Source: Minisyncoccota bacterium
GTDB taxonomy: Bacteria; Patescibacteriota; Minisyncoccia; Phycocordibacterales; Phycocordibacteraceae
NCBI GenBank assembly: GCA_022842945.1
Contig: JALHOO010000001.1
Coordinates: 157,830-221,829, forward strand
Direction of reading: 5' to 3'
Length of the DNA stretch: 64,000 nt
Shown: piece after piece, positions 1 to 64,000 of the stretch
How positions within the stretch are numbered: the stretch's first letter is position 1
Layout of the letters: each line of letters opens with the position of its first letter
Notes under the pieces: model-generated
The model's database searches: none
What the model was told of the DNA's origin: nothing
What the model saw: the letters and a program-made list of their open reading frames with translations, nothing else
Program-made: the position numbers and the translations under genes

Positions 1-897
1 CACTGGCTTCCAACCGAGATCTCTATGCAGAGAGATATCGAGCAGTGGAAGAGCACGAGTGTGCTTACCGACGACGAGCGCAAGGCGTTCGAGACCGTGC
101 TCGGCTTCTTCACCACAGCAGACTCCATTGCCGCGAACAACGTAGTGCTCGCGCTCTACAAGCACATCACGAGTCCTGAGTGCCGCATGTACCTTCTTCG
201 CCAGGGATACGAAGAGGCTATTCACACGCACGCATACCAGTACATTGTTGAGTCTCTTGGTATGGATGAGTCCAAGATCTTCAACATGTACCGAGAAGTA
301 GAGAGCATCTACAATAAGGACAACATGATTCTCCGCTTAAACGAGGGAATCTTCGCAGATGACTTCAAAACCGGAACACTTGAAGCAGACCAGCTCTTCG
401 TTGAGAACCTCTGCGTGTTCTCCCTCATCATGGAAGGTATCTTCTTCTACTCATCCTTTGCGGTTATGTTTGGCTTCCAGCGCCAGAACAAGCTCACCGG
501 AGCTGCAGAGCAGATTCAGTACATCATGCGTGACGAGTCCCAGCACCTGAACTTTGGTGTGAACATGATTAACACCATCAAGGAGGAGCAGCCTGAGATT
601 TGGAGCGAAGAGTTCCAGCAGCGCATCATTGATCTTGTGAAGCGCGCGGTTGTGCTTGAGTACACGTTCGCAACAGAAGTATTCCCACGCGGTATCTTCG
701 GTATGAACGCAGACGGTTTCAAGCAGTACATCGAGCACATCGCAGATCGCCGTCTCGCAACTGTTGGTCTTCCGGCGCAGTACAACGTAGAGAACCCGTT
801 CCCATGGATGGGGGAGGCGGTGGATCTCAACAAGGAGAAGAACTTCTTCGAGACCCGCGTAACGGAGTACAAGACGGGAGGACAGTTGAGCTGGTAA
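1..897 (+). CDS. nrdB: Ribonucleoside-diphosphate reductase beta subunit (class I, R2), 5'-truncated by window edge
   Basis: The frame is open back to base 1. Di-iron ligand motifs are present: EEAIHTHAYQYI and MRDESQHLNFG (two ExxH). The C-terminal tail is typical of R2. Confidence 0.85.
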   Translation, partial: HWLPTEISMQRDIEQWKSTSVLTDDERKAFETVLGFFTTADSIAANNVVLALYKHITSPECRMYLLRQGYEEAIHTHAYQYIVESLGMDESKIFNMYREVESIYNKDNMILRLNEGIFADDFKTGTLEADQLFVENLCVFSLIMEGIFFYSSFAVMFGFQRQNKLTGAAEQIQYIMRDESQHLNFGVNMINTIKEEQPEIWSEEFQQRIIDLVKRAVVLEYTFATEVFPRGIFGMNADGFKQYIEHIADRRLATVGLPAQYNVENPFPWMGEAVDLNKEKNFFETRVTEYKTGGQLSW

Positions 898-915
898 TAC
901 GAGAAATCAGTCCCT

Positions 916-943
916 AAGAAAGCCGCTTACAAGCGGCTTTCTT
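916..943. terminator. Intrinsic terminator hairpin after nrdB
   Basis: aagaaagccgc-ttacaa-gcggctttctt, a 10-11 bp GC stem followed by T-rich sequence. Confidence 0.6.
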
Positions 944-1023
944 GCGTATATCGAATTTCTCTTTTCTTGACACTCCTATCCCTGTCGATATACTATATAT
1001 TATTACTATAGTATAGTACTTAT

Positions 1024-1245
1024 ATGACTGTTATTACTGTACCTGTATCGAGCGAGCAGGAGCTTTTCATAAAGAATCTGGTGAAGAGCGGTCGCGCTGC
1101 AAACAAGGCGCATGCGGTCCGGATGGGTATTACGCTACTTGCGCAGGAAGATGCGATGTTGCGCATCGCGAAAGCAGAGCGCGAAATAGCTGAAGGTCAG
1201 GTCCTGAAGGGTGATCTGAGGAAACTTGCGAAGCTTGTTGACTAG
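1024..1245 (+). CDS. ParD/RHH-type antitoxin (type II TA)
   Basis: 73 aa; the EQELFIKNLVKSGRAANKAHAVRMGITLLAQED segment resembles the COG3609 ParD pattern. Its stop lies 2 nt before the downstream toxin start. Confidence 0.6.
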   Translation: MTVITVPVSSEQELFIKNLVKSGRAANKAHAVRMGITLLAQEDAMLRIAKAEREIAEGQVLKGDLRKLAKLVD

Positions 1246-1247
1246 CT

Positions 1248-1514
1248 ATGCTTGAGGTCGAGTACGCACCGGAGTTCATTCGTACCTGGAAAAAACTCCC
1301 TGAAGACCTGCAAGAAGAAGCAATCGATCGTATCGAACTGTTCAAAGATCGCACGCATCATGCGATGCTCAAGGTACATAAGCTCTCCGGAAGACAGAAG
1401 GGAAAGTGGAGCTTTTCAGTCAATTTCAAATATCGGATTATCTTTATGTACGCTCGTGGTGATAAGAACACTGCGCAGCTACTCGATATAGGCGATCATT
1501 CTGTCTACGAATAG
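1248..1514 (+). CDS. RelE/ParE-superfamily toxin
   Basis: 88 aa; the C-terminal KLSGRQKGKWSFSVNFKYRIIFMYARGDKNTAQLLDIGDHSVYE matches the RelE/ParE signature, and it is tightly coupled to the upstream antitoxin. Confidence 0.6.
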   Translation: MLEVEYAPEFIRTWKKLPEDLQEEAIDRIELFKDRTHHAMLKVHKLSGRQKGKWSFSVNFKYRIIFMYARGDKNTAQLLDIGDHSVYE

Positions 1515-1580
1515 CACATAATGAATAAGAGCTTCTTTGAGACTGGTGGCCAGCTGAGCTGGCACGTTTCATCCAGTCAC

Positions 1581-1607
1581 ACAAAAGCCGCATTGAGCGG
1601 CTTTTGT
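1581..1607. terminator. Bidirectional terminator between the TA pair and the Y1 transposase-like gene
   Basis: acaaaagccgc-attga-gcggcttttgt, nearly the same stem sequence as the hairpin at 916-943. Confidence 0.55.
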
Positions 1608-1610
1608 CAT

Positions 1611-2285
1611 TTAGCTCGTAACCCACAACCTTCTATTTGATTTTGCATAGAGCGTTCGAAAGTCGTGGATCACATCGTCTACAGACGAGGTGTTCTGCAC
1701 CATCTCTTCAAGAAGCGCTGAGGAGAGAATGGACCCTTCGGCTCTTCGTACGTCCTCGTAGTCATGCAGGCTTGTGAAAGGATAGGCAACGATGTTTCTG
1801 TGCACGTCACTCCGCCTGCTCTCTTCAAAGAGCTGAGACGGGTTGCCGTGTATGTAGTTAACAACGCGCTTCAGGGGTGTAGTCTTGCCTACGTGCCTTG
1901 ATTTGAACCTTCCAGAGAACAGCGTGCCTGAACGCCGGTACTTCGCATTGAAGTACATGATGTAGGCGGTACCGAGCTTGCGCATGAACAGGCTAATACC
2001 GCCCGGGGCACGTTCCCTTAGAAGAAGGTCGTAGTGTGTGGGCATGAGTGCATACGCGCCAATATCAACCAAGCACTCGTCGCGCAACTGCTCGAACACC
2101 GCTTCGAATGCTGTGTCCTCATTTCGTACAGAGCGCACCGGCAAACTCATCCGATTGTTGCAGGTGTATAGAAGCATCTGAAATCTCAGATAGTCTTTGT
2201 GCTCCATAAACACCTGGCGCATATCGATGCCACGGTTGTAGCAGTGATACCACTCGTCCGGGAGAAAACGCTGAGGCTTTGACAT
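1611..2285 (-). mobile_element. IS200/IS605-like Y1 (HUH) transposase family protein, RAYT-like, possibly inactivated
   Basis: The motifs YHCYNRG...MRQVF, GTLFSGRFKS and VVNYIHGNP resemble Transposase_17/COG1943. The HuH position reads T-H-Y-D rather than H-u-H. The ORF extends to 2351, but an internal Met at 2285 avoids overlap with the pilin gene. Confidence 0.55.
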
Positions 2286-2289
2286 GGGT

Positions 2290-2775
2290 CTAACGGCTAA
2301 GACAGAACTCCTCGCTATCAGGCAAGGCAGACTCTGCAGCTCCTGGTGCACACACGGTTATGCGGCTTGCTACAGGATCCTGTCTAACGGTGTACTTCGT
2401 TGAGTACTCTTCAGTGCACGCAAGCGTTGTGCAGTTGTTCTCTCCGGTGGAAGGATCAACGGGTACTTCTGAGAGATAGGTTGGAACAAGGCAGCGACGC
2501 AGGTCATAGGAGTCAGAGCTTATCTCTTTCGCTACTTCCGTTGGAAGGGGATCACACGAGGCACTTGCGAAGAGTCCGCGAGTATCTGCCATGCGGTTAC
2601 TTACTGCGTTCAGAATGGTAGCTACATTCGCCTGGCGCTGTGCGTTTCTCGCTTGGGCGAACTGTCTTAACGGGTTAACCGCAACGAGGACAATAGTGGT
2701 GAGTATGGCAAGCATACCGATAACTACGAGTATCTCTATAAGCGTAAATCCGCGCACGGGGTGCTTTCTTTGCAT
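2290..2775 (-). CDS. Type IV (pre)pilin, class III signal peptide
   Basis: KHPVRGFTLIEILVVIGMLAIL is a prepilin cleavage/N-methylation motif. It is the last gene of the pilus operon. Confidence 0.8.
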   Translation of the reverse strand: MQRKHPVRGFTLIEILVVIGMLAILTTIVLVAVNPLRQFAQARNAQRQANVATILNAVSNRMADTRGLFASASCDPLPTEVAKEISSDSYDLRRCLVPTYLSEVPVDPSTGENNCTTLACTEEYSTKYTVRQDPVASRITVCAPGAAESALPDSEEFCLSR

Positions 2776-2849
2776 GGATGGTAGATAAGTAGGTAATGCG
2801 CACCCCTGAAGCATAGAAAGAACCTCCTCATCGAAATCTCAAGGATAGT

Positions 2850-3257
2850 TCAAATTTCCCTGACCGATTCAACCCTAAAGGGAGGTCGCAAACCCGGCAG
2901 TTCTTCAAGGAACACTTCCAATCTTGTTATGGAGTCTTTCTGTTCTCCTTGAACAATAATGCGTAGTAGGGAATCGATCTCAACAATGGATTCAATAGTG
3001 CACAACGCGTCTACAGAAAGATCTACAACCTCTCCGTCTTCGTGCGGACGGTATGTGAGGTCTGTAGAAAGCTCGAACAAGGCTACCTGCATACACGAGT
3101 ACGCATGCGCGCGACTCATAAGAGCGTCTTCGTTCCAAAGGGCTGAAAGCCGCAGAAGATAGGTGCGTGTAGCAGACGAGAAGGCAAGAGCCGTAAGTAC
3201 AGCGCACAGAAATAGGGTGGTGATGAGTGCGGCGTATCCGCGAGATAGGTGTGTCAT
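2850..3257 (-). CDS. Minor pilin / pseudopilin-like protein
   Basis: N-terminal SRGYAALITTLFLCAVLTALAF is a prepilin-like hydrophobic segment; 4-nt overlap with the upstream gene. Confidence 0.55.
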   Translation of the reverse strand: MTHLSRGYAALITTLFLCAVLTALAFSSATRTYLLRLSALWNEDALMSRAHAYSCMQVALFELSTDLTYRPHEDGEVVDLSVDALCTIESIVEIDSLLRIIVQGEQKDSITRLEVFLEELPGLRPPFRVESVREI

Positions 3258-3616
3258 GGAGCGAGTAGGTAGATTCGGTCGCTAAAATCTCGCTTTCCAA
3301 ACTCTCCATGGACGAGAGAAAATCGTATATCTATATACGCTGGATTCTCTAATTCCTCATACAACACACTGAAGTCTTGTACGATATAGGGAGTGAGAGA
3401 CTGCATGTTTTCTGCGTCCGGAACCTTTCCGTGCATAACAGCCTGGCGCGCCTTCTTCAGAAGAAACACCCCTTCAAACTCTATGTGTGAGAGCTCGTTC
3501 ATACGTTCGCTCGATGCGCCTATAGCAAACGCACCCATGCCAGAGCCGGTTATAAGCAGGGAGAATAAACCAAGGTACACAAGTGTCTCAACAAGACTGA
3601 ATCCTCGGTGTGTCAT
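3254..3616 (-). CDS. Minor pilin-like protein
   Basis: MTHRGFSLVETLVYLGLFSLL is a canonical G-F-S-L-V-E prepilin motif. Confidence 0.7.
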   Translation of the reverse strand: MTHRGFSLVETLVYLGLFSLLITGSGMGAFAIGASSERMNELSHIEFEGVFLLKKARQAVMHGKVPDAENMQSLTPYIVQDFSVLYEELENPAYIDIRFSLVHGEFGKRDFSDRIYLLAP

Positions 3617-4995
3617 AGGCCAAGGCGCAGAACGTGTCCGCCACTAGAATCATTTGCCGCCACAAATAGACCCGATCCTCCGCATGCAACAGTGCCTCCT
3701 GTCGTTCCTTGAGGAAGGGTGTAGGACGAATGTCGAGCGATGTATCTTGCGTTCTTAACGTCCCAGTGTTCCAGGTGGGTTCTTGTGAGCACATACGCCT
3801 GCATGCCCTGCACCACAATCCCATAAACGCTTGAATCTATGTCCCGCGAAGAGAGTTCCTCTCTAAGGTTGGTTGCGGAAAGAAGATACAACTCCTTTGA
3901 GTTTAAGGGTGCAGATCGCCCGATATAGAGCACCTCTCCGGAGAGTGCGAGAGTCTGTGCAATGCCCGCTCCCGGAGGCCGAGCTCGCATGCTCGCTTGC
4001 ATAGAGGAGTTAAGCGAGGACAGGGGAAATGCCATAACCGCTCTATCTCCCGCGATACTGTTGTCTGCCGTTGCGACATAGACAGTACTGCCATTGCTCA
4101 CGATGTCGTTCACAGTGCTTCCAATCTCGGCACTCCCTACCTGGACCGGAAGTTCAGGGTTCTCCAGAGAGAACACCCGAAACTCCGGGTCCATGCTTGA
4201 GGCACGAAGCCCAACGAAGAGATATCCATGCGCGTAGGTAATGCTGCGTGTGGGTGGTAGGGGAAGAGAATGCACTCGCACAATCTCTGTACCCTGTAGC
4301 AGAAGCACATCAAGCGCGGCGCACGGTATGCCAACAGGGCACGTGTGCGCTGAAAGGGCATAGATATAGTCTCCATGCACCGCTACGGCTCCATACCCAA
4401 TCTTCGTACTGGTTGCCGTGTCAAATGTGAGGGGAGTCTCAGTGCTGTTCTTCGTATCAAATACAAGTAAAGCTGGATCAGAGAACCCGGCTGTTGAGCT
4501 CGCAGACACAACTACATGCGCACGATTGGCTGCGAGAGAAGCGATGTGAGGGAGCGGGAAGGTGGTAAACGGTTTAAGAGCCGGTTCTGAAACTGCGTGT
4601 CTTCGCAGAAACGGGCTACAGGCATACTGGTCCGCATGCATATAGTCTGTTACGTATCCATCCATCACTAGCGTCTGCGGAATATCCCATACCGTGTTCC
4701 AACTAACCTGACTTTGCACATGCCTTGCACTCCCGTCTCCCACGGTCTCTACAAGCACCGCTGTATTAAACACATTGTTAGTACCCTCGTACGAAGTAAT
4801 ATCAATAAACCCTTCAGGTCCGCGAGCCATCTCCTTTAAGAAACCTTGCTGTGCTATATAGCCCGCCTCTCTGTGCAGTACTGCATTTGCAACTACGTCG
4901 GGTGCGCCGAGCACAAGAAGACTAATAGCAATGAGTGTTGTTGTGAGGAGGGTAAGAGAGATGAGTATCTCTATGAGGGAGAAACCGCGAGTCAT
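3613..4995 (-). CDS. Large pilin-like protein (prepilin N-terminus plus 430-aa extracellular domain), candidate tip adhesin
   Basis: MTRGFSLIEILISLTLLTT is a prepilin motif, followed by a long globular domain; 4-nt overlaps on both sides. Confidence 0.65.
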   Translation of the reverse strand: MTRGFSLIEILISLTLLTTTLIAISLLVLGAPDVVANAVLHREAGYIAQQGFLKEMARGPEGFIDITSYEGTNNVFNTAVLVETVGDGSARHVQSQVSWNTVWDIPQTLVMDGYVTDYMHADQYACSPFLRRHAVSEPALKPFTTFPLPHIASLAANRAHVVVSASSTAGFSDPALLVFDTKNSTETPLTFDTATSTKIGYGAVAVHGDYIYALSAHTCPVGIPCAALDVLLLQGTEIVRVHSLPLPPTRSITYAHGYLFVGLRASSMDPEFRVFSLENPELPVQVGSAEIGSTVNDIVSNGSTVYVATADNSIAGDRAVMAFPLSSLNSSMQASMRARPPGAGIAQTLALSGEVLYIGRSAPLNSKELYLLSATNLREELSSRDIDSSVYGIVVQGMQAYVLTRTHLEHWDVKNARYIARHSSYTLPQGTTGGTVACGGSGLFVAANDSSGGHVLRLGL

Positions 4996-5396
4996 GGTAG
5001 AGGGGTTGTGTCTTCAATACGGCCATGGGGAGAGACACTGATGCGATAGTCAGAGCGTGTGAGAATACGCTCCTCAACCACTTGATTGGAAAAGAGAAAC
5101 TCTGTATCTCCCTCTGTCGCTACGACTCTTTGAAATGGATAGTCTGAGTCTTCACGCCTCTCAGAGTACGAAGGGCCATAGAACACAACGAACTCATCGT
5201 TGTGTACCAGGACACCACTCTCGCTCGCGCTACTCCTTGCATACAGAAGTGCCGTTACCAGGGTCTCTCTGTCGCTTTGTATAGAAAGCCTGTTATAGCT
5301 CGCTACGGGTGCAATCGCTGCTATCCCAATCACGAACGCACTCACACCAAGTACCACGAGTACTTCTATGAGCGAGAATCCTCGTACGCTAGCCAT
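4992..5396 (-). CDS. Minor pilin-like protein
   Basis: MASVRGFSLIEVLVVLGVSAFVIG is a prepilin motif. Confidence 0.7.
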   Translation of the reverse strand: MASVRGFSLIEVLVVLGVSAFVIGIAAIAPVASYNRLSIQSDRETLVTALLYARSSASESGVLVHNDEFVVFYGPSYSERREDSDYPFQRVVATEGDTEFLFSNQVVEERILTRSDYRISVSPHGRIEDTTPLP

Positions 5397-6453
5397 GCAG
5401 ATCCTGCGTTATTTGATACACCGGCGTAATAATCGCAAGCGCAATAAACCCAACCAAGATACCCATGAGGATCATGAGTACCGGCTCAATAAGGGTGGCA
5501 AGACGAGCGCACACTGCATCAAACTCCTCTTCGTAGTATTCAGAGAGAAGTGTAAGAGCGGAAGGTAGGGTACCGGTGCGTTCTCCCGCCTCAATCATCT
5601 GTGTAAAGAGAACGGGGAAGCACCGTTCGGAGTCCGCTAGAGACGTCGAAAGACGCTCCCCAGAAAGCACCTGTCCTTTGGCAGTAGTAAGCTTAAGACC
5701 GAACACTCGATTCCCACACACTGCTTCAGACAGCTCAAGTGCACGGATGATACCTGATCCGCTATGAAGAAGAGTGGAGAGCGTCCGAGAGAGGTGCGTT
5801 AAGAGATACGTGCGCACCAGGGTACGGAGAAGAGGAATACCCAGTATGCTGGTGTCTAGGAACAGACGTACCTGTGGCTTCTTGTGCAGATACCACGCAC
5901 CACCACCTATAAAGGGAAGTACCAGAAGAAATACCCATCCATGCGAAGCTATCGCATCAGATACGAATATAAGGGTACGTGTTGAAAGGGGAAGTGCAGA
6001 ATCAAACCCACGGAACAAAGGAATAATCTTCGGAAACGCATACAGACTTAAGAATGCCGAGATAGCGAGCGTAGAGCACACAATAATCGCAGGATAGATG
6101 AGCGCACTTATGAGCCGCCTCTGAAGGCTCGTTTGCTTCTTCAAGACAACCGCAAGCTGTGCGAGAGAACGAGGCAGAGTGCCCGTCTCTTCGCCAACCT
6201 CAATCATGGCGATAGTCAGGGGACGCACAACGCGAGGGAATTGTCCCAGTGCGCTTGATAGGCTGCTTCCTTCTGAAACGGAAGACACAAGAGACTGCAG
6301 AATATACAGGCTACTCTTTGAGCGCGCTGAGTCCCGCAACAATGAGAGTGCTTCAAGTATCGGTATGCCGGCGGAAAGGTACACAGAGAGTCTGCGTGCG
6401 AACAGTATCTGTTCCTTGAGTCCAAAGATAAGAAACCGTGGTGTGAGGTTACG
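5389..6453 (-). CDS. pilC: Type IV pilus assembly platform protein PilC (GspF family)
   Basis: Polytopic membrane protein with two GspF-like repeats. The ORF extends to 6477; Met at 6453 gives a 4-nt overlap with pilB. Confidence 0.8.
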   Translation of the reverse strand, partial: RNLTPRFLIFGLKEQILFARRLSVYLSAGIPILEALSLLRDSARSKSSLYILQSLVSSVSEGSSLSSALGQFPRVVRPLTIAMIEVGEETGTLPRSLAQLAVVLKKQTSLQRRLISALIYPAIIVCSTLAISAFLSLYAFPKIIPLFRGFDSALPLSTRTLIFVSDAIASHGWVFLLVLPFIGGGAWYLHKKPQVRLFLDTSILGIPLLRTLVRTYLLTHLSRTLSTLLHSGSGIIRALELSEAVCGNRVFGLKLTTAKGQVLSGERLSTSLADSERCFPVLFTQMIEAGERTGTLPSALTLLSEYYEEEFDAVCARLATLIEPVLMILMGILVGFIALAIITPVYQITQDLHG

Positions 6454-7660
6454 CATACGAAGCACGTGCAATCTCATCTATGGAAGTGATGCCCTTACGC
6501 ACCTTCTCGAGCCCGTCCCCAAGCAGAGGCACCATACCGCGAGAAAGAGCGAGGGCACGTAGGGTGTCCTGTCCTGTTCCCGTCTCTATGCTGGTGCGAA
6601 TAATCTCATCAACTGCAAACACTTCAAACACACCCACGCGCCCTCGGTATCCCGTGCCTCTGCACGCAATACACCCGTGTCCCTTAAAGAACACCTCAAG
6701 TCCACTAATCTTCTCTGGCACGAACTTCCGTATCCGCTCGAGCACATGTTCTTCAGGCGTATACGGTTCCTTACACTCGCTACACATCCGTCGCACGAGC
6801 CTCTGCGCTATAACAAGGCGCACTGTGCTCGCTATGAGGTACGGCTCGATACCGATATCTTGAAGACGAGGCACTGCAGACACTGCGTCGTTAGTATGGA
6901 GTGTTGAGAGCACGAGGTGTCCGGTTAGTGCGGCATGCACCGCAAGACGTGCCGTCTCCTCGTCTCGAATCTCGCCAACCATAATAATGTCCGGATCCTG
7001 GCGAAGTACACTCCGTAGTCCATTAGCAAAGGTGAGTCCGCGCTCTGTGTTCACGGGTATCTGGTTGGTACCCGGAAGGGAATACTCTATAGGGTCCTCG
7101 AGCGTAACGATGGATCGTGTCTCGCTGTCGAGCATCTGTAGGAGTGCATAGAGAAGGGTAGTTTTGCCGCTTCCGGTGGGTCCTGTCGCAAGAATCATCC
7201 CACTTGATTGCTCAAGTGCCCGCGTAAGTAAAAGCTGATGCCCGTTCCTGCATCCGAGAGAACGTAGAGATTTCTTCTCGCCTCCAGGTACGAGGATTCT
7301 CAGTACCGCGTTCTCTCCGTAATAGGTTGGAGCAATGGAAACACGCACATCGTTCTCGTGGCCGTCGGGGTCAATAAAGGTAAAGCGTCCATCCTGTGCG
7401 GTGAAGTGTTCGTCCGTGCGAAGTCCAGAGAGTATCTTTATGCGAGACAACACTGCAGGATGCGTGTGAGCGGGAAGTGTGCGCACATCCTGCAACAGTC
7501 CATCAATCCGTATACGCACCCGCACACCCTCCCGGTCTGGATTGAGATGTATGTCAGACGCCCCTGCCTCAAGAGCCTCCTGCAGAACAGTATTGATAAC
7601 CGTTACGGCAGACGGAGTACTTAGTATCTCCTGTATAGATTGCGTGCGGGTATCTTGCAT
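6449..7660 (-). CDS. pilB: Type IV pilus assembly ATPase PilB (GspE family), short form
   Basis: Walker A ILATGPTGSGKTTLLYAL, a CxxC...CxxC tetracysteine, and a GspE fold. Confidence 0.85.
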   Translation of the reverse strand: MQDTRTQSIQEILSTPSAVTVINTVLQEALEAGASDIHLNPDREGVRVRIRIDGLLQDVRTLPAHTHPAVLSRIKILSGLRTDEHFTAQDGRFTFIDPDGHENDVRVSIAPTYYGENAVLRILVPGGEKKSLRSLGCRNGHQLLLTRALEQSSGMILATGPTGSGKTTLLYALLQMLDSETRSIVTLEDPIEYSLPGTNQIPVNTERGLTFANGLRSVLRQDPDIIMVGEIRDEETARLAVHAALTGHLVLSTLHTNDAVSAVPRLQDIGIEPYLIASTVRLVIAQRLVRRMCSECKEPYTPEEHVLERIRKFVPEKISGLEVFFKGHGCIACRGTGYRGRVGVFEVFAVDEIIRTSIETGTGQDTLRALALSRGMVPLLGDGLEKVRKGITSIDEIARASYA

Positions 7661-7770
7661 GAGGGAAGAGTACTCAGAGAGAGCTCAAGGAAACCTCAAG
7701 TGCGAATAGGGAGAATATAAAGAAGCCTCCGGATCTTTCGATCCGGAGGCCCTGTAGTTGTTGAGGAAGC

Positions 7771-9174
7771 CTATGACTCAGGCTTCCAGTGTTCGAGCAT
7801 CTGTACGAGAAGCGGTACCGGTACGCCGGTAGCTGCGCCCTTGAAGAGGCCGTCCTTGCCGGTGCCTTCCATACCGGTTCCGGCGATGTCCAGATGGGCG
7901 AAGATGCCGTTCATGTCTTTTGCCGCGTCCGCGAGGAACGCGGCAGCAACACAGGACCCGCCCATTTTGCCGCCGTTCGGTTGCACGTTCGCGATGTATG
8001 CGACCGAGCTCTCGAGATCCGCCTCGTACCCTTCGTGGGGCATGTGCCAGACATCGTTCCCGGTCTCCTCACCCCAGATCTTCATGTGGTCGACGAAGCT
8101 GTCGTCCGAGCAGAAGAAGCCGGTGTGGCGGTTCCCGAGCGCGATGCGGATCGCGCCGGTAAGCGTAGCCACCGTAACCAGAAGGTGTGGATCGTGTTCG
8201 TTGAGGGCATGGGTGATACCGTCACGAAGCACGAGACGTCCTTCCGCGTCCGTGTTCAGAATCTCCACGGTCTTGCCGTCGAGACCCTTGATCACGTCCA
8301 TGGTGCGATAGCAGTCGGACGAGACGAGATTCTCGGCCGCCGGAACGATGGCAACGGCGTTAACGGGAAGCTTGAGCTTCGCCGCGATAAGAACAGCCAT
8401 GATGGCCGCAGCGCCGCCGCCCATATCCTTCTGCATGCCCTGGATTGCGCCAGAGAGCTTCAGGTCAGTGCCGCCGATGTCGAGCGTGACGCCCTTGCCG
8501 ACGATGGCCACATCCGTAACGGACGAATCTGGTTTCCCATCGTAAGAGAGCTCGATCAGGCAGGGCTTGTTCTTCGCCCCTTTCCCGACCGCACACAGTA
8601 AGCCATAGCCGTCCTTCTCCAGCTCCGCATAGTGTTTGACCACAACGCGAACGTTCTCGATTCCTTCAGCGAGCTTTTCAACGCGCCGGCCGAACTCCTC
8701 TGGATAGAGGTAGTTCGAGGGTTCGTCCACCAGTTCGCGGCAGGTGTTCACGCCGACGCCGATAATTGCGCCGGTACGCAGACCTGCTGCTTCGTCATCT
8801 CTGCAGTTGATGACATAGAAGTTCTCGACGCCAGAGTACCCCTTGCTCGGCATTTTGTACTTGCCGGAGCGATATGCCGCGAGCATCAGGTTCATGGCAT
8901 AGAGGCGTCCTTCAGAGAACAGGTCGCTGTTCTCGTCGAACGGCAGCACGTCAAGATAATCGAGTACGAGATCCGAAAGTTTGAGTCGGTGCGCCTCCTG
9001 CATGACCCCGCGCGCGATCGATGCGATACGAGCAGGATTGGTGAGCGTCCCGTCGATGCCGTACACCAGGATTTGCCTGGCCTCCGTCTTCGAGAGATAG
9101 GAAGTGTCGATGTCCGGGTCCAAACGAACCTGCACTGCGTGTGCGGGTGCTGATTCGGCTATATGAATCTTCAT
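7771..9174 (-). CDS. pepA: Leucyl aminopeptidase (M17)
   Basis: NTDAEGRL motif; 467 aa. Confidence 0.85.
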   Translation of the reverse strand: MKIHIAESAPAHAVQVRLDPDIDTSYLSKTEARQILVYGIDGTLTNPARIASIARGVMQEAHRLKLSDLVLDYLDVLPFDENSDLFSEGRLYAMNLMLAAYRSGKYKMPSKGYSGVENFYVINCRDDEAAGLRTGAIIGVGVNTCRELVDEPSNYLYPEEFGRRVEKLAEGIENVRVVVKHYAELEKDGYGLLCAVGKGAKNKPCLIELSYDGKPDSSVTDVAIVGKGVTLDIGGTDLKLSGAIQGMQKDMGGGAAAIMAVLIAAKLKLPVNAVAIVPAAENLVSSDCYRTMDVIKGLDGKTVEILNTDAEGRLVLRDGITHALNEHDPHLLVTVATLTGAIRIALGNRHTGFFCSDDSFVDHMKIWGEETGNDVWHMPHEGYEADLESSVAYIANVQPNGGKMGGSCVAAAFLADAAKDMNGIFAHLDIAGTGMEGTGKDGLFKGAATGVPVPLLVQMLEHWKPES

Positions 9175-9285
9175 GGTCCTTAACCTCTTCTTCTGGTGCC
9201 AAAGTGCATGGGGAACTATTCCCCGGTAAAACTCCAGGTGAACCCTATCAGTATTAGGGTGGGTGTCAAAGAAAACAGACCTGTT

Positions 9286-9588
9286 CTAATCCTTCCCCCA
9301 GCGCCATCTAGGCTCCTCGCCCCACTTAGAACAGATCCTATACAGGGAATAGGAGAGAAGGGCTATAACCACAAGGAACTCCAGGATGCCAAATACCAGC
9401 TCCCGGGTGCTCACAGCAGCCTCAGAAGCAACCCCAAGCCAGCTGAAGAACACGATGAAGCTAAGGGAGAACAAAAGGGCATAGAGGGCCGTTATAGCCC
9501 ATCCTTGCCACGAAATAGGGAACCAACCCCACCCGTATGTCTTTGCCCTAAACCAGAGCTTGCGGACCTTCTTTCTGTGTTCGCTCAT
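9286..9588 (-). CDS. Small membrane protein (2 TM), unknown function
   Basis: 100 aa, with W/G-rich hydrophobic segments. Confidence 0.45.
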   Translation of the reverse strand: MSEHRKKVRKLWFRAKTYGWGWFPISWQGWAITALYALLFSLSFIVFFSWLGVASEAAVSTRELVFGILEFLVVIALLSYSLYRICSKWGEEPRWRWGKD

Positions 9589-9679
9589 GGGATTATAATA
9601 CAGTATCTAGGCCGTTTTTCCAGTCTTGACGGCTCCAAAATGAGGGGTGCGTGAACATGAAGAAATGGCTTCCCACATC

Positions 9680-9708
9680 TTGACAGCACATGTCAAGTCT
9701 GCTACTAT
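9680..9708 (+). promoter_or_regulatory. Near-consensus sigma70-type promoter with inverted repeat over -35
   Basis: TTGACA at 9680-9685, a 17-bp spacer, and TACTAT at 9703-9708. An inverted repeat cttgaca-N5-tgtcaag overlaps the -35. A short hairpin plus T-run lies in the 5'UTR at about 9718-9745. Confidence 0.5.
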
Positions 9709-9744
9709 GGGCTTGTAAGCCGTCCGCAAGGGCGGTTTTCATTT

Positions 9745-10356
9745 ATGCCAGTTATTGCAGTAGTAGCTCTTATGAGCTTTCTGTTTCTACCGGGTAGCGC
9801 AGGGGCACCGGCACATGCGGAGACGATTTCCGCGCCGACTGTTACCAGCGGGATGGCTGAAGAGCCTTCCAAACGTCTGGCTACCTCACGTGAGGTAGCC
9901 GATACCTACCAGGTTAGTATGACCGCTTACAATGCCGTTCCCGGACAGACAGATGACAACCCATTTGTCACCGCGAGCGGTATGGCCTCGAATCACGAGG
10001 TTGTGGCTGCGCGATCACGCGATATGGCGGCTGAACTCCCGTTCGGCACCGTCATACGCATAGAGCGCTCGACGAAGGACACCCCTTCGTGCCGTTTCGG
10101 CGAAGTCGAGCACTTGATCGGGTACCGCATTATTGCGGACACGATGCACCAGCGCTGGGTCCATAAAATTGATGTCCTCTTCGATATCAATGATACGGTC
10201 CCGGTAGAAGGTCGCGAAGTGAACCCGGCCATTGCGCTTGGGCACTGTGAAAGCGTAACAGCTACGGTTGTAGGAAAGGTGGATATGAAAAACCCACCAA
10301 CTACTCAGGCTGAGCTGGCTGCGATGTTCGCTACGCCGTCATACGCACTGCGTTAA
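9745..10356 (+). CDS. Secreted 3D-domain (MltA/YuiC/RlpA-like) cell-wall protein
   Basis: A signal peptide, and MTAYNAVPGQTDDNPFVTASG...GTVIRIE...IADTM...IDVLFD typical of a 3D domain. Confidence 0.7.
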   Translation: MPVIAVVALMSFLFLPGSAGAPAHAETISAPTVTSGMAEEPSKRLATSREVADTYQVSMTAYNAVPGQTDDNPFVTASGMASNHEVVAARSRDMAAELPFGTVIRIERSTKDTPSCRFGEVEHLIGYRIIADTMHQRWVHKIDVLFDINDTVPVEGREVNPAIALGHCESVTATVVGKVDMKNPPTTQAELAAMFATPSYALR

Positions 10357-10431
10357 TAAATGAATCTCCTTCATGAAGACCCGTACTCGTAAGAGCGCGG
10401 GTCTTCGTTCGTTTGGTATAGTACCTATAGT

Positions 10432-11667
10432 ATGAACATCACATTCAAAGCGTTCGTTGCCAGCGCACTCATGGCAACCTTTGTGCTTTCAGGAGTGGCA
10501 CCGATTACCGCGCATGCCGCAAGCAAGAAATCTTCAAAGATAGAAGTCTCTGGCTGGATCCCGTACTGGAGAACGGAGGCGGGCACCAGGGACGCTGGCA
10601 AGAACCTGTCTCTCATGACGGAGGTTAATCCGTTTAGCTACACGGTGCGCGCAGACGGAAGCCTCACCGATGCTATGAAGGTTGGCGGAAGCGACTGGCA
10701 GAAGCTCTTCAAAGACGCAAGGAAAAAGAAAGTTCTTGTGGTGCCAACTATTATGTGGAGCGACACGAACGCGATACACAACGTGCTCTCGAACCCCGTA
10801 ACCCGCACGGCGCACATAGAGGGTATTGTGAAGGCGGTAAACGATAATGATTTTGATGGCATCGATATAGACTACGAAGGTAAGAAAGCCGAGACCCGTG
10901 TCCACTTCTCTGCATTTCTTGAAGAACTCAAGGACGCACTCGGACGCGACAAGCTGCACTGCACTATCGAAGCTCGCATGCCGCTCTCTGCACGCTTCTC
11001 AGGCACGCCTCCCGCAAACATCGAATACGCAAACGATCTTAAGGAAGTGAACCGCCACTGTGATCGTGTGCGCATCATGACCTACGACCAGCAGACCGCA
11101 GACCTTGAGCTCAATAAGGTAGCGCGTGACGCGAAGGAGATATATGCACCGGTTGCTGACGTGAAGTGGGTAGAGAAGGTTGTGGAGTATATGGGCCAGG
11201 ACATCGACAAGAAGAAGATGGTACTCGGTATCCCTACCTACGGCTACATCTATCAGATCATGCCAAACACCAGTGGAACGGGATACAGCTACATCAAAAC
11301 CGAAGTATTCAATCCCGGATACGGCACACAGATTGCGAAGCAGTATGGCATAACCCCTGAGCGCAATCGCGCAGGAGAGTTGTCGTTGAGCTACGTGCCC
11401 AAAGACCAAGTCTCTACACTTCCGAACCAGAAAGAGCTTGCACGTCTTGCACCTAAGGGGACTACAAGTGCACGTCTCGCTAGTGCAGGCGCACTCGCAC
11501 TTGCAAAGAACACAGGACAGCAGGCACCGGTAACCTATCTAACCTGGAGCGATGCAGGAGCTATTAAGCAGAAGGTGGACCTTGCAAAGAAGCTTAAGCT
11601 CGCAGGTGTTGCGGTCTTTAAGATAGACGGAGGATCGGACCCGAAGATGTGGCGCGCACTGAGGTAG
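10432..11667 (+). CDS. Glycoside hydrolase family 18 (chitinase/peptidoglycan hydrolase-like), secreted
   Basis: A signal peptide, and the DFDGIDIDYEG catalytic motif (DxxDxDxE) of GH18. Confidence 0.75.
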   Translation: MNITFKAFVASALMATFVLSGVAPITAHAASKKSSKIEVSGWIPYWRTEAGTRDAGKNLSLMTEVNPFSYTVRADGSLTDAMKVGGSDWQKLFKDARKKKVLVVPTIMWSDTNAIHNVLSNPVTRTAHIEGIVKAVNDNDFDGIDIDYEGKKAETRVHFSAFLEELKDALGRDKLHCTIEARMPLSARFSGTPPANIEYANDLKEVNRHCDRVRIMTYDQQTADLELNKVARDAKEIYAPVADVKWVEKVVEYMGQDIDKKKMVLGIPTYGYIYQIMPNTSGTGYSYIKTEVFNPGYGTQIAKQYGITPERNRAGELSLSYVPKDQVSTLPNQKELARLAPKGTTSARLASAGALALAKNTGQQAPVTYLTWSDAGAIKQKVDLAKKLKLAGVAVFKIDGGSDPKMWRALR

Positions 11668-11681
11668 ACACAGTACAAAAG

Positions 11682-11712
11682 AAAAGACCCGCCTGAGCGG
11701 GTTTTTTCTTTT
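11682..11712. terminator. Bidirectional intrinsic terminator
   Basis: gacccgc-ctga-gcgggt followed by tttttctttt. Confidence 0.65.
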
Positions 11713-11717
11713 GTGAA

Positions 11718-11939
11718 CTACTTCGGGACCTCAAGTACGTCGTCCTTCTCAAGGGTTTCCATGCCCCCATCGCTGAAGGTTATTTCAACCTCGTTAGCAG
11801 CATTCGTGCGGTAGCTGGTTATAGTGCACTCCTTTCCATTGCGAACAACGGTATCGCGCACCTCGAGATCAGAGACCTTCTTTTCAAAGCTCTTCTCAGG
11901 ACTTGGTACAGGCTGGGGAAAGGATTCATGCATAGTCAT
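11718..11939 (-). CDS. Hypothetical small protein
   Basis: 73-aa ORF, convergent with GH18 and sharing its terminator. Confidence 0.4.
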   Translation of the reverse strand: MTMHESFPQPVPSPEKSFEKKVSDLEVRDTVVRNGKECTITSYRTNAANEVEITFSDGGMETLEKDDVLEVPK

Positions 11940-11967
11940 GGGTGGATTTTACCATAGAGCGTTTCTA

Positions 11968-12864
11968 CTAGTCGAAAAGAACACCCAAATACTTGTCTAG
12001 GGTTCGCTGGTCAAGGTCGTAGAAGGTCTCTTTCTCTTCGTGAAGACGTTCAGCCAGTTCGGTGCCAACGAAGCGCCAGTGCCACGGCTCGTACTGGTAG
12101 TACGAGTTGCCGCGAGGGTAGGAGAGTATGAAGCCGTATCGCCACGCGTTGTCAGTAAGCCACTCGTATTCGTCCGTCTTGTCGAAGCCTGCGAATGTGC
12201 CGCCAACAGAAGGCGTAGTGAGGTCAACGGTGGTACCCAGCTGGTGCTCCGAGTATCCTTGCTCCGCAGAGAAGGCATTGGCACCGCTTCCGTAGCGGAC
12301 GGTGTACGAGGACTTGAGTGCGGTCTGAGTGGCAAACGATCGATACGCAGACGCAACGAGAAGTGCCATGCCGTCCTTCGCAGACTCTTCAAGTAGATCA
12401 GTTAGGAACGGTTCCATCTGCGCATGTACCTCATAGGTACGATCCTTCTGGAAGACAAACAGAGAAGGGACTGGTGCAAGCGTGCTTGGTGCATAGTTCT
12501 CATTCAAGAAATACACCTTCGAGTACTTGGCGAGGAGTTCCGGATCGGTCTCAACAATCTTCTCGAGGTCCTGTACCTCTTCTGAAAGTTTTCGCACTGT
12601 CCGCTTTGAGTCGCTATGCTCCTCTTCAAGCAAACGAAGCTGCCCCTCAAGAGCAATGCTTTGAGACGTCTTCTCTTCAAGTCTTGCCTCGATCTCTGCT
12701 TCAGTCTTCGCATGCTCTTCCTGCATCTGTGCAAGTTCGAGTCTGGCTGAGGCAAGGTCGGTACTACTCTTCTGAATCCAGAAGATACCTCCGAAGAGAA
12801 CCCCTACACCAAGGATTCCCGCACCTATACCTGCCATCTGCTTCATGCGGGCATTGTCCCACAC
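11968..12864 (-). CDS. D-alanyl-D-alanine carboxypeptidase, VanY/peptidase M15 family, membrane-anchored with coiled coil
   Basis: SEHQLGTTVDL and EPWHWRF motifs of the M15B/VanY zinc peptidases. Confidence 0.7.
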   Translation of the reverse strand: MWDNARMKQMAGIGAGILGVGVLFGGIFWIQKSSTDLASARLELAQMQEEHAKTEAEIEARLEEKTSQSIALEGQLRLLEEEHSDSKRTVRKLSEEVQDLEKIVETDPELLAKYSKVYFLNENYAPSTLAPVPSLFVFQKDRTYEVHAQMEPFLTDLLEESAKDGMALLVASAYRSFATQTALKSSYTVRYGSGANAFSAEQGYSEHQLGTTVDLTTPSVGGTFAGFDKTDEYEWLTDNAWRYGFILSYPRGNSYYQYEPWHWRFVGTELAERLHEEKETFYDLDQRTLDKYLGVLFD

Positions 12865-12867
12865 CCG

Positions 12868-14916
12868 CTAGTCTTTCGCGATTTTCGACAGAATCTCCTC
12901 AATTTCAGCGAGGCCAGTGGGCTTCGTGAGGTGGTGGGTGAAGCCCGCTTTTTGAGCCTTGCGAATGTCTGATTCCTGGCCGTATCCCGTAAGAGCAATG
13001 AGAGTCGCTGCCACACGCTCGTCTTTGGTGAGTGCACGCGCTACGTCGTACCCCTCAATGTCAGGCAATCCAATATCAAGCAGGATAACGTCAGGGGCGT
13101 ATTCTGGAGCGCGTTCAATGGCGGATTCTCCGGTATAGACCGCCTCCGTCTCATTCCCGCGAAGGGCAAGAAGCTTGGCAAGTGAGTCTGCAGCGGCCTT
13201 GTTGTCGTCTACAACGAGAATGCGAAGACCTTCTCTTGTGTCCATAGAGCGGGGTACAGAATTAGGAGTGCTTGTAGAAGTTGGGTGGAAAGGGAGGCGT
13301 ACGATAAAGGTGCTTCCACGTCCTTCGCCGCCACTCTCGGCCACAATAGAGCCGCCGTGCATTTGTACGAGATTCTTGCTGAGCGAAAGACCAATACCAA
13401 GACCTGCGCGGAGCATGCCTGGCTGGTCTATCTGAAAGAAGGGCTCGAACACGTGCTCAAGCAAATGTGCATCCATACCGATGCCTGTGTCACTAACGGT
13501 AACAACTGCTTCGCTTCCTACAGTCTTCGCCGAGATCGTAATCTCTCCTCGAGGCTCCGTGTACTTCGCGGCGTTGTTAAGCAAGTTAACGAACACCTGC
13601 TCAAGGCGCACGGGGTCCGCCTCTATGAGAATGGCCTCTTTGGGGAGACTGGAGGTTAGAGTGTGCTCCCGCTCTCTCATAATCCCGTCCACCGTTCCCA
13701 TGCTGCGTACAAGAATAGCGTTCAGATCAACCTGCTCCTTCTGAAGGGATAACTTCTCCTTCGATATGCGCGATATATCAAGGAGGTCGTCGAGGAGATG
13801 CCTCATGGTTTTAAGGTGCGTGGTCATGCTTTCTGCAAGCATCGAGGCACGTACATTCTCCGCCTGCTCAAGTTTCATAATCTCAAGAGACGACATGAGT
13901 GGTGCAAGGGGATTGCGAAGCTCGTGTGCGAGGGTAGCAATAAAGCGACTCTTCGCCTCGTCCTCCTTTCGAATACGCTCCACGGCCTCCTCAAGGCTCT
14001 GTATGTTGCGCCTCAGATCGTTTGCCGTATCCTTGCGCTCCTCGGCAACGGTAACCAAGAGTAGGAACAAAGACGAGATCATAACAATGTATATTTCTGT
14101 TTGCAGGAGAGCGGGTGCGAGACTTGTGGCAGTGTCCGAAGATCGAACAAGCAATATCGTCCCGCCAAGCGCAAGTGCCGCATGCAGGAAGAGCGCAAGG
14201 GTCATAAACCGTGGACCAATGCGCAGCGCAATCCAGAGCAGAGGCACCAGTATGAGATATACGATAGGGACCTCGGCAATCTCTCGATACGCTGTCCAGT
14301 ACAGCAGCATACTCACAAAGACCACGCTTGCTATCGCAAACCATGCCTCAACATACTCTATGGGTGTACGTGAGAACTGTACGCGGGGTAGCCAGCGAAT
14401 GAGGAGAGGGGTAATAATCAGTACCGAGAGTATCTGACCAATCCACCACGGGATGAAGGTGCTCGTGCTCTGCACTACAGGGAAGTCCGCCAGAGCATAC
14501 GTTACGGTCCCGAGTGCTGGCCCAACGGCCGTGGCAAAGAGTGCAATAGTAATGAAGACAAGCGTATCGCGGACCTGCGAGAATGAGTTCACAAAGCCGA
14601 ACTTCCTGAGGAACCATGCGGCAACAACGGCCTGCAAGGTTGCGCCAAGAGCAAGACCAATAGCAACGAAGAGTGTCGCGCCTTTAAGGAGTTGTGCTAG
14701 GAATGCGGCGGCAAGGATGGCGGGCCATAACCCTACGCCGCCCAGTATGAGTCCGGCAAGGGCAATGCCTGACGTAGGCCATATGAGTGCAGGTGAGGCG
14801 CCAAGTGCGCTCTGAACATAGGCAAACACCTGTGCTGAGAGCAGACAGGCTACGAACAGTAGACTCATGTATACGAGATGCCTTCCGGAAAAGGTTGGAG
14901 GGAGAGTGGCGCGCAT
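12868..14916 (-). CDS. Hybrid sensor histidine kinase / response regulator with polytopic N-terminal membrane sensor
   Basis: HisKA H-box (HELRNPLAPL), HATPase_c G-boxes (GIGLSLSKNLVQMHGG), and a C-terminal receiver (ILVVDDNKAAADSLAKLL). Confidence 0.85.
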   Translation of the reverse strand: MRATLPPTFSGRHLVYMSLLFVACLLSAQVFAYVQSALGASPALIWPTSGIALAGLILGGVGLWPAILAAAFLAQLLKGATLFVAIGLALGATLQAVVAAWFLRKFGFVNSFSQVRDTLVFITIALFATAVGPALGTVTYALADFPVVQSTSTFIPWWIGQILSVLIITPLLIRWLPRVQFSRTPIEYVEAWFAIASVVFVSMLLYWTAYREIAEVPIVYLILVPLLWIALRIGPRFMTLALFLHAALALGGTILLVRSSDTATSLAPALLQTEIYIVMISSLFLLLVTVAEERKDTANDLRRNIQSLEEAVERIRKEDEAKSRFIATLAHELRNPLAPLMSSLEIMKLEQAENVRASMLAESMTTHLKTMRHLLDDLLDISRISKEKLSLQKEQVDLNAILVRSMGTVDGIMREREHTLTSSLPKEAILIEADPVRLEQVFVNLLNNAAKYTEPRGEITISAKTVGSEAVVTVSDTGIGMDAHLLEHVFEPFFQIDQPGMLRAGLGIGLSLSKNLVQMHGGSIVAESGGEGRGSTFIVRLPFHPTSTSTPNSVPRSMDTREGLRILVVDDNKAAADSLAKLLALRGNETEAVYTGESAIERAPEYAPDVILLDIGLPDIEGYDVARALTKDERVAATLIALTGYGQESDIRKAQKAGFTHHLTKPTGLAEIEEILSKIAKD

Positions 14917-15028
14917 GCGGGTAGAGGAAGTGGTTGTCTCTTAAGTCTACGGATTATTCATGAAGCCTACATGAAGAGAGGCTGTCTTGCGCGAAAGACC
15001 GCTGTACCCGTAGTATACGTACTACTAT

Positions 15029-15430
15029 ATGGGTAAATATGAACCAGGCGACTTCGCCCTTGTCGCTAAACGTTCCAGTGCCGGCATCGGTCTCTTTACA
15101 AACTCCTCCATACCAAAGGGCGCCTGTGTTATTGAGTACGTAGGCCGTACACTCTCAGAGAAGGAAACAGAGAACAGCAAGAGCAAGTATCTCTTTGAGA
15201 TATCAAAGAAGAAGACGATTGACGGCAAGCCTGCCATAAACAAAGCCGGATACATTAATCACGCATGCAAACCTAACTGCGAGACCAAGATACATGCCGG
15301 AAGGGTGTTCGTTATGGCCATCAAGAACATCAAGCCCGGGGAAGAGCTTACCTACGACTACGGAAAAGAATACTGCCTCGAACACTGCGTGCCGTGCCGC
15401 TGTCCGGCAGCGAAGCACCTCTACAGATAG
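15029..15430 (+). CDS. SET-domain protein (putative lysine methyltransferase)
   Basis: INHACKPNCE (NHSCxPN motif), ELTYDYG, and a post-SET-like CVPCRCP cysteine cluster. Confidence 0.7.
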   Translation: MGKYEPGDFALVAKRSSAGIGLFTNSSIPKGACVIEYVGRTLSEKETENSKSKYLFEISKKKTIDGKPAINKAGYINHACKPNCETKIHAGRVFVMAIKNIKPGEELTYDYGKEYCLEHCVPCRCPAAKHLYR

Positions 15431-15503
15431 CAGGACACGCCTGTCGAACCCCTCGAAGTTTTATATAGACGGCTCCACAGGTATCGGATTCTGCAGGGGC
15501 GCT

Positions 15504-16001
15504 CTAGGCCTTTGCCGGAAGTTTGTTCCAGTACGGTTCAGGATCAAACGTATTTCCAGCCGTATTCTGCTCTGCGTCTTTATACCTGCCCCACAGTGTC
15601 ATGTGTACACGCTTGGAGGCCATGTGCGTATGTGGGCCTGTTGAGCGCCCTGTGCTTCCTCCGTATCCCACAAGCGCACCCACGGAAAGATTCATACCAA
15701 CCCGAACAGGCGTGTTCGAAAGGTGCATGAACGTTATTTCAACCCGTGCTTTCATACCGTCTGGAAACTCATACTGACTACGGGATAGAAGACACACATA
15801 GAGACCTGAGCCGTTTGGTTCAACCGCAACCTTCGTTACCCGGCAATCAAACGGGGCATGGATAGGCTGTCCATGAGTCAGTGCGAGGTCTACGCCGTTA
15901 TGTAGCTCAAATCCAAACTCTCTGTACAGGACATCAGGTACGCCCCAGATACGAGTAACGATATGAGGTGTAACGGGGTAGTAGAGGGAGAGTCTCTGCA
16001 T
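15504..16001 (-). CDS. M23 family metallopeptidase (LytM-like)
   Basis: HNGVDLA and GYGGSTGRSTGPHTHM motifs. Confidence 0.75.
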   Translation of the reverse strand: MQRLSLYYPVTPHIVTRIWGVPDVLYREFGFELHNGVDLALTHGQPIHAPFDCRVTKVAVEPNGSGLYVCLLSRSQYEFPDGMKARVEITFMHLSNTPVRVGMNLSVGALVGYGGSTGRSTGPHTHMASKRVHMTLWGRYKDAEQNTAGNTFDPEPYWNKLPAKA

Positions 16002-16049
16002 AGCACAATCCTAGCACCGGTCTCATGAAGTCTTCACGCACATTCTGCA

Positions 16050-16433
16050 ATGCTACAGCGGTCTATCCCTAATCATTTCTCTATGGACCCGTATGTAGCC
16101 CCATCAACCAAGCCCCTGTACCGCGGCACCCAGATTGTCTGGTACATCCTCGGTGTGCTTGAGATACTCCTCGCGTTCCGTTTTGTGTTGAAGCTCCTTG
16201 GTGCCAACGCATCAGCAGGATTCACCAACTTCATCTACACACTCTCGTATCCGTTTACGCTTCCGTTCTCAAGCGTGTTCGGTGTAAGCCAAGTGTCCGG
16301 AAGCATCTTTGAGTGGACCACGCTCCTAGCAATGGCAGTGTACTGGCTCGTTGCGCTCGGTCTCATAAAGATCCTCACCATGAGCAAGGCCGTAACAACG
16401 CCAGAAGCAGCCGTAAAGCTCGACAATCAATAG
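16050..16433 (+). CDS. yggT: YggT family membrane protein
   Basis: FRFVLKLLGAN motif and two YGGT-like repeats; the adjacent gene is a YggU homologue. Confidence 0.65.
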   Translation: MLQRSIPNHFSMDPYVAPSTKPLYRGTQIVWYILGVLEILLAFRFVLKLLGANASAGFTNFIYTLSYPFTLPFSSVFGVSQVSGSIFEWTTLLAMAVYWLVALGLIKILTMSKAVTTPEAAVKLDNQ

Positions 16434-16446
16434 AAGACACAAAGAG

Positions 16447-16478
16447 AAAAGGCGCGCTCACATGAGCGCGCCTTTTCT
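16447..16478. terminator. Bidirectional terminator
   Basis: aaaaggcgcgctc-acatg-agcgcgcctttt. Confidence 0.65.
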
Positions 16479-16484
16479 TTCTTC

Positions 16485-16748
16485 CTATCCCTTCCACATG
16501 TCTTCGAATGCCTTGCGTGCGTCTTCGTCTGTGGCTCCTGGGTTGTCGCGCTTATAGTTCTCGAACCATTCTGCCATAGCTTTAAAGTCCGCATCGAACT
16601 TCTCTTTGTCGGGTGCGGCTTCTCTCGCCTCCATCAATTGGTCAAAGTCCTGTGCCTTCTCTTGCGCCATAGCCGCAAACACACCAATGATGACACCAAC
16701 GGCAACAAGCACGATACCTATAAGAATCTTCTTAGTGGTTGGGTTCAT
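16485..16748 (-). CDS. Small membrane-anchored protein
   Basis: An N-terminal TM (ILIGIVLVAVGVIIGVFAAMA) then a charged domain. Started at the internal Met; the ORF runs to 16841. Confidence 0.45.
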   Translation of the reverse strand: MNPTTKKILIGIVLVAVGVIIGVFAAMAQEKAQDFDQLMEAREAAPDKEKFDADFKAMAEWFENYKRDNPGATDEDARKAFEDMWKG

Positions 16749-16808
16749 GTAGAGCAGTATAGGAAACCCAGATGAAGGAGACCTGAAGGCTGTGCTAGCG
16801 TAGAGGGA

Positions 16809-17051
16809 ATGTATATCCATGTACGCGCCACCGCCGGGCACAAACAGGAGTCTCTGGAGCAGCTATCAGAGACACACTTCTCTATAACAGTGCGGGAGGA
16901 AGCTGAGCGGAACCAGGCGAACCGTCGTATCGTTGAGCTCGTTGCTGAGCACTACGGGCTCCCCAAGGGAAGGGTGCGTATCGTGAACGGGCACCACAGT
17001 CCTTCCAAACTCCTCTCAGTGTCTTTCGACGAACCTAAATCGGACGGATAA
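16809..17051 (+). CDS. yggU: DUF167/YggU-like protein
   Basis: ANRRIVELVAEHYGLPKGRVRIVNGHHSPSKLLSV matches the UPF0235 pattern, and yggT-yggU synteny is conserved. Confidence 0.6.
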   Translation: MYIHVRATAGHKQESLEQLSETHFSITVREEAERNQANRRIVELVAEHYGLPKGRVRIVNGHHSPSKLLSVSFDEPKSDG

Positions 17052-17883
17052 CGAACGAGTCAATAGAGATGGCACCTTCTGCACTCACGGAATACGTGAA
17101 GTCTGCGGTGTACGCATTGTGTCCATCCTCGTATGACACGACGCCTGCACCGTTCTCGGTTTCTATGCTGGTTACATAGTATGTTCCGCCAAGTACCTCA
17201 GGCTCCGGAGAAAGACGAGAGATATTGTCTGCAATGTACTGGTCTATGCTTGCAAGCTCTTTTGGTGCCTCCGCAAACGTTACGCTTTTTGCAATTGCGC
17301 GAATGGCGTCTACGTTAGCTTCCGCAAGATTCTGATTCAACGGCGCATGTACCACGAGCACCTTTGAAGCACCCGCATCTCCCTGCATAAGGAATACGTA
17401 GTACGGTCCTTTCTGTACGTTCTCAACGGCGCCCGTGCTGAACGTCTTCAACTCGCCTTTGAGATACACCTCAAATCCTGCAGCTCCCGCGTTCGTTAAG
17501 AAGGGCATACCGCGATCTAGTCCCGTGCAGGTAAACGAAGCCTCAGGGCCGTCTGCAGCACAGAGGTCGGCAAGGCTCCGGCTTGCGGCTGCCATGAAGG
17601 TCTCCCCGGGTTCTCCTTGGATACTAGCGACGCGCACATCAGCAATACCGTCTATACCGCCCTCGGTGAGAGTACCGATGGTTGCCATATCAGGTGTGTA
17701 GACAAGAATGTCGAGCTCACCCGGGTACGAGAGCGCGTAGCCGTGGTCTGTGTTTTGGTACGTCTCGGCAGATACTGCAGCGGGTGTCTCAACGGTGTCG
17801 TTCTTTTCAAAAGCGTATACCGCAATGGTTACGAGGACAATAACACCAATGATGCTGAGGATGACGGAGGTGGTTCTGTTCAT
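17035..17883 (-). CDS. Membrane-anchored/secreted hypothetical protein
   Basis: 282 aa with an N-terminal TM anchor. Confidence 0.5.
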   Translation of the reverse strand: MNRTTSVILSIIGVIVLVTIAVYAFEKNDTVETPAAVSAETYQNTDHGYALSYPGELDILVYTPDMATIGTLTEGGIDGIADVRVASIQGEPGETFMAAASRSLADLCAADGPEASFTCTGLDRGMPFLTNAGAAGFEVYLKGELKTFSTGAVENVQKGPYYVFLMQGDAGASKVLVVHAPLNQNLAEANVDAIRAIAKSVTFAEAPKELASIDQYIADNISRLSPEPEVLGGTYYVTSIETENGAGVVSYEDGHNAYTADFTYSVSAEGAISIDSFVIRPI

Positions 17884-18351
17884 GGTTCCTAGTATACGTC
17901 AGGGCTTCATGAGACGCACAGGCTCTCTGTAGTTCAATGTAGGCATGGCAGATCCAAAACAACATCCACATACTGAGACTCGGAGAAGAGAGGAAAAGAA
18001 ACGTGAACAGCCAGGAGGCTGGAAGGCTGGACGAGTGCATCAGAAGGGAGGTGCACCAACCTCAAACAAGGCGACGGGAGGGAAGATGGCTCGCTGAATA
18101 GCGAAAGGGCGCACGGAATCTCCGTGCGCCCCAAGGCCTCCAGCAGTGCTGGTCTTACTCGCTAGCGAGCTGGCTTGCGAGCATCCTTTGCGGCCTGCTT
18201 GATAGCAAGACGCTTCTTGGTCTTTGGAGGACTCTTCCTCGGCTTTTTTGGGCTAACCCCGTGACTGTTTGCGGCCATAGATTTAAATTAGGTGTGACTA
18301 CACCATACTACGAAATGGGATAAAAATCGCCTTGCAGGTCTGCGACAGTGA

Positions 18352-18546
18352 TTACATCTTTTTGCCGTACCCGTAGCTTCGGTAGCCGAGATACCCAGCG
18401 AGGGCTACAGCAACCCAACTAAATGAAACAGGTATGGCAATGCCTCCAACTATGGCTTCCCAGCCATAGAAAGCACGCATAAGGTGCGCAACTGCTACAA
18501 GGAGGAATACTCCTGATACAAGGTAATAGAACGTTTGTTTGCTCAT
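18352..18546 (-). CDS. Small membrane protein (2 TM)
   Basis: 64 aa, hydrophobic. Confidence 0.4.
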   Translation of the reverse strand: MSKQTFYYLVSGVFLLVAVAHLMRAFYGWEAIVGGIAIPVSFSWVAVALAGYLGYRSYGYGKKM

Positions 18547-18620
18547 GGGTGTATCGTAACATGCCTAAACTAATCACCCCCTAAATAGAAAGAACCATGC
18601 ATTACATGGCTCTTTCAGTT

Positions 18621-18694
18621 TGCTCCGCGGGCAGGATTCGAACCTGCGACCAATCGATTAACAGTCGACTGCTCTACCGCTGAGCTACCGCGGA
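18621..18694 (-). tRNA. tRNA-Asn (anticodon GTT)
   Basis: Cloverleaf folded by hand: acceptor TCCGCGG/CCGCGGA, anticodon loop CTGTTAA, T-loop GGTTCGAATCC. CCA is not encoded. Confidence 0.8.
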
Positions 18695-18805
18695 ATGGTA
18701 GTTGCCCTCAACGTGAGGGCCTCACTATACTAGGCCTAAACCCCACATTGGGCAACCTGTGGGCTTGCTATACTGAAGGTATACACACCTAACTCCAATC
18801 TTCCT

Positions 18806-19048
18806 ATGCCCATACTCTATGTTCGACCCGGCTGTCCCTATTCGCACAAAGTGCTCCTTGAGGCTGAAGAATTGGGTGTTACGTTCGAGCTTAAGAACGT
18901 AAATGATCCTGCTATTGCGGACGAGCTCGTAGCTCGAGGTGGGAAGCTCCAGATGCCATACCTCGTAGATGAGGAGCATCGCGTAGAAATGTACGAGTCA
19001 GACGACATCATTGCTCATCTTCACGAGTCCTTTACTCCAAAACCCTAG
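18806..19048 (+). CDS. Glutaredoxin/NrdH-like thioredoxin-fold protein
   Basis: CPYS active-site motif; 80 aa. Confidence 0.7.
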   Translation: MPILYVRPGCPYSHKVLLEAEELGVTFELKNVNDPAIADELVARGGKLQMPYLVDEEHRVEMYESDDIIAHLHESFTPKP

Positions 19049-19111
19049 ACTGGGGGAGTGGAGGGACTCGAGCAGGTCCATGTTTTATGAGCGTGTAATC
19101 AACCAGACTCC

Positions 19112-19480
19112 ATGCAAATTAACTTCAAAGGTTCCAATTATGAGCTTCCGTCGAACATCAGTGCACTCGCGAAGCGTAAGGTAGACGGCCTCGCTAAGTA
19201 TCTCGGAAAGGGGAAAGAGAACGCTCGTGCGTATGTAGACCTAGGCAAGGAAACTGAAGCGCACCAGAACGGAAAGATCTGGCGTGCAGACATTAACTTT
19301 GACGTAGACGGTAACCGCTTCTATGCGAAAGCTGTAGAGGAGAGCATTGAGGTTGCCATAGATCGCTCCGTGAGCGAGCTTGCACGGGAACTCCAAACCG
19401 CACGCAAGCGCGAACAGAGTCTTGCGAAGAAAGGAGGAAGCATCATCAAGTCCATGATGCGCGGAGGACTCTCTGCTTAA
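19112..19480 (+). CDS. hpf: Ribosome hibernation promoting factor (RaiA/HPF, S30AE family), short form
   Basis: MQINFKGSNYELPSNISALAKRKVDGLAKYL...ADINFDVDGNRFYAKAVEES is typical. Confidence 0.75.
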   Translation: MQINFKGSNYELPSNISALAKRKVDGLAKYLGKGKENARAYVDLGKETEAHQNGKIWRADINFDVDGNRFYAKAVEESIEVAIDRSVSELARELQTARKREQSLAKKGGSIIKSMMRGGLSA

Positions 19481-20343
19481 ACTGGTTTCCAGCCAGAGCG
19501 TTCGAGGATATTGAACTCCGTTTCGTTCTTTCCCTCAGGTACAACCAAGGTTGGGATGAATATACCTTGTTCGTAATCGTAGCGGGCAGATCGAATCTTC
19601 ACGCGTATCTTCACATCGTTCTTTTCAACAAAGAAGTACGTCCCGGGAGACTCAGCGTATGCTCGGTACCGGTTCCAGTTCTCGAGAGGATCTCCGTTAA
19701 GGGACAACTCTCCCATCTCTTTCTTGATCTTCTTGGTGTGTGTAGCGAGCGTATGGTCCTGAGGTACAGCTTCAATAGAGCCGTCTTCAAAGGACGGAAG
19801 GATGTCTGTTAGAAGCTCGGCACCAATGCTAACGAGTCGAGGACGCAGTTCCCGCGTTGTCTCGGTTGGCTCTATAGGAACTTCAACACTTGCCAGAACG
19901 TCTCCTGCATCAAGTGCATAGACCATTTGCTGAATGGCTACACCAGTAACGGTCTCTCCGTTTAGGAGTGCTCCTTCAACCGGAGAGGCACCACGGTACT
20001 TTGGGAGAAGAGAGTAATGGATGTTAAGAACGCCAAGGGGAAAGGCATCTATGAGTGCCTGCGGAAGGATCTTTCCGTATGCCACAACAAGGGCGTATTC
20101 AGCTCCATATTCCTTAATCTCTGCAATAAACGCTTCGTCTATCTTCTCTGGTGTAAGAACGGGAAGGGTGTGCTCAAGCGCCCATGCTTTGGTCTCTGAA
20201 GGGGTGAGGGTCATGCCGCGCCCTTTAGGTGCGTCTGGAGAAGACACAACTGCAAGGGGCGTGTAGCCCTGTGCAACAAGATGCGCGAGGGTGTCGCGAG
20301 CAACGTAGGGCGTCCCGAAGAATAGAAACGGTTTATGCGACAT
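19477..20343 (-). CDS. fmt: Methionyl-tRNA formyltransferase
   Basis: N-terminal formyltransferase fold (FFGTP...), an HYSLLPKYRG-like motif, and def-fmt synteny. Confidence 0.85.
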   Translation of the reverse strand: MSHKPFLFFGTPYVARDTLAHLVAQGYTPLAVVSSPDAPKGRGMTLTPSETKAWALEHTLPVLTPEKIDEAFIAEIKEYGAEYALVVAYGKILPQALIDAFPLGVLNIHYSLLPKYRGASPVEGALLNGETVTGVAIQQMVYALDAGDVLASVEVPIEPTETTRELRPRLVSIGAELLTDILPSFEDGSIEAVPQDHTLATHTKKIKKEMGELSLNGDPLENWNRYRAYAESPGTYFFVEKNDVKIRVKIRSARYDYEQGIFIPTLVVPEGKNETEFNILERSGWKPV

Positions 20344-20857
20344 GGTCTGGGGAGTCCTTACGTACTTCGGTGCAGTCGGTTGCGTGGTCTATGAACAGAA
20401 TGCCGTTCAAGTGATCCGTTTCGTGCTGAAATATCTGCGCAAGGAGACCGCCTCCTCCACGCTCGAATAGGGTGCCGTCTACATCTTTGGCACGCACCGT
20501 AGAGCGCTCGTGGCGCATGGTTTTGCCGTATATACCGCGCACCGACAAACACCCTTCGTCCATCTCAACACGTCTGCGGGAACTCTTTACGAATTCAGGA
20601 TTTATGTAGACGCCGACGTCCGCTGGATGCTCTCCCATTGGAGGCGGAGGGATGGTGCGGTCGTAGCGAACAATGAAGATGCGGTAGGGAATACCAATCT
20701 GCGGAGCGGCAAGTGCTACACCGTCCATCTGGCTGTCGAGCGTCTCTTCCATGTCCGTGATGATGTTCTGAAGCTCAGGTGTGCCGAAGAGCCCGTCTGG
20801 TACCGGTTCTGAAATCTTGCGGAGGACGGGCTCTCCGTCTTGAACGATTGTCGACAT
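20333..20857 (-). CDS. def: Peptide deformylase
   Basis: GIGLAAPQ-like, EGCLSV and HETDHLNG motifs. Confidence 0.9.
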   Translation of the reverse strand: MSTIVQDGEPVLRKISEPVPDGLFGTPELQNIITDMEETLDSQMDGVALAAPQIGIPYRIFIVRYDRTIPPPPMGEHPADVGVYINPEFVKSSRRRVEMDEGCLSVRGIYGKTMRHERSTVRAKDVDGTLFERGGGGLLAQIFQHETDHLNGILFIDHATDCTEVRKDSPDHVA

Positions 20858-21068
20858 AGGGGGACTATAGCAAAAAGAAAGGCGCCGGTCCCGAAGTGGG
20901 TGGCGCCATTGGTGTCTAGAACTAAAGAGCTACGGTGCCGGGGACCCTTCCTGAGGGTCGGAAGTCAGGATCCCCGGCACCAGCGCACAGCGGGAGGCGC
21001 TACCCACGTCTCTGGAGGGGAGACAGCGAGTACTATAGTTATAGCAGACTTGACCCGTCTGTCAATGT

Positions 21069-21359
21069 TTAGAAAGGCTTGTCTGGCTGCTTGTGCTTCT
21101 CCGGGTCTATCTCCCACCAGAACTTTTTGCTGAAGTTCTTTGAGCGGCTGCAGACCGTTTTCAGATAGTAGAGGTCGTCAGTGGGGATACCTTCGAGGAT
21201 TTTCCCCATGCGCCCCATGGTGAGCTTCGGAATGCCGTCGTTTGCACGGGAGTGGTTCAGGTGGCGCACAAAGAACCGCATGAGCTCGCCACGCTCAGTC
21301 TTGGTACTGCGTTTCTTTTCTCCAAAGTCCTTCGGCAGAAAATCGCTGATGCTCTTCAT
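21069..21359 (-). CDS. Hypothetical basic protein
   Basis: 96-aa ORF. Confidence 0.4.
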   Translation of the reverse strand: MKSISDFLPKDFGEKKRSTKTERGELMRFFVRHLNHSRANDGIPKLTMGRMGKILEGIPTDDLYYLKTVCSRSKNFSKKFWWEIDPEKHKQPDKPF

Positions 21360-21436
21360 AGGGGCATTGTAGCAATTTCTTCTTATGCAGGCAGACCCAT
21401 GCTCTACGGAGGAACTAGGGGTATACTTTACATACT

Positions 21437-22003
21437 ATGTCTAATCACGTGCGTGGATTTACCCTCATCGAGCTTCTGGTTGTTATCGCTATTATCGGAC
21501 TCCTCTCGAGTATCGTGCTTGCAAGCCTGAGTAGTGCACGAACGAGAGCAAATGATACCCAGAGGGTGGCTGCGGTTAAACAGATTCAGAACGCTCTTGA
21601 AATCTATTACCTCAACAACGGACAGTATCCTGGAGCTGGGCAAGGTATAAGCTCATCCTTCGTAATCGCGCCGCACTCGGGAGTTGCGTGTGGCTATAAC
21701 AATGACTGGTGCACCTTCGAGACCGCTATGGCGTCGTATATAAGTAAGATTCCTCGGGATACCGCAGGCTCGTTTAGTGGTGGAGGGCGCTATGTATATA
21801 AGCGTAATGCGTCGAGACCTGATCTGTATGCCCTTGGCGTAAGTATGGATGGCACTAACAGTGCCGCAGCTAACGATGGAGGAACGCACCAAACGTTATA
21901 TGAAGTAGGACCGCTAGTTGAATACTGCAAGTCTAAGTACTCTGGAAACAATGCACTCTGGTACAACTGGGATGGCGGCAATCTCTGTAACGGAGGGAAC
22001 TAA
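21437..22003 (+). CDS. Type IV pilin (second pilin locus)
   Basis: HVRGFTLIELLVVIAIIGLLSSIVL prepilin motif. Confidence 0.8.
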   Translation: MSNHVRGFTLIELLVVIAIIGLLSSIVLASLSSARTRANDTQRVAAVKQIQNALEIYYLNNGQYPGAGQGISSSFVIAPHSGVACGYNNDWCTFETAMASYISKIPRDTAGSFSGGGRYVYKRNASRPDLYALGVSMDGTNSAAANDGGTHQTLYEVGPLVEYCKSKYSGNNALWYNWDGGNLCNGGN

Positions 22004-23319
22004 GCCTGCTCTATTTTTGCACCAATAGATGTAAGGCGATTAACGAGGTCCTCGTAGCCACGGTTGATGCTGTACACGTTGCGAAGCGTTGAGGTGCCTT
22101 CTGCAGCCAGCATACCTATAAGAAGGATAGTTGCGGGGCGAAGTGCTGGAGGTGCCACAATCTGCGTGCCACGCAGATGAATTGGACCGCGTATCTGGAT
22201 GCGGTGTGGATCCATGAGGACGGTGTCGGCACCTAAGCGATCAAGCTCGGTGTAGTAGATAGCACGCTTTTCATACACCCAGTCATGGATGAGTGTCTCG
22301 CCTTCAGCTTTTGTTGCAATAACCGCAAAGAAAGGAAGGTTGTCTATGTTGAGTCCTGGATACGGACGCGCATGAATCTTCTCGGGGAACGCTATGAGAT
22401 GAGAGGGTTCTATATGGATGTCCGCAAGTTTTGTTATACCGTTCTCGGAAAGAGCATGGTCCGTAACAGTGAACTTCAGATTCATCTTTTCAAGTACCTC
22501 GAGCTCAACCTCAAGAAACTCAATTGGCGCATTGCGGATGGTGAGGGCCGAGCCTGTGGTTGCGGCTGCCGCAATGAAGAACATCGCGTCAATTGGATCC
22601 TCGCCAATAGCGTAGGTGATGTCCTTATTGATACTCGTCACACCCGTTATGGAGAGGGTGGTGGTACCAAGGCCTTCGATAGTAACGCCGAGCTCCTGAA
22701 GGAACCCGCATACTTCCTGTACCTGGTAGTTCGCAGACGCGTACTTAATAACGCTCGTGCCTTCAATACCGGCTGCTGCGAGCATGGCATTGATGGTTGC
22801 GGTGTCGCTCGACTCATAGAGCACAATCTCTGTTGCAGAGAGTCCGTCGTTGGTTATTTGATACCGGTCGGAAAGGGTTTCTATACTGATGCCGAACTTC
22901 TCTAGGGCCCAGAGGTGCGAGCGCACACTGCGTAGACCCAAGGTGCATCCTCCGGACTGCGGCAGGTCAAAGGTTGGGAAGTGATGCACCAACGAGCCAA
23001 TGAACATGAGAATGGAGCGGGTGCGCACCGCGGCCGCTGTATCGATGGTATCGAGAGAAATAGTCTCCGGGGGTGTGATAACGACGTCTTTGTCCTTCCA
23101 CACAACGTCAACGCCAATAGAGCGCAGTACCTCTATAAGGCGATGCACCTCTTCAATCTTTGGAACCTTGCGGAGGGTTGTCGTTCCTTTGTTAAGGAGA
23201 GATGCAGCAAGCATGGCAACCGCACCGTTCTTTGAGGAGTTCGTGGTTATCGAACCCTTGAGCGGGTGCCCGCCCTGAACGACAAAGTTATTCTCTTCGG
23301 TAGCAGACATGGGTCGCAT
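22000..23319 (-). CDS. murA: UDP-N-acetylglucosamine 1-carboxyvinyltransferase
   Basis: Catalytic-Cys loop LPQSGGCTLGLRSV and an EPSP-synthase-like fold. Confidence 0.85.
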   Translation of the reverse strand: MRPMSATEENNFVVQGGHPLKGSITTNSSKNGAVAMLAASLLNKGTTTLRKVPKIEEVHRLIEVLRSIGVDVVWKDKDVVITPPETISLDTIDTAAAVRTRSILMFIGSLVHHFPTFDLPQSGGCTLGLRSVRSHLWALEKFGISIETLSDRYQITNDGLSATEIVLYESSDTATINAMLAAAGIEGTSVIKYASANYQVQEVCGFLQELGVTIEGLGTTTLSITGVTSINKDITYAIGEDPIDAMFFIAAAATTGSALTIRNAPIEFLEVELEVLEKMNLKFTVTDHALSENGITKLADIHIEPSHLIAFPEKIHARPYPGLNIDNLPFFAVIATKAEGETLIHDWVYEKRAIYYTELDRLGADTVLMDPHRIQIRGPIHLRGTQIVAPPALRPATILLIGMLAAEGTSTLRNVYSINRGYEDLVNRLTSIGAKIEQA

Positions 23320-23371
23320 TGTATCAGTACTAGGGGAAAGTTCGATCCCTCAATCTGCGCAATGAGAGATT

Positions 23372-24421
23372 TTGCGCGTCATACAGGAAACAGGGTATGA
23401 TACAGGCCACATGCCCCTCTTCTCTCCTCGCATCGGAATCGACCTCGGCACTACGAACGTTCTGGTATTCGTTCCCGGGAAAGGCGTGGTCCTTAACGAG
23501 CCGTCCGTTGTTGCAGTGTCTACCGAAACCAACAAAGTGCTCGCCATAGGTGTAGAAGCAAAAGCGATGGTGGGGAGAACACCAGACTCCATAACCGCAT
23601 ACCGCCCCATGAAGGACGGTGTTATCGCGGACTACCGCGTAACCGAGGCCATGCTCCGCTACTTCATTCGTAAGGCCGTAGGACGTAACCTGTTCAAGCC
23701 AACCGTACTCATCTCCGTGCCTGCCGGTGTGTCCTCAACCGAGAAGCGTGCCGTTATCGAAGCGGCAGTGAAGGCAGGGGCGTCTGATGCGTACGTGGTT
23801 AAGGAACCTATCCTTGCAGCTATTGGTGCAGGCATTCCTATTCAGGAAGCCATGGGTCGCATGGTGGCGGACATTGGCGGCGGAACTATCGACGTAGCGG
23901 TGATTTCTCTTGGCGGTATTGTTGCCTCAACCTCCGTAAAGGTAGCGGGCAACAAGCTTGATCGTGCCATCATCGACTACGTGAAGAAGCAGTACAACCT
24001 TTCTATAGGAGACAAGACTGCAGAAGAGATAAAGATTCAGGTGGGTTCAGCGGTCCCGGTAACCGAAGAGCTTTCTATGCAGGTAAAAGGTCGGGACCTT
24101 CTTACCGGTCTCCCGCGCACCATAGAGCTCAAAACAAACGAAGTGGTGCAGGCGATGAACCGGGAACTACGCGAGATGATGAACGCGGTACGAAAAGTGC
24201 TCCAAGACACCCCACCAGAACTCGCAAGTGACATCATCGATAACGGCATTATCTTAACCGGAGGCACTAGCCAGCTCCGTCACTTGCCGGAACTCGTATA
24301 CCGCCGCACCGGTGTCCAGGCAAAGCTGGCAGACGACGCGTATTTCTGTGTAGTTAGAGGAACGGGTATCGCGCTTAAGCATCTTGATACGTACAAGAAG
24401 AGCATCATTTCTAAAAAGTAG
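23372..24421 (+). CDS. MreB-like actin homologue (extra paralogue)
   Basis: IGIDLGTTN, DIGGGT and LTGGTS actin-fold motifs. Confidence 0.8.
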   Translation: MRVIQETGYDTGHMPLFSPRIGIDLGTTNVLVFVPGKGVVLNEPSVVAVSTETNKVLAIGVEAKAMVGRTPDSITAYRPMKDGVIADYRVTEAMLRYFIRKAVGRNLFKPTVLISVPAGVSSTEKRAVIEAAVKAGASDAYVVKEPILAAIGAGIPIQEAMGRMVADIGGGTIDVAVISLGGIVASTSVKVAGNKLDRAIIDYVKKQYNLSIGDKTAEEIKIQVGSAVPVTEELSMQVKGRDLLTGLPRTIELKTNEVVQAMNRELREMMNAVRKVLQDTPPELASDIIDNGIILTGGTSQLRHLPELVYRRTGVQAKLADDAYFCVVRGTGIALKHLDTYKKSIISKK

Positions 24422-24437
24422 CGTAGAGAAAATAGAA

Positions 24438-24475
24438 ACAGCCCCGAGCAACGTGCTCGGGGCTGTCCTCGTTTA
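24438..24475. terminator. Bidirectional terminator
   Basis: acagccccgagca-acg-tgctcggggctgt. Confidence 0.65.
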
Positions 24476-24907
24476 GAACGAGTAGTACAGACGCACACCG
24501 TACACGGGCTCGGTACGAAGAGTCGGAAGACCGTTCAGGCGAAGCTTCGAACGATCGACGCCGCCGGTGATGGAGAACCGATCATTGAGAGTGTAGGTGA
24601 GACCCACGCCCTCGTCGCGAACACCGATGGTTTCAAACGGACGATACGTTTCGCCGCGCGTCCGGAGATACCAGCCGTTTCCGGCTTGAAGCATCGGACG
24701 CCCCCGCTCGTCAAACGAGAGAGCCTGAATCTTCTGGAAGTCGCGTGCAGGCCAGATGTGCGGGTAGTCGAATGCTGGACGGAAGTCCGCATGGCGCGGA
24801 CCGTAGGTCTGCTCCGTGTACGGATCGTCCATGGGAGTTTGCGCATGTGCGTCACTCGCAAGAGCGAGCAGCGCAATAGCAAGGATGGAAAGGACAGAGG
24901 CACGCAT
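24473..24907 (-). CDS. Secreted protein with OMP-like C-terminal beta-signature
   Basis: A signal peptide (ALLALASDAHA), alternating hydrophobic beta-strand patterning, and a C-terminal YGVRLYYSF ending in Phe. Confidence 0.45.
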   Translation of the reverse strand: MRASVLSILAIALLALASDAHAQTPMDDPYTEQTYGPRHADFRPAFDYPHIWPARDFQKIQALSFDERGRPMLQAGNGWYLRTRGETYRPFETIGVRDEGVGLTYTLNDRFSITGGVDRSKLRLNGLPTLRTEPVYGVRLYYSF

Positions 24908-24986
24908 GGGAATTCCTTTCGTGACTGGACTTCCTTTATGAGACTCCTGGGACGGGTTCTCGTCAAGGAAACAAAGTGCGTAAATG

Positions 24987-25019
24987 AAAAGAGCCCCGCA
25001 AGATAGTGGGGCTCTTTTC
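24987..25019. terminator. Bidirectional terminator
   Basis: aaaagagcccc...ggggctctttt. Confidence 0.6.
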
Positions 25020-25032
25020 GTACCGTTCCTCC

Positions 25033-25500
25033 TTAGTTCACTCTCGTAAACTCAAGCGATCCGTTCCCAAAGAGATAGATCATCGAGAGATCGTTCTCAG
25101 AGAGTTCCGTAATAGCGAAGTACATAACCTCCTCGGCAAACTGAATCTTGATAACCCGTGCATCTTTCACAACCGGGAGTGTTGGTTGTTCTTCAGCTGG
25201 GTTTTCAACAAAGTTCCATGAGCCTCTAATGGTTGCAGTGTCGTCACCCTCATAGCTATCAACGACGGTACCGTCTGCACTGAACGCACGAACAAAGCGA
25301 GCGTCATCTTTGCTTTGCCAGGTGCCTGAGAGCTCGAATGCTGCTTGCTCGTTTGGAGCGGCAACACCGTTCACGCTCTCGCTTGGACTAAGTACATCTT
25401 TGGTTTCTTGCGGCATCATCATGGCCCAGTACCACCAGCCAACAACCGCGAGCGCTACTACTACCGCAATCCCTATAGCCACGTTCTTGTTCATACGCAT
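25033..25500 (-). CDS. Membrane-anchored hypothetical protein
   Basis: N-terminal TM then a soluble domain; 155 aa. Confidence 0.45.
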   Translation of the reverse strand: MRMNKNVAIGIAVVVALAVVGWWYWAMMMPQETKDVLSPSESVNGVAAPNEQAAFELSGTWQSKDDARFVRAFSADGTVVDSYEGDDTATIRGSWNFVENPAEEQPTLPVVKDARVIKIQFAEEVMYFAITELSENDLSMIYLFGNGSLEFTRVN

Positions 25501-25552
25501 CCGTTGGATTAGCTCCTATGGAGAAAGTCTAGCATCGAGCTAGAATGCATAT

Positions 25553-26251
25553 ATGAAGCACCATGCGTACGTGTATGTAGGCGAGCGGGAGACCGGTCTC
25601 TTAGAGGTGAGGGCCTTTGCGAAGAAGACCCTCGGACTTTCCGGCATGGATAACCCAGATATTGCGGTATTTGAGTATAGTCTCTTCTCGGTGGACGATG
25701 CACGCAGAGTAACCGCCTTTTCCGCACAGTCTTCGGTGTCAGGCGGAACTCGCCTCATTGCTATTGCTGTTGGTCGCATCTTCCATGAAGCACAGAACGC
25801 ACTCTTAAAACTCTTCGAAGAGCCGAACGAGGGAACCGTCCTTGTACTCATCATTCCGGCTGAAGGACTTCTTCTGCCAACACTCCGTTCGCGACTAGTA
25901 CCTCTGCCTTCAGAGCATGCGGTTGAAGTGTTGTCTGAAGACGCGCGTGCGTTCCTTGAAGCAAGTAAGACTGAGCGCGAGAAGCTTGTTACGAAACTCG
26001 TAGCTCGCTCAAAGTCTGACAAAGAAGTAGAGAAACAGGCAGCACGTCTTGCTGCCGTTGATTTGGTGTATGGCATCACGCGCGCAGCATACGCCAAGCG
26101 TAGAGGTTGTGAGGGGAAGGAGGCACAGGAGCTCGACGCGCTCCTTGACGACCTTTCTCGTTTTGCCCCCATTCTTCATGAACGCTCGGCACCCTTGAAG
26201 CTTATCTTCGAACATCTGCTCCTCGTACTCCCGGCAAGTCTCTCGAAGTGA
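25553..26251 (+). CDS. holB: DNA polymerase III delta-prime-like clamp-loader subunit (short, no P-loop)
   Basis: LLKLFEEP and TLRSRL (sensor-1 SRC-like) motifs. Confidence 0.6.
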   Translation: MKHHAYVYVGERETGLLEVRAFAKKTLGLSGMDNPDIAVFEYSLFSVDDARRVTAFSAQSSVSGGTRLIAIAVGRIFHEAQNALLKLFEEPNEGTVLVLIIPAEGLLLPTLRSRLVPLPSEHAVEVLSEDARAFLEASKTEREKLVTKLVARSKSDKEVEKQAARLAAVDLVYGITRAAYAKRRGCEGKEAQELDALLDDLSRFAPILHERSAPLKLIFEHLLLVLPASLSK

Positions 26252-26266
26252 TACACTGGCCGGTAT

Positions 26267-26821
26267 ATGGCGTCATTTGATTTCAAGAACCTAGATACAA
26301 GCATTAAGGAGACAGAGGAGTGGCTCGTCCGCGAGCTCTCAAGCGTGCGCACCGGACGCGCAACGCCCGCAATCCTCGACACGATTAAGCCTGAGGTGTA
26401 TGGCACCCGCACCCCTATTAATCAGGTTGCGGCCGTGAATATTGAGGACGCACGTACGCTCCGTATTGTGCCGTGGGACAAGTCGCTTACGAAAGTTATT
26501 GAAGGAGCTATTCAGAACGCAGACCTTGGAGTCGGTGTTGGTTCAGATGATCAGGGTCTCCGCGTGACCTTCCCCGAACTCACCGCAGAGCGCCGCACCA
26601 TGCTTCTAAAGGTCGCAAACGAAAAGCTCGAAACCGCACGTATCACGCTTCGTGGACACCGCACTGACGCGATTAAGGCACTTGAAGCGGCCGAGAAAGA
26701 GGGTGGTATGGGCAAGGATGAGCTCGCACGCTTTAAGGATGAGGTACAAAAGAAAATTGATGCTGCTAACGATGCGCTCTCTGCGCTCGGCAAGAAGAAG
26801 GAAGTAGAAGTCTCTGCATAA
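26267..26821 (+). CDS. frr: Ribosome recycling factor
   Basis: 184 aa; VRTGRATPAILD and the C-terminal coiled coil typical of RRF. Confidence 0.85.
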   Translation: MASFDFKNLDTSIKETEEWLVRELSSVRTGRATPAILDTIKPEVYGTRTPINQVAAVNIEDARTLRIVPWDKSLTKVIEGAIQNADLGVGVGSDDQGLRVTFPELTAERRTMLLKVANEKLETARITLRGHRTDAIKALEAAEKEGGMGKDELARFKDEVQKKIDAANDALSALGKKKEVEVSA

Positions 26822-26824
26822 CCC

Positions 26825-27922
26825 ATGACTATTCTCATCTTCATTCTCGTCCTTATAGCTCTAATTGTGGTGCATGAGTTCGGGCATTTCCTTGTAGCGA
26901 AATGGTCCGGGATGCGTGTAGACGAGTTTGGGCTTGGGTACCCGCCTAAGGCGTGGGGAAAGAAGATTGGAGAGACCGAGTACACCCTCAACTGGCTGCC
27001 GTTTGGCGGCTTCGTGAAGATATTTGGTGAGGACCCGGAGAAAGGAGAGGAGTATGCGCCACGCTCGTTTGGTTCAAAGCCAAAGAGTCTTCAGGCGCTC
27101 GTGCTTATCGCAGGTATCGCTATGAACCTCTTCTTTGCGTATGTGCTTATTACCGCAACGTTGTTCATGGGTACCACTCGCGCCCTTACGAATGAAGAGG
27201 CGCTCACGGCTCCTGACGCAGAGCTCGCTATTGCGTCGGTGCTTCCTGGGTCTCCGGCTGCGCGCGCAGGACTCATCCCTGGCGAGTTCATAGCAAAGAC
27301 CGAGTCAGTAGGAGGGGTGTACGAAGGCGCAAACCCTGAAGGCTTCATGGCGCTTGTGGGTGAGAACGAGGCGGGCATTCCGGTGTCTCTTACTATTGAG
27401 AACGAAGTGGGAATCCGCACGGTTACCGTTACGCCCGAGACAAACGTCATTGCGGGAGATCCAGAGCGTGTCGCTCTTGGTATCGGACTTTCAGCGGTGG
27501 GGACCGTTGCATTGCCGTGGTACCAAGCACCTATTGATGGCGCGCTTATAACCTGGGAGCTCACTCGTCAGACGGCTATAGCGCTCGTTGGCTTCTTTGG
27601 AAGCGTGTTTACGCTTTCTGCTGACTTGTCTCAGGTAGCGGGACCCGTGGGTATTGCAGGAGCGGTAGGGGATGCTTCAAGCAATGGCTTTGCGTCACTC
27701 ATGACCATAACCGCACTCATCTCCATAAACCTCGCACTCATTAACCTTCTCCCGATTCCAGCCCTTGATGGCGGACGACTCCTCTTCGTTATTATTGAAG
27801 CGATAATCCGGAAACCCATAAAGCCAGAATTTGCGAACGCCGTGAATGGTATCGGGTTCTTCTTCTTGATTGGACTCATGCTTGTTATTACGGCGAGCGA
27901 TATCTTTAAGATCTTCGCGTAG
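26825..27922 (+). CDS. rseP: RIP metalloprotease RseP (site-2 protease) with PDZ
   Basis: HEFGHFLVAKW (HExxH) and the LINLLPIPALDGGRL motif. Confidence 0.85.
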   Translation: MTILIFILVLIALIVVHEFGHFLVAKWSGMRVDEFGLGYPPKAWGKKIGETEYTLNWLPFGGFVKIFGEDPEKGEEYAPRSFGSKPKSLQALVLIAGIAMNLFFAYVLITATLFMGTTRALTNEEALTAPDAELAIASVLPGSPAARAGLIPGEFIAKTESVGGVYEGANPEGFMALVGENEAGIPVSLTIENEVGIRTVTVTPETNVIAGDPERVALGIGLSAVGTVALPWYQAPIDGALITWELTRQTAIALVGFFGSVFTLSADLSQVAGPVGIAGAVGDASSNGFASLMTITALISINLALINLLPIPALDGGRLLFVIIEAIIRKPIKPEFANAVNGIGFFFLIGLMLVITASDIFKIFA

Positions 27923-27936
27923 CGTTGCAAATGTTT

Positions 27937-27971
27937 AAGCGCCGCCTGCACGGGTGCAGGCGGCGCTTTTT
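27937..27971. terminator. Strong intrinsic terminator after rseP
   Basis: aagcgccgcctgca-cggg-tgcaggcggcgcttttt. Confidence 0.7.
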
Positions 27972-28378
27972 CAATTGCTTTTCGTGTCGTACCGGAACGT
28001 GTGTCCAGGAGTCGCCCACCACGCAACCAGCATGACGTTTGTTGGTATAGCTGAGGACGCGAACTGTTCGTTTGCGATGTGCTCGATGCCCACGCCAAGT
28101 ACGGTTGCCATTCGCTCCATAACTGTTTGCGGCACCTCGAAGAGAAACTGAAGATCGATCTGGGCGAATGCGGAATCTCCCATGTAGGCTTCCGTGACCG
28201 CCACCATAACCTCTGGCGACTGGTGGAGTGCGTTCAGTTCAAGATCGTTCGTAACGAGCGTCTCGGTCGTGGACGTTACCCAGTCGTGGAGGAGTATTAC
28301 CATCTCCTTGAGGCTGCATGCTCCAGTCTTCACGGGCACTGCGGCACGTCTGTTCAGCGTAATGAGCACATTAATCAT
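27971..28378 (-). CDS. Hypothetical protein
   Basis: 135-aa ORF convergent with rseP. Confidence 0.4.
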   Translation of the reverse strand: MINVLITLNRRAAVPVKTGACSLKEMVILLHDWVTSTTETLVTNDLELNALHQSPEVMVAVTEAYMGDSAFAQIDLQFLFEVPQTVMERMATVLGVGIEHIANEQFASSAIPTNVMLVAWWATPGHTFRYDTKSN

Positions 28379-28513
28379 CTGTTCTTCTCCAGGGACGATA
28401 TGTCTGAAAGCATTTAGACATTACTGTGGCTTTTTGTCCAATGGTGCCCTTGTCTGGAATTGCACTTCAGTAATTTTGCGGTGTGTGAAGGAGGAACGTA
28501 TACTAGAACAATC

Positions 28514-29758
28514 ATGCGCCAGAGCCAGCTATTCACAAGAACCAGGCGTGACGCCCCTAAGGACGAGGAGGCGAAGAATGCGCAGCTTCTAATCCGTGCA
28601 GGGTTTGTACACAAGGAGATGGCGGGCGTGTACACATACCTCCCGCTTGGTCTTCGTGTCTTGAACAACATCGTACAGATCATCCGCGAAGAGATGAATG
28701 CTATTGGCGGGCAGGAGATGGTACTAACCGCGCTCCAGGACAAGAAGCTGTGGGAGAAGACAGACCGCTGGGACGACAAGAAAGTAGATAACTGGTTCAA
28801 GACGGAGTTTAAGTCTGGAGGCGAAACAGGACTCGGCATCACACACGAAGAACCCATAACCCGCGTTATGTCCGAACACATTGCGTCGTATCGGGACTTG
28901 CCGGTATACGCATACCAGTTTCAGAATAAGTTTCGCAACGAGCTTCGTGCCAAGTCCGGCATTATGCGCGGCAAAGAGTTCTTGATGAAAGATTTGTACT
29001 CATTCGCAAAGAACGAGGAGGAACACCAGGTATTCTTTGAAAAAGCACGCGAAGCATACAAGACAGTATTTGCGCGCATGGGCATCGGAGACCGAACGTA
29101 TGTAACCTTCGCTTCAGGAGGCATGTTTAGTGCGTTTTCGGAGGAGTTCCAGACGGTCTCGGATGCAGGCGAAGACACTATTTTTGTAGATGAAGAGAAG
29201 AAGATTGCGGTTAACAAGGAAGTCCTTACAGACGAGAACCTTGCAACACTTGGTCTTGAGCGCGGCAACCTTGTTGAGAAGAAATCTATAGAGGCCGGAA
29301 ATATCTTTACCCTTGGTACACGCTTCTCCGAGCCGCTCGGCCTTACCTATATGGCAGAAGATGGTACCAAGCAGCCCGTTGTTATGGGAAGCTACGGCAT
29401 TGGTCCGACACGTCTTATGGGTATCATTGCCGAACTATTCTCAGACGAGAAGGGTCTTGTGTGGCCTGAGGCCGTTGCCCCGTTCCAGTATCACTTGGTG
29501 TCACTTGCAGGTACAGACGCCGGTATCACGTCTATTGCAGACGAGCTATACGCTGAGCTCACGCTGAAAGGCATCTCGGTCCTCTATGACGATCGCGACG
29601 CGCGTGCGGGAGAGAAGTTCGCAGACTCAGACCTTATGGGTATGCCGTATCGCATTGTTGTGGGAAGGGATGCGCTCGCAACAGGAGAGTACGAGCTCGT
29701 GCACAGAGCAACCGGAGAGGTGTCGAAGGTTTCTAAGGAAGATATTCTGAAACGATAG
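28514..29758 (+). CDS. proS: Proline--tRNA ligase (short form lacking an editing-domain insertion)
   Basis: N-terminus MRQSQLFTRTRRDAPKDEEAKNAQLLIRAGF aligns with the bacterial ProS start; class II motifs are present. The ORF opens at 28460, but conservation supports 28514. Confidence 0.8.
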   Translation: MRQSQLFTRTRRDAPKDEEAKNAQLLIRAGFVHKEMAGVYTYLPLGLRVLNNIVQIIREEMNAIGGQEMVLTALQDKKLWEKTDRWDDKKVDNWFKTEFKSGGETGLGITHEEPITRVMSEHIASYRDLPVYAYQFQNKFRNELRAKSGIMRGKEFLMKDLYSFAKNEEEHQVFFEKAREAYKTVFARMGIGDRTYVTFASGGMFSAFSEEFQTVSDAGEDTIFVDEEKKIAVNKEVLTDENLATLGLERGNLVEKKSIEAGNIFTLGTRFSEPLGLTYMAEDGTKQPVVMGSYGIGPTRLMGIIAELFSDEKGLVWPEAVAPFQYHLVSLAGTDAGITSIADELYAELTLKGISVLYDDRDARAGEKFADSDLMGMPYRIVVGRDALATGEYELVHRATGEVSKVSKEDILKR

Positions 29759-29760
29759 GT

Positions 29761-30822
29761 ATGGCTAAAGGAAACCGCTTTTCAAAGAACTCGCTCTTCT
29801 CAACCGACATCGGCATCGATCTCGGTACCGGCAACACACTCGTCTACGTGCGTGGACGCGGCATTGTTATCTCTGAGCCTTCGGTTGTAACAGTTAACGA
29901 AAAGACCGGACAGATGGTTGCGGTAGGGAAGGAAGCAAAGGCGATGCTCGGCAAGACCCCGCCGCATATCCGCGCTATTCGTCCTTTGTCGCACGGAGTT
30001 ATCTCAGACTTTGAGGTAACGGAAGAGCTGCTCGCGTATTTCATAAACAAGGCCCAGGGAGGACGGACGAGACTGTTTGGCCCTCGAGTGGTTGTGGGTG
30101 TGCCGACCGGTGTCACGAACGTGGAGAGCCGTGCGGTACGTGACGCTGCTATGACTGCCGGCGCACGGGAGGTATTCATCCTTGAAGAACCTATGGCAGG
30201 TGCTATTGGTGCAAAGCTTCCGGTTATGGAGGCGGTGGGTACTATGGTGCTTGATATTGGTGCGGGCACTACCGACATCGCTGTTATTGCGCTTGGCGGC
30301 TCGGTTACCGGCAAGAGCTCGCACGTTGCAGGAGACCACTTCAACGACGCCATCATCGACTACGTGCGTAGCGAGTTCCAGCTCCTCATCGGCGAGAAGA
30401 CTGCTGAAGACACGAAACTCGCTATTGGTGCGGTGCTTCCGCTCCAGACTCCCCTTGAGAAGGCTATCCGCGGACGCGACCTTGCTACCGGTCTTCCGCG
30501 CGAGATCCTCCTTACGGACTCGAACATGCGTGAGGCTCTCTCGCCGTCTTTAGACGCACTTATGGAGGCTATGAAGGAGGTTATCGAGAAGACGCCGCCT
30601 GAGCTTCTTTCTGACGTGCTTGAGCGGGGGGTAACGGTGTTTGGAGGAGGGGCTCTCCTGCGCGGTCTTCCAGAGCTTCTGGCGAAGATGCTTGGGGTGC
30701 CGGTGCACGTAACCTCGGACCCGCTCACGGCCGTGGTACGGGGTACGGGCGTTGTAACAGAAGATCCGCGTCCATGGCACGACGCCTTTATGCATGAAGA
30801 AGCGATTCTCCCGAAGACATAA
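29761..30822 (+). CDS. mreB: Rod-shape determining protein MreB
   Basis: IGIDLGTGNT and DIGAGTTD motifs; heads the mreBCD-pbp2 operon. Confidence 0.85.
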   Translation: MAKGNRFSKNSLFSTDIGIDLGTGNTLVYVRGRGIVISEPSVVTVNEKTGQMVAVGKEAKAMLGKTPPHIRAIRPLSHGVISDFEVTEELLAYFINKAQGGRTRLFGPRVVVGVPTGVTNVESRAVRDAAMTAGAREVFILEEPMAGAIGAKLPVMEAVGTMVLDIGAGTTDIAVIALGGSVTGKSSHVAGDHFNDAIIDYVRSEFQLLIGEKTAEDTKLAIGAVLPLQTPLEKAIRGRDLATGLPREILLTDSNMREALSPSLDALMEAMKEVIEKTPPELLSDVLERGVTVFGGGALLRGLPELLAKMLGVPVHVTSDPLTAVVRGTGVVTEDPRPWHDAFMHEEAILPKT

Positions 30823-31582
30823 CTCTCTACTGGGTGCGTATCCGTGGGCAGGACCCGCCGCGCTCTCTTTGTTGGTGCTCGTACTCCTGGTTGCTGTTTT
30901 GCGCTTCTTTGTTCCAGGAGCGCTCATGGCCGTTGCAACGCCCCTTTGGTACACCGGTTCACTGCTCACGGCAGGCGTAGGGAACAGCACGTCCTTCTTT
31001 TCTAATAAGACAGACTTGATGCGGGAGCGCGACCGGCTTCTGGCAGAGAACGCGGCATTCTATGCAAAGAGCGCACAGCTTGAAGCTAAAGTAGAGGATC
31101 TTGAACGGTTGCTTGGGGATCGCACGGAACGCACGGACGCTATCCTTGCAGGTGTGCTTACGCGTCCTCCGGTCTCTCCGTATGACGTGCTTATTATCGA
31201 CACGGGATCACAGTCTGGAGTTCGCGAAGGAGCGCTGGTACACGGTCCCGGCGGCATGCCGCTCGGACGTATTCAGAGCACAACTGGGAACACCGCGCGC
31301 GTGCTCTTGTATTCAACGCCAGGGACCGAGACTGAGAGCTGGATAGGTGACGCAAGACTGGCGGTTACGCTTGTTGGGGAAGGGAGTGGTGCTATGAGTG
31401 CGATTGTTGCGCGTGAAGCAGGAATCCTCGTTGGCGACATGGTGTATGCCATGGGACCTGGTGCGCAAGCGGTTGGTGTGGTGAGTGCGGTTGGAAACGA
31501 TCCTTCTTCACCACGGTCGCGAGTGGATATTAAGCCGCTTGTAAATCCATTCTCCATTACCTGGGTAACCATAGCGCCATGA
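30794..31582 (+). CDS. mreC: Rod shape-determining protein MreC
   Basis: N-terminal TM, coiled coil, and a beta-rich C-terminal domain; position in the operon. Confidence 0.65.
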   Translation: MKKRFSRRHNSLLGAYPWAGPAALSLLVLVLLVAVLRFFVPGALMAVATPLWYTGSLLTAGVGNSTSFFSNKTDLMRERDRLLAENAAFYAKSAQLEAKVEDLERLLGDRTERTDAILAGVLTRPPVSPYDVLIIDTGSQSGVREGALVHGPGGMPLGRIQSTTGNTARVLLYSTPGTETESWIGDARLAVTLVGEGSGAMSAIVAREAGILVGDMVYAMGPGAQAVGVVSAVGNDPSSPRSRVDIKPLVNPFSITWVTIAP

Positions 31583-31833
31583 TGCGTATTGGAAGCGTTG
31601 CGGTTGCATTCATCTCTCTGTTTGTGTTTCCTTGGCCGGTATCGTTCGCGCTCATTCTTGTAGCCAGCGTGTTTATGCCGCTTGCAGGTGTTACGCTCGG
31701 AATTCTTTCTGATCTCCTCTATTTTGTCCCTGGTTCCGCATTCGTGCCGTACGGCTCGCTCTTTGGCCTCGTCTGTACCGTAGGTTCGCTTTTGATGCAG
31801 AGGTTCGTGAAGACGCGTATTATGGGTGAATGA
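31579..31833 (+). CDS. mreD: MreD-like small membrane protein
   Basis: 84-aa polytopic membrane protein between mreC and pbp2, with 4-nt overlaps on both sides. Confidence 0.5.
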   Translation: MMRIGSVAVAFISLFVFPWPVSFALILVASVFMPLAGVTLGILSDLLYFVPGSAFVPYGSLFGLVCTVGSLLMQRFVKTRIMGE

Positions 31834-33506
31834 TCTTCGGGAAGTATCACCGCAGGAAGAAGCGTGCACATCAGCTCGATCCAGACGAGATTTTCTTGGA
31901 TTCTTCCAACCCCTCTGGCTTTGACCAGAGCAGGCTTGAAGGAAAGCTTGAAAAGCCTATCGCACGCACCACGTTCTCATCAGTTGGGTTCGTTATCCTT
32001 GTCCTTCTTTTTACGCTTATAGCGCAGGCTGCAAACCTCCAGGTGCGCCAGGGAGACACGTATGCGCTTCAGAGCGAGCGCAATCGTTTGCGTCCCCAGG
32101 TCTTATTCGCTGAGCGCGGCGCTATCGTAGATCGCAATGGGGAGGCGCTCGTATACAACGAAGAGGGGGAGGGCGGGTTCGTTCGGAGAGTATACGAGTA
32201 TCCAGGCTTCTCCCATCTCTTAGGATACGTCTCGTACCCGAAGCAAGATTCCTCCGGCAACTTCTATGAGACGGAGATTAGGGGATTGAATGGTGTCGAG
32301 GAAGCTATGGACGATGTGCTGTCAGGCGAGAATGGCACCCTTTTGGTTGAGGAGAATGCGCATGGCGACGTACAGTCTTCAGGTACAGTGAAGCCAGCCG
32401 AAAAGGGCGAGACTGTTATGCTTTCTGTAGACTCACGAGCCCAGCGTGCGTTTGCGCGTGCCGTGTCCGAGCTTGTGAACAGTATCCCGTATATGGGCGG
32501 GTCTGCCATTCTTATGGACATACGCACAGGGGAAGTACACGCACTCGTGTCCTACCCTGAATACAATCCGAACGTCCTTTCCTCAGGCGGGCCCTCGAGT
32601 GTTATTGCCTCGTACCACACAGACCCGCGACGGGTATATCTCGATCGTGCGGTATCCGGTCTTTATACACCCGGTTCCATCGTTAAGCCGATGGAAATCG
32701 CAGGTGCGCTCTCAGACGGGATTGTTTCGCCTGAGTGGGGCATAGTCTCAACCGGTTCTATCTCCATACCAAACCCGTATGATGCGTCTCGTCCGTCCAT
32801 ATTCAAGGACTGGAAGGCGCACGGGTGGGTAGATGCGCGGCGTGCGGTTGCCGTATCCTCTGACGTCTATTTCTATGCCATTGGAGGAGGGTACAGAGAC
32901 GTTAAAGGACTCGGTATTGAGCGGCTTAAGTATTGGTACGATGCGTTTGGCTTTACGTCGCCAACGGGTATTGAGCTTTCTGGGGAGGCAACCGGGTTTG
33001 TGCCAACGCCTGAGTGGAAGCAGAGGACCTTTGACGATCCATGGCGTCTTGGCGACACGTACAACACGTCTATTGGGCAATACGCGATGCAGATAACGCC
33101 GCTTGAGGCTGTGCGCGCGGTTGCGGCGGTGGCCAACGGCGGGAAGCTTGTGAAGCCAACGTTAGTTAAGGACGCGCCTCTACAGGGGCAGAGTATACAG
33201 ATAAGTCAGGATGCGCTTCGTATCGCACGCGAGGGTATGCGTATGGCAACAACTGAGGGAACGGCTATTGGTTTGAACTCTCTTTCGTTTGTGAAGGTTG
33301 CTGCAAAGACTGGTACTGCTCAGCTTGGTGTGAACAACGAGTTCCATAGCTCATGGTCTGTGGGGTACTTCCCGTACGACAATCCCAAATATGCGTTCGC
33401 TATTGTTATGGAGCGCGGACCATCTACGAATGCTATCGGCGGTATTTTCGTGACACACCAGGCACTTACTGAAATGAACCAGACCGCGCCTGAGTATTTT
33501 GACTAG
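31830..33506 (+). CDS. mrdA: Penicillin-binding protein 2 (elongasome transpeptidase)
   Basis: SIVKP (SxxK), SSD-like and KTGTAQ motifs. Confidence 0.85.
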   Translation: MIFGKYHRRKKRAHQLDPDEIFLDSSNPSGFDQSRLEGKLEKPIARTTFSSVGFVILVLLFTLIAQAANLQVRQGDTYALQSERNRLRPQVLFAERGAIVDRNGEALVYNEEGEGGFVRRVYEYPGFSHLLGYVSYPKQDSSGNFYETEIRGLNGVEEAMDDVLSGENGTLLVEENAHGDVQSSGTVKPAEKGETVMLSVDSRAQRAFARAVSELVNSIPYMGGSAILMDIRTGEVHALVSYPEYNPNVLSSGGPSSVIASYHTDPRRVYLDRAVSGLYTPGSIVKPMEIAGALSDGIVSPEWGIVSTGSISIPNPYDASRPSIFKDWKAHGWVDARRAVAVSSDVYFYAIGGGYRDVKGLGIERLKYWYDAFGFTSPTGIELSGEATGFVPTPEWKQRTFDDPWRLGDTYNTSIGQYAMQITPLEAVRAVAAVANGGKLVKPTLVKDAPLQGQSIQISQDALRIAREGMRMATTEGTAIGLNSLSFVKVAAKTGTAQLGVNNEFHSSWSVGYFPYDNPKYAFAIVMERGPSTNAIGGIFVTHQALTEMNQTAPEYFD

Positions 33507-33575
33507 ATTGACGGGGGCAAGAGAGCCCGTACAATACGTACACCAACTAGCGTTCACTATTCATTCACACAAGAC

Positions 33576-34046
33576 ATGACCGAACAGGATACCGTCGTAA
33601 GCCAAGAGAAATTCGACGAGATGATAAAGGAGCTCGAGAATCTTAAAACCGTTCGCCGCACAGAGATTGCGGAGAACCTTGAGTACGCTCGTTCGCTCGG
33701 CGACCTTTCGGAGAACGCAGAATACCAGGAGGCCCGCGAGCTGCAGGCGGCAACCGAAGAGCGCATCAGAAAGCTGGAGGAGCTCGTGAAGCGTGCGAAG
33801 ATTGTCACAGACGGCAAGAAGAAAGACGTCGTCGGCTTTAGCTCGGTCGTTACGATAAAGAAGGAGGGAAGTGGAGACGCGCACGAGTACACCATTGTTG
33901 GCTCTGAAGAAGCAGATATGCGCATCCACAAGCTCTCGCACGTCTCGCCACTTGGGTCCGCACTCATGGGCAAGAAGAAGGGAGATACCTTCACGTTTGA
34001 AACCCCTAACGGGAAGCAGACGTATACGGTTGAGAAGGTAGCGTAA
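33576..34046 (+). CDS. greA: Transcription elongation factor GreA
   Basis: N-terminal coiled coil with acidic tip (DLSENAEY) and an FKBP-like C-terminal domain. Confidence 0.85.
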   Translation: MTEQDTVVSQEKFDEMIKELENLKTVRRTEIAENLEYARSLGDLSENAEYQEARELQAATEERIRKLEELVKRAKIVTDGKKKDVVGFSSVVTIKKEGSGDAHEYTIVGSEEADMRIHKLSHVSPLGSALMGKKKGDTFTFETPNGKQTYTVEKVA

Positions 34047-34065
34047 GGACTAGGAGATAAGAATT

Positions 34066-34094
34066 GGCCCCGCATACAGCGGGGCCTTTCTTCT
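34066..34094. terminator. Intrinsic terminator after greA
   Basis: ggccccgc-ataca-gcggggcc followed by tttcttct. Confidence 0.65.
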
Positions 34095-34573
34095 AGTCTC
34101 CAGAGCGCTCCTGTTCCCATCTCCGTTGCTGAGCTTGTACGGCAGTCTCGTAGGAGCTGAGCGGCAGTGCATCGAGCGGGACGCGAGGATACTCGATCGG
34201 CTTCTCCACAACCGGCTCATCATCCCCAGAGGTGTAGGGACGAGGAATCGGTCCGAGACTGGCGCGAGCGGATTCGTCGTGGTCGTTTTGCATGAGTATG
34301 CTCCCAGATCATGCGGTTGGAATGAACAGCGTTTCGTCTTTCTAACGAACGAGTCCCCGGCCTTTTCAGGTCGGGGACTCGATTCAAGTTTCTTTTCCTT
34401 ACTTTGGAGAAACCTCAAGCGAAACACCGACCGGACGCAGTAGTCCGAGGTAGGTGAAGACGAAGAAAATAATCTCTTGAATCGCTCGAGTCATTACTAG
34501 AAGAGGATAGCCCGAATAGAGACGGCACGCAAACCAGGGTTATACACAACTTTCTGTAAGAATCATGAACCAT

Positions 34574-34619
34574 GTGGGTGAAAGTGGCATATACTGACAT
34601 ATAAGTGGGATGAAGTGGG
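34574..34619 (+). promoter_or_regulatory. Candidate MraZ operator: four GTGGG/GTGGC direct repeats in two 10-bp-phased pairs upstream of mraZ
   Basis: GTGGG at 34574, GTGGC at 34584, GTGGG at 34605 and 34615. This matches the known MraZ-box architecture of GTGG[G/T] repeats with 10-nt periodicity. Confidence 0.55.
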
Positions 34620-34655
34620 AACATCGTTTCCTCACCAATCTTGCACCTTCTTACT

Positions 34656-35087
34656 ATGCTCATCGGAGAATACCGCCACACCCTCGATGCGAAGAACCGT
34701 CTTTCGCTTCCTGCGAAGTTCCGAAAGGAACTCGGCTCTTCAGTTATTGTGACGCGTGGTCTCGATCACTGTCTCTTCGTCTACACGAAGGCCGCATGGA
34801 AGACGGAGGCGAAGAAGTTTGCAGAGCACTCCACGGGAGCGGCAAGTGGCCGAGCTATTGCGCGCCTCATGCTTGCAGGCGCTAACGAGGCGGATGTGGA
34901 CTCTGCAGGACGCATCCTTGTCCCTGACTACCTCAAGAGCTACGCAGGCCTCTCAGGAAAGTGCGTGGTTGCCGGCGTGTCAGATCGCGTTGAGCTCTGG
35001 GACGAAGCGGCATGGGAGACCTACACCGCAAACATTGAGCGTGACGCTGACTCGTTCGCCGAGGCACTCGGAAGCCGCACCACCTAA
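34656..35087 (+). CDS. mraZ: Transcriptional regulator MraZ
   Basis: MLIGEYRHTLDAKNRLSLPAKFR, with DxxxR motifs duplicated in the C-terminal half. The ORF opens at 34641. Confidence 0.85.
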   Translation: MLIGEYRHTLDAKNRLSLPAKFRKELGSSVIVTRGLDHCLFVYTKAAWKTEAKKFAEHSTGAASGRAIARLMLAGANEADVDSAGRILVPDYLKSYAGLSGKCVVAGVSDRVELWDEAAWETYTANIERDADSFAEALGSRTT

Positions 35088-35091
35088 GCCT

Positions 35092-36054
35092 ATGGATACT
35101 CCTTTCGAGCAGCGACACGATACCGTTCTCCTTGAAGAGGCAGTGGATGTGCTTGAGGTTGTTCCGGGGGACGTTGTAGTAGACGCAACCTTGGGAGGTG
35201 CCGGACACTTCCGCGCACTTCTCGCAAAGCTTGGGTCTGAGGGAACACTGGTAGGTATTGATGCAGATGAGGATGCGCTCGTGCGTGCACAGGAAGTGGT
35301 TGATGCGATTGCCGCAGATAAGCGTCCAACAGTGCACCTCATCCACGGGAACTTCCGCGACCTCGAAGACATTCTCGCAAAGAACAACCTTGTACCTACA
35401 AAGATCCTCTTTGACCTCGGCTGGAGCGCCTTTCATCTCACAAGCGGTCGAGGATTCTCCTTCAAGGTTGATGAGCCGCTCCTCATGACGTATGGCGACC
35501 CAGAGGGCACCACAACCGCTGGAGACCTCGTCAACCACCTCTCGGAGAGCTCGCTCGCAGACCTGCTCTGGTCTCTTGGAGAAGAGCGCTTCGCAAAGTC
35601 TATTGCGAAGTCCATCGTCCTCATGCGCGAAGAGCATCCTATCGAGACCACGTTTGACCTCGTAAAGGCTATTGGCGAAGGTGCGCCGTCTTGGTACCAG
35701 CACCGCCGCATCCACCCGGCAACCAAGACCTTCCAGGCACTTCGCATTGCAACCAACGACGAGCTCGGAGCGCTACGCGAGGGACTGCATGCCGCTATCG
35801 AGCGCCTCCCTGAAGGAGGTCGTGTAGCGGTTATCAGTTTCCATAGCACCGAAGACCGCATCGTAAAGACGATGCTTCGCGACGCCGTAACAGAGGGAAA
35901 GGGAAGTCTTGCGCACAGAAAGCCTATCGCTCCTTCTGCACGTGAGCTTCTCGCAAACCCCCGTGCGCGAAGTGCGAAGTTGCGAACGTTCGTCGCTGGA
36001 GTGCCTACCAGTAAAAGCCGCATTAATCTAACTAGTTTCCCTGTATATGCCTAA
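35092..36054 (+). CDS. rsmH: 16S rRNA (cytosine1402-N4)-methyltransferase RsmH
   Basis: HxPVLL-like start (DTVLLEEAVD), SAM motif DATLGGAGH, and an FHSxEDR-like motif (SFHSTEDRIV). Confidence 0.85.
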   Translation: MDTPFEQRHDTVLLEEAVDVLEVVPGDVVVDATLGGAGHFRALLAKLGSEGTLVGIDADEDALVRAQEVVDAIAADKRPTVHLIHGNFRDLEDILAKNNLVPTKILFDLGWSAFHLTSGRGFSFKVDEPLLMTYGDPEGTTTAGDLVNHLSESSLADLLWSLGEERFAKSIAKSIVLMREEHPIETTFDLVKAIGEGAPSWYQHRRIHPATKTFQALRIATNDELGALREGLHAAIERLPEGGRVAVISFHSTEDRIVKTMLRDAVTEGKGSLAHRKPIAPSARELLANPRARSAKLRTFVAGVPTSKSRINLTSFPVYA

Positions 36055-36325
36055 GCTCACCGTTCCTGTTCTCGGATATGTTGCCGCTGCACTCGTAGCG
36101 ACGTATCTCGTGCTGATTGTGGTTACGGTGTCCATGGCGGCATGGCAGACGAACCTTGCGATGGAGGTGCACGAGACCGAAGCGGATATCGCACGTCTTG
36201 AGGCCCGTTACTACGACATGGTGGCGCAGATTGATCAGACAAACCCGGAAAGCCTCGGTCTCACCAAGCCTGGACGTGTGATGTACGCGTCAACACAGAC
36301 CGCACCGTCTGTAACGCTCCGTTAG
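36047..36325 (+). CDS. ftsL: Cell division protein FtsL-like
   Basis: 92 aa with a single TM plus coiled coil; position between rsmH and ftsI. Confidence 0.55.
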   Translation: MPKLTVPVLGYVAAALVATYLVLIVVTVSMAAWQTNLAMEVHETEADIARLEARYYDMVAQIDQTNPESLGLTKPGRVMYASTQTAPSVTLR

Positions 36326-36329
36326 TACT

Positions 36330-38057
36330 ATGCGTCGGGAGATTCGCACGAGACTACGCATCCTCACTATAGGGTTGGCACTCGTCGCACTCCTTCTCAT
36401 AACTCGGTTATATTTCGTACAGATTGTAGACGGAGAGGAGTTTTCACTACGCGCAGAACGTCAGTACCTTTCTGCAAGCCAAGAGCTTTACGACAGGGGT
36501 ACTATCTATTTCAGTCGCAAGGACGGCACGGTGCTTTCTGCAGCAACCTTGCGTAACGGCTTTACGATAGCCATGCATCCAAAGCTTGTTGAGGACGCTG
36601 AAGCTACCTATGCCGCACTCTCTGCTCTTATTCCCATTGATAGGAAAGTGTTCTTTGCGTCTGCAGCACGCACCGAAGACCCGTATGAGGTGGTTGCAAA
36701 GCGTGTGGGGGAAGATGAGGGGCGTGCAATACAGGCGCTCGACCTCGCAGGTATTAAGGTAGAGAGGGAACGCTGGCGGGCGTACCCTGGAGAGACCAGG
36801 GCAGCTCAGTCTATAGGGTTTGTGGCCTTTGATGACGACGATACGCTCGCGGGTCGTTTTGGTCTTGAGCGCTATTACAACGACGCCCTGTCCCGCGACT
36901 CGGTTGGAGTGTTTGGAAACTTCTTCGCAGAACTCTTCTCAAATGTACATAGCGTAGTATCTGATGCTCGGGAGACACGAGAAGGAGATCTCATAACCTC
37001 CATAGAGCCCGTGGTACAGGAGAAGCTGGACCAGATACTCCTCGAAGTGAATGCGCAGTATGGAAGCTATGAGACCGGTGGCATCATCATGAATCCGAAG
37101 ACCGGCGAGATTATCGCGCTTGATACCGCACCTTCCTTTGATGCGAACGATTTCGCAAATGGAGACCCCGCGCACTTTGGAAACCCACTTGTTGAACACC
37201 GCTACGAGTTCGGCTCTATCGTAAAAGCACTCACTATGGCAGCCGGCCTCGACTCAGGAGTAGTTACACCAAACACTACCTACAACGATACCGGCTGCAC
37301 CACACTCAACAACAAGAGGTTCTGTAACTACGATCTCAAGGCTCGCGGCGTAACGCCGATGCAGGAGATTCTCTCGCAGTCTCTGAACATGGGTGCGTCG
37401 TATGTCGCTCTTCAGGTGGGGCATGAGAAGTTCCGTGGATACTTCAAGGATCTTGGTATGGCAACAGAGACCGGTATAGACCTCCCAAGCGAGATTAAGG
37501 GAGACCTCGGCAACATCGAGACCAGTCCGCGCGACATTGAGTATGCAACCGCGTCCTATGGACAGGGTATCGCGCAGACCCCGGTGCAGATGATTCGGGC
37601 ACTGGGTGCGCTCGCTAATGAGGGGCAGGTGGTAACGCCGCACCTGGTAACAAAGATTAGGCTTGAGTCAGGTATTGATAAGCAGCTTTCGTGGGGAACA
37701 CCCGAGCGCGTGTTTAGCGCCAAAGCAGCAGAGGAAACTACACGCATGCTTGTTAAAGTAGTGGACGATAAGCTCGCTGGGGGCACTGTGAAGATCCCGG
37801 AAATGAGTGTCGCGGCAAAGACCGGTACAGCGCAGATTGCAGGTCCCGGAGGCACCTACTCTGAGAACAAGTACTTCCACTCCTTCTTTGGGTATTTTCC
37901 AGCCTACGACCCTAAGTTCATCATCCTGCTGTACACCAGGGAGCCTGGGGGAGTACAGTACGCGTCTGAGACCCTCACCCACCCCTTCATGGATCTGACA
38001 CACTTTTTAATCAATTATTATGAGATTCCGCCAGATCGCGCGGACTATCCAGGCTAA
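36330..38057 (+). CDS. ftsI: Peptidoglycan D,D-transpeptidase FtsI (class B PBP)
   Basis: SIVKA (SxxK) and KTGTAQ motifs; the dcw position. Confidence 0.85.
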   Translation: MRREIRTRLRILTIGLALVALLLITRLYFVQIVDGEEFSLRAERQYLSASQELYDRGTIYFSRKDGTVLSAATLRNGFTIAMHPKLVEDAEATYAALSALIPIDRKVFFASAARTEDPYEVVAKRVGEDEGRAIQALDLAGIKVERERWRAYPGETRAAQSIGFVAFDDDDTLAGRFGLERYYNDALSRDSVGVFGNFFAELFSNVHSVVSDARETREGDLITSIEPVVQEKLDQILLEVNAQYGSYETGGIIMNPKTGEIIALDTAPSFDANDFANGDPAHFGNPLVEHRYEFGSIVKALTMAAGLDSGVVTPNTTYNDTGCTTLNNKRFCNYDLKARGVTPMQEILSQSLNMGASYVALQVGHEKFRGYFKDLGMATETGIDLPSEIKGDLGNIETSPRDIEYATASYGQGIAQTPVQMIRALGALANEGQVVTPHLVTKIRLESGIDKQLSWGTPERVFSAKAAEETTRMLVKVVDDKLAGGTVKIPEMSVAAKTGTAQIAGPGGTYSENKYFHSFFGYFPAYDPKFIILLYTREPGGVQYASETLTHPFMDLTHFLINYYEIPPDRADYPG

Positions 38058-38059
38058 GT

Positions 38060-39343
38060 ATGAAATCCCTACTCAAATCGTTCGTTGCAGGTTCTCTCGC
38101 GGTGCTCGCGGGTGCCGTTATACGCAAGTACCGTCCGCTTATCGTTATGGTAACGGGAAGCGTAGGGAAGACGTCAACGAAGGATGCGCTCGGAAGCGTA
38201 CTTGCGGGCAAGTTTAATCTGCGTGCAAGCGAGAAGAGCTACAACAGTGAGTTCGGTGTTCCGCTCACTATCCTTGGAAGCCGGAACCCGTGGGAGAACC
38301 CCTCGGCGTGGCTTCGAGTATTTAAGGAAGCATTCGCACTCCTTCTCCTTCCAAACATCTATCCGAAGCTTCTTGTGCTTGAGGTTGGTGCAGACAGGCC
38401 TGGAGACCTTGCACGCATCCTGCGCATTGCAGACCCTGACGCGGTTGTGGTTACGCGTCTTCCTGAGGTGCCGGTGCATGTTGAGGCGTACGCGAGTCCG
38501 CAGGCCGTGCGTGAGGAGGAATTCGCTCCTGCCTATGCGCTCACTCCTGGGGAGGCACTCATTATCTCTGCAGACGATCCTCATGCTATCGCTATGGCAG
38601 CGCGTCTTCCGGTTACTCTCACAACCTTCGGATTCGCAGACGGGGCTGATGTGCGTCTTGAAGGATACTCATACTTTGAAGAAAACGATGTGCGGGGTAT
38701 GGAGGCAATCCTTAATGTACGCGGAGAATCCTGCACCCTCCGGGTTATAGGCGCACTCGGCAAGTCCCAGCTCTATGCACCAGCAGCCGCTATTGCAACG
38801 GCGCTCTCGTTTGATATGCCGCTTAGTTTGGCGCTTGAAGGCGCACAAGCCTACGTACCTCCTGCCGGAAGAGGCCGCTTACTCGGAGGCAAGAACAACA
38901 CCCTCCTTATAGACGACTCATACAATGCGTCGCCTGCGGCCGTTGAAGAGGCGCTCTCTGCACTCCAACTGCTTCCAGGAAAGGGAAGAAGGATTGCCGC
39001 ACTTGGAGACATGCTTGAACTTGGACGGTATTCTGCAGAAGAACATGCGCGCATCGGTACGCTCTGTGCAGAGAAAGTTGATGTGCTGGTTGCGGTTGGT
39101 ACCCGCTCGCGCGCAACCGCTGAGGCAGCACGAGCTGCGGGTATGAAGGACGACAGTGTATTTGCCTTTGATACATCGCTAGAAGCTTCAGAGATGCTCG
39201 ACCTGTTTGTTCAAGAAGGGGATACGGTTCTGATTAAGGGCTCGCAGAGTATTCGTATGGAGCGCATTGCAGAGCGTCTTCTAAAGAACCCTGAGGACGG
39301 CGTAAAGCTGGTGCGGCAGGAGCGTGAGTGGAAGGCACGGTAG
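38060..39343 (+). CDS. murF: UDP-N-acetylmuramoyl-tripeptide--D-alanyl-D-alanine ligase
   Basis: Mur ligase P-loop VMVTGSVGKTSTKD and DDSYNASP motif. Confidence 0.85.
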   Translation: MKSLLKSFVAGSLAVLAGAVIRKYRPLIVMVTGSVGKTSTKDALGSVLAGKFNLRASEKSYNSEFGVPLTILGSRNPWENPSAWLRVFKEAFALLLLPNIYPKLLVLEVGADRPGDLARILRIADPDAVVVTRLPEVPVHVEAYASPQAVREEEFAPAYALTPGEALIISADDPHAIAMAARLPVTLTTFGFADGADVRLEGYSYFEENDVRGMEAILNVRGESCTLRVIGALGKSQLYAPAAAIATALSFDMPLSLALEGAQAYVPPAGRGRLLGGKNNTLLIDDSYNASPAAVEEALSALQLLPGKGRRIAALGDMLELGRYSAEEHARIGTLCAEKVDVLVAVGTRSRATAEAARAAGMKDDSVFAFDTSLEASEMLDLFVQEGDTVLIKGSQSIRMERIAERLLKNPEDGVKLVRQEREWKAR

Positions 39344-39424
39344 GAAACGTAGAATGAGTAAAAGAAGACCCGCTACATCCGAAGATGTAGCGGGTCAGTA
39401 TGCGTTATGTAGAGATTACGCGAG

Positions 39425-40792
39425 TCAGCCGTAGGTGCGACAGACTGCGCGCTTCACACCGCTCCACAGTAGGCGCACGTTTGTTGGCGCTTTGGGAGGA
39501 GTGTCGTTGCCACACATGGCGTACGTTTCGATGCGGACCAATACTGCGGCCTGTTTCTGACGTGACGTGTGCCGTTCGTAGAACTCGATTGCCTTGCCCA
39601 TGCCGCCCCAGAAGAGGATGATCAGGACTATTGCGATGATGCCGAACAGTGCGATGAGATACCATGCCCGGAGATCCGGATTCAGGAACCACGTCGCGGT
39701 AAGTGCGACCGCCGCAATCGGGAAGATGGGAACCAGCAGGAGTTTCCATCCCTTATAGTCCATCATGTGCTCATGCTCGTCTGATAGAAGCAGATTCTCT
39801 CCGAGCCTGGCCGACAGTCGAGTTGCCACGGCTTCCTTCCAGACCGGTAGCGGATTGCCGCCGAACAGAAAGTGCAGGATCCCGGCGAACAGAACCCAGG
39901 TCCGCTTGGTGATTTCGAACAGCAGGTATAGAGCCACGCCGAACGTGAACGCAAAGGCGATTCTTCCGCGCATGGAACACTCGTCCCTCGGCCTGTTCAG
40001 CTGGAAATAGCCCAGCCAGTCCTTCACCCAGTCGGGCAGAGGCTTGGCGAAGATCTCGGTTGGAACCGACACCTTCATGTGGTCGTAAGCGATGACCCGG
40101 CTGGTGCCCGAGATGAAGTCCAGATCGCGATGTGCAGTCCGAATTTCGTCGCCGTCGGAATCCCAGACGTTGATTTCGCCAGGCTTGTCGACGGCCTCCT
40201 TCAAGCGTGACCAGAAACGCCGTGCTTCGTTCGATTTCACCAGATAGGTGACGAAGTCGTAGTCGCCAGGGCTCCGGAAGGAGAAGTAGCCACGTCCGTC
40301 ACCGATGCGTTCGGCACCGTTTACAGTCTGGATGACTGTTTTCGACCTGTCCCACCATCTGTAGTTCGAGTCATCGTTACACTGCTTTTGGGCCACAATG
40401 ACCAGCGCCCACTGGCTCCCGATGTTGTCGCGCATGAAGGCCAGGATCTCTGGCTTGATGCACCACCGAAAGGGAACGGACGGATGATCGATCGTCGGGT
40501 CGTCGAAGTGAATCTCGACGGCGCCCTCGACAGGAAACTCGGAGGCTTCACGCACCTTGGCGGCGCGGAAAGCGTTCTCCCGTGTCGCGTCGTCGATGAC
40601 GGTGAAAGTCACCTGCATTCCAAGTTGTAGGCGAACATTGCAGTCGTCGCTGTGGATGTATACATCCTTTTTCGACGCCAAATCGGCCGGCGAACCGTCC
40701 TTCTTGGTGATGGTGCTGCGCTTGATGTAACCGTAGTCGCCGCCCCCGTTGAGTTTGTTGATGATACCTTTGTAGCGTTCTTGCTGGGCCAT
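39425..40792 (-). CDS. Cold-shock-domain (OB-fold) protein fused to an unknown 230-aa domain and a 4-TM C-terminal region
   Basis: N-terminal YKGIINKLNGGGDYGYIKR...DVYIHSDDC...GMQVTFTV aligns with the CspA RNP1/RNP2 region. There are four C-terminal hydrophobic helices. GC and codon use look higher than the neighbours, and it lies next to tRNA-Glu. Confidence 0.6.
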   Translation of the reverse strand: MAQQERYKGIINKLNGGGDYGYIKRSTITKKDGSPADLASKKDVYIHSDDCNVRLQLGMQVTFTVIDDATRENAFRAAKVREASEFPVEGAVEIHFDDPTIDHPSVPFRWCIKPEILAFMRDNIGSQWALVIVAQKQCNDDSNYRWWDRSKTVIQTVNGAERIGDGRGYFSFRSPGDYDFVTYLVKSNEARRFWSRLKEAVDKPGEINVWDSDGDEIRTAHRDLDFISGTSRVIAYDHMKVSVPTEIFAKPLPDWVKDWLGYFQLNRPRDECSMRGRIAFAFTFGVALYLLFEITKRTWVLFAGILHFLFGGNPLPVWKEAVATRLSARLGENLLLSDEHEHMMDYKGWKLLLVPIFPIAAVALTATWFLNPDLRAWYLIALFGIIAIVLIILFWGGMGKAIEFYERHTSRQKQAAVLVRIETYAMCGNDTPPKAPTNVRLLWSGVKRAVCRTYG

Positions 40793-40970
40793 GAAGGTCC
40801 CTTTCTGTTGTGAGCAGCAGAAGTTTTATTCTCTGGAAAGAACTGCTCTTTCTTCCAGAAATCCTATGCACCCGTTACGGATGCGCAGGAAGCTGGAGAA
40901 AAGAGCGTACGAAAATACTTTAACACTTAGAAGAATAAAGTCAATTTAGGCATTTGCCATAACTAAACGC

Positions 40971-40996
40971 AAAACCGCCCTTTCAGGGGCGGTTTT
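40971..40996. terminator. Bidirectional terminator between tRNA-Glu and the CSD-membrane gene promoter
   Basis: aaaaccgccc-tttcag-gggcggtttt. Confidence 0.65.
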
Positions 40997-41003
40997 GCTC
41001 GTG

Positions 41004-41075
41004 TGACCTCACGGGGAATCGAACCCCGATTTGATCCGTGAGAGGGATCTGTCCTAACCGTTAGACGATGAGGCC
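41004..41075 (-). tRNA. tRNA-Glu (anticodon CTC)
   Basis: Acceptor GGCCTCA/TGAGGTC, anticodon loop CTCTCAC, T-loop GGTTCGATTCC. CCA is not encoded. Confidence 0.7.
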
Positions 41076-41094
41076 GTACAGGTTTTATACCAGA

Positions 41095-41967
41095 TTACCG
41101 CAAGGAATTCCAGACCGGGTATCCGAGCCAGTGTCTACGCTTTCCTATACGAGTCCGCTTAATGGAGAGGCAGAGTCCCTTGGTATCAAGGTTTGCCCCT
41201 ATACGCTCCGCTAGGGTGCGCATATAGGTGCCTGAGGCGCAGACAACAGAGAGTGTAAGGATGGTGTACGAGCGGTTAGGAATCTTCCCAAAGAGAGACC
41301 TCCATTCTTCACGTATCTCGTCCTGTCTGAAGTCTGCACCCAGTTCCTTAGAGGGTTCGTCTGAACGGGGAGCTTTAGAGAGCATGGATTGTATGCGCGC
41401 GTGCAGTTCTTCAGCGGGTGTCTCAGAGAGACTCCTTTGCTTGATGGAATAGATGGTTTCGTTGTGGCGGGGTATCTCTACGGTACTGAGCGTTCCTTCA
41501 AGTGCGTACAGGAACAAGGGCTTTCCCTCCACCGTCTTTGAAGAGAATGCGGGGTACGCAACAAACTTGGTTCCTGTTTGCTCTTTGAGCACTTTCTTAA
41601 TCTCTGCAGGAGAGGGGAGTGTCTCTTTATCTGCATAGGTTGGCATACCAAGCACGTCCCCGGTATCTGTTGAGAAATCTAAGAGCACCTCAATCTCATA
41701 CTCCTTATCAAGACCTCTATAGTTCTCCTGGCGCTTGCATTCCTCTCCAAGAAGCACGAGCAACATGCCTTCAGCCATAGGGTCCAGTCTTCCCGCATAG
41801 CTTGCAGGAATGTTCGTGTAGGCAGGGTTAGCAGCTTTCCACGCTGTTATAGCTTCAAGGGGCGTTTGACCCACTTCTTTATACAGAAGGACGTAGGGAG
41901 GGATCATAGGGTAATGGTATGGTACGAGGTATGAAAATGAAAACCGCCCAGTCGCTTTCTGCAACAC
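41095..41967 (-). CDS. truB: tRNA pseudouridine(55) synthase TruB
   Basis: AGRLDPMAEGMLLVLLGE catalytic Asp motif; the C-terminal extension is PUA-like. Confidence 0.8.
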   Translation of the reverse strand: MLQKATGRFSFSYLVPYHYPMIPPYVLLYKEVGQTPLEAITAWKAANPAYTNIPASYAGRLDPMAEGMLLVLLGEECKRQENYRGLDKEYEIEVLLDFSTDTGDVLGMPTYADKETLPSPAEIKKVLKEQTGTKFVAYPAFSSKTVEGKPLFLYALEGTLSTVEIPRHNETIYSIKQRSLSETPAEELHARIQSMLSKAPRSDEPSKELGADFRQDEIREEWRSLFGKIPNRSYTILTLSVVCASGTYMRTLAERIGANLDTKGLCLSIKRTRIGKRRHWLGYPVWNSLR

Positions 41968-41995
41968 GGGCGGTCGGGTCTTCGAGAACTTCTGT

Positions 41996-42283
41996 TCAGT
42001 GGTAGCTCATCGTGTCGGGCGTGAAGTACTCTCGAATCTCCACTCCGAGTTTCGCAGCCTGATTGCGGAGGCCTTCATGAGAGGCGACCTTCACTGTCCG
42101 GCGCACTTCGATCCAGGGCAGGGGCCTTTCGACCCTCCGTCCTTTAAGCACGTCTTTTTCGAAAAGGGCGATTCGCTCTTCGCTGATACCTTCGGCGAGC
42201 AGGAATCCCTGAATCATGACCTCTTCTCCGTCCTTCGAGAAATGTCTCTGGAACGGAGCATAAATCAACGCATGCTTACACAT
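41996..42283 (-). CDS. Hypothetical protein
   Basis: 95-aa ORF, co-directional with the truB and yqeY operon. Strand choice over the antisense ORF rests on operon direction only. Confidence 0.35.
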   Translation of the reverse strand: MCKHALIYAPFQRHFSKDGEEVMIQGFLLAEGISEERIALFEKDVLKGRRVERPLPWIEVRRTVKVASHEGLRNQAAKLGVEIREYFTPDTMSYH

Positions 42284-42397
42284 TGTAGGTGACCTCTCAT
42301 TTCACGTGAATGAATTACGTCACCATCACCGAACCCTGCCGCTACCATAGCACGCAGGAATCATACGTAAAGGCTCTACGTCATGAAGAACGGCGGC

Positions 42398-42655
42398 CTA
42401 GAGATGGCCGCCGAAGAAATATTCCTCATTGCTATTCTGGTTTTGCTCCACCTCAACCATAGTGTTGGTGATTGTGGGGTCCTCGAGAATCTGTTCGTAC
42501 AGATCGTCTTCATGGTCGACGATCTTCTCAGTCTTCTGTGCGAGCTTTTTTCGTGCTCTCGCCTCGCCACCACGACGTGCGCACATAAGCACGAAACTGT
42601 AGTCGTCCCGGGCCAGCGCATCAGCGATGAACGCTGGTTTTGAGCGTTTTGCCAT
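42398..42655 (-). CDS. Hypothetical small acidic protein
   Basis: 85 aa from the internal Met, with a GGAGG Shine-Dalgarno 7 nt upstream. The longer ORF would overlap yqeY. Confidence 0.45.
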   Translation of the reverse strand: MAKRSKPAFIADALARDDYSFVLMCARRGGEARARKKLAQKTEKIVDHEDDLYEQILEDPTITNTMVEVEQNQNSNEEYFFGGHL

Positions 42656-42710
42656 TCTCTCCTCCAGACAGAGCTCCTGGAAGCATTCTACCGACAAACC
42701 CCCAAAAGAA

Positions 42711-43166
42711 TCAAGATAGTAGGGAGTCGATAACCGCCTTAACTGCGCCTCCGTCTGCGCGTCCCTTAAGTTCCTGCATAACCGCGCCCGTAAAGCGGCC
42801 GGCATCTTTCTTCTCAGAGATACCCAGCTCAGTCATCTTTGCTTTAACCACAACCTCAATCTCTTCAGTACTCATCTGCTCGGGAAGAAGAGATTCAAGC
42901 ACAACGAGCTCCTCTTTCTCTGGTACTGCGAGCTCATGACGTCCTGCTGCCTCAAACTGCTCGATAGAGTCCTTGCGCTGGTTCGCAGCACGCTTCACAA
43001 CTGCGAGTGCCTCTTCGTCCGTTAGGAACTCATCTGGCTTACGCTTCTTTGCAACGACTTCGTTTGTCATTGCGCTTGCAAGGGAGCGGAGGGTGCGCAG
43101 ACGCACCTCGTCTTTCGCACGAAGCGCGTCGGGAATACCTGCCTTTATGGTCTCATGTATGGTCAT
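42711..43166 (-). CDS. yqeY: GatB/YqeY domain protein
   Basis: 151 aa; the all-helical GatB_Yqey pattern (LRSLASAMTNEVVAKKRK...LTDEEALAVV). Confidence 0.7.
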   Translation of the reverse strand: MTIHETIKAGIPDALRAKDEVRLRTLRSLASAMTNEVVAKKRKPDEFLTDEEALAVVKRAANQRKDSIEQFEAAGRHELAVPEKEELVVLESLLPEQMSTEEIEVVVKAKMTELGISEKKDAGRFTGAVMQELKGRADGGAVKAVIDSLLS

Positions 43167-43199
43167 GAGGGAATCGTACCATTCTGTTCCTATGAGGGT

Positions 43200-43949
43200 C
43201 TAGGTCCGGTACGAAGCGGGAATGCTCGCATACCCCTCCTTGGAGACGATGACATGATCTACAAGCTCAATACCAAGGAGACGTCCTGCGTCTATGAGCT
43301 GCTTCGTAACTGCGAGATCTGCAGAGGAGGGAACCAGGTCCCCTGAGGGATGGTTGTGTACGAGGATTACCGCAGCTGCCGCATACTCAAGTGCTGGACG
43401 GAATACTTCACGCGGATGCACCAGGTTCGTGTCTATGGTGCCTATAGACAGTACCTCGTCGCGAATAACCTTATATCGACTATTGAGATAGAGCCCCCGC
43501 AGGTGCTCCTTGGGAAGTGTGCGCATGTCCGTAACATGCTCGAAGACATCGCTTGCCGTGCGCACGATAGGGAGCTGGCGATCATTCTTCGCAAAGAATC
43601 GGCGCCCAAGCTCAGCACTCGCCACAATCTGCATACTCTTCCCAAGAGGAATGCCTGCTTGTTCTGCAAGGCGCGCCGCATCCGTCTCCTGCATGATTGA
43701 ACGGTCTCCGTACTCGCTCGTTATGCGCTCTGCCATGGAGAGCACATTCTCTTTGCGGGTTCCTACGGAAAGCACAATGGCTATAAGCTCGGTTGTTGAA
43801 AGTGCCGAGGGTCCTTGGGTAAGGAGGCGTTCGCGCGGGCGCTCGTCATGCGGGAGGTCGTTAATGGCGAGAACGTACGGGTGCTCCACTTCAGAAAGTA
43901 GGGAAGCTGAAGGGGTAACGACGTACGGGCTTCGGATAGCGTGTCTCAT
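43200..43949 (-). CDS. radC: RadC-like JAB/MPN domain protein
   Basis: JAMM motif HNHPSGDLVPSSADLAVT and an N-terminal HhH-like region. Confidence 0.8.
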   Translation of the reverse strand: MRHAIRSPYVVTPSASLLSEVEHPYVLAINDLPHDERPRERLLTQGPSALSTTELIAIVLSVGTRKENVLSMAERITSEYGDRSIMQETDAARLAEQAGIPLGKSMQIVASAELGRRFFAKNDRQLPIVRTASDVFEHVTDMRTLPKEHLRGLYLNSRYKVIRDEVLSIGTIDTNLVHPREVFRPALEYAAAAVILVHNHPSGDLVPSSADLAVTKQLIDAGRLLGIELVDHVIVSKEGYASIPASYRT

Positions 43950-44069
43950 ATATATAACCGTACGTGAGCAGCGGGCATTTCTCAGAAAAGAAATCCACAG
44001 AATACTTCAGGTTTTCTTTATCTTTCTGTGCATACGGCAGTCTTGGGTCGTCAGGTATACTAAGGCCTA

Positions 44070-46748
44070 ATGGCTATTGAATCGTGGCATGCCCTTACCC
44101 CAGACGCGACCGCTCAGCGTTTGGCTACAAACCGTGAGCGCGGCCTGGAGAGCCAGGAGGCACAGGCGCGGCTGGCGGAAGGTAAGAATCAAATGCCCGA
44201 ACCTGAGCGTGACGGCTTCCTTGCGAAACTTCTAAAGCAGTTCGCAAGTCCGATAACGCTCGTGCTGGTGGTAGCGGCAGGTGCAACACTCGCCCTCTCC
44301 CATGTAACTGACTCCCTTGTTATTCTCGCCGCGCTCATGGTTAACGTGGTGATGGGGTTGGTGCAGGAGGGAAGAGCCGGAAAAGCCTTCGAGGCCTTGA
44401 AGAAAGGGGAGGCACGTAACGCGGTGGTGCTTCGAAACGGAGAGCCGCTACGCATTCCTTCAGAGGAATTGGTGGTGGGAGATCTGGTTGTACTCTCCAC
44501 GGGGGATGCTATTCCTGCAGACATACGTCTGGTTGAGGTGCATGGACTTTCCGTCAACGAGTCCGCGCTCTCTGGAGAGTGGCTCGCAGTAGAGAAGAAT
44601 ATAGAGGAGTCCAGAGAGAATGCTCCGCTGGTTGAGCGTACGGGCATGGTGTATGCAGGTACTCTTGTTAGTGCAGGAGCAGGAAAGGGACTCGTGGTAG
44701 CTATTGGAAGAAATACGGAGATTGGAAAGATTGCGGTTGAGCTCGGAAAGAAGGATGAGAGTGTCACCCCGCTGATGCGTGACATTCGCCAGGTGGCACG
44801 CTTCATTCTTACTGCAGTGAGTGTGATCCTCGTGGGCATCATTGCACTGGGATTCTTCCGTGGCCTTCCGCTTGACGAGACCATCTTCACAGCTATCGCC
44901 CTTGCGGTAGCCAGTGTTCCAGAGGGTCTCCCTGCAGCAGTAACGGTGGTGCTTGCGCTTGGTATGGAGCGCATCCTTAAGAGCGGAGGACTCGTACGCA
45001 ATCTTCTTGCGGCAGAGACCCTGGGCACTACAAGCATCATCCTCACCGATAAGACGGGCACACTAACGGAAGGTAGGATGACGCTCGAACAGTTCGTTGG
45101 GACAAGCACAATCTCAATTGATGCCGTGCATGGAGAGGCACGACTCCTGTTAACTGCAGCAGTCCTCGCGTCAAACGCGTACGTAGAAGAGCGTCCTGAG
45201 GCAATTGAGGACGAGAAACTCGTGGTGCATGGACGCCCCATAGAGTCAGCCATTGTTATGGCGGGACTTAAGAACAGCATTGCGCAGCACGTCCTTCTAG
45301 AGGAGTTTCCGCGCATGGACGAGCTGCACTTCGATTCCGCACGCAGATTCGGGGGCATGCTTGTGCGTGCACAGGAAGGACCCGTTGCATACCTTACGGG
45401 TGCTCCTGAACTCTTTTTGTCGCATATAGGAAAGTCCGTGAATGCAGAAGGGCGTGCGGAGGTTATTTCAAAAGAAGTACTCGCACACCTCGAAGACGCG
45501 CTCGAGGACGCTGCCAAGCAAGGGAAGCGAGTTATTGCGGTTGCGCGCGTAACCGAACCTGGCACTTCGTTCCCTCAAGAGAAAGGTCTTGAGGACTTCC
45601 TCCGTTCAGGAGAGCTGCTTGGTCTCTTGGTGTTCTCAGACGTGATTCGTCCAGAAGCAAAAGAGGCTATTGCCGCCATGCGCAGCGCAGGGTGTCGCGT
45701 GATTATGCTCACCGGCGACAATCCAGAGACCGCGCTCTCTATAGCACGTACAGTTGGTATTGCAGACGATCCTGAGGAGCGTGCCTATATAGGTGCAGAA
45801 CTCACCACCCTAACGGATGCCGAGCTTGTTGAGCTTCTACGCACGCACACCGTATTTGCACGCGTAGCACCCTCTGAGAAGCTTCGTATTGCGAACGTGC
45901 TCAAGGATGCGGGGGAGATAATAGCTATGACCGGAGACGGAGTGAATGATGCACCTGCGCTCCGTGCTGCGTCCATTGGTATTGCACTTGGGTCCGGTAC
46001 GGACGTTGCCAAAGAGGCATCTGACCTGGTGCTCCTTAATAACGGGTTCTCGGTTATAACCGCAGCCATTCGAGAGGGAAGACGTCTTCGAGACAACTTC
46101 AAGAAGATCTTTGCGTACATGCTTTCAACCAACTTCAGCGAGGTTGTCCTGATTGCGTTCTCACTCATCTTCGCTCTCCCGCTTCCCATCCTTCCTACCC
46201 AGATACTCTGGTCCAATCTGGTACAGGGCGGTCTCATGAACTTCGCGTTTGCCTTCGAACCTCTCTATCCAGATGCGATGAAGCGAAACCCTCAAGACCC
46301 TGAGACTTCTCGAGTAATCTCACCGAAGATTGTCCAGCTTATCGTCCTCGTTGGAACCATCACCTCCGGTACCCTCATCAGCGTCTACCTCTTCCTTATC
46401 TCCTTCACGGCACTTTCTCTTCCTGAGATTCAGACCCTTATGTTCGTTGCGGTGTCCGTGAACTGTATCTTCATGGCGTTCTCTATGAAGAGTTTCGGCA
46501 CGCCGTTGTGGAAGATTTCCTTGTTCTCAAACAAGTTCTTGCTTGTCTCGCTCGTGGCGAGTGCGGGTATTCTTCTTGCAGTGCTGTTCGTACCTTTCCT
46601 GCAAGGGCTTGTGCATGTGTCCCCGCCAACCATGCTTCAGATAGGTATGCTCGTTGGGTTTGGGTTGGTTAACCTTGCAACCATTGAAATTGTTAAGTGG
46701 CTTGTCTTTATTCGTCCACGCACACCGTCCGGTATACTCAAGGTATGA
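44070..46748 (+). CDS. P-type cation-transporting ATPase (type IIA-like, Ca2+/Mg2+)
   Basis: DKTGTLT phosphorylation site, GDGVNDAPAL hinge, and 10 TM helices. Confidence 0.85.
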   Translation: MAIESWHALTPDATAQRLATNRERGLESQEAQARLAEGKNQMPEPERDGFLAKLLKQFASPITLVLVVAAGATLALSHVTDSLVILAALMVNVVMGLVQEGRAGKAFEALKKGEARNAVVLRNGEPLRIPSEELVVGDLVVLSTGDAIPADIRLVEVHGLSVNESALSGEWLAVEKNIEESRENAPLVERTGMVYAGTLVSAGAGKGLVVAIGRNTEIGKIAVELGKKDESVTPLMRDIRQVARFILTAVSVILVGIIALGFFRGLPLDETIFTAIALAVASVPEGLPAAVTVVLALGMERILKSGGLVRNLLAAETLGTTSIILTDKTGTLTEGRMTLEQFVGTSTISIDAVHGEARLLLTAAVLASNAYVEERPEAIEDEKLVVHGRPIESAIVMAGLKNSIAQHVLLEEFPRMDELHFDSARRFGGMLVRAQEGPVAYLTGAPELFLSHIGKSVNAEGRAEVISKEVLAHLEDALEDAAKQGKRVIAVARVTEPGTSFPQEKGLEDFLRSGELLGLLVFSDVIRPEAKEAIAAMRSAGCRVIMLTGDNPETALSIARTVGIADDPEERAYIGAELTTLTDAELVELLRTHTVFARVAPSEKLRIANVLKDAGEIIAMTGDGVNDAPALRAASIGIALGSGTDVAKEASDLVLLNNGFSVITAAIREGRRLRDNFKKIFAYMLSTNFSEVVLIAFSLIFALPLPILPTQILWSNLVQGGLMNFAFAFEPLYPDAMKRNPQDPETSRVISPKIVQLIVLVGTITSGTLISVYLFLISFTALSLPEIQTLMFVAVSVNCIFMAFSMKSFGTPLWKISLFSNKFLLVSLVASAGILLAVLFVPFLQGLVHVSPPTMLQIGMLVGFGLVNLATIEIVKWLVFIRPRTPSGILKV

Positions 46749-47797
46749 ACGTCATAACTGTTGTAATCATTGTCGCGGTACTTATTCTGTTCCAGGGTAT
46801 AGGTCTCTGGCTCGTGCTTAAGCGTCGCGAGAACGACACTCCTAAGGACGATGGCGGTCTCCTCCTGATCCAGAATCAGATGGAGAAGCTTGAGCGTTCC
46901 TTGGACTCTCGTATGGCAGAGAGCTCTCGCTCGATGCATGAGACTATGCGAAGCCAGGTAGGGGAGAGTTCCAGGCTTTTGAAGGAGATAACGCAGGAGA
47001 TAACCTCCGTGAAAGAGATTGGACGTGAGACGGGGAAGTTTGCTGAACAGTTGAAGAACCTCCAAGACATCCTGAAGAACCCGAAGCAGCGCGGTATCCT
47101 CGGCGAGTACTATCTCGAGACTGTGCTCAAGAACGTGCTTCCTCCCGGCATGTTCAAGATGCAGCATGCATTCTCGAACGGAGAGATCGTTGATGCTGCG
47201 GTGTATGTAAACGACAAGATTGTTCCTATCGACTCAAAGTTCTCGCTCGACAACTACAACCGCTACATCCATGCAGAGGGCGCTGAGCGCATTACGCTTG
47301 AGAAAGCATTCGTGAACGATCTTAAGATTCGTATCACAGAGACCGCTAAGTACATCCGTCCTGAAGAGGGCACCATGGACTTCGCATTCATGTTTATTCC
47401 CTCAGAGGGCATCTACTACGACCTCCTCACCAACCAGGTAGGTGCCGGAGAGGACGAGAACCTTATCCAGAGAGCCGCCGGCAAGTTCAAGGTTATTATC
47501 GTGTCGCCAACCTCCTTCCTTGCGTACCTCCAGACCGTTATGCAGGGCCTTAAGGCGCTCCAGATAGAGAAGCAGGCAGAGGAGATCCAGAAGCGTGTAG
47601 GGGAGCTTGGCAAGCACCTCGCCTCATATGAGACCTATTACCAGAAGCTTGGGGTGTCTCTGGGCACCGCCGTCTCCCACTACAACGCTGGGTACAAAGA
47701 GCTCGGAAAGGTTGAAAAGGACGTGTACCGTATAGCTGAGGAGAAGATAGGGCTTGATGTCCAATTGCTGGATAAGCCCGGGAATACTGAGGAATAG
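46745..47797 (+). CDS. rmuC: DNA recombination protein RmuC
   Basis: N-terminal TM, a long coiled coil, and the RmuC C-terminal domain. Its start ATG overlaps the ATPase stop in an ATGA overlap. Confidence 0.7.
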   Translation: MNVITVVIIVAVLILFQGIGLWLVLKRRENDTPKDDGGLLLIQNQMEKLERSLDSRMAESSRSMHETMRSQVGESSRLLKEITQEITSVKEIGRETGKFAEQLKNLQDILKNPKQRGILGEYYLETVLKNVLPPGMFKMQHAFSNGEIVDAAVYVNDKIVPIDSKFSLDNYNRYIHAEGAERITLEKAFVNDLKIRITETAKYIRPEEGTMDFAFMFIPSEGIYYDLLTNQVGAGEDENLIQRAAGKFKVIIVSPTSFLAYLQTVMQGLKALQIEKQAEEIQKRVGELGKHLASYETYYQKLGVSLGTAVSHYNAGYKELGKVEKDVYRIAEEKIGLDVQLLDKPGNTEE

Positions 47798-47843
47798 CCT
47801 CACTATTGCTTTTTAGGGCCTACTTAGGTATTCTGAGGGGACT

Positions 47844-48173
47844 ATGGAACTCGCAGTAATCAAGACCGGAGGCAAGCAGTATGTTGTCTCCCCAGGCGCT
47901 CTCGTAACTATCGAGAAGCTTGGCCGTGGATCAGCAACAGAGGTGCTCAAGAAGGGTGATACCGTCACCTTTGATGAGGTCCTCATGACCGACAACGGCA
48001 CCCTCGCACTCGGCGCACCATTCCTCGCAGGAAAGACCGTTACTGGTACCGTGTACTCGGTAGGACGCGCTAAGAAGGTGGATGTGGTTAAGTACAAGGC
48101 GAAGAGTAACTACTTCAAGCGCCGCGGACACCGCCAGCCGGAAATCAAGGTTAAGATCGACGCAATCGTCTAG
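47844..48173 (+). CDS. rplU: 50S ribosomal protein L21
   Basis: MELAVIKTGGKQYVVSPGA conserved start. Confidence 0.9.
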   Translation: MELAVIKTGGKQYVVSPGALVTIEKLGRGSATEVLKKGDTVTFDEVLMTDNGTLALGAPFLAGKTVTGTVYSVGRAKKVDVVKYKAKSNYFKRRGHRQPEIKVKIDAIV

Positions 48174-48177
48174 CACA

Positions 48178-48208
48178 GACCGCCCCAAAGGGCGGTTCTT
48201 GCGTTATA
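48178..48208. terminator. Terminator after rplU
   Basis: gaccgccc-caaa-gggcggtt followed by cttgcgtt. Confidence 0.6.
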
Positions 48209-48256
48209 GACCGTACATCGTATGGTCTATAGAGACGTCTGCAACAGGAGACATAC

Positions 48257-48535
48257 ATGATAGTTCTTTTAGTTCGTGTCTGCCCTGATCGGCAGACGCA
48301 GGTAACACTTACGCCCGCTATCCAGCGCGTCATGAAAACTGACAAGCCTTTGCCCAAAGACGGCGGGAAGTTCTTCTTCCCGGCCCTTGGCAAGGATCTT
48401 CCGGTGTTCAACCGTCCTCGCGCACCGAAAGGGAGCACTCCTGAAATCTGGTGTACGGCAAGCCCAGACGACATCGTTCGCCTGCGAGGCTTCGAGTCTG
48501 AATGGACCCCGATGTCTTGCCTTGCGTGCGGGTGA
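48257..48535 (+). CDS. Hypothetical protein
   Basis: 92 aa, with an AGGAGA Shine-Dalgarno 6 nt upstream of the ATG. Confidence 0.5.
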   Translation: MIVLLVRVCPDRQTQVTLTPAIQRVMKTDKPLPKDGGKFFFPALGKDLPVFNRPRAPKGSTPEIWCTASPDDIVRLRGFESEWTPMSCLACG

Positions 48536-48536
48536 T

Positions 48537-48601
48537 ATGAGCCTCGAAACTGATGTTTCGAGGCTCATGAAGTTTGCACAAGTTAAAGTTGGTGGTATAA
48601 T
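48537..48601 (+). promoter_or_regulatory. Perfect 14-bp inverted repeat abutting a consensus-like promoter
   Basis: atgagcctcgaaac-tgat-gtttcgaggctcat at 48537-48568. Then TTGCAC at 48574-48579, a 16-bp spacer, TATAAT at 48596-48601, a GGGGAAG Shine-Dalgarno, and the ATG at 48633. Confidence 0.55.
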
Positions 48602-48632
48602 ACTCGCTGAATTGTTCCAAAGGGGAAGAAGA

Positions 48633-48890
48633 ATGCAAAAAAGAATCATTGCCGTGTCCGGCGATACCTTCCCTGGCTGTTTGCCGAGGGTTTCGAGACC
48701 GCTTCGCGATCATGAGACGTTCCCAGGCGAGAGCGAGAACTTCTACGTCGAGGAGCTTCAAGAAGGTTTCTACATCATGGACGTAACGGCCGATGCGGCA
48801 GTCTTCTATGTGTTGAAGGCAGTTGCCGAGCGGTTGCGCGACACGTACAACTGGAGCGAGGAATCGCTGCCTGTGAATCGGGTTGCGTAG
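48633..48890 (+). CDS. Hypothetical small protein
   Basis: 85 aa, downstream of the promoter and Shine-Dalgarno above. The longer ORF from 48387 is unlikely. Confidence 0.5.
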   Translation: MQKRIIAVSGDTFPGCLPRVSRPLRDHETFPGESENFYVEELQEGFYIMDVTADAAVFYVLKAVAERLRDTYNWSEESLPVNRVA

Positions 48891-48934
48891 CGAAAGAGGG
48901 TCCGCGAACAGAACGTTCGGCGGGCCTTTTCTCT

Positions 48935-49540
48935 TTAGGTCTCCTTTCTGTTCTGGAGTGCCGCAGACAAGGTCGCTGAGTCCGCATACTCAAGCTCAGA
49001 CCCTGTTGCAAGGCCGCGCCCAAGCTCTGAGATGAGGATAGAGCCACGCAGCGGCCCCAGTACCTCTCGTACACGGTCTGCAGTGTGTTCGCCTTCAGAG
49101 GTTGCGGAGAGGGCAAGCACAATTTCAGAGAGTCCTGTGCGTGAGCGCTCCTCAACCACTCGTACCAAATCTCGTTCTCGAATGGCACCTTTGCCTGAAA
49201 GGGTTAGAACGCCACCCAGCACAAAGTATCGCCCACGATACGTACCCGCTCGTTCAACCGCTACCAAGTCCTGGTCCTTCTCTACAACCATGAGCATGGT
49301 GTCGTTGCGGTTGTTGTCGGTGCAGTAGTTGCAGAGGGTGTCTGTGCTAACGGGAGCAAAGCGCATGCACATGCGACACTGGTGTACGTCATTAGAAAGG
49401 TTCGCTATAAGGTCAGCAAGACGGTTGCGGTCTCCTTGAGGCACTGAGAGGAGATGGTATACAAACCGCTTTGCCTGCCGCGGTCCTATGCCCGGGAAGC
49501 GGTTGAATGCTGAGGACAACTCTTCAATGCGGTCACGCAT
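48935..49540 (-). CDS. recR: Recombination protein RecR
   Basis: HhH N-terminus, C4 zinc finger CRMCMRFAPVSTDTLCNYC, and a Toprim domain. Confidence 0.85.
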   Translation of the reverse strand: MRDRIEELSSAFNRFPGIGPRQAKRFVYHLLSVPQGDRNRLADLIANLSNDVHQCRMCMRFAPVSTDTLCNYCTDNNRNDTMLMVVEKDQDLVAVERAGTYRGRYFVLGGVLTLSGKGAIRERDLVRVVEERSRTGLSEIVLALSATSEGEHTADRVREVLGPLRGSILISELGRGLATGSELEYADSATLSAALQNRKET

Positions 49541-49542
49541 AC

Positions 49543-50907
49543 CTAAAACTCGTCAGCAAACTCTCCGTACCCGGTCTTATCCATCGGCATGAAGCTCGTG
49601 CGCTTCTCGTCGAAGTACAGCTCAACCTTGCCGGTTGGTCCGTTACGATGCTTCTCAACGAGGATCTGGGCAATGTTTGGTCTGTCGCTCTCCTTGTTTA
49701 TCTTGTCCTCGCGATGGATGAACATAACCACGTCAGCGTCCTGCTCAATGGATCCAGAGTCGCGAAGGTCCGAAAGGCGAGGTGTGCCTCCACGCTGCTC
49801 AACGGCACGAGAGAGCTGGGAGAGGGCAATAACCGGTACCTCAATCTCGCGAGCAAGCTGCTTCAACGAGCGAGAGATTTCCGTAACCTGCTGCACCATG
49901 GAGTCTGAGGCCTTGGTGTTGGTTGGTGCCATGAGCTGGAGGTAGTCCACGATAATAAGTCCAATACCACGTTCGCGCTTGAGGCGTCTCGCAACCGCAC
50001 GCATGGAGAGAATGTTCTGTGCGGGCTTGTCGTCGATGTAGATAGGGGCCTTTGAAAGACTCTCAAGCGCGTCACGAATCTTCCCAAAATCCTCCTCGGT
50101 ACTAATAGCACCCGTGCGCATCTTCCACGAGTTAACAAAGGACTCCGCTGACAACATACGGTCTACGAGCTGCTCGGAGCTCATTTCAAGAGAGAAGATA
50201 CCTACGGGCACGTCTCCACGTACTGCAGCGTTACGTGCGATATCAAGCGCCAAGGAGGTCTTTCCCATGGACGGACGGGCGGCGAGGATGATGAGGTCAG
50301 ACTTGTGGAGGCCTGAGAGAAGATTGTCGAGGTCGGGGAAGCCGGTTGAGACGCCGCGAATGGCTCCCTTGTTCTTCGAGAGTTGCTCGATACGGTCCCA
50401 TGCATCATCCATCTTGTCTTTGATGGCAACGAACTTATGAACGGCGCTTGAGTTTCCGATAGCGTAGATAGACTTCTCTGCGGTATCAAGTGCAACGGCG
50501 GTGTCCACGTTCTCGTCATACGCGGACTCGGTTATCTCACTCGCGCAGTCTATAAGGGAACGCATGATGTGCTTGCGGACCACGAGTTCCGCGTAGTGAT
50601 TAAAGTTTCCAGGAGTAGGGGAGGAGCCGGCAAGTTCCGCAAGGTAGGCACGTCCGCCAGCCCGCTCAAGAAGTCCCTTTGCATTCAACCGCTCTCCAAG
50701 AGAAAGCATGTCGATAGGTTCGCCGCGCTCAACAAGCTCACGCATGCAGTCAAAGATATGGCGATGCTTGTCTGCGTAGAACGACTCTGGACGGATAAGG
50801 TCCGAAACGTCGTGAATGGCGTCAGGCTTCAAAAGAAGTGAGCCGAGGAGTGCGCGCTCTGAGTCGAGGCTCTGGGGCGGAATGCGGTGGGGAGTGTCGG
50901 TTGCCAT
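49543..50907 (-). CDS. dnaB: Replicative DNA helicase DnaB
   Basis: Walker A GARPSMGKTSLALDIA and the RecA-like H1-H4 motifs; 454 aa with no intein. Confidence 0.9.
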   Translation of the reverse strand: MATDTPHRIPPQSLDSERALLGSLLLKPDAIHDVSDLIRPESFYADKHRHIFDCMRELVERGEPIDMLSLGERLNAKGLLERAGGRAYLAELAGSSPTPGNFNHYAELVVRKHIMRSLIDCASEITESAYDENVDTAVALDTAEKSIYAIGNSSAVHKFVAIKDKMDDAWDRIEQLSKNKGAIRGVSTGFPDLDNLLSGLHKSDLIILAARPSMGKTSLALDIARNAAVRGDVPVGIFSLEMSSEQLVDRMLSAESFVNSWKMRTGAISTEEDFGKIRDALESLSKAPIYIDDKPAQNILSMRAVARRLKRERGIGLIIVDYLQLMAPTNTKASDSMVQQVTEISRSLKQLAREIEVPVIALSQLSRAVEQRGGTPRLSDLRDSGSIEQDADVVMFIHREDKINKESDRPNIAQILVEKHRNGPTGKVELYFDEKRTSFMPMDKTGYGEFADEF

Positions 50908-50920
50908 TCCCTCTATTCTA

Positions 50921-52381
50921 TCAACCAGGGCGTCGAGTGACTATGGTGCCAGAAGGGCCGTCCTCCACATGATATCCACTGCTCTCAATGTGGATACGGA
51001 GCGCATCAGACTTCGAGAAATCCTTAGATACCCTTGCTATATCACGCTCCCTCACGAGTGCCTGGATGTGCTCAGGTACTTCAGCTTCTTCCGCAAGGAG
51101 CGAAAGCCCGAACACCGCATCTGCCGCATCAATAACCGCAAGTTGTTCTTCGCGCTCCATGTCCTCGTCTTTAACGGTCTCCCAGAGGAGTGCGAGCGCG
51201 CTTGGTGTTGCGAGATCGTCTCGAAGGAGCGCAATCATGCGGCGACTCGCATCAGATTGCTGAAGACGTCCTTTCGCTTCGTGCTTTATGGTGCGCGCAA
51301 GACGGGTAAGGCGTGATAGTGCTTCGTTGCTCGCCTCAAGAGACTCCCAGCTGAAGGAGAGGGGAGAACGGTAGTGCGCCTGGAGGAAGAGGTAGCGCAA
51401 GGAAAGAGGGCTCAGTCTTCTGGCGGTTATATCTGAGAGATAGATATCGTCGCCTGCAGACTTCGATACCTTGCGGTTGTCGATGGTTAGGAAGGCACCG
51501 TGCATCCAAAACCTCGCAAGTGGTTTCTCGAACGCTGCCTCAGACTGCGCTATTTCGTTCGTGTGGTGTACGGGGATGTGATCCATGCCGCCGGTATGGA
51601 TATCAAATGGCTGGCCGAGTAATGCGCGCGCCATAGCCGAGCACTCAATGTGCCACCCTGGGAACCCTACGCCCCAAGGAGAAGACCACTCCTGTTGGCG
51701 ACGACTTCCTCTCGGAGAGAACTTCCACAGTGCAAAGTCTGCTGGATGCTTCTTCTCTGCATTGTCCGCTATGCGTCTGCCAATCTCTGCGAATGCTTCT
51801 TCCTTTTGCTTCGCACCCGAATGATCAAGCGCGCCGTAGTTGGCGTACTTTGCTGTATCGAAATAGATACCGTCGTTCGTTTTGTACGTATACCCCTTCT
51901 CCTCAAGCTTCTTCACGATATCTATCTGCTCATCTATATAGTCTGTTGCGCGTGGGAAGCTGATGTCGTCAGTGTCTACACCAAGAAGTCGTATGTCCTC
52001 GAGGAAGAGCTTTGTATAGCGTGCGGCAATGTCCTGGGCGGTTTGTCCTTCCTGTTTTGCACCTGCCTCCATCTTGTCCTCGCCATGGTCTCCGTCTCCC
52101 TGGAGATGTCCTACGTCCGTTATGTTGATGACGCGACGTACGTGGTACCCGGCGAAGGAGAGGGTGCGTGCGAGAACGTCTGCGAACACGTACGCACGCA
52201 GATTCCCGATGTGTGCACGACTGTATACGGTTGGTCCGCAGGAGTAGAGGGTTGCAGAGCCGGCCTTGAGAGGAGTGAAGAGATCACGCTTGCCTGAAAG
52301 CGTGTTCGTAAGGAAGAGGGGTGCGTCGCTTCTCGCGGGTTCGCTTGCGCGCGCGGAGAACAGATTCTGTATCCATTGCAT
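50921..52381 (-). CDS. cysS: Cysteine--tRNA ligase
   Basis: HIGN (RAHIGNLR) and KMSKS-like (KVSKSAGD) class I motifs. Confidence 0.85.
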   Translation of the reverse strand: MQWIQNLFSARASEPARSDAPLFLTNTLSGKRDLFTPLKAGSATLYSCGPTVYSRAHIGNLRAYVFADVLARTLSFAGYHVRRVINITDVGHLQGDGDHGEDKMEAGAKQEGQTAQDIAARYTKLFLEDIRLLGVDTDDISFPRATDYIDEQIDIVKKLEEKGYTYKTNDGIYFDTAKYANYGALDHSGAKQKEEAFAEIGRRIADNAEKKHPADFALWKFSPRGSRRQQEWSSPWGVGFPGWHIECSAMARALLGQPFDIHTGGMDHIPVHHTNEIAQSEAAFEKPLARFWMHGAFLTIDNRKVSKSAGDDIYLSDITARRLSPLSLRYLFLQAHYRSPLSFSWESLEASNEALSRLTRLARTIKHEAKGRLQQSDASRRMIALLRDDLATPSALALLWETVKDEDMEREEQLAVIDAADAVFGLSLLAEEAEVPEHIQALVRERDIARVSKDFSKSDALRIHIESSGYHVEDGPSGTIVTRRPG

Positions 52382-52414
52382 ACGTCTATTCTATCGCACC
52401 AACCCTAAATGGCC

Positions 52415-53332
52415 TTATAGCCACTTGCGTACGCGGAAGTACACCACAAGCGCCAAGGAGACACCAACCATGAGTCCAAGGATAATCCAGAAGCCGTGTT
52501 CTGAATCAACAAACGGCATAACCTCGGTGTTCATGCCGAAGACGCTCGCGATAAGCGTAAGGGGAAGGGCGGTGAAGGCCATAACCGTTAAGGTCTTTGT
52601 AACCTGGTTCTGGGAAGCGCTTAGAAGTGAATCGTTCGTTACGCGGAGCTCTCCAGCAACGGCCCTATATGAAGAGACGAGGGACGCAGCATGAATGCGT
52701 CTTGCTTCGATGCGTGCAGCGTACTCTTCAAAAGCAGAACCAAAGAAGACAGGCGTTGAAAGTGCTGCGAGGAAGTCTGCGAGCGGCTCTTCATGTCGTG
52801 CAAGCGACGTTTCAAAGCGCAGAAGAATGCGGCCAGAGTCAGATATGGTGCGCACGGTCTGCTGCTCCTTGCCGCTGAATATGTCGCGCTCGATACGCTC
52901 CAGTCGCTTGCCCGCCTGCTCAATGTCGCCGCTAATAGATGCATATAGTCTTCCGAGTACACGCTCAACCATACCCGCGGTCTTAAGACTCTTCTCTGGA
53001 AGGCCAAGCAACTCCTCGGCCTCAAGGATCTTGTGTAGGTTGTGCAGAGATTCGACACTCTCATACCGCGTGGTTATGAGGAACTGCTTGCCTACGATGA
53101 AATCTATCTCCTGTGAGTGCGTGCCATCTTCAGAGCCCATAACGGGAAAATGGAGGATAAGGTACGAGTATCCAGGGAAGGCAATAGAGAGCGGATAGGG
53201 GGTGGGGGTAGAAATCTCCTCATGCACCCGCTCATCTATATCGAACTCCTGCATCACGCTCGTGATCTCGTCCTCGGTAGGGCACTCGAGATCTACCCAT
53301 ACTGTTTTGCCACGTACATGCCTCATTATCAT
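52415..53332 (-). CDS. corA: Magnesium/cobalt transporter CorA
   Basis: GMN motif (VFGMNTEVMPF) before the last TM helix. Confidence 0.85.
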   Translation of the reverse strand: MIMRHVRGKTVWVDLECPTEDEITSVMQEFDIDERVHEEISTPTPYPLSIAFPGYSYLILHFPVMGSEDGTHSQEIDFIVGKQFLITTRYESVESLHNLHKILEAEELLGLPEKSLKTAGMVERVLGRLYASISGDIEQAGKRLERIERDIFSGKEQQTVRTISDSGRILLRFETSLARHEEPLADFLAALSTPVFFGSAFEEYAARIEARRIHAASLVSSYRAVAGELRVTNDSLLSASQNQVTKTLTVMAFTALPLTLIASVFGMNTEVMPFVDSEHGFWIILGLMVGVSLALVVYFRVRKWL

Positions 53333-53419
53333 TACTCGTAAGTATACGCGCTGTAGAGCGTCTAAAGTCGCAGCGTATCCCCGTATCCGTGGATACAGAC
53401 CTCATGATAGAATTTCCTT

Positions 53420-54691
53420 ATGAACCCTTCTGACGAACACCTGGAGCCTGAAGTCACACGTGCGACACCGTTCGCAAAGATAGCAAAGCTTGGAGTTGCG
53501 CTTGCGCTCATGCTTGCTATTGGGTTTGCCGGCGGCATGGGTGTGGGTGCAGCAGGCGGCAGTCGCGTGCTTTCAAACCTTCCGCTTCTCGGAGACGGAC
53601 TAGACGCAACACCCGACACCTCAGCAGACCTCTCAGACTTCTGGAAGGCATGGAATGCACTTAATGAGCGTTTCGTAGAGACACATGGCACTTCGACAGC
53701 GCCCTCAGCCGAGGACAAGATCTGGGGCGCTATTCAGGGACTTGCCGCCTCGTACGGCGACCCGTACACCGTATTCATGCCGCCAACTGAAGCCAAGCAG
53801 TTCCAGGATGATATTCGTGGCGACTTCCAGGGTGTGGGTATGGAGATAGGTGTTAAGGACGGGGTACTTACCGTTATAGCGCCTCTCAAGGGAACCCCTG
53901 CAGAGCGCGCGGGACTCCACTCAGGAGACATGATTATTGCGATCGATAAGACATCAACCGACGGTATGTCTACAGATGCAGCCGTTAAGCTCATCCGTGG
54001 CGAGAAGGGAACCACCGTTACCTTCACCATCCTTCGCGACGGAGCGCCGCTTGAAATCCCGGTTGTGCGCGACACCATAACCGTGCCTACGATTGAGACC
54101 ACGGTTGATGAGAGTGGGGTGTTCGTTATCTCCTTCTACAGCTTTACGGCGAACTCAAGCCAGCTCTTCTCAAAGGCCATTACCGAGTTCCGCAAGTCGG
54201 GTTCAACCAAGCTCCTTATTGATCTGCGCAACAACCCAGGAGGATACTTAGAGTCTGCTGTTGCGATATCTGGACACTTCCTCCCAAACAGTGCAGTTGT
54301 GGTAACAGAAGACTATAAGGGTAAGCAGGAGAATGTCGTACACCGAAGCAAGGGCGTCAACGGTCTTCCTGCGAACACTGAGGTAGCTATCCTTATAGAT
54401 CAGGGATCAGCATCAGCCTCTGAGATTCTCGCAGGCGCACTTCAGGACGCAGGTGTCGCAACTCTTGTCGGCGCACGCTCCTTCGGAAAGGGCTCGGTGC
54501 AGGAACTTGTAACCATTAATGGAGGTGCCCTCAAGGTTACGATTGCTCGCTGGCTCACTCCGGGAGGACGCTCCATCTCAGACGGTGGCCTTACGCCAGA
54601 CATCGAGGTTGCGTACACTAAAGAAGATAGGGAAGCGAAGGCGGATCCTCAGAAAGCGAGAGCGATTCAGTTCCTGACAACGGGACGATAG
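53420..54691 (+). CDS. ctp: Carboxyl-terminal processing protease (S41) with PDZ
   Basis: PDZ (GDMIIAIDK), S41 catalytic region (GARSFGKGSVQ), and an N-terminal TM. Confidence 0.8.
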   Translation: MNPSDEHLEPEVTRATPFAKIAKLGVALALMLAIGFAGGMGVGAAGGSRVLSNLPLLGDGLDATPDTSADLSDFWKAWNALNERFVETHGTSTAPSAEDKIWGAIQGLAASYGDPYTVFMPPTEAKQFQDDIRGDFQGVGMEIGVKDGVLTVIAPLKGTPAERAGLHSGDMIIAIDKTSTDGMSTDAAVKLIRGEKGTTVTFTILRDGAPLEIPVVRDTITVPTIETTVDESGVFVISFYSFTANSSQLFSKAITEFRKSGSTKLLIDLRNNPGGYLESAVAISGHFLPNSAVVVTEDYKGKQENVVHRSKGVNGLPANTEVAILIDQGSASASEILAGALQDAGVATLVGARSFGKGSVQELVTINGGALKVTIARWLTPGGRSISDGGLTPDIEVAYTKEDREAKADPQKARAIQFLTTGR

Positions 54692-54701
54692 GTAAAAGAG
54701 G

Positions 54702-54732
54702 AAGCCGCCCGGTGTATGCCGGGCGGCTTTTC
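54702..54732. terminator. Bidirectional terminator
   Basis: gaagccgcccgg-tgtatg-ccgggcggctttt. Confidence 0.65.
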
Positions 54733-54733
54733 G

Positions 54734-55360
54734 CTAGATAACGTTTCGGATGTAACGCTCGAGCTTTTTCGGGTTGGCGCATTCTGCGACGACTTGCCAA
54801 AGCATGTCGCGTGAATCGTGCGCATCCTTCATATTCATCAGTTCATGATCATTGAAGTCAATTGCGGGACTCTGAACTATCAAGTTCCGTAACCAGAGGG
54901 ACGTGGAATACTCGCTCCACGACCCATACTGAATACAGATATCCATAGATTCCTCAATGTCCGCTGCTTGCGATTCGCCGAGGTAGGAGAGATCAGAGAT
55001 GCGCACATACTCCGGGTAGAGAGCGAGTGCAACAACCCTTTCGTATCTGTCCATGTCTCTTGAGGAGGGGAGTATGATGTCATCTCCCCAAATCGTAAGG
55101 TGACCTCCAGAGAGGGGCATGAGGGCTTGGAACTCGGGTGTCTGTCCGAGCTCAGAGACCGCTTTGATACCGGTGAGAATCAGACCGGCACGACGACGAT
55201 CGCGACGAGCTCTCCGCCACGCGAGGTATCGTTCATGCTGAAAGCGTTGTTGCCTAACTTCCTGGAGGTAGACAACGCGTCGCTCAGCCGAGACTTTTAT
55301 TGACGTGAGTCGATGTTCTACCTTCTCGGCGACTTCTTGGCGCAGTGCATTGGTCGTCAT
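54734..55360 (-). CDS. Hypothetical protein, Arg-rich N-terminus plus acidic C-terminal domain
   Basis: 208-aa ORF between ctp and rplI, sharing terminators on both sides. No motif recognised. Confidence 0.45.
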   Translation of the reverse strand: MTTNALRQEVAEKVEHRLTSIKVSAERRVVYLQEVRQQRFQHERYLAWRRARRDRRRAGLILTGIKAVSELGQTPEFQALMPLSGGHLTIWGDDIILPSSRDMDRYERVVALALYPEYVRISDLSYLGESQAADIEESMDICIQYGSWSEYSTSLWLRNLIVQSPAIDFNDHELMNMKDAHDSRDMLWQVVAECANPKKLERYIRNVI

Positions 55361-55480
55361 GGTCGTCTCCGATCCACTGTTGATGTTTGGTACGTCTAGA
55401 ATGATATAGCCACATTCTGCTCATTAAATCAAACGTGTCTTGGTTGCATCAGAGAGCCCGGCCCGGTAGGATGAAGCTAT

Positions 55481-55906
55481 ATGAAAGTAGTACTACTCAA
55501 AGACGTTAAGAACACGGGCCGTGCAGGAGCAGTCGTTGACTGTTCTGACGGGCACGCGCAGAATTTCCTTATTCCTCGTGGTATGGCGGCACTTGCTACC
55601 CCTACGAACCTAAAGCAGGCGGAGCTTCGTCTAAAGCAGGATAGCGACCGCAAGGAGCTTGATGTAAAGCTTATCCAGGATCGTCTCTCAGCGCTCGCTG
55701 AGGACCGCATCGTTATCAAGAAGAAGGTGAATGAGAAGGGACACCTGTATGACGCGGTTGATTCCGCAGATATTGCAAAGGCAACAGACCTTCCGGAGTC
55801 CGCTATTAAGATCGAGAAGCCATTCAAGGAGGTAGGTACGTTCGACGTCCCTGTGTCTCTCGGAGAGAGCTTCGGAAAGATTTCCATTACGATTGAGGCT
55901 GAGTAG
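55481..55906 (+). CDS. rplI: 50S ribosomal protein L9
   Basis: MKVVLLKDVKNTGRAGAVVDCSDGHAQNFLIPRG conserved N-domain. Confidence 0.9.
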   Translation: MKVVLLKDVKNTGRAGAVVDCSDGHAQNFLIPRGMAALATPTNLKQAELRLKQDSDRKELDVKLIQDRLSALAEDRIVIKKKVNEKGHLYDAVDSADIAKATDLPESAIKIEKPFKEVGTFDVPVSLGESFGKISITIEAE

Positions 55907-55921
55907 GGGAGGGGTATAGAG

Positions 55922-55953
55922 AAACGGCGCGTCCTGAAGGGCGCGCCGTTTTC
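55922..55953. terminator. Bidirectional terminator
   Basis: aacggcgcg-tcctgaag-ggcgcgccgtttt. Confidence 0.65.
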
Positions 55954-55973
55954 GATTCAACAGTATCGAATGA

Positions 55974-56591
55974 TCAGTGGAAGCCGGCAAACCTATCGGA
56001 GGAGTATTTCCGACGTCTGGAAAAACGCCTCGCGACCATTTTCCAGATACTCTTGAGGAACCAGAACAGAAGATACGTAGCGAACGGCGAGACGAGTGCT
56101 GTGATGGCAATCATCTCGTACGGATACATCCGAACGGTATCTGATTGATACAGTTTAACCAAGCCTGCATTCTTACGACCCTCTTCTCGAACGCGCACTA
56201 CCTGAGCGGTAGCGGTGTCGGCTTCTGCCTGTTTGAGTGCGAGACGCTCCATCCACGGAACATGCGTCTCGCACATACTCTCGACAGTCATGCCCTGGTA
56301 GACGCGGTACGCGATACCGTTCAAGAGTATTTCGGACCCAATCTGAAGATTCGTCGGGATAACCTCTCGGCCGTCCCCATACACCGCGCTCGTCATGCAA
56401 CGGGCAAGCGTAGATGGTGTCTGGGTATGTACTTCTCCGGCAATAGTCATCGAAACCAGAACCGAAGCGATTCCGATGCTTGTGCTCCTATACATAGCAT
56501 TTCCCCCTATAAAGACCTGTGGGATGAGTCCCGTTTGATGCTGAGGAGCAGTATGCACGAGAGAGGGTGGTATTGAAAGGGGCTTCTTCAT
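55974..56591 (-). CDS. Hypothetical membrane protein (C-terminal TM and basic tail)
   Basis: The ORF runs to 56714, and the start is uncertain (an internal Met at 56591 was chosen). A C-terminal hydrophobic helix is followed by an RRFSRRRKY tail. Confidence 0.4.
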   Translation of the reverse strand: MKKPLSIPPSLVHTAPQHQTGLIPQVFIGGNAMYRSTSIGIASVLVSMTIAGEVHTQTPSTLARCMTSAVYGDGREVIPTNLQIGSEILLNGIAYRVYQGMTVESMCETHVPWMERLALKQAEADTATAQVVRVREEGRKNAGLVKLYQSDTVRMYPYEMIAITALVSPFATYLLFWFLKSIWKMVARRFSRRRKYSSDRFAGFH

Positions 56592-56796
56592 AATGAGAAA
56601 AGGCCGCTTGGGGAGCGACCTTGTTCGAGTGTGCGATATGCAACCTGCCCACGGCAGGATCTCTGCGACGGACCTTCCAAGGGGTTTGTTCCCTTGTGAA
56701 GCGGCGATTTGCATAAAGCTCTTTATGGGTAGGCACGAAGGTACTCTGTACAGTGAGGATAATCCTCAGGATAGGGTTGATGAAGCGGTGCCGGGG

Positions 56797-57387
56797 TCAG
56801 TTCCGCTTGGTCTGCGGCTGGCCCGTTGCCGGGGGAGCCGCGGCGGCTGCAGCTGCGGCCGGGGCGGCGGCGGGGCGGGCATCGATGCGCGCCTGGAGGC
56901 CTTCAACGAGGGTGTTGGACGTCTCCCAGCGTGCGTAGGACTGGGTCCATTTCCTCTGGAGTGCGACCTTCTCGTCGGAAAGTCTGTCGACTTCGCGTGC
57001 GAGTTCTGAACGCGTGACCTCCGCGGCCGCGAGCTCGGTTGCGACGGGATCCCTGAGGGCCGCCTTGCAGATGCTCCAGTAGGTGTCGCCCTTCTGGAAG
57101 GTGACGGTCGGAAGACCGCACACGTCCTTCCGGGTCTCGCCGACCTGGATGGCGCGGGCTTCCCGTTCCGTGTCGCCGTTGGCGATGCGGGCCTTGCGGG
57201 CAGCGTCGGCGATCATGGGGTCGGTGACGGCCACGATCGGGGCAGGCACGACAGGCGCAGGACGAGCAGCCGGGGCTGCAGTTTCCTGCACCGGGGCAGT
57301 CTGTTCGGCGATCGCTTGATCCTGGCCTTTGCAGGCGGGAACCAAAAGAGCGAGGCACAAGCCTGCCAACACGATAATCTTTTTCAT
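56797..57387 (-). CDS. LysM-domain lipoprotein with Ala/Pro-rich linkers
   Basis: Signal peptide ending LVPAC (lipobox-like), a LysM core VTFQKGDTYWSICKAAL, and a C-terminal AAAPAAAAAAAAPPATG tract encoded by a GC-rich GCN run. Confidence 0.6.
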   Translation of the reverse strand: MKKIIVLAGLCLALLVPACKGQDQAIAEQTAPVQETAAPAARPAPVVPAPIVAVTDPMIADAARKARIANGDTEREARAIQVGETRKDVCGLPTVTFQKGDTYWSICKAALRDPVATELAAAEVTRSELAREVDRLSDEKVALQRKWTQSYARWETSNTLVEGLQARIDARPAAAPAAAAAAAAPPATGQPQTKRN

Positions 57388-57534
57388 CTTCGTATCCTTC
57401 TTTCAATACTTGTTGCTGTTCAGGCAGAGACCGGGGCGCGAAGCCAAACGGTCTGTATCTACCTGGGAAACTCCATTTACAACATTAGCACAAAGTACTC
57501 TAATGTCAAGGAAGGTGTACTGCTACCCATACAG

Positions 57535-57562
57535 AAAAAACCGCCCAGGTGGGCGGTTTTCT
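57535..57562. terminator. Terminator after rpmA
   Basis: aaaaccgccc-aggt-gggcggtttt. Confidence 0.65.
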
Positions 57563-57574
57563 AGGAGAGAAGTA

Positions 57575-57853
57575 TTACGCGGGGACAACGTCTACAACCT
57601 TCTTGCGGACAACGCGTCCATCAAAGTTGGTCTTGCGGCGGTCGCGGAAGAGGATTTTGCCTGTCACCATCGAGTAGAGGGTGTGGTCATGGCCTACTTT
57701 CACGTTCTTTCCAGCCTCAATCTTAGTACCGCGCTGGCGCACGATAACCATGCCTGGGCGAGCTGCCTGGCCGTCATAGAGCTTAACCCCCAGGAATTTT
57801 GGTCCTGAGTCTCGTCCGTTTTTGGTAGATCCTCCTGCTTTTGTATGTGCCAT
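57575..57853 (-). CDS. rpmA: 50S ribosomal protein L27
   Basis: [24 protein letters not shown] conserved start with an AAGGAAAG Shine-Dalgarno. The ORF track reads through further upstream. Confidence 0.9.
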
Positions 57854-57878
57854 ACTGCTATACTTTCCTTTAGTACCT

Positions 57879-58289
57879 ATGAGTATACCAGACCAAGAAA
57901 GGAAGGACAAGGAAGGTCTGGGCCGTATTCCTACCGACCTCCTTATTGTCCTTGTGGTTATACTCTCTGCCACCCTAGCGTTCGGGCTCGGAGTGCTTGC
58001 GGGAAAGGATATGGCAAAGCCCAACGGCAAAGACGGGTTCTGGATAGAGCAGCTGCCTCAGAGACCTGAAGTGAGTGGGGGAGGGCCTGCGGCGGCTATA
58101 GAGGCCATTGAGGAGCCTGTAGTTGAAGGACCTAAGGTCTATATGGCCTCAAAAACTGGCACCAAATACTACTTGCCAACCTGCGGCACCGCCAAGCGCA
58201 TTAAGGAAGAGAATAAGGTGTGGTTTAGTACCAAAGACGAGGCTGAGGCGGCTGGGTACGGACCCGCTGCAAACTGCCCAGGACTGTAG
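57879..58289 (+). CDS. Membrane-anchored protein with C-terminal Ada-like zinc-binding ('sunset'-type) domain
   Basis: An N-terminal TM, then [39 protein letters not shown], which resembles the Ada_Zn_binding pattern C...I...N.V.F.S..EA..AGY.PC..C. Confidence 0.5.
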
Positions 58290-58303
58290 GGTAGAATAGG
58301 GTC

Positions 58304-58909
58304 ATGATCGTCCTAGATGTTGAGACTACTGGCCTCATCCCACACAAGCATTCCATTCTTTCTCTTGGTGCACTCGACCTGAACGACCCCACGAATCAGT
58401 TCTATGAGGAGTGTCAGGTGTGGGAAGGAGCAGGTGTTGACGAAGATGCGCTGCGTATCAATGGCTTTTCCAAAGAGGAAGTAACAGGACAGGGGAGTAT
58501 GAAGCAGACCGAGGCGGAACTTATAACGGCCTTCGTCGCCTGGGCCACAGACCGCCCTCAAGACCGAACGCTTGCCGCACAGAACCCGTCGTTTGATTTG
58601 GAGTTTGTGCAGGCAGCGTGCGCACGTGCGGGAATAGACTGTCCGTTTGCAAAGCGCACCATAGACGTGCATACGGTTGCGTGGGTGCATATGGTTGAGC
58701 ATGGTGTGGAGCCTCCAACCAAGAACGGACACTCAGCCATTAATCTCGATACTGCACTTAAATACTGCGGTGTGCCCGAGGAACCCAAACCACACAATGC
58801 GCTCATGGGCGCTATGTGTCATGCCGAGGTTATCTCGCGCATAGCGTATACTAAGAAATTATTGCCCGACTTTAGCTCTTTCGATATTCCATGGGAGACG
58901 AACCGATAA
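58304..58909 (+). CDS. DEDD-family 3'-5' exonuclease (DnaQ-like)
   Basis: MIVLDVETTGL Exo I motif; the downstream Exo II/III acidic residues are plausible. Confidence 0.7.
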   Translation: MIVLDVETTGLIPHKHSILSLGALDLNDPTNQFYEECQVWEGAGVDEDALRINGFSKEEVTGQGSMKQTEAELITAFVAWATDRPQDRTLAAQNPSFDLEFVQAACARAGIDCPFAKRTIDVHTVAWVHMVEHGVEPPTKNGHSAINLDTALKYCGVPEEPKPHNALMGAMCHAEVISRIAYTKKLLPDFSSFDIPWETNR

Positions 58910-59682
58910 TCACCACGCCAACGATGAGCCTCTACGCCCCTGACGAAGGGGAGACAAAAGAGGTGCGTAATCGCGAGATGGGTAACGTGCTTACTCGTGC
59001 CATTGAGGAAGGGAAGCACGAGGTACCCACAAACCCAGCACCCCTCGTATGTAAGCCGCAACAGCTTGAGAGCTGGAGAGTGTTTAAGATCATGGCGGAG
59101 TTCGTAGACGGCTTTGATCTCCTAAAGAAGTACGGTCTTGCCGCTACCTTCTTTGGAAGTGTTCGTCTTACCCCTGAGGACCGGTACTACCAAGAGGCGG
59201 TAGAGCTCGCAGGTGTCCTCGCCAAGGAAGGCTACGCGGTTATAACGGGAGGCTCAGCAGGCATTATGGAGGCAGGAAATAAGGGAGCACATGATGCAGG
59301 AGGCTCTTCGGTTGGTCTTAATATCCGTCTTGAAGATAAGCAGGCCAACAACGCCTACCTTACCGACTACTTCACCTTCGATCACTTCTTTGTGCGCAAG
59401 GTTATGCTTACGTTCTCCTCAGAGGTATACGTGTACTTCCCAGGAGGCTTCGGTACGCTCGACGAGTTCACGGAAATTCTCACACTGGTGCAGACGAAGA
59501 AGATTAAGCCAGTGCCCATAGTGCTGTACGGCTCTGAGTTCTGGAATCCGTTCGTAGAGCTCTTCCGGAACCATCTTCTTGTAAAGTACGAGACTATTAG
59601 CGAAGAGGATCTCGCACTGTTCGTGGTTGTAGACTCGGTTGATGAAGCCGCGGCGTACATTAAGAAGACCGTAGTCTGCTAA
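58891..59682 (+). CDS. LOG family protein (TIGR00730 Rossmann fold, cytokinin riboside 5'-monophosphate phosphoribohydrolase-like)
   Basis: VFGSVRL, GGSAGIMEAGNKGA and PGGFGTLDEF motifs. Confidence 0.75.
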   Translation: MGDEPIITTPTMSLYAPDEGETKEVRNREMGNVLTRAIEEGKHEVPTNPAPLVCKPQQLESWRVFKIMAEFVDGFDLLKKYGLAATFFGSVRLTPEDRYYQEAVELAGVLAKEGYAVITGGSAGIMEAGNKGAHDAGGSSVGLNIRLEDKQANNAYLTDYFTFDHFFVRKVMLTFSSEVYVYFPGGFGTLDEFTEILTLVQTKKIKPVPIVLYGSEFWNPFVELFRNHLLVKYETISEEDLALFVVVDSVDEAAAYIKKTVVC

Positions 59683-59690
59683 TTAAGGAT

Positions 59691-59849
59691 ATGGGACTCG
59701 ACTACAGCCAGAAGCGTCTCATCTCTAAAGCGCTCCATAACAAGAAGCATGACGCGCGGAGCGAGCGCTTACGGAAGTACGCCTTCCTCACAGGCGTCAT
59801 GGGTATGCTCGTCTCTCTCGTGCACCTGATCGTGGTTGTGTTGAAGTGA
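59691..59849 (+). CDS. Micro-protein (52 aa), basic N-terminus plus C-terminal TM helix; paralogue of the next ORF
   Basis: MGLDYSQKRLISKALHNKKHDARSERLRKYAFLTGVMGMLVSLVHLIVVVLK. It is not on the ORF track because it is under 60 aa. Confidence 0.45.
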   Translation: MGLDYSQKRLISKALHNKKHDARSERLRKYAFLTGVMGMLVSLVHLIVVVLK

Positions 59850-59888
59850 GTCGTGATATTCTACTTCCATACGAGACCTATATAGCCT

Positions 59889-60023
59889 ATGCCACGACAC
59901 AAGACTAAGAAGCATGCGACACATAAGCCCAAGTTAGGTCTTGAGGTCTATGCATTCTGGACGGGGTTTGCGAGTACTCTTATAAGTCTTCTCCATGTGC
60001 TTATCGTCGCAACGAAAGGATAG
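59889..60023 (+). CDS. Micro-protein (44 aa), paralogue of 59691-59849
   Basis: MPRHKTKKHATHKPKLGLEVYAFWTGFASTLISLLHVLIVATKG shares the KKH...YAF.TG...L(V/I)SL.H(L/V)(I/L)V pattern. Its stop lies 2 nt before the next ATG. Confidence 0.45.
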   Translation: MPRHKTKKHATHKPKLGLEVYAFWTGFASTLISLLHVLIVATKG

Positions 60024-60025
60024 GC

Positions 60026-60229
60026 ATGAAGCGTTTCTATAGCCTCTCCAAAGCACAGCTCCTAACGCTCTTGATATTCGGTGCGGTTGCAACCTACTGG
60101 TCTATCTACAAGGCAAGCTACGCACACTACACCGCAACCATAACGCTTGCAGAAGTACTAAGCTGGCTTATCCCGCTTGTGCTCTTTATGTACACCCTTG
60201 GTTGGCGCGACCATCATAAGAAGAAATAG
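60026..60229 (+). CDS. Small 2-TM membrane protein (67 aa)
   Basis: Two hydrophobic helices; its stop lies 2 nt before the next ATG. Confidence 0.45.
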   Translation: MKRFYSLSKAQLLTLLIFGAVATYWSIYKASYAHYTATITLAEVLSWLIPLVLFMYTLGWRDHHKKK

Positions 60230-60231
60230 AG

Positions 60232-60366
60232 ATGAATACTCCTAAGAAGAAAGTAGTAAAGCCTGAGCCTGGCTATCGGGGAGGGAAGGGAGGTATGAAT
60301 GGCTTTTCGGATAAGGGTGTGAAGAAGCCCGTGCGTGCGACCTACTACGGAAAGAAGGCGCGGTAG
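60232..60366 (+). CDS. Micro-protein (44 aa), Lys/Gly-rich, KGG-like
   Basis: MNTPKKKVVKPEPGYRGGKGGMNGFSDKGVKKPVRATYYGKKAR, translationally coupled to the upstream ORF. Confidence 0.4.
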   Translation: MNTPKKKVVKPEPGYRGGKGGMNGFSDKGVKKPVRATYYGKKAR

Positions 60367-60421
60367 GAAATATGAAGGAGTCTGGACTTTTCGGGGGAAA
60401 AGGATAGGATTCATTTCGGTT

Positions 60422-60516
60422 CGGCGAGATGGCAGAGTGGCTTAATGTTACGGCCCTCGATGGCCGTAGGGGAAGCTCAGACTTCTCTCGCAGGTTCGAA
60501 TCCTGCTCTTGCCGCC
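60422..60516 (+). tRNA. tRNA-Ser (class II, long variable arm; anticodon probably CGA)
   Basis: Acceptor GGCGAGA/TCTTGCC, G73 discriminator, encoded CCA, T-loop GGTTCGAATCC. My hand fold gives an atypical 8-nt anticodon loop. Confidence 0.7.
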
Positions 60517-60542
60517 AACCGTTCTTTAGGCATGATTGATAG

Positions 60543-60617
60543 GGGTGGGTAGCTCAGCGGTAGAGCGCTGGCACTCTGTGTCAGAGGTCGCGGGTTCGAA
60601 TCTCGCCTCTCCCTCCA
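60543..60617 (+). tRNA. tRNA-Arg (anticodon TCT by hand fold)
   Basis: 75 nt with encoded CCA and T-loop GGTTCGAATCT. The anticodon stem CTGGC/GTCAG has a loop ACTCTGT, with C at position 33 (unusual). Confidence 0.6.
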
Positions 60618-60712
60618 ATTATCCTTCACCGTACTGTCCCGGGGAAGCTCCACGCTTGGACTCTCGCCACGTTGGCTTGAGGATTGCAAGGTCGTACCTT
60701 GCCCCCGGTGCC

Positions 60713-60740
60713 CACCGTCTCGTTGAGGCGGTTTTTGTTT
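60713..60740. terminator. Terminator after the tRNA pair
   Basis: ccgtctc-gtt-gaggcgg followed by tttttgttt. Confidence 0.55.
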
Positions 60741-60804
60741 AACTAGAGAAATAAAGTAGAAAAAGGCCGGGGAGTGTTTCCACTCATGATACCGTGCTAC
60801 CTTT

Positions 60805-61230
60805 ATGTTCATGAAGAAACTCAAGCCCTTGATCAAAGCAATTGGAGAGAATTGGTTCAGAATAACTATTCTATTATTGGTTTTGTTGGTCATAGTGATG
60901 GTAAACGGGTACTTGCAAGAACAGAATAGGCTGGCGCGCGAGGCTGCCACTCTTAAGCAAGAAAAAGAAGACAAGGAGTTCGATGCTCAACAGAAAGAGG
61001 CTTGTCTGGCAATCTATAAGCAAGAATCATCGAAGTGGAATAACGTGAATGGGTGGAGATACGCTGATGATCAAGATACTTGTTACGTGGAGTACAGGCT
61101 CAATCCAAGCGAGAAGAAGACTGGGGCAGAGTGTGACGCACTCTACAAGGGAGACGACGGAATTGTGCTATTCGGTTTGATAGATAGCTGGCTTAATTGC
61201 AAGGATGGAGTATTTGAAAACTCATTCTAG
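60805..61230 (+). CDS. Small secreted/membrane-anchored Cys-containing protein (island gene)
   Basis: 141 aa with an N-terminal TM and 4 Cys; markedly lower GC than the upstream genes. Confidence 0.5.
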   Translation: MFMKKLKPLIKAIGENWFRITILLLVLLVIVMVNGYLQEQNRLAREAATLKQEKEDKEFDAQQKEACLAIYKQESSKWNNVNGWRYADDQDTCYVEYRLNPSEKKTGAECDALYKGDDGIVLFGLIDSWLNCKDGVFENSF

Positions 61231-61242
61231 CTAAGAAAACAA

Positions 61243-61277
61243 GAAAGAGACCTCATGAGAGGTCTCTTTCTTTTTAT
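61243..61277. terminator. Intrinsic terminator
   Basis: aagaaagagacctc-atga-gaggtctctttcttttt. Confidence 0.7.
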
Positions 61278-61486
61278 CCTAAACTTAACCATTTCCCCAG
61301 GAGCCAAAAGTGATTTGGGGATAGAGGTCACTTCAGCGGTAACTGGCGCCAGTTAGCTTTACTAAAGAAACTATCTATACCAACAGTCACTCGAGGCGAT
61401 CTCTTAATGGGGAATAAGGTTTCGGAAGGCAACCTAAGACGTACGGGTAGGAATCGAACCAGAAGTACTTTCGTGGCTTTGTAAGA

Positions 61487-61520
61487 CATACTTGGTACAA
61501 TATACGCAGTACATCTAGAG
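61487..61520 (+). repeat. Direct repeat copy A (GTACAATATA...GCAGTACATCTAG)
   Basis: catacTTgGTACAATATAcgcaGTACAtCTAGag, similar to copy B at 62826-62866. Confidence 0.5.
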
Positions 61521-61669
61521 ACACAGAAAGTGGGCCAGGATTAGGAGCAAACGAGAATAGTTCCCTTGGATCTCGATTCACTGAGGAAAGGTATGTGGTG
61601 TAGTCACAAACCCTAGATTCACAGGTGGGTCTGTGGAGGACAAAAAGGGGAGTGTGGTAGGGTAGGTAG

Positions 61670-62386
61670 ATGGCAAAGGTAAGTAATTTTATATTTGTTG
61701 ATGAGGCGGGTGATCCTGGGGCACCGTATTCGATCGGGAATGACGGTGTAAAAATCTCTACGGGTGCGAGCCCTTTTTATATTATTGCCGCATTGTGCGT
61801 AGACGAACGCCAACTTCATTTGATGGAGGACAGGATAATGGCTGTGAAAAGCGCTTTCGGGTATACAAAGGAAATTAAGAGTAACGAAATTTCGCTGCCC
61901 CTCTACAGAGCTCTTCTAGAGATAGTTAATGAACTTGGTGTAAAGATTTATTACTGTCTAGTTGATAAGGCTAATTATCAAGGACAATTTAAAGTCGACG
62001 GAATTCGTGAGCTACACAACGTATTTGACGAGTACCATCTTGTTAAGGCAGTTACTTGCGCTGTTGTCGATGGAGACTTAAGAGATGTAGAAGTTGTAAT
62101 AGATAGAACCGATAGACGCCTTCTCGATGGAAAATTTGAAGCTTTTGATAATTATTTAATTCGGAAGGTCAAAAAGTATTTTGGCGATAAAGATTTTGGG
62201 AGAATAAACCACATCACTCATGTGAATTCTCAGTATGTTAATGCAATGCAAATGTCAGATATTGTGGGGGGAGCAATACGAGATAATTTCACAGGAAAGA
62301 ATACGGATCTCATCGCGGTTCTCTCAGAGGAGCTTCTTATAAAAGCTACCGGTAAAAGGTATAAACCTCTTACAATTGAGATATAA
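61670..62386 (+). CDS. DUF3800-like protein
   Basis: N-terminal FIFVDEAGDPG matches the DUF3800 DESG-type start; the AT-rich codon usage differs from the core genes. Confidence 0.55.
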   Translation: MAKVSNFIFVDEAGDPGAPYSIGNDGVKISTGASPFYIIAALCVDERQLHLMEDRIMAVKSAFGYTKEIKSNEISLPLYRALLEIVNELGVKIYYCLVDKANYQGQFKVDGIRELHNVFDEYHLVKAVTCAVVDGDLRDVEVVIDRTDRRLLDGKFEAFDNYLIRKVKKYFGDKDFGRINHITHVNSQYVNAMQMSDIVGGAIRDNFTGKNTDLIAVLSEELLIKATGKRYKPLTIEI

Positions 62387-62613
62387 AAAGAAAAGGGGGC
62401 GCCCACACCTGGGACACCCTTTTCATTGGTTAGTATACACAAGTAAAGTGTAGGGTCAATGAATATAACGATTTCGTGGCCTAAAATAAGGCTAGAATTG
62501 TCCACATAGCATATTCTGTGTGCATAGTATGCAGGCACGCGTGCGAGAGTCGGCTGGCTGCTCATACTTAGGAAGGGAAGGCTAGATTCGTAGGTAAATC
62601 TATAGTCCCTAAA

Positions 62614-62654
62614 ACCACTTCCCCGAACCCAATTTTTGGGTTTTTGGGGAAGTG
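62614..62654. repeat. Long near-perfect inverted repeat (18-bp arms, 5-nt loop) in an 850-bp non-coding stretch
   Basis: ccacttccccgaacccaa-ttttt-gggtttttggggaagtgg. Confidence 0.6.
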
Positions 62655-62825
62655 GTCACTAATGGCAAATAAGCGCACGGATAAAATTTAGTAGCCACTG
62701 GAAGTTGGAAGAATTATTTTGCCGTCCTTCGTAAAGGGAAGTAGGGGTACAAAAGTGTGCACTAGGTGACATAGATCTGATTCAAAGAATTTAGCCCAGA
62801 AGAGGGGCTCAGGGCTTTCTTATAT

Positions 62826-62866
62826 ATACTTCGTACAATATATCTTTTGCGTAGTACAATCTAGCA
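62826..62866 (+). repeat. Direct repeat copy B
   Basis: atacTTcGTACAATATAtcttttGCGTAGTACAatCTAGc, with 17 of 18 identities in the core plus a shared GTACA..TCTAG tail. Confidence 0.5.
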
Positions 62867-63189
62867 AATAGCTGGGCCGTATTCTATTCAGCCCGCATTT
62901 CTTTCTATACATCTTCTCTCTGTGCGAGCCTCTATACTGCCCTGTGAGCTCTCTGAATATTCGGAGTGATACATCCTATGACTCTGCATTCACCTCTGCG
63001 CGCGCCTACAAAAGATTCTCCACACCACTCCCCCGATTTCTTTAAACCGAGACAGGGGAGTCGTTGTTCAGAGCAGGATACTTTTAGTAGGTGCACTTCC
63101 CTCTCTAGGAAAATAATTTACTTAGGGAAGTGTCCAATGGTTTGGAAGCTTTCAGTTGAGAGACTCTGTATCGTAGTAAAAGGTATGAA

Positions 63190-63222
63190 GAAAGCGCGGA
63201 CGATATGTATCGTCCGCGCTTT
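63190..63222. terminator. Terminator for the minus-strand zinc-ribbon gene
   Basis: aaagcgcggacgata-tgt-atcgtccgcgcttt. Confidence 0.6.
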
Positions 63223-63235
63223 CAGTCATGAAGGT

Positions 63236-63787
63236 CTACTTCTTCTTTGCAGCCTTCTTCGCAACCTTCTTTGGTGCTGCTTTCGCAACTACCTTCTTCT
63301 CAGCCTTAACGGGCTTCTCAGAGCGCTCTGTAGAAGCGGTGAGGATAGAAGAGTACGCTGCGCTCTCAAGGCTCTGGATGAGCGTATCGAGTTTTGCATG
63401 TACAACCGTGAGCTCGCGCTGCATAGCACCAATACGGGGGTCCTCAACTGCTGTCTGGGATGCTGGAGCAAATGAGCGCTCGGAACGCTCAGGACGATCA
63501 GAGTAGCTACGCTTCTCGTACGAGTTGCCGTAGCTGTTTCCTCCTCCGCGAGAGTCGCGTGGAGCCTCGTCACGAACGAAGCAGTTTTTGCAGAATACAG
63601 GCTTCTTGCCGTTTGGGCGGAATGGTACCTCGCAGGCTGCGTGACACTTGCTGCAGCTGGTCTTAAAGGTCTCTGAAGCACCACGAGAGTCCCTATCAAA
63701 GGACTTGCGGGGTCCGCCAAAGCTTGGACGGCTGAAGCTTCCTCCACGGGCGCCAGAAGGCTTAAAGTTTTTCTTGAAATCGTTCAT
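63236..63787 (-). CDS. Zinc-ribbon protein with Arg/Ser/Gly-rich middle and Lys/Ala-rich (histone H1-like) C-terminal tail
   Basis: CSKCHAACEVPFRPNGKKPVFCKNCF (CxxC-x13-CxxC), RS/RG-rich low complexity, and a C-terminal KKVVAKAAPKKVAKKAAKKK. Confidence 0.55.
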   Translation of the reverse strand: MNDFKKNFKPSGARGGSFSRPSFGGPRKSFDRDSRGASETFKTSCSKCHAACEVPFRPNGKKPVFCKNCFVRDEAPRDSRGGGNSYGNSYEKRSYSDRPERSERSFAPASQTAVEDPRIGAMQRELTVVHAKLDTLIQSLESAAYSSILTASTERSEKPVKAEKKVVAKAAPKKVAKKAAKKK

Positions 63788-63927
63788 GCGAGATAGTTAT
63801 TGGGTGATTGGTTTGATTATATCATACGATTATGAAAAATCAATCTATGAGCTCTACATACCCTCCTTTTCGACAAATGGCAAATTCTGTGCAATTCTGC
63901 GCTATAGAAACCTTGGGAGCAAGAAAT

Positions 63928-64000
63928 ATGCACAAGATCCTGATTGTTGAGGATGATCCCTTGATACAGGAAATGTATCAACGCGATCTGGGCGGCTTCG
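63928..64000 (+). CDS. Response regulator receiver domain, 3'-truncated by window edge
   Basis: MHKILIVEDDPLIQEMYQRDLGGF with a GGGAG Shine-Dalgarno 8 nt upstream. Confidence 0.6.
   Translation, partial: MHKILIVEDDPLIQEMYQRDLGGF

Follow-up and report, generated by a model that had tools for sequence, protein, structure and literature searches.

Between nrdB, which encodes the small subunit of ribonucleotide reductase, and a type IV pilus-like operon convergent to it, there appear to be two separate accessory items in the window (the whole 64,000-nt stretch of Minisyncoccota bacterium DNA analyzed here): a toxin–antitoxin (TA) module and a gene for a Y1 HUH protein. We consider it probable that the TA module arrived by insertion-duplication into the nrdB 3' end and that the Y1 gene beside the pilus operon is fixed, under selection, and probably no longer transposing. 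The elements that a first-pass annotation had proposed for this region (TA ORFs, hairpins, and Y1 gene, flanked by nrdB and a prepilin gene) were all recovered where it had placed them. In order along the window, they and their neighbors are as follows.

1–897, plus strand: nrdB, 3' 298 codons (PF00268, 255 bits)
829–943, plus strand: repeat copy 1, running from nrdB's final ~69 nt (functional) through 18 nt of spacer to hairpin A (direct-repeat family D6, alignments)
916–943, no strand assigned: hairpin A, predicted present terminator of nrdB (pattern search, folding)
967–1015, plus strand: predicted promoter and operator of the TA pair (TTGACA at 967–972, 16-nt spacer, TATACT at 989–994)
1024–1245, plus strand: predicted antitoxin, 73 aa, probably ParD-like (ribbon-helix-helix type) (TIGR02606, solved ParD structures)
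1248–1514, plus strand: predicted toxin of 88 aa from the RelE/ParE superfamily, HigB-like by its best match (PF05015, TIGR02385, HigB structures)
1518–1580, plus strand: first part of repeat copy 2, putative remains of the original nrdB 3' end, displaced and decaying (repeat alignment)
1581–1607, no strand assigned: hairpin B, predicted terminator of the TA pair and of the Y1 gene (empty sites in relatives, folding)
1611–2285, minus strand: Y1 HUH protein, 224 aa, class 2 (TnpAREP/RAYT-like), last gene of the pilus operon (PF01797, fold search)
2290–2814, minus strand: prepilin-type gene, with 4 nt between its stop codon and the start of Y1 (N_methyl matches)
5389–6477: T2SSF, continuation of the pilus operon (T2SSF match)
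6449–7660: T2SSE, continuation of the pilus operon (T2SSE match)

Where do the two nearly identical hairpins around the TA pair come from? Hairpin A (AAGAAAGCCGC-ttacaa-GCGGCTTTCTT) and hairpin B (ACAAAAGCCGC-attga-GCGGCTTTTGT) have complete stems of 11 bp each and share a core, which reads AAAGCCGC-N6-GCGGCTTT at 919–940 and AAAGCCGC-N5-GCGGCTTT at 1584–1604. Predicted folding energies are −19.7 kcal/mol for hairpin A (z = −5.6) and −17.5 kcal/mol for hairpin B (z = −4.7), the latter giving a good predicted fold on either strand. The core pattern matches twice in 64 kb, both times flanking the TA pair, and not once in 100 shuffles; the remaining entries in the perfect-hairpin list for the whole window are unrelated terminators. 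The likeness also covers the DNA before the hairpins, as 829–943 aligns with 1518–1607 through AAGAnCTTCTTnGAGAC, GGnGGnCAGnTGAGCTGG, and the hairpin itself. The remnant in the second copy reads NKSFFET..GGQLSW, carries a 21-nt deletion, and has lost the stop codon. Its best non-self match within the window is the nrdB end, with a local alignment score reached by 0 of 2000 shuffles. The remnant's own reverse complement outscores the nrdB end in local alignment because one of its segments, CCAGCTGAGCTGG, is nearly palindromic.

Remnants also occur in relatives' loci (numbered with the prefix L): at 55 of 57 positions the orthologous remnant of L003 agrees with the genuine nrdB end of L002, and the remnant of L001 does so at 55 of 60. 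The nrdB of the window is itself 92–93% identical to those of L002 and L048. As read from these alignments, the twin hairpins appear to belong to two copies of one segment, in which the final ~70 nt of nrdB lead through a spacer to the gene's terminator. Hairpin B would be the bidirectional terminator that nrdB and Y1 shared ancestrally, because at the empty sites of L002 and L126 precisely this hairpin, and no other, stands between both stop codons. The earlier suggestion that the pair might be ordinary terminators resembling one another by chance was thus half right: they are predicted terminators, and their likeness would reflect common descent rather than chance.

What occupies the same junction in relatives? 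It is empty (nrdB, one hairpin, Y1) in L002, L126, and L127; holds the same TA pair in L003, L004, and L048; holds a Fic gene (PF02661, 73 bits) together with an nrdB remnant in L001; and holds another HigB-like TA pair, in the opposite orientation, in L128. Since relatives show an empty site, the same TA pair, Fic, or another TA pair, the nrdB/Y1 junction looks like a small recombination hotspot at a gene 3' end, with turnover of toxin-type cargo, and the TA pair of the window looks to have come by insertion-duplication. The remnant in L001 may derive from the same event as that of the window or from an independent one. Toxin-type cargo (two kinds of TA pair, and Fic) would thus turn over beside presumed DNA-uptake pilus genes in the ultra-small genomes of Patescibacteria.

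A single crossover inside nrdB homology would have produced this arrangement. On the left it would have left nrdB with a working end and hairpin A as its terminator; on the right, the displaced last ~70 nt of the original nrdB, now decaying, and behind them the original terminator. The latter, hairpin B, would still serve both the TA pair and Y1, which converges on it, as a shared bidirectional terminator. Circular or linear DNA carrying the nrdB end, terminator, and TA pair may have integrated Campbell-style, or DNA uptake may have been followed by homology-facilitated illegitimate recombination; neither a donor nor a circular form was seen. The outcome resembles the integration of islands and phages at the 3' ends of tRNA or protein genes, in that cargo sits between direct repeats of a gene end plus terminator, and it resembles single-crossover insertion-duplication as well as 3'-end integration in that the gene's end is intact while the displaced end decays. 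It differs from 3'-end integration in that the 690-bp insert lacks an integrase and a recognizable att core, and in that the cargo is a TA pair only, the mechanism here being deduced.

The first-pass annotation had called the cargo a ParD/RelE-like TA pair, which profile matches support, more weakly for the antitoxin, with the toxin closest to HigB. The toxin scores just below the cutoff on HigB-like PF05015 (25.3 bits against 27, E = 2e-5) and on ParE (21.9 bits, E = 3e-4), and it matches TIGR02385 at E = 1.7e-5; 28 of 38 toxin homologues match PF05015, and there are also matches to solved HigB structures, with E between 7e-4 and about 1e-3. Matches of the antitoxin are weak but consistent, both to the ParD model TIGR02606 (E = 9e-5; 22.5 bits, cutoff 46) and, for a profile of five antitoxins, to the solved ParD structures 7YCS and 3KXE (E = 7e-4 to 2e-3). 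The two ORFs are 2 nt apart. Upstream, the predicted promoter matches the sigma-70 consensus at 11 of 12 positions, and a 9-bp inverted repeat, TATACTATA / TATAGTATA (989–997 / 1007–1015), lies over its −10 box as a putative operator.

Homologues of the TA pair, ~70% identical, are found with the same promoter and operator in unrelated loci; they accompany the homologues in L048, L131, and L132. The pair thus appears to be a mobile, self-contained module with its own predicted promoter and operator. In L131 and L132, the homologues have neither flanking duplications nor hairpins, and a common insertion signature for the module was rejected on that ground. Like known type II systems (parDE, higBA, relBE), the predicted cassette consists of two small, closely spaced genes with the antitoxin first, a toxin of RelE/ParE fold and a putatively ParD-like antitoxin, and a palindromic putative operator over the −10 box, as in an autoregulated operon. 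It differs from them in being a hybrid, with a toxin nearest HigB and an antitoxin nearest ParD, and in that its proteins fall just under Pfam cutoffs.

What kind of protein is encoded by the last gene of the pilus operon? The minus-strand ORF spans 1611–2351, and we placed its actual start at the ATG at 2285 because the homologues all start there, which gives 224 aa. It matches Y1_Tnp (PF01797) with 28.4 bits, above the 23-bit cutoff; its AF2 model (pLDDT 85) has as its top Foldseek match the E. coli TnpAREP structure 4ER8 (E = 6e-6); and the family profile likewise matches 4ER8, bringing both the HuH and the Y motif into register. The proposed Y1/RAYT-like identity is thereby upheld. A single-sequence phmmer search against PDB sequences gave no match, in contrast to the family profile and the fold search. 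The protein contains GTLFSGRFKS, YIHGNP, and THYD, and Y144-I-H-G-N148-P149 carries the Y---NP signature of class 2 Y1 proteins (PMC6006769). Its HuH position reads H84-Y-D86, as the first-pass annotation had noted from THYD, with Y144 and N148 kept. H-u-H is present in 111 of 118 family sequences and in 145 of 150 family representatives; HYD is common to relatives 95% and 88% identical to the window protein, and a 79% identical relative still has HYH. H-Y-D is a derived state, and it gives no sign of a decaying copy. Other near-invariant family positions—N83, D135, Y137, W157, and K158—are also replaced in the window lineage.

Like RAYT/TnpAREP proteins, the window protein has the PF01797 core and Y---NP, has 4ER8 as its closest structural match, is present in a single copy within the 64-kb window, and shows vertical, syntenic inheritance. 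The window protein differs from them in having HuD in place of HuH, a 75-aa helical C-terminal extension, a place joined to a pilus operon, and a score far below the cutoff of the NCBIfam equivalog NF047646 (26.7 bits against 80). It also lacks cognate family hairpins: 4 nt separate it from the pilin stop codon, and its downstream hairpin is the nrdB terminator. With the TnpA of IS200/IS605, it shares the Y1 HUH fold; it differs in having Y---NP rather than Y---Q, 224 aa against about 140–150 aa, no end hairpins, and one copy in the window.

The protein belongs to a large Patescibacteria family (about 1,500 clusters at 50% identity, E ≤ 1e-30) closest to RAYT/TnpAREP, and most other members have a hairpin of their own. 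An unselected alignment of 82 upstream regions gave an 8-pair hairpin whose three inner pairs are invariant in 78–80 of 82 and whose outer pairs show 26–42 compensatory changes, so that about 80 of 82 other members have a cognate hairpin whose AGG-N5-CCT core is invariant; a strict detector (perfect 6-bp stem) found it in 59 of 89 units, which is an under-count relative to that alignment. It has a variable stem of 7–10 bp, an AGG...CCT closure, and a 5-nt loop, and it stands before the Y1 gene, often with a second one after it. In the relatives' loci (896 kb), Y1 genes have 104 such hairpins nearby, and a further 26 occur away from them (2 expected). Family paralogues within one genome are 40–64% identical, each with its own hairpin. 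This pairing of one kind of hairpin with each paralogue is RAYT-like, whereas the family hairpin differs in lacking a GTAG-type 5' tetranucleotide and in the low density of stray copies (26 in about 0.8 Mb of relatives' loci). The hairpin-gene-hairpin unit of about 720 bp in most members recalls IS200; unlike IS200/IS605, the family showed no identical multicopy elements, its paralogues being only 40–64% identical.

How has the pilus-linked copy changed? The order from pilus genes to Y1 is kept in L001–L004, L048, L049, L126, L127, L128, and L134, and the pilus-linked clade is monophyletic in a neighbor-joining tree without support values. Its basal member (P0004/L128) is catalytically intact and bears a hairpin, TATAAGG-cccgg-CCTTATA. 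Within the clade, the catalytic site takes the states HYD, RYH, and QYH+F: H86D in the window, and H84Q/R and Y144F elsewhere. The clade holding the window copy thus appears to have lost the cognate hairpins and to have changed its catalytic residues several times; a RAYT/TnpAREP-like HUH gene would have become a fixed final member of the pilus operon, with hairpins lost first, catalytic residues altered afterwards, and purifying selection maintained throughout. The genome collection searched contained no close relative of the window, its best Y1 match being 47% identical.

Selection on the gene is strong. For the HYD form, dN/dS is 0.044–0.051 over dS 0.5–2.6, equal to that of nrdB; a pair lacking the Tyr nucleophile (L048/L126) has pN 0.089 and pS 0.81; and the ORF is full-length in every pilus-linked relative, down to 45–50% identity. 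Because purifying selection is as strong as on nrdB, the first half of the earlier wording "domesticated or inactivated copy" fits, and inactivation to a pseudogene does not, being refuted by these substitution patterns. The gene appears to be domesticated rather than decaying, and not to mobilize the twin hairpins. Most likely the protein no longer moves DNA and is kept for a host function, which probably uses the fold's capacity to bind single-stranded or hairpin DNA.

Might the HYD protein nevertheless still be an active HUH enzyme, with Asp as a metal ligand, retargeted to the AAAGCCGC hairpin at its own 3' end and aiding cargo turnover? Asp can coordinate Mg/Mn, and H-Y-D together with the retained Y144 and N148 could therefore still be catalytically active; the strong purifying selection and the variable cargo at the junction would also fit. 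Even in diverged lineages with saturated synonymous sites, hairpin B keeps its AAAGCCGC stem with no compensatory change, seemingly beyond the strict need of a terminator, and use of this hairpin by the Y1 protein is conceivable. However, same-locus sisters without the Tyr nucleophile or with H84R/Q are equally conserved, with or without cargo; the five further family positions named above are replaced in the window lineage; and what is seen at the junctions is homology to nrdB rather than cleavage sites next to hairpins. We regard continued activity as unlikely.

Far less likely, and largely refuted, is the reading of the twin hairpins as REP-like or IS200-type ends, with the TA pair as cargo of a nonautonomous element on which Y1 acts in trans. 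The first-pass annotation had floated a REP-like pair, and a near-identical pair bracketing a TA module beside a Y1 gene does suggest it, as does L128, where a related TA pair lies between family-type hairpins and adjoins a catalytically intact Y1. But each hairpin follows some 70 nt of coding sequence from nrdB, either genuine or a remnant; a hairpin is already present at the empty site; their stem and loop are unlike those of the family AGG-N5-CCT hairpin; and homologues of the TA pair elsewhere have no such hairpins or flanking repeats. Nor do the hairpins look dispersed in the sequence covered: beyond the two copies in 64 kb, the pattern occurs across 137 relatives' loci at the orthologous spot only, plus one unrelated match. 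The duplicated nrdB terminator gives the twin hairpins a simple history and removes a false REP lead. Least probable of all is that Y1 is a dead transposase relic drifting to loss in a patch of junk between two operons, which the altered HuH motif and absent flanking hairpins might suggest but which a dN/dS like that of nrdB, the full-length ORFs, and the excess of pS over pN in the Tyr-less pair contradict.

With insertion-duplication of the TA module and a domesticated Y1 gene as the preferred reading, the Y1 result is the more useful part: a RAYT-like family that is widespread in Patescibacteria and whose cognate hairpin is sharply defined. A 2018 survey of the Y1 proteins encoded by complete bacterial genomes names no candidate phyla, Parcubacteria, or 'Candidatus' taxa (PMC6006769), and our literature search turned up nothing pertinent on RAYT or REP-associated transposases in Patescibacteria/CPR. 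One syntenic locus would offer a natural series, from intact enzyme with hairpins through hairpin loss to loss of metal ligand or nucleophile with selection kept, and hence a good system for asking what role domesticated Y1 proteins play in the host. More tentatively, Patescibacteria may possess a large and so far undescribed RAYT-like system in which every gene has a co-varying, promoter-abutting hairpin of its own, and in one clade a copy may have been captured as the end gene of a type IV pilus/competence-like operon, shed its hairpins and catalytic residues, and become a noncatalytic DNA-binding protein; if true, a transposase would have been exapted into a DNA-uptake or pilus function. 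The 64-kb window contains two AGG/GG-type hairpins, one of them within an ORF; its lone family-type hairpin, at 10072–10090, is located within an ORF.

What lies between nrdB and the pilus operon? By our reading, a toxin–antitoxin (TA) pair entered a cargo hotspot there by insertion-duplication, and its neighbour is a domesticated gene of RAYT-like type. The TA pair and its duplication are unremarkable; what stands out is a Patescibacteria RAYT-like family with an invariant AGG-N5-CCT hairpin, whose pilus-linked clade lost hairpins and catalytic residues in steps. The prepilin gene closes the operon holding T2SSF and T2SSE, and the layout is as follows:

1-897, plus strand: nrdB (PF00268, 255 bits); the window begins within the gene
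916-943: hairpin A
967-994: sigma-70-like TA promoter, TTGACA-16-TATACT (11/12 match)
989-1015: 9-bp inverted repeat overlapping the TA promoter
1024-1245: antitoxin ORF, 73 aa
1248-1514: toxin ORF, 88 aa, 2 nt after the antitoxin ORF
1581-1607: hairpin B
1611-2285, minus strand: Y1 gene (HUH transposase-like protein)
2290-2814: prepilin gene; the Y1 gene begins 4 nt downstream
5389-6477: T2SSF, same operon as the prepilin gene
6449-7660: T2SSE, same operon as the prepilin gene

The TA pair, Y1 gene and twin hairpins described in the first-pass annotation are borne out by the ORFs, hairpin count and folding: the pattern AAAGCCGC-N4-8-GCGGCTTT matches twice in 64 kb and never in shuffles, and both hairpins are strong (A, -19.7; B, -17.5 kcal/mol). 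The likeness of the two copies extends past the hairpins (repeat finder, direct-repeat family D6), with nrdB-internal 829-855 matching 1518-1544, just 3' of the toxin stop. Aligned, 829-943 and 1518-1607 have three blocks in common: AAGAnCTTCTTnGAGAC; GGnGGnCAGnTGAGCTGG, past a 21-nt gap; and the hairpin itself. The second copy translates as NKSFFET..GGQLSW vs. NKEKNFFETRVTEYKTGGQLSW at the true NrdB C-terminus.

How is the junction occupied in relatives? The site is uninterrupted in locus L002 (Y1 80% identical), which reads nrdB stop, 20 nt, a single hairpin (ACAAAAGCCGC-acaac-GCGGCTTTTGT) and Y1 stop; the nrdB/Y1 junction is empty too in L126 and L127. L003/L004, where Y1 is 88% identical, have the window's TA together with a less decayed nrdB remnant, matching the true nrdB end of L002 at 55/57 positions. 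In L001 (Y1 95% identical), a Fic-domain gene (PF02661, 73 bits) replaces the TA, followed by the remnant (55/60) and then the hairpin. A more distant HigB-like TA occupies the junction in L128 in the opposite orientation, and L048 has a window-type TA without the remnant. These site states identify hairpin B as the ancestral terminator, bidirectional and serving both convergent genes, and hairpin A as a second copy brought in with a replacement nrdB end; they also mark the junction as a hotspot for toxin-type cargo. A single crossover within nrdB homology, with a partner molecule carrying [nrdB end + terminator + TA], could have produced this arrangement; homology-facilitated illegitimate recombination would be an alternative route. 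The first-pass suggestion that the twin hairpins are REP-like does not hold: they reflect duplication of the nrdB end, the empty site has a single hairpin, and they depart from the Y1 family hairpin consensus. Nor is the AAAGCCGC hairpin dispersed, occurring among 137 fetched loci at the orthologous position only, plus one unrelated match.

Two further observations concern this junction. The Fic/DOC-family gene of L001 (2761-3558) has its own promoter region, and the contig stops within the gene. The terminator stem AAAGCCGC(G) at the Y1 3' end (window 1581-1607) is identical in the L001, L002, L003, L126 and L048 orthologues, lineages in which synonymous sites are saturated and the terminator loop and spacer vary freely; the terminators at this position in L127 and L134 are unrelated. 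The stem may be invariant because the terminator requires it or because the Y1 protein binds it.

The proposed ParD/RelE-like identity of the TA pair agrees with both profile and structure-sequence matches, those of the window toxin being sub-cutoff yet mutually consistent (HigB-like, E = 2e-5; ParE, 3e-4; RelE/StbE, 1.7e-5). We found 75 homologues, the source-named ones all Patescibacteria or Parcubacteria; 28 of 38 aligned homologues match PF05015, and the family profile matches solved HigB, YoeB and RelE structures. The antitoxin matches the ParD model TIGR02606 (E = 9e-5), and a five-sequence antitoxin profile matches solved ParD structures (E = 7e-4). Cassettes ~70% identical, with promoter and operator in common with the window TA, occur among unrelated neighbours: rpsB and prfA flank the L131 copy, and peptidase M17 and methyltransferase genes flank the L132 copy. 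The pair is thus probably a mobile type II module of ParD/RelE(HigB) type. A peptidase M17 gene also adjoins the pilus operon in the window (7771-9174), and in L132 (83-1579) it adjoins a 68%-identical TA cassette with T4SS-pilin-like genes close by; this common neighbour may be coincidence.

The Y1 protein was rightly called RAYT-like. It scores 28.4 bits against PF01797 (23-bit cutoff), and with its family profile the HuH and Y motifs line up with those of E. coli TnpAREP (PDB 4ER8). The same structure is the best Foldseek match of the predicted AF2 model (pLDDT 85; E = 6e-6); the ISDra2 and IS608 transposases rank next. The tyrosine context Y-I-H-G-N-P carries the class 2 (TnpAREP) signature Y---NP (Quentin et al. 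2018, PMC6006769). Translation starts at ATG 2285 in the window, giving 224 aa, and all homologues have the same start. H-Y-D is a derived state: the window has it in common with P0001 (95% identical) and with P0002 (88%), whereas P0003 (79%) retains HYH.

How does this protein compare with its wider family? Named members are all Patescibacteria (Kaiserbacteria, Paceibacterota and others), and clustering at 50% identity divides the family into 1,481 clusters (E <= 1e-30). H-u-H and Tyr are intact in 111/118 close homologues and 145/150 representatives, and the genes of other members are bracketed by short hairpins. From 82 non-redundant units, aligned over -70 to -8 without hairpin preselection, RNAalifold derived an 8-pair hairpin with inner pairs A-U, G-C and G-C in 78-80 of the 82 sequences and 26-42 double compensatory changes at outer pairs. 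AGG...CCT closes 101 of 112 perfect 7-bp/5-nt-loop hairpins at Y1 gene ends; across 896 kb, 104 hairpins of this type lie no more than 300 nt from a Y1 gene and 26 lie farther away (~2 expected). Within-genome paralogues are 40-64% identical, and each hairpin-bearing paralogue has its own stem. This pattern is RAYT-like, unlike that of active IS. We found no description of a Patescibacteria RAYT-like family with an AGG-N5-CCT hairpin in the searchable literature. The window Y1 gene and its close relatives lack any cognate family hairpin, the window copy having lost it.

In nearly all non-pilus members (L005-L125), the cognate hairpin lies ~30-55 nt 5' of the start codon, often with a second at or just past the stop (e.g., L015 9952-9972 and 10646-10666; L029 9918, 9967 and 10680; L017 2369 and 3088). 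The 7-10-bp stem is variable and co-varying, and the invariant AGG...CCT closes a 5-nt loop; where a gene has both hairpins, 20 pairs share an identical loop and 15 have it reverse-complemented. In the upstream hairpin, the 3' arm either enters an extended -10-like box (TGnTATAAT or GCGCTATAAT) or stops a few nt short of one (L051, L071, L016, L020, L107, L111 and others; alignment A6, columns 100-140). Because the hairpin sits on the gene's own promoter, this placement suggests autoregulation by the Y1 protein. A DnaA-box-like TTATCC[AC]CA occurs 50-110 nt upstream of 12/92 Y1 genes (~1.6 expected; e.g., L015, L093, L099, L106, L028, L092) and a TTACCAGCC-like motif past the downstream hairpin in 9/89 (~0.3 expected; e.g., L014, L020, L075, L093, L096, L098); the two motifs may represent conserved ends of an element or sites preferred as targets. 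Further palindromes recur in Patescibacteria loci: AATGATGGAT-atcgtaa-GTCCATCATT (L087 1995, 12466; L011 11667, 12179, 12364), which in L011 flanks a more distantly related Y1 paralogue, ATGTAGGAC-N-GTCCTACAT (L087 12937, L029 13545, L039 12085) and AGGGAAGTC-n-GACTTCCCT (L087 7892, 8558, L070 7842).

A neighbour-joining tree places all pilin-following, pilus-operon-terminal Y1 homologues together in a single clade (window, P0001-P0005, P0007, P0011 and P0017). Its basal member, P0004 of L128, keeps HYH/Y, and its gene has the perfect hairpin TATAAGG-cccgg-CCTTATA on both sides, with extra copies towards nrdB; the other members are without hairpins. Catalytic residues have changed to H86D in the window lineage, H84R in P0005 and P0017, and H84Q with Y144F in P0007 and P0011, and hairpin-less members are also altered at near-invariant N83, D135, Y137, W157 and K158. 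The HYD gene nevertheless has a dN/dS of 0.044-0.051 over dS 0.5-2.6, compared with 0.043-0.067 for nrdB and 0.07-0.16 for pilin; the two Tyr-less genes show pN 0.089 vs. a saturated pS of 0.81. Such strong selection despite catalytic-residue loss argues that the gene is maintained for protein function and, at least in the Tyr-less branch, not for HUH catalysis. Of the earlier phrase "domesticated or inactivated copy," domesticated thus fits the low dN/dS, but inactivated does not fit a gene under selection. Asp is able to ligate metal, so the H-Y-D form may still cleave DNA. With gene order as the sole basis, we speculate that the role of Y1 is tied to the pilus or DNA-uptake operon.

In L128 (6315-7738), five TATAAGG-cccgg-CCTTATA copies, intact or degenerate, surround the intact pilus-linked Y1, with the HigB-like TA between copies 2 and 3 and one copy directly 3' of the nrdB stop; the cluster looks like local REP-like proliferation beside a still-intact enzyme. 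The window itself (G+C 52.8%) has two family-type hairpins vs. 0.44 expected; a lone one, ACGAAGG-acacc-CCTTCGT at 10072-10090 inside ORF 9745-10356, may be chance. Rfam matches in the window are four tRNA genes only:

18623-18694: tRNA gene
41004-41075: tRNA gene
60423-60514: tRNA gene
60543-60614: tRNA gene

A 30-nt direct repeat, 83% identical and promoter-like, ends in TACAATATA and lies upstream of two genes (61475-61504 and 62813-62842).

What the first reader, a model, noticed from the sequence alone, without database searches (positions are those of the whole stretch)
39344..41075. Cold-shock-domain/4-TM membrane fusion protein of unknown function, at the 3' edge of the dcw cluster against tRNA-Glu
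The gene at 39425-40792 is on the opposite strand to the dcw genes, directly after murF. It encodes a 455-aa protein.

Domain layout I can see:
- A clear CspA-like OB fold at the N-terminus: GIINKLNGGGDYGYIKR / DVYIHSDD / VTFTV.
- An unrecognisable W/D/R-rich domain of about 230 aa.
- Four C-terminal TM helices.

By eye its GC content and GC3 look higher than the neighbours. It is bracketed by a bidirectional terminator and a tRNA-Glu gene; tRNA genes are classic integration sites. A nucleic-acid-binding OB fold wired to a membrane module as a single-gene island is the layout of several abortive-infection and stress-effector systems, but I cannot place this one in any named family. It could also be a distant DUF1294-type CSD-membrane protein with an inserted domain.
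Basis: partly seen in the sequence, partly recalled or inferred. Interest (0 to 1): 0.75.

Follow-up and report, generated by a model that had tools for sequence, protein, structure and literature searches.

The report
Self-regulated membrane cold-shock-domain gene cassette
A 1.6-kb stand-alone gene cassette in a Paceibacterota (candidate-phyla-radiation) genome encodes a membrane-anchored protein with a cold-shock (single-strand nucleic-acid-binding) domain from an uncharacterised family. It also carries a strongly conserved structured RNA leader that matches no Rfam family and probably switches the gene's expression; the protein's cellular role is still unknown.

Summary

The core (sandwich, membrane helices, tail) defines a large unannotated family of 346 cluster representatives. 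Its most conserved residues are four cysteines. Many members lack the CSD.

The gene is accessory. The two closest long relatives are collinear over 15 kb and have murF-tRNA-Glu-truB with nothing inserted. An 85%-identical copy, running exactly from the -35 box to the terminator, sits in an unrelated context. There is no integrase and no att repeat.

A ~100-nt structured 5' leader precedes all 12 CSD-bearing members examined and none of four CSD-less ones. It shows strong covariation, a conserved mutually exclusive alternative helix, and no Rfam match. It is more conserved than the protein.

Best reading (confidence about 0.4): a portable, self-regulated cassette in which the protein's own CSD and/or temperature acts on the pyrimidine-rich leader, as with cspA. 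What the membrane module does is unknown. A defence role is neither supported nor excluded. It is not DUF1294.

The parts
40917..40944 (-). Promoter of the cassette: -35 TTGACT, 16-nt spacer, TG-extended -10 TAAAGT.
   Evidence: Consensus scan. Read by eye from the upstream sequences printed, a TTGAC(A/T)-like -35 box with a -10 box about 17 nt downstream lies just upstream of the leader in most of the other loci (L004 has TTTACT; the L011 -10 is doubtful). Homology with the 85%-identical copy L008 begins exactly at the -35 box.
40793..40918 (-). Structured 5' leader RNA.
- P1: 40902-40893 with 40858-40849.
- P2: 40890-40879 with 40873-40862.
- P3: 40848-40843 with 40817-40812.
- Alternative helix P-alt: 40861-40850 with 40842-40830, mutually exclusive with P1 and P3.
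- SD-like AAAGGGA at 40804-40798.
   Evidence: - Covariance model R1 scores 88-110 bits in 12 of 12 loci with a CSD-bearing member, one true hit per locus. One of these (L020) was not in the training set.
- 95.5% of cells are paired against 40-59% for slid controls; 12 pairs have compensatory changes against 1-3.
- P-alt is 95.1% paired against 41-69%, with 3 compensatory pairs.
- MFE z-score is -4.5.
- No Rfam family matches this strand at E<=10.
40547..40777 (-). Cold-shock domain, residues ~6-82, with RNP1 GDYGYI and RNP2 DVYIH and a 13-aa insertion between them.
40007..40531 (-). Cytoplasmic beta-sandwich domain, residues ~88-262, with the conserved VPxRWC motif (W110, C111) and the EIFAKPLP motif (F248, A249).
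39602..39982 (-). Membrane region, residues 271-397: the D-E-C juxtamembrane motif (D270, C272), helices 276-293, 298-312, 349-370 and 376-397, the GGNPLPVW motif and invariant P355.
   Evidence: Hydropathy, AF2 helices and conservation.
39425..39601 (-). Basic C-terminal tail, residues 398-455 (K+R 10, D+E 4), with conserved C427, K447, C451 and R452, plus the stop codon.
   Evidence: C272 and C451 are never substituted (146 of 146 and 138 of 138 aligned). C111 and C427 are lost together in 9 of the 12 variants that lack C427.
39355..39396 (-). Intrinsic terminator of the cassette: 13-bp stem, 4-nt loop, then a U-run.
   Evidence: It is conserved in L008, with compensatory stem changes, and homology ends just after the U-run.
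40966..41096 (-). Resident tRNA-Glu(CTC) block: -10 box, tRNA at 41003-41075, terminator at 40969-40998. It is not part of the cassette. It marks the insertion site and is inverted relative to the related genomes.
   Evidence: It is 92-95% identical to L024 and L025 but in the opposite orientation, while the flanks are collinear.

Best explanation
The region is a portable promoter-to-terminator cassette (about 39355-40946) that was inserted just 3' of the resident tRNA-Glu of a Paceibacterota genome.

The protein:
- It is anchored in the cytoplasmic membrane, most likely with both ends inside the cell.
- Its N-terminal cold-shock domain can bind single-stranded, pyrimidine-rich RNA or DNA.
- The CSD is followed by a cytoplasmic beta-sandwich, four membrane helices and a basic tail.
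- Two conserved cysteine pairs, C111/C427 and C272/C451, probably tie the tail and the juxtamembrane segment to the sandwich.

Regulation:
- Expression is controlled after transcription by a ~100-nt leader.
- The leader folds as P1+P2+P3, or alternatively as P2+P-alt.
- The strands that change partner are pyrimidine tracts (CUCUUUUCUCC, GUUCUUUCC) of the kind CSDs prefer.
- I therefore propose that the protein's own CSD binds the nascent leader, possibly together with low temperature, and shifts the fold. This would set translation of its own mRNA, as CspA does with the cspA 5' UTR.
- A built-in feedback of this kind would let the gene function wherever it lands.

Shown here: the gene, its family, the accessory status, the cassette limits, the CSD homology, the leader structure and the co-occurrence of leader and CSD.

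Inferred: the topology, a metal or thiol role for the cysteines, CSD-leader binding, and the direction of regulation.

Unknown: what the membrane module does.
For: Real, selected gene:
- dN/dS is 0.14 against the 85%-identical copy, with dS 0.54.
- 346 cluster representatives match at E<=1e-3.

CSD homology with the binding aromatics kept.

Accessory cassette:
- Empty syntenic sites in L024 and L025.
- Homology to L008 runs only from the -35 box to the terminator, with unrelated flanks.
- Contexts differ in L001, L004, L005, L007, L011 and L013-16.

Leader:
- Found in 12 of 12 CSD-bearing loci, once each, and nowhere else in about 212 kb.
- Absent, with filters off, from the CSD-less members (L017, L018, L019) and from the empty-site relatives.
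- Covariation supports the fold and the alternative helix.
- Leader core identity averages 68% where the proteins average 37%. Against L008 it is 99%, where the aligned cassette DNA is 85% identical.
- State A is favoured by about 1-17 kcal/mol in 11 of 12 leaders (in L009 state B is favoured by 0.9), so reaching state B generally needs a factor.

Literature:
- Bs-CspB prefers pyrimidine-rich GTCTTTG/T; TTCTTTT is a high-affinity control (PMC1904285).
- cspA mRNA has a cis thermosensor plus trans action of CspA on its own mRNA (PMC9947658).

Topology:
- The tail carries a net charge of about +5 across 136 members.
- No member examined starts with a hydrophobic signal-like segment, including the CSD-less forms (sequences read; no signal-peptide predictor was run).
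Against: - No binding or expression data exist.
- The link between leader and CSD rests on 12 loci against 4, and these are not phylogenetically independent.
- Stand-alone csp genes in L004 and L005 lack the leader, so it is not a general CSD target.
- The Shine-Dalgarno region is not consistently sequestered in either fold, so the regulatory output cannot be read from the sequence.
- P-alt is supported mostly by conservation; only 3 pairs covary.
- AF2 draws 285-309 as one continuous helix running through the proposed TM1/TM2 turn, so the four-pass topology is uncertain.
- I could not inspect model coordinates to check whether the cysteines cluster.
- The explanation does not say what the membrane module does.
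Confidence: 0.4

Rival explanations
1. Single-gene anti-phage (abortive-infection) effector. The CSD senses phage single-stranded nucleic acid, the membrane module then oligomerises and collapses the membrane, and the leader keeps a toxic protein tightly repressed.
For: - Sporadic, accessory distribution with insertion at tRNA-flanking variable spots.
- In L005 the gene lies in a ~10-kb variable region that starts with a serine recombinase at tRNA-Asn.
- In L001 it sits beside a type IIG-like methylase/Eco57I gene, inserted into the ribosomal-protein operon.
- GmrSD and DUF3800 lie 4-6 kb away in L009 and L011.
- The layout, a sensor domain plus C-terminal TM helices, resembles known membrane effectors (from my own knowledge).
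- CSD proteins occur in type V retrons: the PADLOC CSD_V model hits 4 of 60 members weakly.
Against: - No PADLOC model matches the protein beyond the CSD domain.
- There is no PHROG, BFVD or viral-contig relative.
- Most neighbours are housekeeping genes: murF, truB, the atp operon, ribosomal proteins, an RND pump, pyruvate kinase.
- In one clade the position upstream of the atp operon is conserved.
- Most family members lack any sensor-like CSD.
Confidence: 0.2
2. Cold- or envelope-stress adaptation protein whose leader is purely an RNA thermosensor, with no autoregulation. The membrane-tethered CSD chaperones U-rich mRNAs for membrane proteins at the membrane in the cold.
For: - A long structured 5' UTR on a CSD gene is the cspA paradigm (PMC9947658, PMC6386945).
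- E. coli CspE and CspC bind uracil-rich mRNAs encoding membrane proteins and shift them towards the membrane (PMC5571963).
- The source samples include sediment and groundwater-type metagenomes; this is my inference from the JGI/Logan sources.
- Two alternative folds exist.
Against: - The energy gap between the folds hardly changes between 37 and 10 C in silico, and is large in half of the leaders.
- SD accessibility barely changes with temperature.
- The gene is absent from the closest relatives, which is odd for a general adaptation.
- CSD-less members lack the leader, tying the leader to the domain rather than to the membrane module.
Confidence: 0.2
3. The leader is a riboswitch, or the binding site of another trans factor, sensing a small molecule or ion related to the function of the membrane module. 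Its co-occurrence with the CSD reflects shared ancestry only.
For: - Highly conserved unpaired nucleotides and mutually exclusive helices are typical of riboswitches.
- The leader is more conserved than the coding sequence.
- All 12 leader-bearing genes may form one clade.
Against: - No multi-stem junction or obvious ligand pocket is present; the fold is one long interrupted hairpin plus one stem-loop.
- No Rfam match.
- The element is seen only with this one gene family.
- The conserved single strands are complementary to each other, which by itself explains their conservation.
Confidence: 0.12
4. Ordinary vertically inherited core gene of this lineage whose odd composition reflects expression level. 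The tRNA adjacency is coincidental.
For: - The GC3 excess is gene-intrinsic in all seven loci where it could be computed.
- L009 and L020 share one context.
- Purifying selection is strong.
Against: - Empty sites in the two closest long relatives.
- An 85%-identical copy in a different context, with homology limited to promoter through terminator.
- Only 14 word-search homologues, against thousands for MurF.
- tRNA-Glu lies directly upstream in 3 of 12 independent contexts. I estimate about 1e-3 per locus by chance, assuming ~2 tRNA-Glu genes per ~1-Mb genome.
Confidence: 0.03

Closest known systems
CspA-family cold-shock proteins and the cspA 5'-UTR thermosensor / autoregulatory leader (E. 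coli; Rfam cspA family)
   Same: CSD fold with RNP1/RNP2 aromatic residues. A long structured 5' UTR with alternative folds. Pyrimidine-rich tracts of the type CSDs bind (PMC1904285). The protein acting on its own mRNA is established for CspA (PMC9947658).
   Different: The CSD here is only the first 85 of 455 residues and is tethered to a membrane module. It has a 13-aa insertion between RNP1 and RNP2. The leader has no sequence or structure match to the Rfam cspA model or to any other Rfam family. Stand-alone csp genes of related genomes lack this leader.
DUF1294 (PF06961) CSD-membrane fusion proteins
   Same: An N-terminal CSD followed by membrane helices.
   Different: No DUF1294 match at E<=10 for this protein, and none in 60 members. 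This protein has a 185-aa beta-sandwich and a Cys-bearing basic tail that DUF1294 proteins lack (their small size is from my own knowledge).
Ligand-sensing membrane effectors of defence systems (e.g. CBASS Cap15 beta-barrel + TM; retron type V CSD proteins)
   Same: A cytoplasmic sensor or beta-rich domain joined to a few TM helices, encoded by a sporadically distributed gene. There is a weak CSD_V hit for 4 of 60 members.
   Different: No homology beyond the CSD. There is no partner gene (cyclase, reverse transcriptase or msr/msd) in any of the loci. No consistent defence neighbourhood is seen.
tRNA-targeted genomic islands
   Same: The gene lies immediately 3' of a tRNA gene in three unrelated contexts, and the site is variable among relatives. 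L024 carries a different 99-aa ORF there.
   Different: There is no integrase, no duplicated tRNA 3' end and no att repeat. The unit is a single gene of 1.6 kb, and the tRNA block is inverted.

Membership tests
Cold-shock domain (Pfam PF00313 CSD) | Sequence match to the family model above the curated threshold | tested here: not met
   12.8 bits, E=0.11, against a cutoff of 27 bits. Eight of 60 family members reach E<=0.01, best 1.6e-5.
Cold-shock domain (Pfam PF00313 CSD) | Five-stranded OB-type beta-barrel with RNP1 (K/x-G-F/Y-G-F/Y-I) and RNP2 (V-F/Y-V/I-H) motifs | tested here: met
Cold-shock domain (Pfam PF00313 CSD) | Binds single-stranded nucleic acid | not testable with these tools
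   Needs EMSA or ITC with the purified domain.
DUF1294 (PF06961) CSD-membrane proteins | Match to the DUF1294 membrane-domain model | tested here: not met
   No hit at E<=10 for this protein, and none in 60 members at E<=0.01.
Known anti-phage defence proteins (PADLOC-DB v2) | Match of the protein, beyond a generic domain, to a defence-system model, with the system's partner genes nearby | tested here: not met
   No hit for this protein at E<=10. Only CSD_V, best E=7e-4, in 4 of 60 members. No conserved partner genes.
tRNA-integrating genomic island | Absent from the syntenic site of close relatives | tested here: met
   L024 and L025 are collinear at 74-78% nt identity, have tRNA-Glu present and lack the gene.
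tRNA-integrating genomic island | Integrase or recombinase gene, and direct repeats duplicating the tRNA 3' end at the far border | tested here: not met
   Only one ORF lies between murF and the tRNA. No repeat of 10 nt or more involves the tRNA.
cspA-type 5' UTR (Rfam) and any other Rfam cis-regulatory family | Covariance-model match | tested here: not met
   No hit on the leader strand at E<=10. Only tRNAs pass gathering thresholds across the whole window.
Structured cis-regulatory RNA switch (generic kind) | Conserved secondary structure supported by compensatory changes, located in the 5' UTR of one gene family | tested here: met
   28 pairs, 95.5% paired, 12 with double changes against 1-3 in slid controls. 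Found in 12 of 12 loci, always between the promoter and the start codon.
Structured cis-regulatory RNA switch (generic kind) | Two mutually exclusive conserved folds | tested here: met
   P-alt has 12 pairs, 95.1% paired against 41-69% slid, with 3 compensatory pairs. It overlaps the P1 3' strand and the P3 5' strand and loop. Support is weaker than for P1-P3, and state A is favoured energetically.
Structured cis-regulatory RNA switch (generic kind) | Identified effector (ligand, protein or temperature) and a regulatory output | not testable with these tools
   Needs structure probing and reporter assays. In-silico SD accessibility is inconsistent.

The most novel reading that the evidence does not exclude
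The cassette is a one-gene feedback circuit of a new kind. A membrane-tethered cold-shock domain recognises a dedicated bistable leader RNA, a new RNA motif class confined to this family, and so meters production of a new type of membrane effector. That effector is built around two conserved cysteine pairs (a metal or redox site) and acts in stress response or phage defence in CPR bacteria. The unit spreads between genomes as a bare promoter-to-terminator module that lands 3' of tRNA-Glu without any recombinase of its own.
Probability: 0.25. Interest if true: 0.78.

Novelty: new variant of a known kind. Interest (0 to 1): 0.62.

Why it matters
CPR/Patescibacteria genomes are small and full of unannotated genes, and very few of their regulatory RNAs are known.

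This locus offers three things:
- A well-supported new structured leader RNA: 12 examples, strong covariation and an alternative helix. Its likely effector, the CSD encoded just downstream, is directly testable.
- A definition of a large unannotated membrane-protein family of 346 cluster representatives, marked by VPxRWC, FAKPxP, D-E/Q-C and a C-terminal C...K...CR motif, with a confident AF2 model (pLDDT 90).
- A clean example of gene mobility as a bare promoter-to-terminator cassette with mapped ends and empty sites.

If the CSD does bind its own leader, this would be a compact, transplantable autoregulatory module. It would also be the first functional handle on a membrane-anchored bacterial CSD protein.

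Tried and rejected
Searches that found nothing:
- DUF1294 membership: no Pfam hit.
- NCBIfam: no family.
- PADLOC: only weak CSD_V domain hits.
- PHROGs: nothing below E=0.01.
- BFVD fold search: no hit at E<=1e-3.
- Viral contigs: no protein relative and no leader pattern.
- Rfam: no family for the leader.
- Literature: no paper on membrane-anchored bacterial CSD proteins or on this leader.
- Cluster look-up: only 'hypothetical protein' and one generic name.

Ideas tested and dropped:
- att-type direct repeats or inverted repeats at the cassette borders: none convincing.
- Foreign-composition argument: the GC3 excess is gene-intrinsic in every host tested, so it is not used as evidence of recent transfer.
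- SD sequestration or a temperature effect in silico: inconsistent across the 12 leaders.
- An overlapping 107-aa ORF in the leader frame (40548-40871): treated as spurious, because leader indels are not multiples of three and the covariation fits RNA pairing.

Technical failures:
- The AFDB50 fold library was unavailable.
- A locus scan with the 60-sequence alignment failed for lack of conserved blocks.
- A second word-based homologue search with that alignment added only one protein.
- MAFFT misaligned the 3' strand of P3, so the covariance-model alignment A6 was used instead.
- AF2 coordinates could not be inspected, so Cys-Cys distances are untested.
Full report
1. WHAT IS AT THE COORDINATES

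ORF 39425-40792 (minus strand, 455 aa) is real. It lies between murF (38060-39343, +) and tRNA-Glu(CTC) (41003-41075, -), which is followed by truB (41095-41967, -).

Two hairpins bracket the gene. One is at 39367-39396, with a 13-bp stem and a U-run on the gene's strand only. The other is at 40969-40998 and terminates the tRNA. A sigma-70-type promoter, TTGACT-16-TGnTAAAGT, lies at 40944-40917.

MurF homologues are named Paceibacterota, Parcubacteria or Patescibacteria. The only species-representative genome carrying a relative of the protein is a Candidatus Paceibacterota MAG. The window therefore comes from a CPR bacterium.

2. THE PROTEIN

Curated libraries give almost nothing:
- Pfam CSD at E=0.11.
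- No NCBIfam family.
- No PADLOC model.
- No PHROG family.

The N-terminal cold-shock domain is nevertheless well supported:
- The 15-sequence family profile matches B. subtilis CspB by hhalign at 92.6% probability, E=4.5e-7.
- GDYGYI aligns to RNP1 and DVYIH to RNP2, with a 13-residue insertion between them.
- The profile hits only CSD chains in the PDB.

A second AF2 model of residues 85-455, built from a 76-sequence alignment, is confident (pLDDT 90, pTM 0.82). It shows:
- a beta-sandwich at about residues 88-262;
- helices at 271-283, 285-309, 356-370 and 372-395;
- two C-terminal helices.

Hydropathy and charge statistics over 136 members show three clearly hydrophobic helices and one weaker one. 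The tail is strongly basic, with a net charge of about +5. No member I read, including the CSD-less forms, begins with a hydrophobic signal-like segment; no signal-peptide predictor was run. Together these favour both ends being in the cytoplasm. This is an inference, because AF2 draws 285-309 as one continuous helix.

3. THE FAMILY

A word-indexed search found 14 full-length relatives. An exhaustive phmmer search of 1.84 billion cluster representatives found 346 at E<=1e-3 and 31 at E<=1e-30. Three forms appear:
- Many members of 360-400 aa start at query residue ~90 and lack the CSD.
- Others of 505-530 aa have longer linkers.
- Small stand-alone CSDs of the same subtype also exist.

None carries an informative name.

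Across 157 sequences the most conserved positions are W110-C111, F172, G176, P244, F248-A249, D270, C272, P355, C427, K447 and C451-R452. C272 and C451 are never substituted. C111 and C427 are replaced together in 9 of the 12 variants that lack C427. This points to two interacting pairs. Because the domain is cytoplasmic, I read them as metal or thiol-based contacts rather than structural disulfides (inference).

4. ACCESSORY STATUS AND CASSETTE LIMITS

The two closest MurF relatives on long contigs are L024 (79% identical) and L025 (77%, on a 502-kb contig). Both are collinear with window 32.1-47.4 kb at 74-78% nt identity. Their gene order is mraZ-rsmH-ftsL-ftsI-murF, then tRNA-Glu, then truB, yqeY, a P-type ATPase and rmuC. 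Neither has the gene there:
- L025 has nothing between the tRNA and truB.
- L024 has an unrelated 99-aa ORF at that spot.

The tRNA-Glu block (window 40966-41096) is 92-95% identical to theirs but inverted relative to the flanks.

The 87%-identical protein P0002 lies in L008 among sortase and hypothetical genes. DNA homology to the window (85% over 1599 bp) starts at the -35 box, about 40946. It ends just after the terminator U-run, about 39355. The terminator stem shows compensatory changes. Between these two copies dN/dS is 0.14 and dS is 0.54.

Other members lie in quite different places:
- Inside the ribosomal-protein operon between rplE and rpsH, together with PadR, PspC and a type IIG-like methylase (L001).
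- Next to an RND pump and Cho/ImuB/LexA (L004).
- In a ~10-kb variable segment that begins with a serine recombinase at tRNA-Asn, in a genome otherwise syntenic with window 15-20 kb (L005).
- Upstream of the atp operon in two related contigs, which is a conserved position within that clade (L009 and L020).

In three unrelated contexts (the window, L007 and L011) the gene lies 3' of a tRNA-Glu on the same strand. In the window and in L011 the gap from the tRNA 3' end to the -35 box is 57-58 nt.

There is no integrase and no att repeat. Viral contigs hold no relative.

GC3 is high, 0.739 against 0.574+/-0.071. However, the same excess of 0.14-0.23 over neighbours appears in all seven loci where it could be computed. 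It is therefore a property of the gene, not proof of recent import.

5. THE LEADER RNA (not in the original finding)

blastn showed that about 95 nt upstream of the start codon are conserved at 75-81% identity in loci whose proteins are only about 30-45% identical. All 12 distinct loci with a CSD-bearing member have a promoter followed by this ~100-125-nt leader.

Evidence for the main fold:
- RNAalifold predicts P1 and P2, forming one long interrupted hairpin, and P3, a stem enclosing a conserved loop.
- The window leader folds with z=-4.5.
- Covariance model R1 finds exactly one strong hit per locus, at 88-110 bits. This includes L020, which was not used in training.
- R1 finds nothing else in about 212 kb, including near stand-alone csp genes.
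- With filters off, R1 is absent from the empty-site relatives and from the CSD-less loci L017, L018 (two tandem paralogues) and L019.
- On the model-based alignment 95.5% of cells pair, against 40-59% when partners are slid. Twelve pairs show double changes, against 1-3. P3 is 100% paired, with 3 of its 6 pairs compensatory.

Evidence for an alternative fold:
- The two most conserved 'unpaired' stretches are GGAUUUCUGGAGGAAA (the 3' strand of P1) and GUUCCUUUCAGAAAUC (the loop of P3). They are complementary to each other.
- This 12-bp helix, P-alt, is 95.1% paired against 41-69% slid and has 3 compensatory pairs.
- P-alt excludes both P1 and P3.

The P1+P2+P3 state is favoured by about 1-17 kcal/mol in 11 of the 12 leaders; in L009 state B is slightly favoured, by 0.9 kcal/mol. 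Reaching the alternative state therefore generally needs a factor. Rfam has no matching family.

The leader core averages 68% identity where the proteins average 37%. Between the window and L008 it is 99% identical, where the aligned cassette DNA is 85% identical and dS is 0.54.

6. HOW IT MOST LIKELY WORKS

The strands that swap partners are pyrimidine tracts:
- CUCUUUUCUCC, the P1 5' strand in the window.
- GUUCUUUCC, in the P3 loop in the window.

These resemble the preferred CSD sites GTCTTTG/T and TTCTTTT (PMC1904285).

In E. coli, cspA mRNA combines a cis-acting thermosensor with trans action of CspA on its own mRNA (PMC9947658).

The leader occurs with the CSD in 12 of 12 loci and in none of the 4 CSD-less genes examined.

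I therefore favour autoregulation. The CSD of the membrane protein, possibly with cold, binds the nascent P1 5' strand or the P3 loop and redistributes the leader between its two folds. That in turn sets translation. The sign of the effect cannot be read from the sequence, because SD accessibility is inconsistent across leaders.

A built-in feedback of this kind would suit a gene that moves as a bare cassette into arbitrary contexts.

What the membrane module does is unknown. Two possibilities:
- Tethering U-rich mRNAs at the membrane. CspE and CspC bind mRNAs for membrane proteins (PMC5571963).
- A stress or defence effector.

My confidence in the overall model is about 0.4. For the sub-claims it is about 0.9 for the accessory cassette and 0.85 for a structured regulatory leader.

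7. COMPARISON WITH KNOWN SYSTEMS, AND NOVELTY

The locus works like a cspA-type gene (a CSD plus a regulatory 5' UTR). It is not a member of the Rfam cspA family, and its CSD falls below the Pfam threshold. It is not DUF1294. It matches no defence family. It lacks the integrase and att features of classical tRNA islands.

Both the protein core family and the leader appear to be undescribed: there is no curated model, no solved structure and no paper.

I rate it a new variant of a known kind. The interest lies mainly in the new, well-supported RNA switch with an obvious candidate effector, and in the definition of a large unannotated membrane family.

Noticed in passing
window 43200-43949 (-): A radC gene (RadC JAB plus UPF0758_N domains) lies between yqeY and the P-type ATPase. 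In the collinear relatives L024 and L025, yqeY is followed directly by the ATPase. This is a second small insertion in the window's lineage, only 2.4 kb from the first.
   Followed up: partly
window 60423-60617 and 61670-62386: Two adjacent tRNA genes: a 95-nt tRNA-like gene with an undetermined anticodon (Rfam tRNA 41.9 bits) and tRNA-Arg(TCT). They are followed by a low-GC (0.39, GC3 0.35) DUF3800 gene, a compositional outlier that may mark another tRNA-flanking insertion.
   Followed up: partly
window 56797-57387 (-): A 196-aa ORF with very high GC (0.67, GC3 0.77) and no Pfam match. It is the strongest high-GC outlier in the window and may not be a real gene.
   Followed up: no
window 40966-41096 versus L024 7329-7441 and L025 7302-7433: The tRNA-Glu block (its -10 box, the tRNA and its terminator) is 92-95% identical to the relatives but inverted, while both flanks are collinear. 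No inverted repeats that could explain the inversion were found.
   Followed up: partly
L005 3193-15800: This genome is syntenic with window 15-20 kb (fmt, tRNA-Asn, yggT, SET). It carries about 10 kb extra between tRNA-Asn and yggT. The segment starts with a serine recombinase and contains the family member, a HicA toxin and a csp gene. No att repeats were detected.
   Followed up: partly
L001 7745-14250 (and L002, L012): The family gene, together with PadR, a PspC-domain protein and a type IIG-like N6-methylase/Eco57I gene, is inserted inside the ribosomal-protein operon between rplE and rpsH. A perfect 20+20-nt palindrome (ATATCTACTGAATTAATTAC/GTAATTAATTCAGTAGATAT, about 7795-7835) lies just upstream of the cassette promoter and looks like an operator.
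   Followed up: no
L018 2-1912; L017 1284-2934: CSD-less family members occur as tandem paralogues separated by 6 nt (L018). One also sits directly behind a 105-aa receiver-like ORF, with a 1-nt gap (L017). Both contigs are AT-rich, and neither gene has the leader.
   Followed up: partly
window 39425-40792 and loci L001, L005, L007, L009, L011, L020: The family gene has GC3 0.14-0.23 above its neighbours in all seven loci where this could be computed, whatever the host GC. This is a gene-intrinsic codon bias with no explanation so far.
   Followed up: partly
L021-L023 (contigs carrying the identical protein): Three of the five contigs that carry the identical protein were shown, from separate sequencing runs. 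All three end 231-240 nt upstream of the start codon, next to or just inside the tRNA-Glu gene. This suggests strain-level variation or a repeat at that junction.
   Followed up: no

Follow-up and report, generated by a model that had tools for sequence, protein, structure and literature searches.

The window analysed here, a stretch of 64,000 nucleotides, carries near its 3' end a gene of the LOG family followed on the same strand by four very small ORFs, two tRNA genes and a structured non-coding stretch. The features of this locus, with their positions in the window, are the following:

58891–59682, + strand: type-II LOG / TIGR00730 phosphoribohydrolase gene, 263 aa (PF03641, E=4.7e-30)
59691–59849, + strand: ORF1, 52 aa, ATG start, 8 nt past the LOG stop
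59852–59862, + strand: extended -10-like motif CGTGATATTCT (consensus cgTGnTATyCT), conserved across species
59889–60023, + strand: ORF2, 44 aa, ATG start, paralogue of ORF1
60026–60229, + strand: ORF3, 67 aa, ATG start, predicted two-TM hairpin
60232–60366, + strand: ORF4, 44 aa, ATG start, predicted soluble, Lys/Gly-rich
60423–60517, + strand: class-II Ser-type tRNA with an anomalous anticodon loop (ARAGORN; Rfam tRNA, 41.9 bits)
60543–60617, + strand: tRNA-Arg(UCU) (ARAGORN and Rfam)
60636–60742, + strand: structured non-coding stretch with a terminator-like hairpin and a T-run (fold and terminator scan)

The coordinates, strand and sizes (52, 44, 67 and 44 aa) of the four ORFs were checked and agree with the initial annotation of this DNA. 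The 2-nt junctions that it reported between ORF2 and ORF3 (TAG-gc-ATG, 60021–60028) and between ORF3 and ORF4 (TAG-ag-ATG, 60227–60234) are exact, and so is the tight packing of small genes behind LOG, with ORF1 beginning 8 nt downstream of the LOG stop.

All four ORFs are real protein-coding genes that are conserved in other species of Patescibacteria. Open and syntenic orthologues of ORF1, ORF2, ORF3 and ORF4 were found in 15, 16, 4 and 10 other GTDB species, with median dN/dS values of 0.21, 0.14, 0.12 and 0.20, respectively, in comparisons where the synonymous sites were near saturation (pS 0.68–0.77). The differences at codon positions 1, 2 and 3 were 0.34, 0.24 and 0.58 for ORF1, 0.28, 0.18 and 0.60 for ORF2, 0.24, 0.13 and 0.53 for ORF3, and 0.27, 0.27 and 0.55 for ORF4. 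The initial annotation had considered the micro-ORFs genuine, and had named a lack of conserved frames and of codon-position bias as the result that would speak against them; the frames are kept in the relatives and the substitutions are biased to the third codon position. The exact ORF1 sequence is present without a name in the public protein collection (NCBI and Logan sources), whereas ORF2 is absent from this collection and is uncalled both in the Logan contigs and in the public gene predictions for the genome.

The size of three of the ORFs (<60 aa), the omission of ORF2 from public gene predictions and the lack of an SD-like motif upstream of ORF1, ORF2 and most ORF4 orthologues might suggest that the tRNA genes have a non-coding leader in which some of the frames, or all four, are open by chance. 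This reading is refuted by the dN/dS values (0.12–0.21) and the codon-position data, as 4–16 other species keep the frames open despite near-saturated synonymous sites, most relatives retain the ORFs without having the tRNAs, and the absence of SD motifs is general in this genome.

ORF1 and ORF2 belong to one family, as the initial annotation had recognized in describing them as paralogous tail-anchored peptides. They are identical at 15 of 38 positions by BLASTP (E=3e-8), both match the family HMM (2.3e-25 for ORF1 and 2.8e-16 for ORF2), and their joint alignment contains invariant A, F, T, G, S and L residues. ORF1 is composed of an N-terminal motif, MGLDYSQKRL (N-motif), a basic linker and a C-terminal TM helix at about residues 30–51. 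ORF2 has no N-motif, and consists of a basic N-terminus followed by a TM helix of the ancestral type, LEVYAFWTGFASTLISLLHVLIVATKG. The sole hydrophobic windows detected were 30–52 in ORF1 and 23–43 in ORF2, the N-termini being hydrophilic, basic and devoid of a signal peptide. In the AF2 model of ORF1, helices were predicted at residues 5–18 and 22–51, the second with pLDDT >90. With one C-terminal hydrophobic segment each and a net charge of about +6 to +7, both peptides are predicted to be tail-anchored membrane proteins. The charge is distributed asymmetrically, with a net +5.7 on the 29 N-terminal residues vs 1–2 basic residues at the C-terminus, and hydropathy and charge together, read by the positive-inside rule, favour a cytoplasmic N-terminus.

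The family comprises at least 308 clusters at E<=0.01, and all its named sources are Patescibacteria. When 1.84 billion representatives were scanned with HMMER, 39 members were recovered, all but one of 35–84 aa. The exception, P0177 (131 aa), is an apparent chimera with a histidine-kinase fragment; barring this chimera, the scan yielded no protein in which the peptide is naturally fused with a larger domain. No significant match to the family was obtained in Pfam, NCBIfam, PADLOC or PDB. The best PDB match to the peptides, Spi-B, was non-significant (E=0.78). The family has not been described before and is in no curated library.

In other lineages, a single gene of 62–70 aa encodes the N-motif (MGLDYSQKRLL), the basic linker and the TM helix together, and short family forms of 37 aa lack the N-motif, like ORF2. 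Judged from these sequences, ORF1 and ORF2 are two halves, or duplicates, of a protein that relatives carry unsplit. All members have a basic, predicted cytoplasmic N-terminus and a C-terminal TM helix. The helix is more strongly conserved than the cytoplasmic part, with the motif L..YAFWTG..ST.ISL..V...A.K, whose core residues in 267 unique sequences are conserved at 97% (L), 97% (Y), 100% (A), 91% (F), 97% (T), 100% (G), 89% (S), 98% (S) and 89% (L). A conserved stripe of small and polar residues, A-xxx-G-xx-S-xxx-S-xx-Q/H, runs along this helix.

The gene upstream of ORF1 is, by motif and profile matches, a clear type-II (hexameric-type) LOG, with predicted assembly and activity. Its translation carries PGGFGTLDE, corresponding to the PGGxGTxxE motif, and scored 131 bits with TIGR00730 (cut-off 96.35) and 104.9 bits with PF03641 (cut-off 27). 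The closest PDB chains were 5wq3 (E=2.3e-50), which is Cg1261/CgLOGII of C. glutamicum and aligned through residues 10–242 to residues 24–257 of the query, and 1wek, which is Tt1465 of T. thermophilus and aligned to residues 50–258; the window LOG is a clear member of the type that these two represent. Type-II LOGs such as CgLOGII/Tt1465 are defined by a hexamer-forming N-terminal alpha-1 helix (PMC5379747), and as the alignment to 5wq3 starts at residue 24, it takes in this helix, to which the N-terminal extension of the window LOG is homologous. The protein is acidic (pI 4.8, net charge -13 per monomer), to which the pI values of the four peptides, 9.9–10.6, are complementary. It also matches the SLOG cluster-4 model PF18306 (E=7.8e-18) and, weakly, the PADLOC PsyrA model (E=2.4e-5). 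The last residue of the LOGs in the clade of the window is a conserved Cys (...NV(S/T)C), which is absent in the LOGs of the other phyla sampled. This Cys was considered as a feature of peptide-linked LOGs and rejected, as sister LOGs without a peptide have it too.

The peptide family is genetically coupled to type-II LOG across a wide, class-level clade, an association that the initial annotation had not noted. Among 70 metagenome loci selected by the peptide alone, 68 had the 3' end of LOG directly upstream of the peptide, a count that does not amount to 68 independent events because many of the loci are related. The median gap between both genes was 5 nt (interquartile range 3–9 nt), 53 of 59 gaps were of 12 nt or less, and in loci L084–L086 and L132 the two genes overlap by 4 nt. 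The identity of LOG to that of the window ranged from 53 to 92% across the peptide loci. The flanking genes other than LOG are not the same in the Kaiserbacteria-type loci as in the window, and those downstream of the peptide vary even within the Kaiserbacteria-type group; in this neighbourhood comparison, no gene besides LOG was consistent and no membrane-protein gene recurred beside the module. In the lineages with a split peptide, the copy carrying the N-motif was always the one adjacent to LOG.

The association is looser when followed from the enzyme. Within 5 kb of the 40 closest LOG loci, the peptide was found in only 16, so that the LOG of sister lineages works without it, and presence, absence and architecture states of the peptide are interspersed in the LOG tree. 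Two peptide loci (L135 and L168) have no LOG upstream. No comparable small TM ORFs were found after LOG in Bacteroidota, Thermodesulfobacteriota or Planctomycetota. In two Patescibacteria loci (L026 and L027), an unrelated 45-aa TM ORF overlaps the LOG stop.

ORF3 and ORF4 have a much narrower distribution and, on sequence grounds, are lineage-specific additions to the cluster. ORF3, predicted from hydropathy to be a two-TM membrane hairpin with both ends basic, is restricted to the closest relatives and forms 14 clusters among 5.8 billion proteins. ORF4, with a net charge of about +10.5, is predicted to be soluble and Lys/Gly-rich, and its family comprises 17 clusters. Searches for ORF4 in Pfam (E<=1), NCBIfam and PDB (even at E<=10) returned no match, including none to a known family of small basic ribosomal or nucleic-acid-binding proteins. 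The initial annotation had called this peptide KGG-like, and a Lys/Gly-rich composition is indeed common to ORF4 and the KGG stress-induced repeat proteins (PF10685). However, ORF4 has no Pfam match at E<=1 and differs from them in its non-repetitive C-terminal block KGVKKPVRATYYGKKAR, which is almost fully conserved with the pattern GV.K.VRA.Y.GKKAR; the KGG assignment was rejected in favour of a narrow, separate family with its own invariant C-terminus.

Regarding expression, the pattern TGnTA[TC]nnT, mostly in the form cgTGnTATyCT, was found just past the ORF1 stop in 15 of the 16 species with ORF1, and just past the LOG stop in locus L029, which lacks ORF1, giving 16 of 17 loci overall. 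In 11 loci, the distance from the motif to the ATG of ORF2 is 6–9 nt. The conservation of this extended -10-like motif suggests that it is a candidate internal promoter of ORF2–ORF4. Two observations count against this promoter: the distance to ORF2 in the window is 26 nt, and the motif is not enriched there, with one occurrence, about the chance expectation, and with 4 occurrences of TGnTATyCT vs 2.9 expected. As the window shows no enrichment, the evidence for the motif is its conservation across species.

No promoter-like or SD-like element was detected for ORF1 in the relatives. An SD-like motif precedes ORF3 in 5/5 cases, and in the window this motif, AAGGA, is formed by the last codons of ORF2; the lack of SD sequences is otherwise general in the genome. 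Of the 37 long ORFs of the window, 11 have a -10-like hexamer ending 4–10 nt upstream of the ATG, vs 2% of random positions, and such a pattern has been published as the signature of genes without a leader (PMC3160421).

These data modify the single four-gene operon that had been proposed for the locus: ORF1 is coupled to LOG, whereas ORF2–ORF4 probably also have their own promoter. Similarly, the proposed run of the operon into the tRNA genes applies to this strain and its closest relatives (L081–L083 and L089) only. No Rfam family was found at the place of the tRNA pair downstream of the ORFs in the ten other relatives scanned, so the link to the tRNAs appears specific to the strain and its closest relatives. 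Beyond the tRNAs, a multi-branch fold was predicted at about 60636–60712 (z=-2.6), near-identical in L089, and the stretch 60636–60742 had no Rfam match. The terminator scan detected an intrinsic-terminator-like hairpin at 60714–60732 followed by a T-run, and transcription of the unit probably ends in this region.

Taking the genetic coupling and the complementary charges together, we infer with a probability of about 0.5 that LOG, as an acidic hexamer, has the peptides as its partners in the membrane. The peptides would be inserted in the cytoplasmic membrane so that the N-terminus lies on the inner side, and their TM helices would pack through the small/polar stripe against one another, ORF3 or a different membrane protein. 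Their basic cytoplasmic parts, and the N-motif above all, would bind the acidic LOG hexamer, whose nucleotide-cleaving activity would thereby be kept or regulated at the membrane. ORF3, the two-TM hairpin, and ORF4, soluble with a charge of about +10, would be recent lineage-specific accessory components of the cluster. LOG and ORF1 would constitute one translationally coupled expression unit, and ORF2, ORF3 and ORF4 would be read both by read-through and from the extended -10 promoter past ORF1, the internal cistrons having SD-like sequences. In the strain of the window, the unit would run through both tRNAs to the terminator at 60714–60732.

Such a tethering role has a parallel in the ElaB/YqjD/YgaM proteins (DUF883), of about 100 aa, which have a charged helical cytoplasmic N-terminal part and a C-terminal TM helix and tether the ribosome to the membrane. 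The tail-anchored layout and the proposed tethering of a soluble partner are common to both groups; however, the ORF1/ORF2 family is unrelated to them in sequence, with no Pfam match, is of only 37–70 aa, shows its highest conservation in the TM segment and has LOG as its presumed partner.

A possible, though less expected, explanation is that the peptides act independently of LOG, as small membrane proteins that are only co-transcribed with it and whose true partner is another integral membrane protein, for example as a regulator or subunit of a transporter or of a secretion or pilus machine, or as a membrane-stress factor. In that case, nothing more than co-expression or an inherited gene order would lie behind the adjacency to LOG. 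The conservation pattern is in line with this and counts against a contact with LOG, as conservation is highest in the TM segment, whose invariant polar and small residues are typical of specific helix–helix packing, fitting an intramembrane partner rather than LOG. The absence of the N-motif from the 37-aa forms and ORF2, the many sister LOG genes without a peptide, and the peptides of L135 and L168 without LOG also count against a partnership with the enzyme. KdpF, AcrZ, CydX and MgtS are small single-TM accessory proteins whose partners are integral membrane complexes. Like them, the peptides are below 70 aa, have one TM helix for proposed helix–helix contacts and a gene adjacent to that of the putative partner, and are often missed by annotation; unlike them, they have a soluble enzyme as the constant neighbour, and no homology to them. 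Against an independent role, the 68/70 adjacency and the gaps of a few nt persist at LOG identities from 53% to 92% and among differing neighbours, and LOG is the only gene constantly beside the module, where no membrane-protein gene recurs.

It is very unlikely that LOG is a nucleotide sensor of the SLOG type with the peptides as its membrane effector, forming a signalling or conflict system rather than a metabolic one, in which the TM helices would oligomerize to form a pore or channel under the control of ligand binding or cleavage. Other systems link SLOG domains to membrane channels, and the PF18306 match (E=7.8e-18), the weak PsyrA match (E=2.4e-5) and the small-residue stripe, which suits oligomerization, are all compatible with this proposal. 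However, the window LOG retains the complete catalytic motif, PGGxGTxxE, with a score over the TIGR00730 cut-off, as ordinary enzymes do, the peptides have no PADLOC match at all, and the module, in contrast to mobile defence islands, occurs as a single syntenic copy that is inherited vertically.

The suggestion in the initial annotation that these could be toxic peptides fared worse still, and we regard membrane-damaging peptides similar to type I toxins or to leaderless bacteriocins as highly improbable. The peptides are small, cationic and hydrophobic tandem paralogues, and ORF2 may be leaderless in relatives. With type I toxins (Hok, TisB, Fst, Ldr, Ibs), they share a small size, hydrophobicity, positive charge and a single TM segment, but those toxins are stand-alone, patchily distributed and often multicopy, with antisense RNAs. 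In contrast, the peptide genes are coupled to the gene of a housekeeping-type enzyme in many species, with synteny at class level (68/70) and purifying selection; ORF1 follows LOG by 8 nt, the 64-kb window has one such locus only, and a consensus scan, as a weak negative, detected nothing promoter-like on the antisense strand of the ORFs. Enterocins L50A/L50B are leaderless two-peptide bacteriocins of about 44 aa, amphipathic, secreted, strain-specific and accompanied by transporter and immunity genes. The window peptides resemble them in being cationic paralogues that are encoded in tandem, are about 44 aa long and lack a leader peptide, and differ in a uniformly hydrophobic anchor of 22 residues, the absence of transporter or immunity genes nearby and a broad vertical conservation. 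A toxin or bacteriocin role also finds no match in Pfam or PADLOC.

Extending the preferred partnership of peptides and LOG, the hexamer and the peptides, joined in this lineage by ORF3 and ORF4, could form a new membrane-bound complex of Patescibacteria for the processing or sensing of nucleotides, although we consider this unlikely. Two versions of such a complex can be drawn, a salvage 'metabolon' cleaving imported nucleotides at the membrane of auxotrophic episymbionts, and a SLOG-type sensor gating a pore made of the conserved TM helices.

The Patescibacteria (CPR) have tiny genomes, are not known to synthesize nucleotides de novo and are largely uncultivated, and much of their lineage-specific gene content lacks annotation. 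Here, a newly defined small-protein family is tied to one enzyme, the type-II LOG phosphoribohydrolase. If this link is physical, the activity of LOG would be organized at the membrane, with a bearing on the salvage of host-derived nucleotides, and the peptides would be the first known protein partner for LOG. To our knowledge, no LOG has a dedicated membrane-protein partner, and a search of the literature for such a partner, or for CPR small proteins with LOG, returned nothing relevant. The locus also illustrates how leaderless, SD-less micro-genes such as ORF2 escape annotation in CPR genomes.

A minor observation concerns the first of the two tRNAs, which has the long variable arm of the Ser type and was reported by ARAGORN as 'tRNA-?(Arg|Ser)(cg)', with its identity unassigned by the tool. 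Its anticodon loop can be read as 6 nt (CUCGAU) or as 8 nt (CCUCGAUG), and it is because of this loop size that ARAGORN gives the tRNA no name. The anomalous loop is retained in the diverged strain L089.

The four small open reading frames (ORFs) between the LOG gene, which encodes a nucleotide-cleaving phosphoribohydrolase, and the tRNA pair were located by sequence reading and the ORF listing. Everything that the initial annotation had described was found in place, including the TAG-gc-ATG junction of ORF2 with ORF3 and the TAG-ag-ATG junction of ORF3 with ORF4; 8 nt separate the LOG stop from the ORF1 start.

58891–59682, + strand, LOG gene, 263 aa (PF03641, E=4.7e-30)
59691–59849, + strand, ORF1, 52 aa, ATG start
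59889–60023, + strand, ORF2, 44 aa, ATG start
60026–60229, + strand, ORF3, 67 aa, ATG start
60232–60366, + strand, ORF4, 44 aa, ATG start
60423–60517, Ser-type tRNA with a long variable arm
60543–60617, tRNA-Arg

LOG served as an unbiased anchor for fetching 80 loci from GTDB species representatives. The best 40 were Patescibacteria MAGs (with labels such as Paceibacterota, Parcubacteria, Kaiserbacteria and Minisyncoccia), which places the window in this group. By tblastn and ORF maps, the frame of ORF1 was detected directly 3′ of LOG in 15 other species, that of ORF2 in 16, that of ORF3 in four (L001, L003, L005 and L033) and that of ORF4 in 10. In codon-aligned comparisons of the orthologues, the mean pairwise differences at codon positions 1/2/3 were 0.34/0.24/0.58 for ORF1 (median dN/dS 0.21), 0.28/0.18/0.60 for ORF2 (0.14), 0.24/0.13/0.53 for ORF3 (0.12) and 0.27/0.27/0.55 for ORF4 (0.20), with a median pS of 0.68–0.77 across the ORFs, which is near saturation. 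Constraint was strongest on ORF3, followed by ORF2. Frame conservation with codon-position bias in relatives, on which the initial annotation had staked the reality of the micro-ORFs, was thus found for all four, and they are almost certainly real protein-coding genes; given this bias and the low dN/dS of every ORF, the probability that they are chance open frames is negligible.

When the orthologues of ORF1 and ORF2 were combined into a profile and searched for among 5.8 billion proteins, 308 clusters (90% identity) were recovered, none of them with a Pfam domain; every named cluster was a 'hypothetical protein' from Patescibacteria. An exhaustive HMMER search of 1.84 billion representatives yielded only 39 clusters of this family (50% identity), 35–84 aa throughout apart from one apparent chimera. 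The ORF4 and ORF3 profiles gave 17 and 14 clusters, respectively. No significant match was obtained for any of the four ORFs in Pfam, NCBIfam or PADLOC, or for the ORF1/ORF2 and ORF4 families in PDB profile searches, where the sole match listed had E=0.78. As these library searches were all negative, the ORF1/ORF2 peptides are placed by their sequences outside every described family. The exact sequences of ORF1, ORF3 and ORF4 are present, unnamed, in the public protein collection; that of ORF2 is absent from a collection of 15 billion proteins and was left uncalled on identical Logan contigs, an annotation gap despite its conservation.

ORF1 and ORF2 matched each other by BLASTP (E=3e-8 over 38 residues), and each has a basic N-terminal part, a net charge of about +6 to +7 and a single hydrophobic segment, which is C-terminal, so their earlier description as paralogous tail-anchored peptides holds. 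AlphaFold, run on the family alignment, predicted a short helix at residues 5–18 (pLDDT about 63) and a long one at 22–51 (pLDDT >90), and anchoring of both peptides in the membrane is very probable. Residue frequencies in the transmembrane (TM) helix were calculated from 267 unique family sequences, taking Y as position 0: L at -3 (97%), Y at 0 (97%), A at +1 (100%), F at +2 (91%), T at +4 (97%), G at +5 (100%), S at +8 (89%), T at +9 (75%), S at +12 (98%), L at +13 (89%), Q or H at +15 (81%), A at +20 (77%) and K or R at +22 (87%). The small or polar residues at positions 1, 5, 8, 12, 15 and 20 share one helix face, a pattern that usually marks a specific TM helix–helix interface and not a passive anchor.

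Distant members (Kaiserbacteria-type) are single genes of 62–70 aa. This long form consists of the N-terminal motif MGLDYSQKRLL, a basic linker with a near-invariant internal Met (...LSSM(R/K)(R/K)K...) and an ORF2-type helix (LEVYAFWTGF.ST.ISL.QV), and 37-aa members start at the Met equivalent to that of the linker. ORF1 retains the N-terminal motif with a diverged helix, and ORF2 the basic segment and the ancestral helix. Because long single genes join the ORF1-type motif to the ORF2-type helix, and 37-aa forms also exist, ORF1 and ORF2 correspond to two modules of one putative ancestral protein. Pair, long and short architectures are intermixed on the LOG tree, a pattern compatible with a split as well as with a fusion.

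When three long-form members were located by exact sequence, all of their genes lay directly 3′ of a LOG gene, with a 4-nt overlap in one case. These loci have CorA, S41 peptidase, L9 and L27 genes upstream in common, unlike the window, where the upstream neighbour is an RNase-T-like exonuclease gene, and the genes 3′ of the peptide vary among them (M23 peptidase, F420-ligase-like and HhH-GPD). A further 80 metagenome loci were fetched by peptide patterns alone, and those extending 300 nt or more upstream, 70 in all, were scored. The 3′ end of LOG was found immediately upstream of the peptide gene in 68 of them, the two others being L135 and L168, and LOG identity to the window protein ranged from 53% to 92% among peptide-anchored loci. 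For 59 unique peptides with the N-terminal motif, the gap between the LOG stop and the peptide ATG had a median of 5 nt (interquartile range 3–9 nt) and was 12 nt or less in 53. Adjacency of the ORF1/ORF2 family to type-II LOG is near-obligate and stop/start-coupled; the reverse is not true, as no more than 16 of the 40 nearest LOG loci have a peptide within 5 kb. The small-protein family is new and unannotated, though of a familiar general type, and its very close genomic tie to LOG is previously undescribed.

The LOG protein scored 131 bits with TIGR00730 (cut-off 96) and carries the catalytic motif PGGFGTLDE. Its closest solved structures were Cg1261/CgLOGII (5wq3, E=2.3e-50, the alignment starting at residue 24) and Tt1465, both members of the hexameric type-II class, which is set by an extra N-terminal helix (PMC5379747). 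As far as sequence can tell, it is an ordinary type-II LOG. It is acidic (pI 4.8, net charge -13), and all four micro-proteins are basic (pI 9.9–10.6).

Where adjacency is conserved and translation is coupled, physical interaction of the products is a classical prediction, and we put the probability that the peptides are partners of LOG at about one in two. The peptides would be anchored in the cytoplasmic membrane, N-terminus inside, and their TM helices would pack against one another, against ORF3 or against some other protein. Their basic cytoplasmic parts would bind the acidic LOG hexamer, which would be held or regulated at the membrane. Their action may resemble that of ElaB/YqjD-type bacterial tail-anchored tethers or, alternatively, of the small accessory membrane subunits KdpF, AcrZ and CydX. 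The main alternative, less probable, is that they act on another membrane protein and share just the transcript of LOG, as suggested by the better conservation of the TM helix than of the cytoplasmic part and by the existence of LOG lineages without the peptide. A SLOG-sensor/pore system is improbable, and the toxic role proposed initially, or that of a bacteriocin, slightly more so. The ORF1/ORF2 peptides show none of the traits that define type I toxins: a locus standing by itself, an antisense RNA, and patchy occurrence in multiple copies. The sensor/pore and the toxin or bacteriocin readings, like that of chance frames, are much less likely than partnership with LOG or action on another membrane protein.

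ORF4 is soluble, strongly basic and probably disordered, and its C-terminal block is almost fully conserved. The KGG model failed on it, so its likeness to KGG peptides was dropped. It is tied to LOG even without tail-anchored genes, standing alone directly after LOG in the relative L012, and a role as a further accessory binding LOG or the membrane surface is favoured, with nucleic-acid binding as the alternative. The ORF1/ORF2 family itself is solidly real and limited to an uncultivated clade, and its proposed role with LOG offers a testable hypothesis of membrane-organised nucleotide metabolism in CPR bacteria.

Some features of LOG itself were also recorded. In LOGs of the clade (L001–L033 and L084–L168), the C-terminus is a conserved ...NV(S/T)C, whose final Cys (59680 in the window) occurs with or without a downstream peptide gene and is missing from the LOGs sampled in other phyla; the LOGs of the clade also retain a CKP motif near residue 54 (C54 in the window). 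In L026 and L027, Patescibacteria loci without the ORF1/ORF2 family, a different 45-aa ORF spans the LOG stop (-7 to +131). Its N-terminus is basic and its C-terminal half hydrophobic (MLTKKPLEGLFCFATLKT...), and this ORF may be an analogous, unrelated small membrane partner of LOG.

Upstream of ORF1, no Shine–Dalgarno (SD)-like or -10-like element was found in relatives, which is consistent with translation of ORF1 coupled to LOG termination. The ORF1–ORF2 gap contains an extended -10-like motif, consensus cgTGnTATyCT, in 16 of 17 loci, directly 3′ of the ORF1 stop or, in L029, which has no ORF1, of the LOG stop. In 11 loci its end lies 6–9 nt before the ORF2 ATG; in the window (59852–59862) this distance is 26 nt. 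Across the window, -10-like hexamers such as TAGAAT, TATACT and TATAGT end 4–10 nt 5′ of the ATG in 11 of 37 long ORFs, compared with 2% of random positions (for example at ATGs 50907(-), 52381(-), 53420(+), 28514(+), 10432(+) and 58304(+)), and an SD-like motif precedes only 14 of 38. TANNNT about 10–12 nt 5′ of start codons is a signature of leaderless genes (PMC3160421), and leaderless mRNAs appear to be widely used in this genome. We infer that ORF2–ORF4 are transcribed from a candidate internal promoter plus read-through, the ORF2 transcript being leaderless in most relatives and having a short leader in the window. Before ORF3, the last codons of ORF2 (Lys-Gly-stop) supply an SD-like AAGGA/AGGGA in all five loci. 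The start of LOG (58891–58909) overlaps by 19 nt the 3′ end of the exonuclease gene (58304–58909), and the genes at 57329–58289 are tightly packed upstream on the same strand; LOG may therefore lie inside a longer unit.

From ORF4 to the tRNAs the terminator scan gave no terminator-like site; on the + strand, the first is at 60714–60732. The idea that the micro-ORFs feed into the tRNA pair did not extend beyond this strain group: the tRNAs are common only to the window, the near-identical contigs L081–L083 and L089, and no Rfam match was found in the ten other relatives scanned. They lie outside the conserved unit. In the Ser-type tRNA, which has a long variable arm, the anticodon loop is the 6-nt CUCGAU on a 7-bp stem or, if the stem is given its canonical 5 bp, the 8-nt CCUCGAUG; no 7-nt loop is possible, hence the ARAGORN output 'tRNA-?(Arg|Ser)(cg)'. 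An assembly error was ruled out, as the loop is identical in L089 (1134–1228) despite four substitutions elsewhere in the tRNA, within a region 96% identical. Two other odd-loop tRNAs, with anticodons reported as 'ca' and 'gtag', occur in L100 (3264–3439).

Between tRNA-Arg and the terminator, a stretch of about 77 nt (60636–60712) has a closed multi-branch, cloverleaf-like fold (z=-2.6) and is near-invariant between the window and L089, with diverging flanks; it had no Rfam match even at E<=10. In relatives without the tRNAs, a conserved element of about 95 nt lies directly 3′ of ORF4 (L001, 6462–6570; L003, 6489–6598; L004, 6294–6402; L006, 6268–6378; L096, 1498–1605). It forms three hairpins, with a few compensatory changes in the first and a terminator-like last one followed by a T-run, and is not in Rfam; it may be a small RNA or a 3′-UTR element.

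The G+C content rises to 0.64–0.67 at 56600–57350 and drops from about 0.50–0.55 to 0.38–0.46 at 60800–63200, immediately downstream of the tRNA pair. This low-G+C block, which holds a DUF3800 gene (61670–62386) and sits beside the strain-specific tRNAs, may be an insertion.
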